Below, one piece after another: positions 1 to 22,996 of a stretch of DNA of 22,996 nt. Both the position numbers and the translations under genes were made by a program. Source of the stretch: an uncultured bacterium (GTDB lineage Bacteria; Hydrogenedentota; Hydrogenedentia; Hydrogenedentales; JAEUWI01). The DNA lies in NCBI GenBank assembly GCA_963977445.1, contig CAXBPH010000093.1, positions 1 to 22,996 of the forward strand. The letters run 5' to 3'. Each line of letters starts with the position of its first letter. Position 1 is the stretch's first letter. The notes below the pieces were generated by a model, which saw only the letters and a program-made list of their open reading frames with translations, searched no databases and had not been told where the DNA came from.

Positions 1-263
1 TTATGCCGGAGAAAAATATGAGCATACAAGACTCTTGCGGTTTTCGTCTACGACAACACGCCTGCAGTATGCGTTTCTGGGTTAAAAAGTAAACTCGCCG
101 GAAAGTGTCTCATCTCCGGCGTGTTTAACATTTTCTTCACGATCCTCCAGGACACAGAGCAATCCATGCGCCCAAAAATACCGCACATCCGGTTTTTTTG
201 ACTGGCGTTTTACTACCCTTCTCCCCATGTGAATCATGTTTTTGATGGGGTTTGTCATGCTGT

Positions 264-1430
264 TTATCCATGGGTTGCTGCCCATGCGGCAGCGGTCTTG
301 TTGTCGCGGTGGACGTAGACCTGGGTGATATTCAATCCACTGTGGCCGAGAATGGCGGAGGCGGTTTCGAGATCGGCTGTTGCCTCCATAATCGTCGCGG
401 CTGTATGACGGAGACGATACGGACACCAGCGTTCAACATCGGCTTTCGTGCAGGCCCGAGTAATGGCACGATTGTAGGCATGCGCTTCATAGTGGTCTCC
501 CACGGTTCGACCGGATTTGTTGCGATTCGGCTTCTGATTGGCACGGCGTCCCTTACCCGTACGATCCCGTACGTGGCGTTCCTTCTCGGCTTCCCTCGGG
601 CTGAAAAGATAGTCGTCGTCATTCCGTAGTAGGAACGGCCGCAAAACCGCCTGAGCTCGTGGGCCAAAGAACAGGCTACGCTTCTTCCCTTTGTAGTTGG
701 TTTTATGCTCCCGAATGACAGCGGACCATGTCTCTCCACTACAATCCAAATCTCCACGCTTCAAATTCAGAATCTCGGAGGGCCGAGCTCCCGTACACAA
801 TTGGAGCCGCACGATGGCTTGAAGCGGTTTCGTCAGGTGCTCCAGCGTAGCGTCGATATCGGCCATAGGAACCGGTTCACGCTCTACGGGGTCCTTCCCA
901 ACGCCTCGACCTTTACGCAGTCCGGGTAGCGTCGCCAGTGCCTGATAGGTTTCAACAGGAATCATCTCGTAACTAACTGCCCATTTGAACATGCGGCGAA
1001 TCATGCCCACCCGGCTATTGATGGTTGTAATGGAAAGGTTGTCGTCTATCCAGTGCTGCCGCACCGCTCGAAGCGCATTCGGCCCAAAGGAAGCCGCCGG
1101 GATCTCCGCGTACAACGCCAGAACCTTTTTGATGGTGGCCACGTTCTCAATTTGGGTGGAACTTGGATTGCCGCTTGCGTCACGGTAGTAGACTTCACAG
1201 TGCTCAAGATACTGGTCGGCCAGTTCAAGCAGGGTGATTTCTTCGGGCGCTACGGGGAGACGATGACCGTTGGCCATCCACTCTGAGATGAAGGCGTGGT
1301 AGGCCTGCTTTGTTGACTGAAGGTCGTAGCGGCCCAGATAATGGCGTTTGCCATCAATTTCGACAAAACCCTGGTTGCTGGGCTTATGATGGCGGAAGGT
1401 GGGGGTACGGGGAATGCGAATCGTGGCCAT
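264..1430 (-). CDS. Tyrosine recombinase / phage-type integrase
   Basis: Catalytic motifs TGARPSE (Arg), YRLRH (HxxR-like), LGH and VY (Tyr). The N-terminal HKPSNQGFVEIDGKRHYLG resembles planctomycete-type integrases. Start moved from 1535 to ATG 1430, which is preceded by AGGAG. Adjacent to the tRNA 3' end. Confidence 0.95.
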   Translation of the reverse strand: MATIRIPRTPTFRHHKPSNQGFVEIDGKRHYLGRYDLQSTKQAYHAFISEWMANGHRLPVAPEEITLLELADQYLEHCEVYYRDASGNPSSTQIENVATIKKVLALYAEIPAASFGPNALRAVRQHWIDDNLSITTINSRVGMIRRMFKWAVSYEMIPVETYQALATLPGLRKGRGVGKDPVEREPVPMADIDATLEHLTKPLQAIVRLQLCTGARPSEILNLKRGDLDCSGETWSAVIREHKTNYKGKKRSLFFGPRAQAVLRPFLLRNDDDYLFSPREAEKERHVRDRTGKGRRANQKPNRNKSGRTVGDHYEAHAYNRAITRACTKADVERWCPYRLRHTAATIMEATADLETASAILGHSGLNITQVYVHRDNKTAAAWAATHG

Positions 1431-1449
1431 TTTGGCTGCTCCTATTGGG

Positions 1450-1473
1450 CGTTCGGTTAGTACTAACCGAACG
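1450..1473. repeat. Perfect 24-bp palindrome upstream of the integrase
   Basis: CGTTCGGTTAGTACTAACCGAACG is its own reverse complement. It is followed by TTTT on the + strand. Confidence 0.9.
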
Positions 1474-1547
1474 TTTTCAAGGTTTACAGCCGCACCGACG
1501 CGATGTCGGGTACCACGTAACTCGTGATTCAGCAAAGAGTTATAAAA

Positions 1548-1624
1548 TGGTGGGCGATGCAGGATTCGAACCTGCGACCCTCTGTGTGTAAGACAGATGC
1601 TCTAACCAACTGAGCTAATCGCCC
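1548..1624 (-). tRNA. tRNA-Val (anticodon TAC)
   Basis: Reverse complement GGGCGATTAGCTCAGTTGGTTAGAGCATCTGTCTTACACACAGAGGGTCGCAGGTTCGAATCCTGCATCGCCCACCA gives a 77-nt cloverleaf with anticodon loop CTTACAC, T-loop TTCGAAT and encoded CCA. Confidence 0.98.
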
Positions 1625-1662
1625 ATGGGCCTGACGGGTGGTCAGGCAACTAAGGGACGGAT

Positions 1663-1691
1663 AGTATATCATTTGACGGGGATGGCATCAA
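1663..1691 (-). promoter_or_regulatory. Sigma70-type promoter for tRNA-Val
   Basis: Minus strand reads TTGATG-N17-TATACT with an extended -10 TGn, about 40 bp upstream of the tRNA. Confidence 0.75.
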
Positions 1692-1892
1692 CTTGTAACC
1701 GGAAGTTTTTTACGGACGTCTTTTTCTATTCCAATTGAGAAATTGATGCCGAGGAGAACATTTCTCGAAGAAGGCCCGGATGCGGACAGAGAAATTGGCG
1801 GGACTACTATCATGATAGAATTTATCCGCTTGGTGTGATTGTACAGTTGTACACCTTGCTCAAAGATTGCTGGATTATTACCAATAGATAAC

Positions 1893-1921
1893 TTGACGTG
1901 TTGGCTGTGGGTACCTACACT
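1893..1921 (+). promoter_or_regulatory. Sigma70-type promoter for the DUF347 gene
   Basis: TTGACG-N17-TACACT. Confidence 0.6.
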
Positions 1922-2071
1922 GAATCCACTCGATAGTCACCGTTTGTGGTCAACACGGTCATTCAGACGTCCAAGGCGAGATGAGAGAAGCTGAGGCGCA
2001 GGCGACATTCTTGGCGATAGAACGTTCCGTTCATTGATAATATCCACTGTAGCCTCAAGGAGTATAACGAT

Positions 2072-2848
2072 ATGAATAAGGTCAACGATTTGAATAAGAC
2101 CACCGACACAGGCTTCAGCAAAGTTCCGGAACTTACACTTCTTTTCTGGATTATCAAGATTGCGGCCACCACACTCGGAGAGACCGGTGGTGACGCGGTT
2201 TCGATGTCGATGAATCTCGGGTATCTGGTTGGCACGTTGATATTCGGCGTAATTTTTGCCGTAGCCGTATACGCGCAGATACGGGCATCGCGATTCCACC
2301 CAGCGCTATATTGGATCACGATTATTGCCACGACGACCGTGGGAACGACGTTGGCGGACTTTGCAGACCGTTCCCTTGGTATTGGTTATCCCGGTGGCGC
2401 GACGTTGTTATTTATCCTCTTGATAACGTCTCTTTTTGTCTGGTACCGCACACTGGGCACGGTTTCCGTTGAGAGCGTAAGTACGCGAAAATCAGAGATT
2501 TTCTATTGGGTAACGATAATGTTTTCGCAAACCCTGGGCACGGCCCTTGGAGATTGGACCGCCGACACGGCAGGCCTAGGTTATGGTGGGAGCGCGATAA
2601 TATTCGGCGCGTTATTGGCGATTGTCGCGGCTGCCTATTTCTGGTCGTCTGTTTCCCATACGATCCTCTTTTGGGCAGCTTTCGTACTTACCCGACCACT
2701 TGGCGCGGTCGTTGGCGACTTGCTCGACAAACCCATTGATGCGGGCGGACTGGCATTTAGTCGCTATACGGCATCGGCGGTACTTATCGTGTTCATCGTA
2801 ATCTGCATTTATGCTTTCCCCCACCGGCCCGCAAAACAAAGCCACTAA
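2072..2848 (+). CDS. COG4705 / DUF347-repeat integral membrane protein
   Basis: Starts SKVPELTLLFWIIKIAATTLGETGGD, with internal repeats (TTVGTTLAD, QTLGTALGD, TRPLGAVVGD) and multiple TM helices. AAGGAG RBS. Confidence 0.88.
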   Translation: MNKVNDLNKTTDTGFSKVPELTLLFWIIKIAATTLGETGGDAVSMSMNLGYLVGTLIFGVIFAVAVYAQIRASRFHPALYWITIIATTTVGTTLADFADRSLGIGYPGGATLLFILLITSLFVWYRTLGTVSVESVSTRKSEIFYWVTIMFSQTLGTALGDWTADTAGLGYGGSAIIFGALLAIVAAAYFWSSVSHTILFWAAFVLTRPLGAVVGDLLDKPIDAGGLAFSRYTASAVLIVFIVICIYAFPHRPAKQSH

Positions 2849-2943
2849 TGGTTGTTTTCACCCCTGATCGCTACCTGTTTTATCGACGGCGGTCATCTTC
2901 GCGAACGCAGAAAGCCATAGTTGCCCTGGGGCGGGCGTATCCG

Positions 2944-2980
2944 GAGGGTCGCAGGTTCGAATCCTGCATCGCCCACCATT
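2944..2980 (+). repeat. att-like 37-bp copy of the tRNA-Val 3' end, inverted relative to the tRNA
   Basis: GAGGGTCGCAGGTTCGAATCCTGCATCGCCCACCATT is the exact reverse complement of 1546-1582. No D-arm or anticodon arm lies upstream, so it is not a full tRNA. Confidence 0.95.
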
Positions 2981-2989
2981 CAACTATAT

Positions 2990-3033
2990 ACGGTTCAAGG
3001 ACTTAATACGTTTTGTCCCTGGGCCGTTTTTTT
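2990..3033 (+). terminator. Rho-independent terminator after the tRNA fragment
   Basis: Stem ACGGTTCAAGGAC / GTCCCTGGGCCGT (2 G-U pairs, 1 mismatch) followed by a T run. Confidence 0.7.
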
Positions 3034-3200
3034 GTGCCCGGAACGGAATAGGGGTGATATTTTCCGGATAATGTGTGGCGTGGGTACGGAGCGTGAACAA
3101 ATCCCGCGAACGCCCAATAGCACCTCTGCTTGAACTGACCTGCGTTTGCAATGCCCTACCAGCTTCTCCATACTTGCAGCCTCAACGAGGAGTATCTTAT

Positions 3201-4346
3201 ATGGACGACGGGCAATCGGACGCGCTAACGTCCGGAGCACCACCGACAAAAGGCGAAAGCGAAAGTTCCCGGCGGCTCATGTCCCTGGACGCGTTGCGCG
3301 GTTTCGATATGTTCTGGATTATCGGTGCGGATGCGCTCGTGGCTTCCATGGCGAAGGTCAGTCATATTGGCATGTTCGGCTTCTTCGCCCACCAACTTAC
3401 CCATGCGGAGTGGGAAGGATTTCGTTTCTACGATCTGATATTTCCGCTGTTTCTTTTCATCGTAGGTATTTCAACGGTTTTTTCCCTTGAGCAGAGCATC
3501 GCGAAGGAAGGAAAGAAGGCCGCCTATTACCGACTTCTTCGCCGATTTGCCTTCCTTTGGTTTTGGGCATTTATTTATAGCGGCGGCTTCGCCCAGGAAA
3601 AGATTAGTTTCGCCGGTGTCCTGCAGCGCATATCCTACTGCTACCTGATTACGTCCCTGCTCTATCTGAATTTCCGGTTGCGGGGTCTGGTGGTGGTGTG
3701 CGTGGCCATACTGATTGGCTATTGGGCACTGATGACCTTCGTACCTGTTCCCGAATTGGGTCGACCGACCTTTGACATGCATACCAACTGGTCCAACTAT
3801 CTCGATCGGCACTATTTGCCGGGAGATCGAGAAGAGAAGGGGTGGCGCAACGAGGGCATGCTCAGCACCGTTCCGGCCATCTCAACCTGTTTGTTGGGTG
3901 TTTTTGCCGGGCTGTTAATCGGTGCAAACTCGGTAACGCCGTGGCGCAAGTTTGCACTTCTTGCTGGAAGCGGAATTGCTCTGGTGGCGTTGGGATTTCT
4001 GTGGGGCCTCCAATTTCCAGTAATTAAGCGTATTTGGACATCCTCCTACGTGCTGGTCGCAGGCGGGTATAGTTGTCTTTTTCTTGCCTTTTTTTATGCC
4101 GTTATCGACATACTGAATTACCGGGCTTGGGCCAGGCCCTTTGTATGGATCGGTGCCAACTCATTGGTGATGTACCTGATTGCAGGGCTCTTGCCCTATC
4201 ACGAGTTTACCGGTCGTATTGTGGCGGGCCCCGTTCAACGTATGTTTTCACCCTATGATGGTGTTGCAGAGACCATCCTCGCACTGGTCCTGGTCACCGT
4301 GTTTGCACACTTCTTATACAAGCGAAAAATATTTCTGCGCGTTTAG
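3201..4346 (+). CDS. Membrane acyltransferase, HGSNAT / NagX-like (DUF5009-type)
   Basis: Motifs RLMSLDALRGFDMFWI, HAEWEGFRFYDLIFPLFLFIVG, GVLQRI, EGMLST and PVIKRIWTSSYVL. ATG 3201 follows a GAGGAG RBS. Confidence 0.88.
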   Translation: MDDGQSDALTSGAPPTKGESESSRRLMSLDALRGFDMFWIIGADALVASMAKVSHIGMFGFFAHQLTHAEWEGFRFYDLIFPLFLFIVGISTVFSLEQSIAKEGKKAAYYRLLRRFAFLWFWAFIYSGGFAQEKISFAGVLQRISYCYLITSLLYLNFRLRGLVVVCVAILIGYWALMTFVPVPELGRPTFDMHTNWSNYLDRHYLPGDREEKGWRNEGMLSTVPAISTCLLGVFAGLLIGANSVTPWRKFALLAGSGIALVALGFLWGLQFPVIKRIWTSSYVLVAGGYSCLFLAFFYAVIDILNYRAWARPFVWIGANSLVMYLIAGLLPYHEFTGRIVAGPVQRMFSPYDGVAETILALVLVTVFAHFLYKRKIFLRV

Positions 4347-4593
4347 CGTGGACAGGGGCTTAAGGTGTTGTTCACCATCTGATGTGGCTGCCTTCGGTGT
4401 CGCCAGATAGGGCTCCGACCATGACGGGATGGTTGTGGTATTCGGGTGAACCCGTCGTTCACGCGAAGGGGGGCGTAGCGCGAATGCAGAAAGCCATCGT
4501 CACCCTTGGGATTGCCGCGCTCGTGGGACTTCTGAGAGCAGAAATAGCTTTCAATTTGGCGATACGAAAGACGTTTTCCCGTGGGGGATTTTG

Positions 4594-4761
4594 GGGTGCC
4601 ACGGTCAAGCCCTCAGGGCTTGCCCGTGCTAACATTGGCGCACAGAGAAGTGCATACACGTTCTTTATCCAATACAGAAAGCATCGTTTACTTCACAGAC
4701 GCGTTTGAGTCGACCTCCCGTCCCAGCACGGGCAAGCCTTGCGGGCTTGTCCGTGGCACCC
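4594..4761. repeat. REP-like inverted doublet (REPIN/BIME-like), family 1
   Basis: 4594-4630 GGGTGCCACGGTCAAGCCCTCAGGGCTTGCCCGTGCT and 4725-4761 are inverted copies (34/37 identical). Each has an internal hairpin. 94-bp spacer, located between convergent genes. Confidence 0.8.
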
Positions 4762-4878
4762 AAACGTACGCTTCGCTCCAATACGGTCGACTTAGCGGCC
4801 CACGCCTTTTTTTGGAAGTCCCCGCTCGTGGGAATTGGCACCTTTTTTAGCCCAGTGGCCTCTGCCTCGTCCTCGCTT

Positions 4879-7827
4879 TTACCGGCGAGCTGGCGCTTCG
4901 CCGAGGCCGAGGGCGGGCAGGCCTTCGGTGTGATTGATGTTCGTGCGCCAGAGAACGGTCTGGCCGTCGCTGCTCTGGGTGGAAAAGAAGAGCCATTCGC
5001 CACCGTCGGTGAGATTGGTGGGATTCCATTGTGGGCCTCGATTCGTCGTGCCTCCGGCAATTTGAACCTGATTGGTGCCTTTCGAAATGCAAAGGATTGC
5101 ATTGCTCGCTACGATGTCGATTTGACTGAGTCGTGCCGTGAACACCAGATGGTCCTCACCCCACTGGATAAATTCCCGTGGCGTGCCACTTTTGGCACCC
5201 AGGTAGGCATCGTATACAAGTTCCGTGCCGTCTCGGGTGCCATTGGATCGCCAGAGTTCGGTGCCATGAATACCGTCGTCGGCGGCAAAATAAATATAGC
5301 CATCGAAGACTTTGAAGTCATGGGGGAAGCTGCCCTGGGGGCCTGGAAAAATGTCGCGGACGAGGGTGGTCGTGGCGTTGGTGGCATCGGTGACCCATAG
5401 TTCAGCGCCATACTCGCTGGTGGTGTTGACGATGACGATTCGGTCGCCCAAGGTTGCCCAGGGGGAACTCGCAGGCATGGGGGCCTGTACGGCATCCAGG
5501 CGGTCAAAAAGGGGCTTCGTTCCCGTGGCGGTGCCGTCTGTTTCCCAGAGCACCCGTCCCAAGGTTGGGTGGTCCGCGCCAAACAGCGCTCGATTGCCAA
5601 CAAGGAGGGTGCCATGTGCGCCGCCATCTTCAGGACCGGGCAGGCAATCAAAGAGCAGGTGGGTGCCTTCCGTTGTGCCATCACTGAACCAGAGCTCTTC
5701 ACCGTGCACACCATCATCGGCGGTAAAAAGTAATCCGTCGCCGAATTCGCAAAAGGCGAAGGGGTTACCGGAGGCCACCCCCGGCGCGATGTCGCGGACC
5801 ATGCGGGTGCCTTCGTGTGTACCATCGGATACCCAGAGTTCCTGACCGTTTTCGGCCGTGAGGGCGCTGAAAAAGAGGAGGCCGCCCGACTCGGTGAAGC
5901 GATAGGGACTGGCGTCCATCGGACCGGGATTAATATCGCGGAGGAAGCGGGTGCCGCCGTCGGTGCCATCGGTAAACCAGAGTTCCCGACCGGACTCCGG
6001 GGTTGTCGCTACGATGACAGCGCCATCGCGAAAGGGGGCCATTTGCGGGTCCTGCAAACCGCCCTGTTCGCCCGGATAGAATTCATGAATTAATCGAAGA
6101 CTGCCGGGCTTGGGGCTCGCGCCCCAAAGCTCTCGTCCTCTATTTCCATCACTCGCTTCGGCGATCACCTGTTCGTCGAGGGTTAAGAACTCACCGATGG
6201 AAGTCGCACCGGAGTCAGCAGGCCAGAGCAAATAGGGCTCCTCAGCGTCCTTGGGCCAATGATACAGGGCCCCGGTGGTATGGCATGTGAAATACATGCC
6301 TCCAGATTGTGTAAATCTGATACCCGTGACGATGGGTAAATACCTGTCCCCCCACCGTTGGCGCGTTCCCTCGATGGTGCCGTCGGTCTCCCAAAGGCCA
6401 AACGTATTATCACCGGCGATTCGGTTGAACCACACTTTCCCATCACGGGCTCCCAGCAGCTCGATGCGATTGGCGTCCACGCTGGTGGCGTAGGCCAGTA
6501 CGGTGGTTCCTTCCGGCGTGCCATCGGTTCGGAAAAGGCGGATGCCATCCGATTTCGTGCGGACGACGCCGACCATGCCGTTTGCTACCGGATGACCGCC
6601 ATCCTTGAAGACGTTGTCATCGGGGCCCAGAGACAGCTCGGGCCACAAGGGAACTACGTCGCCTGTCGTCGTGTTATAGCTCCAAAGGCTGCGCCAGTCC
6701 CCGACGACGGCCGTAAATACGACGTAGTCTCCCACGGCGGCAAGATGGGCGACATCGGGAGAAACCACGGGCGTGGTCGACGGGGCATCGGGCAGTTTAG
6801 TTATTTCTTCCGTCGGAACGATGGTGGGCTCCGAGGAGGGCAATAGATACCAGGTAAATCCTGCCACCAGCATCACGAAGGTCGCCGCAGCGAGCGCCAG
6901 CCATCGTGGGGCGCGGTGAGCAACGCGTGGACGGCGAAGTCCTCCGGGCGGGGTGACGCGCATGGTCTCCGTGCCGCCATCGGGCAGGTCTAAAAACTCC
7001 TCGGTCTCGCGCAGGCGTTGGAGGGCAACCCCGGCGTCCTTTGGGCGATTCGCCGGCGTTACATCGAGCATGTCTTCGAGCAGTGACGCCAGGTCGTCTG
7101 AAATGTCAGGCAACAAGTCGCGCACGGGGACAGCGGAGGCATCGATCGTCTTGCGCATGATATCGAGGGGCGAGTCACCGTCGAAGGGTGTTTTTCCGGC
7201 CAGCAACTCCAGGAGCACCAGCCCCGTACTATACACATCGCCTGCCGGGGAGGGGGGAACCTTGTCCCAGGATTCGGGAGGTGCATATTTTGGGGTGCCG
7301 ATGAAACAGGACGACGTGGCCGTGGCGACGGAGCTAAGACCGAAGGACATGGCCAGACCGAAGTCGGACAAGAGTATGCGGCCGTCGTAGGCAATAAGAA
7401 TATTCGCGGGTTTGACGTCGCGATGAATCATATTTCTGATGTGGCATGCGGCGAGCGCGTTCAGCACACGGTTGACAATGCCCAAGGCATCCGGCCGGTC
7501 TATAGGTCCCCGCAGGAGTATCTGGTCCAGGGAATTTCCATCGATATATTCCATATCGATGAGGTGGCTGCCACCAATTTCTTCAATGGCGTGGACGCGC
7601 ACGATGCCGGGGTGGGTCAACGCCGCAATGGCTTGGGCTTCACGAACAAACCCCGCGACAAACCCAGAATCCAGCGTCAACGCCGGGTGGAGGATTTTCA
7701 GGGCGACTTGCCGACGCAGCCGAGTGTCTTCTGCGAGATAGACCACACCCATCCCGCCACGACCCAACTCGTGCAAGAGACGGTACTTCCCCGTTTGAGC
7801 GAAGCCCTCGTTACTGGTCCCACTCAA
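4879..7827 (-). CDS. Hanks-type Ser/Thr protein kinase with TM helix and C-terminal ELWxxDGT-repeat domain
   Basis: Kinase motifs GRGGMGVVY, VALK, HRDVKPAN, DFG and GTPKYAPPE. TM segment WLALAAATFVMLVAGFTWYLL. About 8-10 repeats such as ELWFTDGT, ELWVSDGT, ELWFSDGT and ELWRSNGT. TTG start is less certain. Confidence 0.92.
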   Translation of the reverse strand: MSGTSNEGFAQTGKYRLLHELGRGGMGVVYLAEDTRLRRQVALKILHPALTLDSGFVAGFVREAQAIAALTHPGIVRVHAIEEIGGSHLIDMEYIDGNSLDQILLRGPIDRPDALGIVNRVLNALAACHIRNMIHRDVKPANILIAYDGRILLSDFGLAMSFGLSSVATATSSCFIGTPKYAPPESWDKVPPSPAGDVYSTGLVLLELLAGKTPFDGDSPLDIMRKTIDASAVPVRDLLPDISDDLASLLEDMLDVTPANRPKDAGVALQRLRETEEFLDLPDGGTETMRVTPPGGLRRPRVAHRAPRWLALAAATFVMLVAGFTWYLLPSSEPTIVPTEEITKLPDAPSTTPVVSPDVAHLAAVGDYVVFTAVVGDWRSLWSYNTTTGDVVPLWPELSLGPDDNVFKDGGHPVANGMVGVVRTKSDGIRLFRTDGTPEGTTVLAYATSVDANRIELLGARDGKVWFNRIAGDNTFGLWETDGTIEGTRQRWGDRYLPIVTGIRFTQSGGMYFTCHTTGALYHWPKDAEEPYLLWPADSGATSIGEFLTLDEQVIAEASDGNRGRELWGASPKPGSLRLIHEFYPGEQGGLQDPQMAPFRDGAVIVATTPESGRELWFTDGTDGGTRFLRDINPGPMDASPYRFTESGGLLFFSALTAENGQELWVSDGTHEGTRMVRDIAPGVASGNPFAFCEFGDGLLFTADDGVHGEELWFSDGTTEGTHLLFDCLPGPEDGGAHGTLLVGNRALFGADHPTLGRVLWETDGTATGTKPLFDRLDAVQAPMPASSPWATLGDRIVIVNTTSEYGAELWVTDATNATTTLVRDIFPGPQGSFPHDFKVFDGYIYFAADDGIHGTELWRSNGTRDGTELVYDAYLGAKSGTPREFIQWGEDHLVFTARLSQIDIVASNAILCISKGTNQVQIAGGTTNRGPQWNPTNLTDGGEWLFFSTQSSDGQTVLWRTNINHTEGLPALGLGEAPARR

Positions 7828-8169
7828 TGGACGGTACCTGCTACGGCTCTGGCAATCATTTGCGCTAAATTCCAGACGATAGTAACCTGCCTCGAACCAT
7901 CACGGCATACCCCGCGACCGTAGGTTCCCAAAACTAATCCGAAGATGAGTGTAATTGGCTTGCACCCACGAATCAATATTGAAAGGCCCTATGGTCTCGC
8001 TCGGTGTCTGCTGATGTTGTCCCATGAACGTGGGCAATGGCGGCCTTGCTGGTTTTGACGCCCTTGCCTGGAGTTGCACGGGGCCGTCGTCTCTGATTAA
8101 ATGGTGCTTTACTATCCTTACCCGCTGTACGCGTTTTCAACGTGAAGTTTACCCTTGGAGATGTTTCCC

Positions 8170-9561
8170 ATGGCCCCCACCCGTCGTGATTTTATTACCC
8201 AATCCCTCCTGGCTTCTGCCGTTACCTGGAGTCTGCGTCCCGGGCTGGCCCATGGCGCTACGGAGCCCGTGGGTGAATTGCGCCTGGCGCCCTTTCGCTT
8301 CGATGTGACGCCGCCGGAGGGGCATTCCCTGTGTGGTGGCTGGATTAAGCCTGTTGTGGGTGTGGATGATTCCCTGGAGGCCATCGGCTTTGTGTTGCTG
8401 GGTGCCGGTAAACCCATCGTGCTTTGTGCGGTGGATTGGACCGGCCTGTTGAATGATGCCCACATCCAGTGGCGCGAGGCCCTCGCGGAAGCGGCGGGCA
8501 CCACGGCAGACCGGGTGGCGGTGCAGTGCGTCCATCAGCACAATGCACCCTTTGCGTGCCTGAATTCCGAGGCGATTGTGGCGGAGCAAGGGGACCTGCC
8601 CCATATCGTAGACGTGGATTTTTATACGCAGTGCCTGGAACGCGGGCGTGCTGCGGTGAAGGAAGGCCTGAAGCAATCCCGCCCCGTAACCCATATTGCC
8701 CACGGCCAGGCGAAGGTGAAGGAAGTGGCCTCCAACCGCCGCGTATCCCGCGATGAGCATGGAAACGTGAAGGCCATGCGGGGCAGCAGCTGCAAAGACG
8801 AAGCCCTCATCGCCCTTCCTGAAGGTATCATCGACCCCTGGCTGAAGACCGTGGCCTATTATGACGGCGATGAAAAGATCGCGTCGTGTCACTACTATGC
8901 GACCCATCCCATGAGTTACTACGGCGATGGCATGGTAACCAGTGACTTCGCGGGACTCGCCCGAAAGCAGCGTCAGGCAGAAGAGCCCGATTGCACCCAC
9001 ATCTATTTTACCGGGTGCGCAGGTAACATCTCCGCCGGGAAGTACAACGACGGTACACCACCCGTCCGCGCTATTCTGACGCAAAAAATGTATGAAGGCA
9101 TTGTGGCGTCGGAAGCGACCTTGTCCCCCGAGCCCATTGCACGCGTCGGGTGGAAGACGGCGGACCTGGTGCCCTCACCCAATGAGCGCTACGACGCGGA
9201 CGCACTGGAAAAGGAAATCAACAACCACGAGAATTCAGTGGTAAATCGCAATCGGCCGTCCTATACGCTGGCGTGGCTGCGCAGGCTGGAGAAGAAGACG
9301 CCCATCGTGTTGAGTTCACTGGCTATCAATGAGATTTCCTTGCTTCACTATCCGGCAGAGTGTTTTATCGAGTATCAACTGCGGGCCCAGGGGAAAGCAC
9401 CGGATCGCTTTGTGGCCATGGCAGCTTATGGCGATGGCGGTCCCTGGTATATCCCCACGAAAGAGGAATACCCCACGGGCGGCTATGAATGTTCGGTGGC
9501 CTTTTGTTCGCCGGAAATCGATGATCTGCTGTCGGAAGGCATGGATACCTTACTTTCTTGA
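8170..9561 (+). CDS. Tat-exported protein, neutral/alkaline ceramidase-like hydrolase superfamily
   Basis: Twin-arginine signal TRRDFI. Motifs DVTPP, HQHNAP, YATHP and GCAGNI resemble ceramidase-like proteins. ATG 8170 is best spaced from GGAG. Substrate unknown. Confidence 0.7.
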   Translation: MAPTRRDFITQSLLASAVTWSLRPGLAHGATEPVGELRLAPFRFDVTPPEGHSLCGGWIKPVVGVDDSLEAIGFVLLGAGKPIVLCAVDWTGLLNDAHIQWREALAEAAGTTADRVAVQCVHQHNAPFACLNSEAIVAEQGDLPHIVDVDFYTQCLERGRAAVKEGLKQSRPVTHIAHGQAKVKEVASNRRVSRDEHGNVKAMRGSSCKDEALIALPEGIIDPWLKTVAYYDGDEKIASCHYYATHPMSYYGDGMVTSDFAGLARKQRQAEEPDCTHIYFTGCAGNISAGKYNDGTPPVRAILTQKMYEGIVASEATLSPEPIARVGWKTADLVPSPNERYDADALEKEINNHENSVVNRNRPSYTLAWLRRLEKKTPIVLSSLAINEISLLHYPAECFIEYQLRAQGKAPDRFVAMAAYGDGGPWYIPTKEEYPTGGYECSVAFCSPEIDDLLSEGMDTLLS

Positions 9562-9591
9562 GCAGGTACGAAGGGTCTTCGCACCGGATAG

Positions 9592-10461
9592 CTATTTTGT
9601 TTTCGAAGTCGCCGCCCGCAGGTTTGTCATGAATTTGCGAACCTGTCGGGCGACTTCGGCGGGGTCTTCCATAAGCATCAAGTGAGAGGCCTGGGGAATC
9701 CATCCAATGCGGATGTTGCTCCGTTCGGGGATTTGCAGGGCCTTTCGGTCGGGGTGGGCCTTGCCCCGATCGCCCCAGAGTTCGAGGATAGGTATGGTGG
9801 CGCGTTCAAGGCCCGCGTAACCGTTCCAGGTTTTCCAGATGCTCCCGATGGCGTGTAGCTCCGCTTCGCTGAGGTGACTACGGCCCCGTATCCGGTCGGC
9901 CTGTCGTGCGGCTTCCTCTTCCGGGCTAAGGTCATCCACGACCACCCCGTCAAAGGCGGTCGCCACGACCGTATGGTGGGTCCACCCCTCCATGGGAATG
10001 GCACCGACCAGCCCAGGCACGTCCCGTCCGGCGATCTCGACGGCAATCATACCGCCGATGCTGTGGCCTGCGATGACGAATTGGGAGATACCCAGGGCGT
10101 CGATGGCCTGGAGTACATCATCGGCCAACCCTTCCATGGTCAGGTTCAGCGTCTTGGGCTTGTGTCCATCCTGCCAACTCAGCTCCACCACGGCGATGGA
10201 CATGGACTGGGGCAGGGCGGCGATTAAGGATTCAAAACGCCAGATGCCGCCCCACGTGCCGGGAACCAGGACCAGGGTAGGGCCGTCACCGGGTCGAAGG
10301 TAGGTATTCATTTCTCCGTTCATGGGCGACCGGTAAAGGGACTTGGAGAAATCAGGGATGACACTCTGGTCCGCAGCGGATGCCGTATTAACCCATAGTC
10401 CGCCTGCCAGCAGGATAAGCAGGGTAAACAGCGCAGTTTTTCGAACGGGTTTTCTGGTCAT
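9592..10461 (-). CDS. Secreted alpha/beta hydrolase
   Basis: Signal peptide ending ASA, nucleophile elbow GHSIGG, and a C-terminal His (ASHLM). Confidence 0.88.
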   Translation of the reverse strand: MTRKPVRKTALFTLLILLAGGLWVNTASAADQSVIPDFSKSLYRSPMNGEMNTYLRPGDGPTLVLVPGTWGGIWRFESLIAALPQSMSIAVVELSWQDGHKPKTLNLTMEGLADDVLQAIDALGISQFVIAGHSIGGMIAVEIAGRDVPGLVGAIPMEGWTHHTVVATAFDGVVVDDLSPEEEAARQADRIRGRSHLSEAELHAIGSIWKTWNGYAGLERATIPILELWGDRGKAHPDRKALQIPERSNIRIGWIPQASHLMLMEDPAEVARQVRKFMTNLRAATSKTK

Positions 10462-10598
10462 AGGTTGTTTTCCTGTATAGGGTTATGAAATTAGACCGGC
10501 CCATGTGGCTCTAGGGGTATGGATGGGTACCTGTGATGACGTGCAGGTAGGACCATCTGCAACAGAATAGCCTATTGTAACGAATCAGTGTCAATCTA

Positions 10599-10627
10599 TT
10601 GACGAAATGACATATTTTTGTTACAAT
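10599..10627 (+). promoter_or_regulatory. Strong sigma70-type promoter upstream of the PEP-CTERM gene
   Basis: TTGACG-N17-TACAAT with an extended -10 TGn. Confidence 0.7.
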
Positions 10628-10892
10628 CCCGTTGTGTGAAGCAATGGGGCGTCGGGATTCGATGCGGCACAAGTTAGTCCCCCTACTTGGGTGGGGGTTA
10701 TGCCATCCTCAATTCTGACGCGGTGGAGCGGGCTTCCTCACGAAATTAATAAAAGACTTGTATGTCGGGTACTGTCTGTATGTCTAGCGGTGTATTTTGC
10801 CGCTAGCCGGATGGGCCAGGCAGGGCGTATCGTGTGTGCGAATGGGCTCAATGGGTTACAAGTCTTTGGAAGCAGCAGAAAGGGTAATTAAA

Positions 10893-11711
10893 ATGAAGAA
10901 ATGTTTAGGGTTGGCGTTTGCGCTCCTGGTTGGTAGTGTGGCTCAGGCCGCTACAGTGGATTTCGAGACATTCAACATTCGAAACGCCAACAGCGGTAGC
11001 CCGAATCCATTGAATGGACCCGCATGGGACACCACGTTGATTATCAACGAGAACGCTGCCGAAGACGGCTTTTATGCCGAAACCTTTAGCGGCGGTCAAA
11101 AAGTCGGCTACGGAACCAACGCGTTCGATGGTTGCCAGCTGAATGATATCGAAAGCGTTGATTGGACCAAAGTTTCCAGCACCGCGGGTGCGGCCCACCC
11201 CTATCTCAACATATGGGTAACCGATAACGCGGGTAACTACGCCGTCATCTCATCCGAAAACGCCTATATGGGCGAAGCCTTTGGTACCCGCACCCAGTGG
11301 AAGATTTTTGAATACGGCGGCACAAATTACACTGATCCGATTGTTGGCAACGAATTCGATTGGCTCTTTGATGCGGGACTCGGTGGTCGTTCCGGTAGCC
11401 AGTACCTTACCCTGAATGGCAGTAACGCCTCCTTCAATGATATTTCCGATAATATCGTAATCTTCGCTGGACCGGTTGGCCCGACAGCGGGTGTTGGCTC
11501 GGGCGCTCCTCGCGGTGGCTACGGCTTCAACCTCATCTATGGTGATACGCAGAACAATTTCACCGATTCTTACGCGATTAAAGACCTGACCGTCGACAAG
11601 AATGGCGTTACCTACGCCGCCGGTGCTCCGGTTCCTGAACCCGCTACGATCAGCCTCATGCTCATGGGCCTTGGTGGACTTGTAGCGCGTCAGCGTCGCA
11701 AGAAGGCCTAA
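10893..11711 (+). CDS. PEP-CTERM sorting-domain surface protein
   Basis: Signal peptide MKKCLGLAFALLVGSVAQA. C-terminus VPEPATISLMLMGLGGLVARQRRKKA (PEP, TM, basic tail). RBS GAAAGGG. Confidence 0.95.
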   Translation: MKKCLGLAFALLVGSVAQAATVDFETFNIRNANSGSPNPLNGPAWDTTLIINENAAEDGFYAETFSGGQKVGYGTNAFDGCQLNDIESVDWTKVSSTAGAAHPYLNIWVTDNAGNYAVISSENAYMGEAFGTRTQWKIFEYGGTNYTDPIVGNEFDWLFDAGLGGRSGSQYLTLNGSNASFNDISDNIVIFAGPVGPTAGVGSGAPRGGYGFNLIYGDTQNNFTDSYAIKDLTVDKNGVTYAAGAPVPEPATISLMLMGLGGLVARQRRKKA

Positions 11712-11750
11712 GCAGACCAGACGAACGATTCGTTCTTATCGAATCTTTCC

Positions 11751-11789
11751 TGCCCCCACGATGTGTCCGCACGTCGTGGGGGCATTTTT
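11751..11789 (+). terminator. Rho-independent terminator
   Basis: Stem TGCCCCCACGA / TCGTGGGGGCA followed by TTTTT. Confidence 0.85.
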
Positions 11790-11884
11790 CGTTTTTGGTT
11801 TGCGTTTGGCGCGCTGCCTGCGCTAGGTTGGCTCGGTGTATTAGTATTGAAATTCGGTCTCGGACCTATTGGGAGAGAAATCAA

Positions 11885-12568
11885 ATGGGTATTCGTAACG
11901 CAACACTGGCCGGGGTACTTTCTCTGGCAACCCTGATTGGTGCCGTCGCCGTGGCGGATGATTGGGTGGATTTGTTTAATGGCAAAGACCTTGAGGGGTG
12001 GGAGCAAAAAGGGGGCGCGGCCCTCTACCGCGTGGAAGACGGGGTGCTGGTTGGTCAGTCCGTACCCGATACGCCCAACTCCTTCCTGTGCACAACGAAG
12101 TCCTATGGCGATTTCGTCCTGGAGTTTGAGTTTATGGGCCATCCCGAACTGAACTCCGGCGCTCAGATCCGTAGCGAAAGTCGGCCCGACTACCTGGACG
12201 GACGTGTCCACGGGTACCAGGTGGAGCTGGAGCAGGAAACCCGGGACCGTTATTGGTCCGGCGGCATTTATGACGAGGGGCGTCGCGGTTGGATCTACCC
12301 GTCGAAAGACGAGGCCAACGAAGCCCAGCGGGTTGCCTTTGGGGCGCAAGGGAAAAGCAACTGGAAAATGGGGGACTGGAACCACGTCAAGGTGAAGGCG
12401 AAGGGGGACAGTATCAAGACCTGGGTCAACGGTGAGTTGCGGGCGGATTTGAAGGACAACATGACGGCTGGTGGGTTTATCGCGTTGCAGGTGCACGGCG
12501 TGGGGGGCAATAAGGAGCCCATGACCGTGAAGTGGCGAAACATCCGATTGAAAGAATTGCCCGAGTAG
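11885..12568 (+). CDS. DUF1080 / 3-keto-disaccharide hydrolase family secreted protein
   Basis: Motifs WVDLFNGKDLEGW, YGDFVLEFEF, NSG, GYQVE, WNHVKV, GFIALQVH and WRNIRLKEL. Signal peptide and GGAG RBS. Confidence 0.92.
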   Translation: MGIRNATLAGVLSLATLIGAVAVADDWVDLFNGKDLEGWEQKGGAALYRVEDGVLVGQSVPDTPNSFLCTTKSYGDFVLEFEFMGHPELNSGAQIRSESRPDYLDGRVHGYQVELEQETRDRYWSGGIYDEGRRGWIYPSKDEANEAQRVAFGAQGKSNWKMGDWNHVKVKAKGDSIKTWVNGELRADLKDNMTAGGFIALQVHGVGGNKEPMTVKWRNIRLKELPE

Positions 12569-12685
12569 ACCGTGGGCCCGTAACCATGCTGTTGGCGAGG
12601 GCTGAACGAATAAACGACCTTGTTTGTGGGTATATCCTCAAGCAAGGTCATTTTTTCACCAGGAATCGCCAGCGGGGTATTTGTG

Positions 12686-13003
12686 ATGATGGAACAGTAT
12701 TTTGGGGCTCTCGTAGCGCGATTGCTCTATTTTCTGGGCACCATGATTGTTCTTCCCGTCACTACGGTGCTGTTGATTGCCCTCGGCACCGGACGGACTA
12801 CCACGCACCTTGAGGGCGTGGCCTCGGTGTATCAACGCACGGTCCTGAGTTCATTTCCGGTGTCTGTATACTGGGGCCTGGTCATTGGGACGGCAATCTT
12901 TGCCTTTTGTTTCGGACCGGCCCTCTATTGCAGGCGCCTGCAACGGGGGCGGGGCACCCTGGACAAAATCCGCGAAGAGAGCCGTATGGACAGGGGCTCC
13001 TGA
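12686..13003 (+). CDS. Small hypothetical membrane protein
   Basis: Two hydrophobic segments, and it fills an intergenic gap. Start uncertain (12620 or 12686). Confidence 0.45.
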   Translation: MMEQYFGALVARLLYFLGTMIVLPVTTVLLIALGTGRTTTHLEGVASVYQRTVLSSFPVSVYWGLVIGTAIFAFCFGPALYCRRLQRGRGTLDKIREESRMDRGS

Positions 13004-13071
13004 ACGTACGGCGGGCATGACCTGCTATGGCGGTTCGAGCGGAACGGTTCGTCGGCCGGCCGCGAGGGAAA

Positions 13072-14646
13072 CTACGGGGCGGGCCGAACGCGGAAGATAC
13101 GTTTGCCTTCGTAGCGTTGGCCAAACATGTCGGTGGTGCGTACCGTCAGCGTATGGGTGCCCGCGCGCAGTGTGGTGGGCATCTTGGTCTTCCACATGTG
13201 GTAGGACTTGCTTGGGTAATCCATCTTCCAGCCAAAGACCGTATCGAGTTTCTTTCCGTCGACGGTGCCATCTAAATAGGGACTTTGCTCATGCATGCGC
13301 AGGCCTTCCGGGTCGATGGTGATGGTTTGTTCCATGGGGTGCCAGATTTCTTCCTTGTCGATGCGCATTTCCACCGTGCTGCGGGCCGAACCGGCGAATA
13401 CATTGACCAGGACCTCGGTGTCGCTGAGTGCGGCGGCGGGTACATCGTCGGGCAGGTAGATGTTCATCTGATAGTCCGCCGGTCGGCTGGCGGCTTTGAA
13501 TTCGATGGCATAGCGATTGCCCGTAAAGGTGATTTTCGAGTAGCCATTGGGTGCGCCATCGTTCATGGTCGCATGGGGGATGCCCCGCTCATCCTGTGCG
13601 CCGCACCACCAGCTTCCCGAGACCGTCGCGTTGATAAACAGGTGATGGGGCTCGGCACCGTGCCAGCCCTGCGCTTCGTCCAGGAAGAGGTGGATTTGTT
13701 CATGGACATGGGCGGCGATGGTCAGTGAGTTGGGGCGGTCAGCGAGGAGGGCCAGCATTTCGTCCCGTTTCTGACAGCGCACAATGGGGACATGCATCAT
13801 AAGGACCACCAGTTTTTCCCGGGGCACGCCATCGAGATAATTCTTCACGAAATCGAGTTGCTCATCGGTAAAGGCGGCGGTATAGCCCTTCTTCTCCGGG
13901 GGGAAGTAGATGTTGTTCAGGGGGATGAAAACCACGTCGCCATATTCGAAGGCATAGGTGCTCGGGCCAAAGAAGCGCTCAAAGGTGTCGTCGGTATACT
14001 TGTTCGCCGTGGCACCGCGATTGTTGTCGTGGTTGCCAAAGACGTTGTACCAGGGGATGCCGATTTGGGCGATGCTCTCGCTGATTTCGGAGAAGAGCGC
14101 GGGATCATCCGCCACGATGTCGCCCAGGGACACCCCGAAGATGGCATCGGTATTCAGACACTCTTCGACCACATCATGGGATACAAAATTTACCTCCCGC
14201 AGTCCCCGGGCCTGGGTGTCCCCAAAAAACAATCCGCTGAAGGGTTTATCTTCCGGGTGGGAGTAGAGGGGGAAATCGATAGTTGCGGGGAGGGGGCCGG
14301 TGGCTTCAATACCGGGCACGTCCATTTCCGGGGAGCCTTTTTCACTATGGAGGTAAAAATGTTGAGGAATCTGGGCCTCGTTTCCGGGGAGGCGATAGTG
14401 GGCGGGTTTAACCACAAAGAATGCACCATGGTCTGGCGTGGCGAGCTCCCAAAGGCCTTCGTCATCACTGCGCACGACATCCCGGCCATTGGAGACCGCG
14501 ACGCCCGCAACACCCCGTTCGTTGGCGTCATACAAACCGTTCTCGTTGGCATCCAGAAAGACCCGGCCCTGCGCGGTGGGGGCTCCTGCGCTGTGGAGTG
14601 CCATAGCAAGACTCAAGAGCAACGTGAGCGGGCGTAGTGGGTTCAT
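13072..14646 (-). CDS. Secreted calcineurin-like metallophosphoesterase with N- and C-terminal accessory domains
   Basis: Motifs GDTQ, LGD, GNHD, MHVP and AHVH, N-terminal GRVFLDANENG...GVAVSNG, and C-terminal SGSWW...DGAPNGY. Signal peptide from ATG 14646 with AGGA RBS. Confidence 0.9.
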   Translation of the reverse strand: MNPLRPLTLLLSLAMALHSAGAPTAQGRVFLDANENGLYDANERGVAGVAVSNGRDVVRSDDEGLWELATPDHGAFFVVKPAHYRLPGNEAQIPQHFYLHSEKGSPEMDVPGIEATGPLPATIDFPLYSHPEDKPFSGLFFGDTQARGLREVNFVSHDVVEECLNTDAIFGVSLGDIVADDPALFSEISESIAQIGIPWYNVFGNHDNNRGATANKYTDDTFERFFGPSTYAFEYGDVVFIPLNNIYFPPEKKGYTAAFTDEQLDFVKNYLDGVPREKLVVLMMHVPIVRCQKRDEMLALLADRPNSLTIAAHVHEQIHLFLDEAQGWHGAEPHHLFINATVSGSWWCGAQDERGIPHATMNDGAPNGYSKITFTGNRYAIEFKAASRPADYQMNIYLPDDVPAAALSDTEVLVNVFAGSARSTVEMRIDKEEIWHPMEQTITIDPEGLRMHEQSPYLDGTVDGKKLDTVFGWKMDYPSKSYHMWKTKMPTTLRAGTHTLTVRTTDMFGQRYEGKRIFRVRPAP

Positions 14647-14901
14647 CGTAGTTTTCCTGTTGCGTTGCGGTATCACCCCGGACCATTGCGTGGTTGGTGG
14701 GGGCATCCGATGGTGCGGGAGAAACCGGTGTTTATTCGATGGGCCACTCTACCGCAATTTGGTTACGTTTTTCACAGAATGTTATATTCCATGCATAGAG
14801 ATAACGAAAATTACGATTGTCCCAAGCCCCGCATTGGATGGTGTTGTTGTTGTGACCCTTCGTGGTCTGTATGTGGCAGTCAAATCAAATGGAGCAAGTA
14901 A

Positions 14902-16116
14902 ATGAATCAGGAGTCCCATACGCTTCTTATCACGGGTGAAGAGCGGGAGTGTATTTTGAAATTGGTAACGCTCCCCACCGGTCTGGCGGCCCGATTTCGC
15001 TTTGCGCTCCATCAAGGGGACATGCTCGAGATTACGTTTACAACGGCCGATCTGGAAAGCTTTCTGAGAGCGCTGTCGGAGGCCATGGAAGCAACCGAGG
15101 ATCCGGCGCTGATCGCCGCAGCGAGCGCCATAACCAAGCGCAACACCGATTGGGATCCTTCCGAAGACTTTATCGCGGCGACGCGGGAAATGTTTCCCGA
15201 GGATATGCCGGAGGAAGTCTTTCAGCAGATTCGGACGATCCTGGAGCAGGGAGACTTTGCATCCTCCGATGAGGCCTTCGAGGCGGTGCAGGCCTTTTTG
15301 GCCCAACATAACAGCCAGCCTCTCGACGAGTTTCAGGGCCTTTCGCCGGAGCAGGTCTACGGACTCCTGTATACGAACTGGGAGGGGGAGGGTGCGATCC
15401 GCGTGTCTAAAGATCTCAGCCCCAGCGATGTGGTGGATAGCCCCATGGCGCAGCACGCGCTGAAGTTCTTGCAGCAGGTTGCCGATGCAGAACCGGTGCG
15501 TCTCACGTCAGCCGGCAACCTGAATCGCGCCTTCGTCCTCAAATTCGCAGAAACCATGCAATTTCCCCGATGGGATCTGGAGGAAAAGCAGCGCTACATG
15601 CGCAAGATGGATGAGGCCGATGTCATGCCCCTTCATCTGCTGCACATCCTTACTGACACGATGGGACTACTCAAGAAACTCAAGGGTAAATTGACCCTCT
15701 CGAAAGCGGGGCGGCATGTGCTCGACAACAACGCAACGGGGACTATGCAGGCAGATCTCTTTCTGGTCATGTGTCTCGAACTCAATCTGGCCTACCTGGA
15801 TCGAATGCCCGATTATCCCGAGATTCAGGCTACGTATGCAATTTCAATTTATCGCCTCAGCGAGCTCGCGGCTACACCGGTATCCATAGAAACGCTGAGT
15901 GAAGAGCTATTTATCGACTCCGTGCTGGAGGAGATGGCGGTTCACCATCGCGAGCGGCACCGCAGGCACGCCATGATAACCCGTATCCTCTATCCCCTCC
16001 GTGACTTCGGGTTGCTCACCCTGACGACCCGTCCTTCGGAATGCGGTCGCTTTGAGGACCTGGATACCGTCCAGATTACGCCGCTCTTCCACAAGATGTT
16101 TAACTTCTCCTGCTAG
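14902..16116 (+). CDS. Hypothetical protein (404 aa, acidic, soluble)
   Basis: Long ORF with GGAG RBS and protein-like composition. No function recognised. Confidence 0.75.
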   Translation: MNQESHTLLITGEERECILKLVTLPTGLAARFRFALHQGDMLEITFTTADLESFLRALSEAMEATEDPALIAAASAITKRNTDWDPSEDFIAATREMFPEDMPEEVFQQIRTILEQGDFASSDEAFEAVQAFLAQHNSQPLDEFQGLSPEQVYGLLYTNWEGEGAIRVSKDLSPSDVVDSPMAQHALKFLQQVADAEPVRLTSAGNLNRAFVLKFAETMQFPRWDLEEKQRYMRKMDEADVMPLHLLHILTDTMGLLKKLKGKLTLSKAGRHVLDNNATGTMQADLFLVMCLELNLAYLDRMPDYPEIQATYAISIYRLSELAATPVSIETLSEELFIDSVLEEMAVHHRERHRRHAMITRILYPLRDFGLLTLTTRPSECGRFEDLDTVQITPLFHKMFNFSC

Positions 16117-16233
16117 GACTCAGACTCCCGGCCTATACCGCATGTTGTACGTTCCTTGTGAGCCGTGATACGATATATTGAGTACTGTGGAAGGTGTGTC
16201 CATATATTGTGTCCAAGAGGTGTGGCCCGTAGC

Positions 16234-18042
16234 ATGATGGCAAGACAGAGAATGTGCAGCGCAGTGGGTATGTGGTTGGGGCCTCTCACCTTCTTCGGAG
16301 TGGCCTGGCTGGTTGCCTGCCTACCCATGGGGGAGGCTCATGGGGCCTCGGTCGTGCGGAAAGCGATGGATCCGGGGGTAATGATTGCCCTCAAGGGCGG
16401 TCGCACCCTCTATCTCGAATGTCGCACCCCCCAAGGCAAGAGCAGCAGTGCCTTTCTCAAGGAATACCTCGCAAATCCGGCGGAGGCCAGCCGCTACACG
16501 GGGGTCAGCACCGTGCCGCTGATGTATGGCGATCTTAAGCCCTCGGTACAGCGCAAGGTCATGGAAACCATGTTTCCCAAGGATTTTTCCAGCCCGGAAG
16601 GCTGGTGGCACTCGGTAACCTATGACGGTTCTGTTGGGGTAGAGACCTGGTGGAATCTGGCGGAATGGCTTACAGGCAAGGGCACCAACTACAAGACCCT
16701 CGAGGCCCTGTCGGAGAATCGTGAAGCCCGTGATGCCCACCTGAGTAAGGGCCAGCTCGTCTTCATACCCAAATCCCAGTTGTTGCCGGAATTTCAGAAA
16801 GTAACGCCCGATCACAGCGCCCGATTGGCGCGCCTTCGTGCGGCGACGCCTCCTCCTCCGCCTAAGATCGAGGAGGAAGAGGCCTATGATGCCACCTACG
16901 TCGAGGGTGACCTGCAATATGGCAGCGACGGCCAGGGTCAATTTGCCTCCTACAAGCTCAAGAAGGGCGAGGCCCTCTATACCAATGTGGTCATTCGGTT
17001 TACGGAGTTTCGGGAGGTCGATCTGGTCAACGATGCAGCCCGCGAAATCCTCAAACGAAGCGACATTTCCAACGCGCGGCGCATCCATGTGGGCCAGGAA
17101 ATTCGCATTCCCCAGGATATGCTCTCCGACCGCTATCTTCCCCAAGACAGCGAACGTCGTCAGGCCTTCGAAGAGAGTCACGCGGCGGCGGAGGAACTCC
17201 GCCCTGTTACCACCAGTGGTACCGGCCTCAAGGGCGTCGTCATTGTTCTCGATCCGGGGCACGGGGGCTCCGACCAAGGCACCTATCACGGTAATCTGTT
17301 CGAAGATGAATTGTCCTATGATATTGCGATTCGGATAAAGCGGCTGCTCGAGACCACAACCCAGGCCCGGGTGTATATCACCATGCTGGACAAGAGCGAT
17401 GGCGAAAAACCCAGTAATGAAAAGCGATTCCGTCACGACGATGATGAAGTGGTGCTGACCTCACCGAACTATGCCCCGAATAATACCCGTGTGTCGGCGA
17501 ATCTACGCTGGTACCTGGCCAATGATATTTATCGCAAAGAACGGGCCCTGGGAACGAAGGAGGATTTGATGCTTTTTGCATCAATACACTGCGATGCCCT
17601 CTATGAAAAGCTCCGTGGAACCATGGTCTACGTTCCGGGAGCGGCCTATCGTGAAGAGAACGAAAGCCCACCGAGCGACGGCATTTACAACAACTTCAAA
17701 GAAGCCCGGGAGCATCGGTCCGTCAAATTCACCCGGGCCGAATTACGGCGGGATGAGGCGCTTTCCCGTAGCTTTGCCATGACCTTTCTGGGGGCGCTGC
17801 AGCGCCACGATCCGCAGATTGCAGTACACCGCACCAGCGACCCCATTCGCAACGTAATCCAGCGGACCCGTACCAAGCGGTACTTGCCCACGGTATTGCG
17901 CAATACGCTTATCCCCACCAAGGTGCTAATCGAGACGGCCAACCTCAAAAATGATGAAGATCGGGACCGTTTGAGCGATCCAGAATGGCGCCAATGGTAT
18001 GCCGAGGCCTTCGTGGACGCGGTCCAAAAGCACTTCTCTTAG
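16234..18042 (+). CDS. N-acetylmuramoyl-L-alanine amidase (Amidase_3) with LysM-like domains
   Basis: Zinc/catalytic motifs VLDPGHGG, EDELS, SIHCD and LIETANL. LysM-like segments end LSKGQLVFIP and IHVGQEIRIP. N-terminal hydrophobic signal. Start uncertain. Confidence 0.88.
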   Translation: MMARQRMCSAVGMWLGPLTFFGVAWLVACLPMGEAHGASVVRKAMDPGVMIALKGGRTLYLECRTPQGKSSSAFLKEYLANPAEASRYTGVSTVPLMYGDLKPSVQRKVMETMFPKDFSSPEGWWHSVTYDGSVGVETWWNLAEWLTGKGTNYKTLEALSENREARDAHLSKGQLVFIPKSQLLPEFQKVTPDHSARLARLRAATPPPPPKIEEEEAYDATYVEGDLQYGSDGQGQFASYKLKKGEALYTNVVIRFTEFREVDLVNDAAREILKRSDISNARRIHVGQEIRIPQDMLSDRYLPQDSERRQAFEESHAAAEELRPVTTSGTGLKGVVIVLDPGHGGSDQGTYHGNLFEDELSYDIAIRIKRLLETTTQARVYITMLDKSDGEKPSNEKRFRHDDDEVVLTSPNYAPNNTRVSANLRWYLANDIYRKERALGTKEDLMLFASIHCDALYEKLRGTMVYVPGAAYREENESPPSDGIYNNFKEAREHRSVKFTRAELRRDEALSRSFAMTFLGALQRHDPQIAVHRTSDPIRNVIQRTRTKRYLPTVLRNTLIPTKVLIETANLKNDEDRDRLSDPEWRQWYAEAFVDAVQKHFS

Positions 18043-18087
18043 CATTTTCAGCTACCTTACTTTTCGAGGTCTATGGTCTATGCGGGC

Positions 18088-18116
18088 TTGAAACCATAGG
18101 TGCAGGGGTGTAAGAT
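18088..18116 (+). promoter_or_regulatory. Sigma70-type promoter for dapL
   Basis: TTGAAA-N17-TAAGAT. Confidence 0.6.
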
Positions 18117-18279
18117 TAGCCCTTCTTACGCCACCGAGGCTGGGTGGGACGGGTGTTCTTGGGTAGGTATCCACCGATCTGTCACCCGTCATCCTGACCT
18201 GCGGTGCGCTGGGATCGCCCAAGGTGTAGGCGTCTCCCCCCAACGTGATCCAAGAATCTGTACGAAGGAATTCATCGAC

Positions 18280-19455
18280 ATGCAGACCGCTGATCGGCTG
18301 AACAAAATCCCGCCCTATCTTTTCATGACCTTGCGCAACAAGATCAACGAGGCCAAATCACGCGGTATCGATGTGATCAGTCTTGCCATCGGTGACCCGG
18401 TTGAGTCCACGCCCCAGTCCGTCATTGACGCGCTCTGTGCAGCGGCCCAGGATCCGGCGAATCACCCTTACCCCACGGACGAAGAGTGGGGCATGTTGGC
18501 CCTGCGCGAAGCCATCGCCCGTTGGTATCAGCGCCGCTACGATGTGAGCCTGGATGCCAAGAAGGAAATTGTAGCGCTCATCGGCTCGAAAGAAGGTTGC
18601 CACCACTTCGGTATGGCGGTAATCAATCCTGGCGACACGGTGCTGGTAACCGACCCGGGCTATCCGGGCTACAAGCCCGCCATCTGGTTTGCCGGCGGCG
18701 AGCCCTATGCGGTGCCCATGCGCTCGGAAGATAACTTTCTGCCCCGCTTCGAAGACATTCCCAGCGACGTGGCCAAGAAGGCGTCCGCCTTTTTCCTGAA
18801 TTATCCGAACAACCCTACCGGTGCCGTTGCCACCCCCGAATTCCTGGCCAAACTCGTGGAATTCGCCAAGAGCAATGATATCGTCATCTGCTATGACAAT
18901 CCTTACAGCGAAGTGGTCTTTGGCGTTGATCGCCTGAGCTTTCTGAATACACCCGGTGCCAAAGAGGTGGGTGTGGAGCTGAATTCCCTCTCCAAGCCCT
19001 ACAACATGACAGGCTGGCGTATCGGTATGGCCTGCGGCAACGGCGATATCATTAAGGCCATTGCGACCTCCAAGGCCAACACGGACTCCGGTATTTTCAA
19101 CGCTGTCCAGTATGCCGGTATCGAAGCGTTGGACAACTGCGACGCCCATATCGAAACCATGCTCGAAATTTATGGCCGCCGTCGCGCGAAGATCATTGAG
19201 ACCCTGCGCGATCTGGGCTGGACCTATGATCCACCCAAAGGCGCCTTCTACCTCTGGGTGCCCGCGCCCAAGGGCTATACCTCGGCCGAATTCTGCGACT
19301 ACATGCTGGAGCAGTGCGCGGTCGTGTTGGCACCCGGTGCAGGCTACGGTGTGAATGGCGAAGGCTTCATACGCTTTTCCCTCACCGTATCCGACGAGCG
19401 ACTGGAAGAGGCGTTGACCCGTATGCGTGACAAACTTTCACCGTTTACGTTCTAA
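18280..19455 (+). CDS. dapL: LL-diaminopimelate aminotransferase (class I/II PLP aminotransferase)
   Basis: Motifs ADRLNKIPPYLF, LIGSKEG, NYPNNPTGA, SLSKPYNMTGWRIG (PLP Lys) and NTDSGIF. AAGGA RBS. The family is clear; the exact specificity is inferred. Confidence 0.8.
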   Translation: MQTADRLNKIPPYLFMTLRNKINEAKSRGIDVISLAIGDPVESTPQSVIDALCAAAQDPANHPYPTDEEWGMLALREAIARWYQRRYDVSLDAKKEIVALIGSKEGCHHFGMAVINPGDTVLVTDPGYPGYKPAIWFAGGEPYAVPMRSEDNFLPRFEDIPSDVAKKASAFFLNYPNNPTGAVATPEFLAKLVEFAKSNDIVICYDNPYSEVVFGVDRLSFLNTPGAKEVGVELNSLSKPYNMTGWRIGMACGNGDIIKAIATSKANTDSGIFNAVQYAGIEALDNCDAHIETMLEIYGRRRAKIIETLRDLGWTYDPPKGAFYLWVPAPKGYTSAEFCDYMLEQCAVVLAPGAGYGVNGEGFIRFSLTVSDERLEEALTRMRDKLSPFTF

Positions 19456-19572
19456 TCCGCCGGACCAGCGCTGCGGCGGTGGCTCGTGTCACGCTGTCTG
19501 GGAAAACGGTGTATAATTGAACTACACCTGTGGAATGAGCGTCTAATTCCTAACCTTCTGGAGAAAGTGTGC

Positions 19573-20055
19573 GTGGTTGAAGCAGCCCGCCAATTACTTG
19601 CAAATATGAGCGCATTTGGCCTGGAAATATCAAAAGAGCAGATTTGCGTAATTCCCAAGGGAACGAGCAAACGTGATGCTCTCGAATCGTTAATACTCGC
19701 AGTAGGCAGCAACCCAGCCGTGACCAATGTGGAAGCCTTTCGGGCTGCTGTGTTTGAACGGGAAGAGATTCAAAGTACCGGGCTCGGTGAGGGCATCGCC
19801 GTGCCCCACGTTCGGATTCCCGAGGTATCGGCGGCCACATTGGGTGTCGGGATTTCCCCCTCGGGAATCGAATTCGACGCCCTCGACAATCAGCCCGTTC
19901 ATGTGTTGGTATTGTTTGCCACACCGGCAGGTGCAACCAAAGAGTACCTGAGCCTTCTCGCCCAGGTCATGCTGGCGTTGCGCAACAGAGAACTCTTTGA
20001 TGCGCTGGTAAAGTGCAAAAATTCGGACGACGTCTACACCCTGCTAAACGGGTAA
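19573..20055 (+). CDS. PTS EIIA domain protein (PtsN / fructose-mannitol EIIA_2 family)
   Basis: EREEIQSTGLGEGIAVPHVR carries the phospho-His; also FDALDNQPV. Start is GTG 19573 (after GGAGA) or ATG 19606. Confidence 0.88.
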   Translation: MVEAARQLLANMSAFGLEISKEQICVIPKGTSKRDALESLILAVGSNPAVTNVEAFRAAVFEREEIQSTGLGEGIAVPHVRIPEVSAATLGVGISPSGIEFDALDNQPVHVLVLFATPAGATKEYLSLLAQVMLALRNRELFDALVKCKNSDDVYTLLNG

Positions 20056-20083
20056 AATATCGTCAATCAATACGTTAATTTAC

Positions 20084-20120
20084 AACGCGCGCAACCCCAC
20101 CCGGGTTGCGCGCGTTTCTT
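20084..20120 (+). terminator. Terminator hairpin
   Basis: Perfect 14-bp stem AACGCGCGCAACCC / GGGTTGCGCGCGTT followed by TCTT. Confidence 0.8.
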
Positions 20121-20248
20121 ATGGGTGCCGGGAAGGTGCGCCAGGTTTCACGACACGGCCACGCCGGGGTGTGTGCTATGATTAATTTTGTCGGATTCAG
20201 AATAACAGGCTTGGTTGGAACCACTCGCGTAAATGCAAAGGAGATACC

Positions 20249-21367
20249 ATGACTACGAAAAATCCACTGAAACAATTAGAATCATTCGGTCAGTCCATCT
20301 GGCTCGATTACATCCGGCGCGACCTGATTTCCAGCGGGGAGCTCGCACGTCTTATCGAAGAGGACGGACTCCGGGGCATGACCTCGAATCCGGCCATCTT
20401 TGAAAAGGCGATTGTCGATAGCGACGACTACGATAGCGAAATCAGCGCGATGGTAAAGGATGGCCAGGATGCCACCGCCATCTACGAGGCCTTGAGCCAG
20501 GAGGATGTCCGTAGTGCGGCAGACGTCTTTCGCCCCCTCTACGATTCCTCCAAGGGCGGCGATGGCTATGTGAGCCTGGAGGTCAACCCCCACCTGGCCC
20601 ACGACACCGAAGGGACCGTTGCCGAAGCCCGCCGCCTGTGGGCCGCGCTGGACCGCCCCAACGTATTCATCAAGGTGCCCGCGACACGCAATGGCCTCGC
20701 TGCCATTCGTCAAATCATCAGCGACGGCATCAACGTGAACGTCACGCTTATTTTTGGTGTGCCCCGTTACCGCGAGGTGGTCGAGGCCTTCATTGCGGGC
20801 CTGGAAGATCGGGCGGCCCAGGGAAAACCCATCGACCATATTGCGTCGGTGGCCAGTTTCTTCATCAGCCGTATTGACGCCCTCGTCGACCCGATGCTGG
20901 AGAAGCACATCGCCGCAGGCGGCCCCCAGGGCGATGAGGCGAAAAAGGCTCACGGCGAAGTCGCCATATCCAGTGGCAAAGTCGCCTTCGCCCTCTATAA
21001 AGATATTTTTGGCAGCGACCGCTTTAAGAAATTAGCGGAGCAGGGTGCACAGACCCAGCGACTCCTTTGGGCGAGCACCAGCACGAAGAATCCGGCCTTC
21101 AAGGATGTGAAGTATGTGGAAGCGCTCATTGGTCCCCACACCGTAAACACGGCCCCCATGGAGACCATCGAAGCCTACCGCGATCACGGTGAGCCGGCGG
21201 ACCGTCTTGAAGCCGGTCTGGACGCTGCCCAGGAAGTGATGGGCGGGCTGCCCCAACTGGACATCGACATCGACGCGGTGACCCAGCAGCTGGAGGATGA
21301 AGGGGTGGACAAATTCAACACGCCCTTCGACAAGTTGATGGACGCCTTGGCCGACCAGGCCACGTAG
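20249..21367 (+). CDS. tal: Transaldolase
   Basis: Motifs GQSIWLD, GMTSNPAIF, VSLEV, IKVPAT (Schiff-base Lys), NVTLIF, ASFFISR and LWASTSTKNP. AAGGAG RBS. Confidence 0.96.
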   Translation: MTTKNPLKQLESFGQSIWLDYIRRDLISSGELARLIEEDGLRGMTSNPAIFEKAIVDSDDYDSEISAMVKDGQDATAIYEALSQEDVRSAADVFRPLYDSSKGGDGYVSLEVNPHLAHDTEGTVAEARRLWAALDRPNVFIKVPATRNGLAAIRQIISDGINVNVTLIFGVPRYREVVEAFIAGLEDRAAQGKPIDHIASVASFFISRIDALVDPMLEKHIAAGGPQGDEAKKAHGEVAISSGKVAFALYKDIFGSDRFKKLAEQGAQTQRLLWASTSTKNPAFKDVKYVEALIGPHTVNTAPMETIEAYRDHGEPADRLEAGLDAAQEVMGGLPQLDIDIDAVTQQLEDEGVDKFNTPFDKLMDALADQAT

Positions 21368-21628
21368 TGACCTGATTCAACTGGATGGGGCCGTCGAACC
21401 CACGAGGAAACCCGGTTGTGCCACCCGATCGCACTCGGTTTTCAGGGCGGACAAAAGGCGACATTCCGTTGTCGGTAATCAGGCGTAATCGCTGCAAGTT
21501 CTGTAGAAAGCGTTCGGGTGCCTTGCCCCCAAAGGACGGGCGACTCGGGTAGCGCGTCACCGTAGCATAGTTTCCGCATTCCCCTCCGTGTTGGGAATAC
21601 CGGCGCGTCCAGCAACTTGGTGCGTGGC

Positions 21629-22543
21629 TTACTCGGGAGCTTTATCGGTACGAGACAAGATGGCGGCTTTGTTTTTCCGGGCTTCGGCGATTTCGTCTTC
21701 CGTCATTTTTAAGGCAATGGCATCGCGAGCGGCCTCGGCGTAGGGTTTTGTTGTTGCGGCCACGTCGAGCCACCTATAGGCCTGTATGTAATCCTTGGGT
21801 TCGGCTTCGTAGGCATAGAGGAGGCCCAAGGCATATTGGGCCCGCCCATCACTTGTCACGGCGGCCCCGTGCAGCCATACTATCGACTCAGGGATGTCCT
21901 TCTCGACGCCGAGGCCGCCCGCATAGAGACAACCGAGGCGATACTGGCCCTCGGACTTCGGAACCGCGCCCTCATCGGCTCGCTGATACCACGTGATGGC
22001 TTCATCGGGTTTGCTTCGAGAGAGGAGGGCACCCGTCCGGAGCTGGGCCGCTACATTGCCCGCGTCGGCGGCCGTTCGAAGCCACCGAAAGGCTTCGGTG
22101 GCCTCCCGGCCGACCAGCAGCATGCCCAATTTAAGTTGGGCATCCCCATGCCCCTGTGCCGCGGCGGCCGTATACCATGCGATAGCGTCATCCAAATTCT
22201 TGGCTATGCCTTCTCCATCCACACAGAGCCAGCCCAGTTTGTATTGGGCTTCTGCATGTCCCTGCTCGGCGGCGCGGTGAAACCACCGTGCGGCTTCACC
22301 GCGATCTTTGTCCACCAACGTTCCCTTCATGAAGTGCTCACCCAGCGAATATTGAGCATCGACGTCCCCCTTGGCCGCACCATCAAATTGCTTGGTGAGC
22401 GCAAAGAGCGCCTCTTCCGAGATGTCCCCGTGGATGAACTGTTTTCCCAGGGCATAGCTCGCATCGTTGACCTGCGGCTCGATACTTGCGCCAGTGCCCA
22501 GAACAATGAGGGCTATAGCCCAGATGGAAAATCGAAAGATCAT
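21629..22543 (-). CDS. Secreted Sel1-like (SLR) repeat protein
   Basis: Repeats such as AQYSLG...A.RWFHRAAEQGHAEAQYKLG, and C-terminal DYIQAYRWLDVAA. Signal peptide from ATG 22543 with GGGAG RBS. Confidence 0.92.
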   Translation of the reverse strand: MIFRFSIWAIALIVLGTGASIEPQVNDASYALGKQFIHGDISEEALFALTKQFDGAAKGDVDAQYSLGEHFMKGTLVDKDRGEAARWFHRAAEQGHAEAQYKLGWLCVDGEGIAKNLDDAIAWYTAAAAQGHGDAQLKLGMLLVGREATEAFRWLRTAADAGNVAAQLRTGALLSRSKPDEAITWYQRADEGAVPKSEGQYRLGCLYAGGLGVEKDIPESIVWLHGAAVTSDGRAQYALGLLYAYEAEPKDYIQAYRWLDVAATTKPYAEAARDAIALKMTEDEIAEARKNKAAILSRTDKAPE

Positions 22544-22755
22544 GGTTTGCTCCCGGTTGAATGTGGCCGCCGTGCCGAGCGCCTGACATATGGTTGTGGC
22601 TTTCTGGCGGGTGCAGCATAGCAACACGGCTGGAAGCCGTCAAGGCACCTGGGCCGATGGGAACCTTGATACAAAGTTGTCCTACGTGTTCTCTGACTTC
22701 TGTTTCCTGGTGAACCATTGTCTTACAAGAATAGTCAGCCATCATGAGACACACC

Positions 22756-22943
22756 ACAGGGGGTTGACCATTCCTGGTCGACACAAAGGGTACAGGAATG
22801 TTCACCGCCCCATACGGCGGATGCTCGATGACCTTGGAGACCAAAGAAAAATGCCTTGGGAGTATATGCCACCGGCCCCATATTACGTGCCTTTTAAAAA
22901 TCGGCGTGGGCCTTATGTTGACCAGAAATGGTCAACCCCCTGT
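22756..22943. repeat. REP-like inverted doublet, family 2
   Basis: 22756-22783 ACAGGGGGTTGACCATTCCTGGTCGACA and 22916-22943 are inverted copies (26/28 identical). Each contains the internal palindrome GTTGACCA-N4-TGGTCRAC. 132-bp spacer. Confidence 0.75.
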
Positions 22944-22996
22944 TGGTGTCGTCCCAAAGGCGGAGACTTCTGTGGTGATCGGTGGCTATTTATTCA

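Follow-up and report, generated by a model that had tools for sequence, protein, structure and literature searches.

An inverted pair of tRNA-Val att-type copies beside a tyrosine integrase gene in an uncultured bacterium: a possible product of recombination in cis

Integration of a circular element at a tRNA gene gives direct repeats only. At the locus described here, in a 22,996-nt stretch of a contig of an uncultured bacterium (the window, i.e. the whole stretch of DNA that was analysed), the 3′ end of a tRNA-Val gene recurs in inverted orientation, so a block ending at one of the two copies would have been turned round later. How did this arrangement arise, and does the segment between the copies still flip? 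An earlier note on this DNA had proposed an integrase-driven invertible cassette, and that interpretation held up in part: the att-type pair, the integrase, the geometry, promoter-like sites and the terminator were all recovered, whereas neither an arm-like motif nor an excision-factor candidate, as easy flipping would call for, came to light. We put the probability at about 0.5 that the two copies are an attL/attR pair which was inverted by past recombination in cis and is now largely fixed, rather than an evolved switch.

The inverted tRNA-Val repeat and its integrase

The only tRNA that ARAGORN called in the window was an intact tRNA-Val (anticodon UAC, tac in the DNA; positions 1548–1624, minus strand) with encoded CCA, which scored 76.8 bits against the Rfam tRNA family (RF00005; gathering score 29). 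The 3′ end of this gene plus two nucleotides (1546–1582, minus strand; the presumed attL-type core) is repeated on the plus strand at 2944–2980 (the displaced fragment and presumed attR-type core). Indeed, a repeat search returned two arms of 37 nt that are 100% complementary, lie 1361 nt apart and constitute the longest perfect inverted repeat of the window, in line with the 37-bp repeat claimed earlier; blastn of the region against the window recovered the pair at E 9e-15. With up to three mismatches allowed, the 37-mer had exactly two matches in the window, on opposite strands, compared with zero matches in each of 100 shuffles, and it matched nothing in a phage collection or in a plasmid collection. 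The repeated sequence comprises tRNA nucleotides 43–77 and two nucleotides (TT) past the CCA, that is, the last two nucleotides of the anticodon stem, the variable loop, the T arm, the 3′ strand of the acceptor stem, the discriminator and the CCA, and can hence be described as an att-type repeat derived from a tRNA 3′ end, as had been suggested. The displaced fragment was found where the earlier note had placed it, upstream of the tRNA-Val gene and on the side opposite the integrase gene.

Identity between the copies ends abruptly at both edges. Global alignments of their flanks scored at shuffle level (z −0.21 for the 3′ flanks and z −0.99 for the 5′ flanks, the latter compared over 178 nt), and the 5′ part of the tRNA was not recognisable by eye in the 42 nt left of the displaced fragment. 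A perfect, sharply bounded repeat with flanks devoid of homology points to the footprint of site-specific recombination rather than to a segmental duplication. One exact 14-mer was the sole exception in the flank comparison.

Directly 3′ of the intact tRNA, with its start 117 nt from the tRNA 3′ end, lies the gene of an apparently intact tyrosine integrase (264–1430, minus strand; 388 aa) with a lambda-Int-like three-domain architecture, which bears out the claimed position of an integrase beside the tRNA; beyond it, the window extends for only 263 bp to the left. The protein matched the profiles PF00589 (E 2.6e-17) and phrog_1 (integrase; E 8.5e-44). In an alignment of 25 homologues, residues R216, K243, R341, H342, H363 and Y372 were family-invariant and are kept here, and the protein aligned with XerD and XerA at the box II region and the tyrosine; the first His of the HxxR motif is replaced by Tyr338. 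An AF2 model (pLDDT 82.4) placed a three-stranded sheet and a helix at the N-terminus (residues 13–53; strands 13–15, 20–25 and 28–34, helix 38–53; pLDDT about 90), and the best fold matches in the PDB were to full-length lambda integrase (1z1b, 1z1g and 5j0n; 384–410 aligned columns). No Pfam arm-binding family was detected in the protein. As modelled, its N-domain is of the arm-binding type and the integrase a predicted lambda-type heterobivalent enzyme. The protein has a large family, with 996 homologues at E ≤ 1e-20, of which the closest are 55–67% identical to it (one of them encoded on a 7.9-Mb replicon). It had no match in the phage collection, and matched 69 plasmid records, all at less than 60% identity (23.7–28.1% for the 15 listed). 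No second integrase was present among the 17 ORFs of the window that were scanned with Pfam.

The integrase gene starts beyond a 115-nt spacer that follows the tRNA (1431–1545, minus strand). This spacer would represent the P′-arm side if the left copy is an attL, and it harbours a perfect 24-nt palindrome just 5′ of the integrase RBS (1450–1473; blastn). As RNA, the spacer is predicted to fold at −45.3 kcal/mol (z −4.52; equal stability in 0 of 200 shuffles), without a U tract. A consensus scan of its minus strand detected no promoter-like or terminator-like site. Both the terminator scan and the RNA fold thus agree with the earlier statement that a U-tailed terminator is absent between the tRNA and the integrase gene, and, given the lack of a promoter-like site in the spacer, read-through into the integrase gene from the neighbouring segment is plausible.

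Since the integrase is lambda-Int-like and carries an N-domain of the arm-binding type, an attL × attR reaction should require arm sites and an excision factor. A search for 10-mers common to the spacer and to positions 2744–2943 (up to one mismatch) returned none, with 1.27 expected, a true arm motif possibly being shorter or more degenerate than this search demands. Without an arm-type motif shared with the integrase-proximal flank, there is no support for element DNA left of the displaced fragment. No excision-factor candidate was found within the window. An arm-binding-type N-domain, with neither arm motifs found left of the fragment nor an excision factor found in the window, would argue against easy flipping. 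Just downstream of the integrase gene, a 58-aa ORF (82–258, minus strand) is present in a public protein collection as a called gene; having no Pfam family (best E 0.19) and no homologue but itself among candidates of 31–102 aa, it is probably not a conserved gene and was rejected as an excision-factor candidate.

The segment between the copies and its surroundings

Two sigma-70-like sites were called inside the segment by consensus scan. The first (1663–1691, minus strand; TTGATG, 17 nt, TATACT, with TG) is located about 40 nt upstream of the tRNA, consistent with the tRNA promoter that the earlier note had drawn within the segment, and the second (1893–1921, plus strand) is a candidate promoter for the divergent gene. 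Over 5 kb the scan yielded five sites against 4.0 expected, using a consensus that may not be that of this lineage, and the call at 1663–1691 is weak when taken alone. The divergent gene (2072–2848, plus strand) encodes a membrane protein of 258 aa with four DUF347 repeats (PF03988, E 1.1e-61).

An intrinsic terminator, likewise anticipated by the earlier note, follows 9 nt after the displaced fragment (2990–3034, plus strand): a hairpin at 2990–3027 (RNA fold, −18.2 kcal/mol) is succeeded by U7 at 3028–3034. A simple terminator scan missed it because the hairpin loop is longer than that scan permits. With a hairpin and U7 behind the fragment and none behind the intact tRNA, the fragment fits the original 3′ end of the tRNA gene; the terminator is probably the one that originally served tRNA-Val and now ends the DUF347 transcript. 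Outside the segment, it is flanked by the gene of a membrane acyltransferase of the HGSNAT_cat/Acyl_transf_3 type (3201–4346, plus strand; PF07786, E 2.2e-10). A short stretch within the segment (2900–2931) matches a host intergenic stretch at 4479–4510 in 27 of 32 positions.

Neither GC3 nor synonymous codon fit set the DUF347 gene or the integrase gene apart from the flanking genes; codon-usage fit of the DUF347 gene was the lowest of the 15 genes scored, yet near that of three flanking genes. Four small ORFs that cross the junctions or lie inside the segment (2848–3006, 1529–1672, 1625–1738 and 1688–1813) were all absent from the protein collection and hence carry no signal as to orientation; the exact look-up covered nine sequences, and the four present in the collection were all ordinary gene calls.

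To place the DUF347 locus among its relatives, the protein was used in a genome scan, which returned 587 relatives; the best 80 loci, from many phyla and with the window's own genome outside them, were used. Their DUF347 proteins were 69–77% identical to that of the window, and nucleotide similarity to these best 80 of 587 loci was confined to the DUF347 coding sequence (2076–2851). A tRNA gene of any kind occurred near DUF347 in 14 of the 80 loci, and tRNA-Val in two, in both cases at a distance of about 8.4 kb from DUF347 and with tRNA-Asp behind it, while a 25-mer of the tRNA 3′ end was found in none of them. Likewise, tblastn of 16 window proteins detected no integrase and no acyltransferase in these best 80 of 587 loci, and none had this integrase within 10 kb of DUF347. 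There was no synteny with the window among them, and the ancestral gene order is not recoverable from this set. Given that DUF347 looks like an ordinary, conserved gene, with this integrase within 10 kb in 0 of the 80 loci, a host/element junction would have to fall somewhere inside the segment.

Origin of the arrangement

Because the copies are inverted, recombination across the pair turns the intervening 1361 bp round but can never excise them, and because the copies are identical, a complete tRNA-Val gene is rebuilt in either orientation; the geometry set out in the earlier note is therefore correct. A flip would carry along the 5′ part of the tRNA, its putative promoter and the DUF347 gene. 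If the copies are an attL/attR pair, this end of the element would be unable to excise via them.

In the reading that we favour at roughly even odds, the left copy would be an attL-type junction, belonging to an integrative element that continues leftwards beyond the window, and the right copy an attR-type junction at which the tRNA 3′ fragment still stands ahead of its apparent original terminator. The simplest route to the inversion would be the integrase acting on two sites of the same molecule, as in polypartite integrative and conjugative elements (ICEs). The sequenced state would then be the attL/attR state, i.e. the resting state of a lambda-type system without excision factor, and a flip would create an attP-like site, made up of integrase gene, core and DUF347, that faces an intact unit of promoter, tRNA and terminator head-to-head. 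As a whole, the arrangement would be fixed for the most part: an island end locked in place, with perhaps a rare flip. Supporting such an origin are the intact family-invariant residues of the integrase, the position of its gene directly 3′ of the tRNA and its directional, lambda-Int-like type. One difficulty is the odd prior state, in which attP and attB would have faced each other head-to-head across only about 1.4 kb, and there is no evidence in the window of a second att/integrase pair or of another route by which that state could have been created. Recombination that is recent or still under way would explain the 37/37 identity of a fragment free of selection on tRNA function, but so, equally well, would a recent event that has become fixed. 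'Wrong-way' integration via the near-palindromic T-loop was also considered and rejected by reasoning, since palindromic hybrid sites and a destroyed tRNA would result, neither of which is seen.

Could the two copies instead stem from unrelated events that involved no site-specific inversion? On this somewhat unlikely account, the fragment and terminator would be the orphan attR of some earlier element that had occupied an ancestral plus-strand tRNA-Val, with no flipping now, and the minus-strand tRNA, its promoter and the integrase gene would have been put in place by an ordinary inversion or rearrangement with breakpoints elsewhere. Such breakpoints might lie upstream of the tRNA promoter inside the element, or at the edge of a larger element with a plus-strand tRNA-Val beyond the left edge of the window. 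The account can draw on the missing cognate arm motifs left of the fragment, on the match between 2900–2931 and 4479–4510, which hints at host-like DNA just there, and on a composition that does not mark DUF347 as foreign; moreover, a larger element or a third copy could sit beyond the window's left edge. However, unless there is a second tRNA-Val gene, it requires breakpoints that by chance lie no farther than about 100 bp to 1.4 kb from either att core; the undecayed fragment (37/37) argues against an old orphan, and no IS element or other long inverted repeat able to drive an inversion is visible in the 23 kb.

That the locus is an evolved, actively flipping cassette, in which the integrase inverts the 1361 bp at a useful frequency and thereby controls its own level or excision, appears improbable. 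Under such a scheme the tRNA promoter would read into the integrase gene as sequenced and the DUF347 promoter would do so when flipped, and termination of tRNA-Val at 2990–3034 would be switched as well. With promoter-like sites inside the segment and no terminator ahead of the integrase gene, judged from consensus matches, the source of read-through would indeed change upon a flip. The architecture is inverton-like, too: perfect inverted repeats bracket a kilobase-scale segment that contains promoter-like sites, and a recombinase gene adjoins it. In addition, the integrase is intact, continuing recombination would uphold the 37/37 identity, and integrases are capable of inverting the DNA that inverted tRNA att sites enclose (PMC5495485). 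Against this, a single assembly state is at hand, with no population sign of two orientations, and the recombinase is a lambda-type island integrase from the large family described above rather than a small dedicated invertase, with neither arm motifs left of the fragment nor an excision factor detected in the window. The rationale is weak as well, the only outputs being integrase read-through and tRNA termination: expression of DUF347 would hardly change, because its promoter travels with the gene. Finally, no second example turned up in the 80 DUF347 loci (best 80 of 587).

A more elaborate version would be a natural 'tRNA inverton', in which the island integrase, together with an excision factor encoded further left, toggles the 1.36-kb cassette as a reversible lock on island excision; we consider this a long shot. 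It is similarly hard to credit, though conceivable, that each flip would change both the promoter reading into the integrase gene and the configuration of the sites (attL/attR versus attP/attB), with the essential tRNA kept both ways.

An assembly artefact, whereby the orientation of the middle segment would be arbitrary or the contig chimeric at the 37-bp repeat, is very unlikely. The record does appear metagenome-derived, its proteins being found on a 31,456-bp contig in the public collection, and a de Bruijn graph with k of 37 or less can traverse a segment between perfect inverted repeats both ways. However, assemblers in common use finish at a k larger than 37, and ordinary reads are long enough to cross 37 bp. 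One chimeric join is insufficient to produce both copies, since the unique 1361 bp links the two junctions, and even with the segment wrongly oriented the inverted att pair would be real.

What the locus means depends on which account applies. If the integrase produced the pair by acting in cis, such recombination of att sites is not confined to large polypartite ICEs and can lock an island end at the kilobase scale. If the segment still flips, the locus would be a recombination switch whose repeats belong to an essential tRNA gene. If it is a fossil, it would be an ordinary rearrangement scar of little wider interest.

Comparison with known systems

The locus resembles invertons such as fimS with FimB/FimE in its short inverted repeats, its promoter-bearing segment and the adjoining recombinase gene. 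The FimB/FimE-type recombinases of invertons are small enzymes with no arm-binding domain, and the repeats they act on do not consist of tRNA sequence. In contrast to fimS-type invertons, the repeat here contributes a working part of a tRNA gene, and the neighbouring recombinase is an island-type integrase whose N-domain is lambda-Int-like in the structural model.

With tRNA islands of the Islander type, the locus shares an intact tDNA, a displaced fragment that matches the tDNA 3′ end without mismatch (37/37) and an adjoining tyrosine integrase gene (PMC4383910). Islander demands a fragment that has the orientation of the tDNA and lies downstream of it, the integrase gene being situated in an interval of 2–200 kb between the two, and rejects the opposite as false positives (PMC4383910). 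The present locus fails the orientation filter, as its copies lie on opposite strands, and also the configuration filter, with the fragment upstream, the integrase gene outside the interval and an interval of 1361 bp. Since standard island finders discard tRNA fragments that are upstream or in opposite orientation (PMC4383910), configurations like this one would systematically go unseen. A literature search at the level of titles and the openings of abstracts gave no description of a natural kilobase-scale segment bounded by inverted tRNA att copies.

A close geometric parallel comes from Int-pTN3 of Thermococcus nautili, which in vitro inverts an 892-bp spacer between inverted tRNA-Leu sites; there, a full tRNA gene faces a minimal tRNA att fragment in inverted orientation, almost exactly the geometry found here (PMC5495485). 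Unlike our case, i.e. a natural arrangement in a bacterium with a lambda-type integrase, that system is archaeal and used an engineered plasmid substrate; the enzyme has a relaxed, homology-driven activity as well, and its natural products are large chromosomal inversions between tRNA genes (PMC5495485).

Mechanistically, the best reading by analogy would make the locus a small-scale equivalent of the in-cis inversion of polypartite ICEs. In the bipartite symICE of Bradyrhizobium at tRNA-Val, the attP introduced by the first integration faces its attB head-to-head, and an inversion follows as the second step (PMC9174649); tripartite ICEs are treated in the same terms (PMC5882170), and ICE3 of Mesorhizobium is another polypartite example. 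Polypartite ICEs entail large-scale chromosomal inversions, a second att/integrase pair, excision factors and conjugation genes, as opposed to the 1361 bp found here and a window in which no other such part was recognised. What the two have in common (PMC9174649, PMC5882170) is a tyrosine integrase and mutually inverted attL and attR sites, such that the reverse reaction is an inversion and not an excision; and in the window, the attL-type junction (tRNA and integrase gene) and the attR-type junction (fragment and terminator) do lie on opposite strands.

Inverted copies of the tRNA-Val 3′ end

The sole tRNA gene called by ARAGORN in the window is a tRNA-Val (anticodon UAC; 1548-1624, minus strand), with an Rfam score of 76.8 bits (gathering score, 29). 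Its 3′ end (1546-1582) had been described in an earlier note as recurring in inverted orientation at 2944-2980, and our repeat search bore this out: the two 37-nt copies are 100% complementary, lie 1361 nt apart and form the longest perfect inverted repeat within the 22,996 bases (blastn E 9e-15). Exactly two copies of the 37-mer were present in the window at ≤3 mismatches, with 0 copies in 100/100 shuffles, and phage and plasmid collections contained no match to it. The repeat covers nt 43-77 of tRNA-Val plus two further bases (TT), i.e. the last two anticodon-stem bases, variable loop, T arm, acceptor 3′ strand, discriminator and CCA. Identity ends sharply at either side of both copies, with global alignments of their flanks at the shuffled level (3′ flanks, z −0.21; 5′ flanks, z −0.99).

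The left copy shows all the features to be expected at an attL-type junction—an intact tRNA with the host promoter 5′ and the integrase gene 3′—and the right copy those of an attR-type junction, namely a 3′ fragment devoid of its 5′ part and followed by a terminator. Nine bases past the right-hand copy, RNA folding placed a hairpin (2990-3027) with a run of seven U after it, in agreement with the terminator proposed previously. As this terminator follows the fragment and is missing from the intact tRNA, the sequence from 2981 onwards is suggested to be the DNA originally 3′ of tRNA-Val; it continues with an acyltransferase gene and then ordinary chromosomal genes.

Integration of a circular element leaves both junctions as direct repeats around that element. 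The present locus departs from this pattern in two respects: its copies are inverted relative to each other, and the interval between them excludes the integrase gene. By construction, the earlier note was right that recombination between the copies inverts the stretch 1583-2943 and regenerates an identical tRNA-Val. The flipped order would bring the integrase gene, core and DUF347 gene (attP-like) head-to-head with an intact promoter-tRNA-terminator unit (attB). With an attL/attR layout as sequenced and an attP/attB layout when flipped, the two states are thus the two sides of one attP × attB / attL × attR reaction, in cis and at inverted sites.

The integrase gene and its leader

Directly 3′ of tRNA-Val and on the same strand lies a gene for a 388-aa tyrosine recombinase (264-1430, minus strand; PF00589, E 2.6e-17; PHROG 1 'integrase', E 8.5e-44). 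The protein collection contained 996 homologues at E ≤ 1e-20, the best non-self match being 67% identical and the few named ones being MAG proteins from Planctomycetota and Hydrogenedentes; no close relative was found in the phage and plasmid collections. Alignment with 24 homologues indicated every invariant position to be kept, including R216, K243, R341, H342, H363 and Y372, and box II and the tyrosine could be aligned with XerD and XerA. In the AlphaFold model (pLDDT 82.4), an N-terminal three-stranded sheet and helix (residues 13-53) precede a helical domain and then the catalytic domain, and the best PDB matches were full-length lambda integrase chains (1z1b, 1z1g, 5j0n), ranking ahead of Tn1549 Int, Xer and Cre. 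Given the kept invariant residues and the lambda-like predicted fold, the integrase looks intact and, as modelled, appears to be of the arm-binding, directional lambda type.

The 115-nt spacer separating tRNA-Val from the integrase start (between 1430 and 1546, minus strand) was scanned on the integrase strand and contained no U tract, terminator-like site or promoter-like site, in line with the previous claim that the tRNA lacks an evident U-tailed terminator ahead of the integrase gene. A perfect 24-nt palindrome (1450-1473) sits immediately 5′ of the integrase ribosome-binding site, and the 126-nt leader RNA (1425-1550, minus strand) is far more stable than shuffles (−45.3 kcal/mol, z −4.52), with its AGGAG region paired in the predicted fold. 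The palindrome, which lies within this leader, may act on the integrase gene as an operator or as an element of translational control. The 263 bp of window left of this gene include a 58-aa ORF, a called gene in the public collection, for which no family and no homologue were found. A third copy of the repeat or a plus-strand tRNA-Val might lie beyond this edge; in the public collection the window's proteins are assigned to a contig of 31,456 bp, about 8.5 kb longer than the window.

An exact 14-mer, CGAACGCCCAATAG, occurs at 1442-1455 (minus strand), overlapping the palindrome just 5′ of the ribosome-binding site, and at 3107-3120 (plus strand), at respective distances of 90 and 126 nt on the 3′ side of the tRNA-end copies and in identical orientation to each core. 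Noticed post hoc, it was matched by 0/100 shuffles in a restricted flank comparison and reached an E of only 0.19 in a region-versus-window search; it may represent a regulator site, an arm-type site or a chance match. A related CGCGAACGC is found at 2900-2908, and the interval 1450-3112 contains four of the 14 CGAACG hexamers in the window.

The segment between the copies and the host/element boundary

The segment between the copies (1583-2943) contains the 5′ part of tRNA-Val, a sigma-70-like promoter well placed for it (1691-1663, minus strand), a promoter-like site in the opposite direction (1893-1921) and a gene for a DUF347 membrane protein (2072-2848; PF03988, E 1.1e-61). Upstream of the latter are a palindrome, CTATCATGATAG, and, as seen by eye, two TGTACA hexamers adjacent to each other, TGTACAGTTGTACA (1807-1818 / 1840-1853), both of which motifs may be operator sites. 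A 52-aa ORF (2848-3006), absent from the protein collection, starts at the DUF347 stop codon (TAATG) and runs through the tRNA fragment; none of the small ORFs crossing the junctions of the sequenced state was present in that collection. Visual inspection suggests possible base pairing of GGGCG (2933-2937) with CGCCC in the acceptor strand of the fragment, which together with the T arm could form an acceptor/T-arm minihelix in the DUF347 3′ UTR.

Across the best 80 loci of a genome scan for relatives (L001-L080), the DUF347 protein was 69-77% identical in many phyla, with similarity ending at the coding sequence. These loci were spread over Proteobacteria, Acidobacteriota, Gemmatimonadota, Verrucomicrobiota, Planctomycetota, Elusimicrobia and others, and identity followed no visible phylogenetic gradient. 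None of the 80, which did not include the window's own genome, had this integrase within 10 kb of DUF347, the tRNA 3′-end 25-mer or synteny with the window; any tRNA was found in 14/80 loci and tRNA-Val in 2/80, each ~8.4 kb from the DUF347 gene. Nine of the 80 (L002, L003, L005, L015, L028, L032, L042, L047, L071) gave an additional, partial DUF347-like blastn match, located either upstream of the main gene or at another place in the locus. DUF347 does not look like cargo. Since these relatives occur without the integrase and resemble it only in the coding sequence, a host/element junction must fall somewhere inside the segment.

Just left of the fragment, 2900-2931 forms a 32-nt direct repeat with intergenic DNA 1.5 kb to the right (4479-4510; 27/32 identical); both stretches can be read as ...QKAIV.LG..., with most of the differences at third-codon positions. 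This match hints at host-like DNA next to the fragment and thereby weakens the attR reading.

The right-hand flank has further repeats. An imperfect hairpin (4591-4630 / 4725-4764; 40-nt arms, 90% complementary, 94-nt loop), with only sub-threshold Rfam matches to a miRNA-precursor model, occupies a 530-bp gap between convergent acyltransferase and kinase genes, with more short repeats nearby (4506-4531 and 4811-4836). The 982-aa Ser/Thr kinase (4879-7827; Pkinase, E 2.7e-44) has C-terminal repeats of 144-nt (48-aa) period (5351-5992, minus strand). Near the right edge, a 31-nt inverted repeat (22756-22786 / 22913-22943; 90% complementary, 126 nt apart) includes TTGACCA...TGGTCAA motifs.

Origin, present behaviour and known systems

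Among four routes weighed, recombination by the integrase in cis at both cores is the best single reading (probability about 0.5): acting on two cores of one molecule, the enzyme would yield the inverted attL/attR pair, on condition that attP and attB were close and head-to-head beforehand, for which polypartite ICEs (below) offer a precedent. We prefer it because a known mechanism covers both breakpoints; the DUF347 comparison and the host-like match at 2900-2931 count against it. Two other routes stay in contention but require coincidences: a conventional inversion whose breakpoints were close to the cores without coinciding with them, and the presence of either a second tRNA-Val gene or two independent elements. 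An inversion between the attR core and a secondary site beyond DUF347 fits poorly, as a T-loop crossover with such a site would be expected to lose the 12-nt identity 5′ of the T loop.

The earlier note had proposed a reversible, tRNA-regenerating switch gating island excision, which we consider improbable. The fragment, free of tRNA selection, is still 37/37 identical, which fits recent or continuing recombination; moreover, no promoter belonging to the integrase gene itself was recognised and, as the gene follows an unterminated tRNA, an inversion would alter read-through into it. From the lambda-like enzyme we infer, however, that attL/attR is the resting state; to reverse it, the enzyme would require arm sites on either side together with an excision factor. 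Comparison of 1431-1545 with 200 nt of DNA immediately to the left of the fragment yielded no shared arm-like motif (0 10-mer pairs at ≤1 mismatch; 1.27 expected), and no excision-factor candidate was found in the window. In practical terms, these results point to a locked-in island end, since an excision attempt through the inverted pair can only flip DNA.

In mechanism, the locus would match the att inversions that polypartite ICEs carry out in cis. The bipartite tRNA-Val symICEs of Bradyrhizobium set attP head-to-head with attB in a first integration and then proceed by inversion in the second step (PMC9174649), and tripartite ICEs are treated in the same terms (PMC5882170). The locus also resembles the inversion substrate of Int-pTN3 in having a full tRNA and an inverted fragment around a kb-scale spacer; in vitro, that enzyme inverts the 892-bp spacer that separates a full tRNA-Leu gene from an inverted, minimal tRNA fragment (PMC5495485). 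A limited literature search turned up no case in nature of inverted tRNA att copies around a kb-scale segment. To an inverton, the resemblance is one of looks. Unlike a canonical island recognised by Islander, a genomic-island finder built on a tDNA, a displaced tDNA fragment and an integrase gene, the locus fails both the orientation and the configuration filter; as these filters class opposite-orientation and wrong-configuration cases as false positives (PMC4383910), loci configured like this one are systematically discarded.
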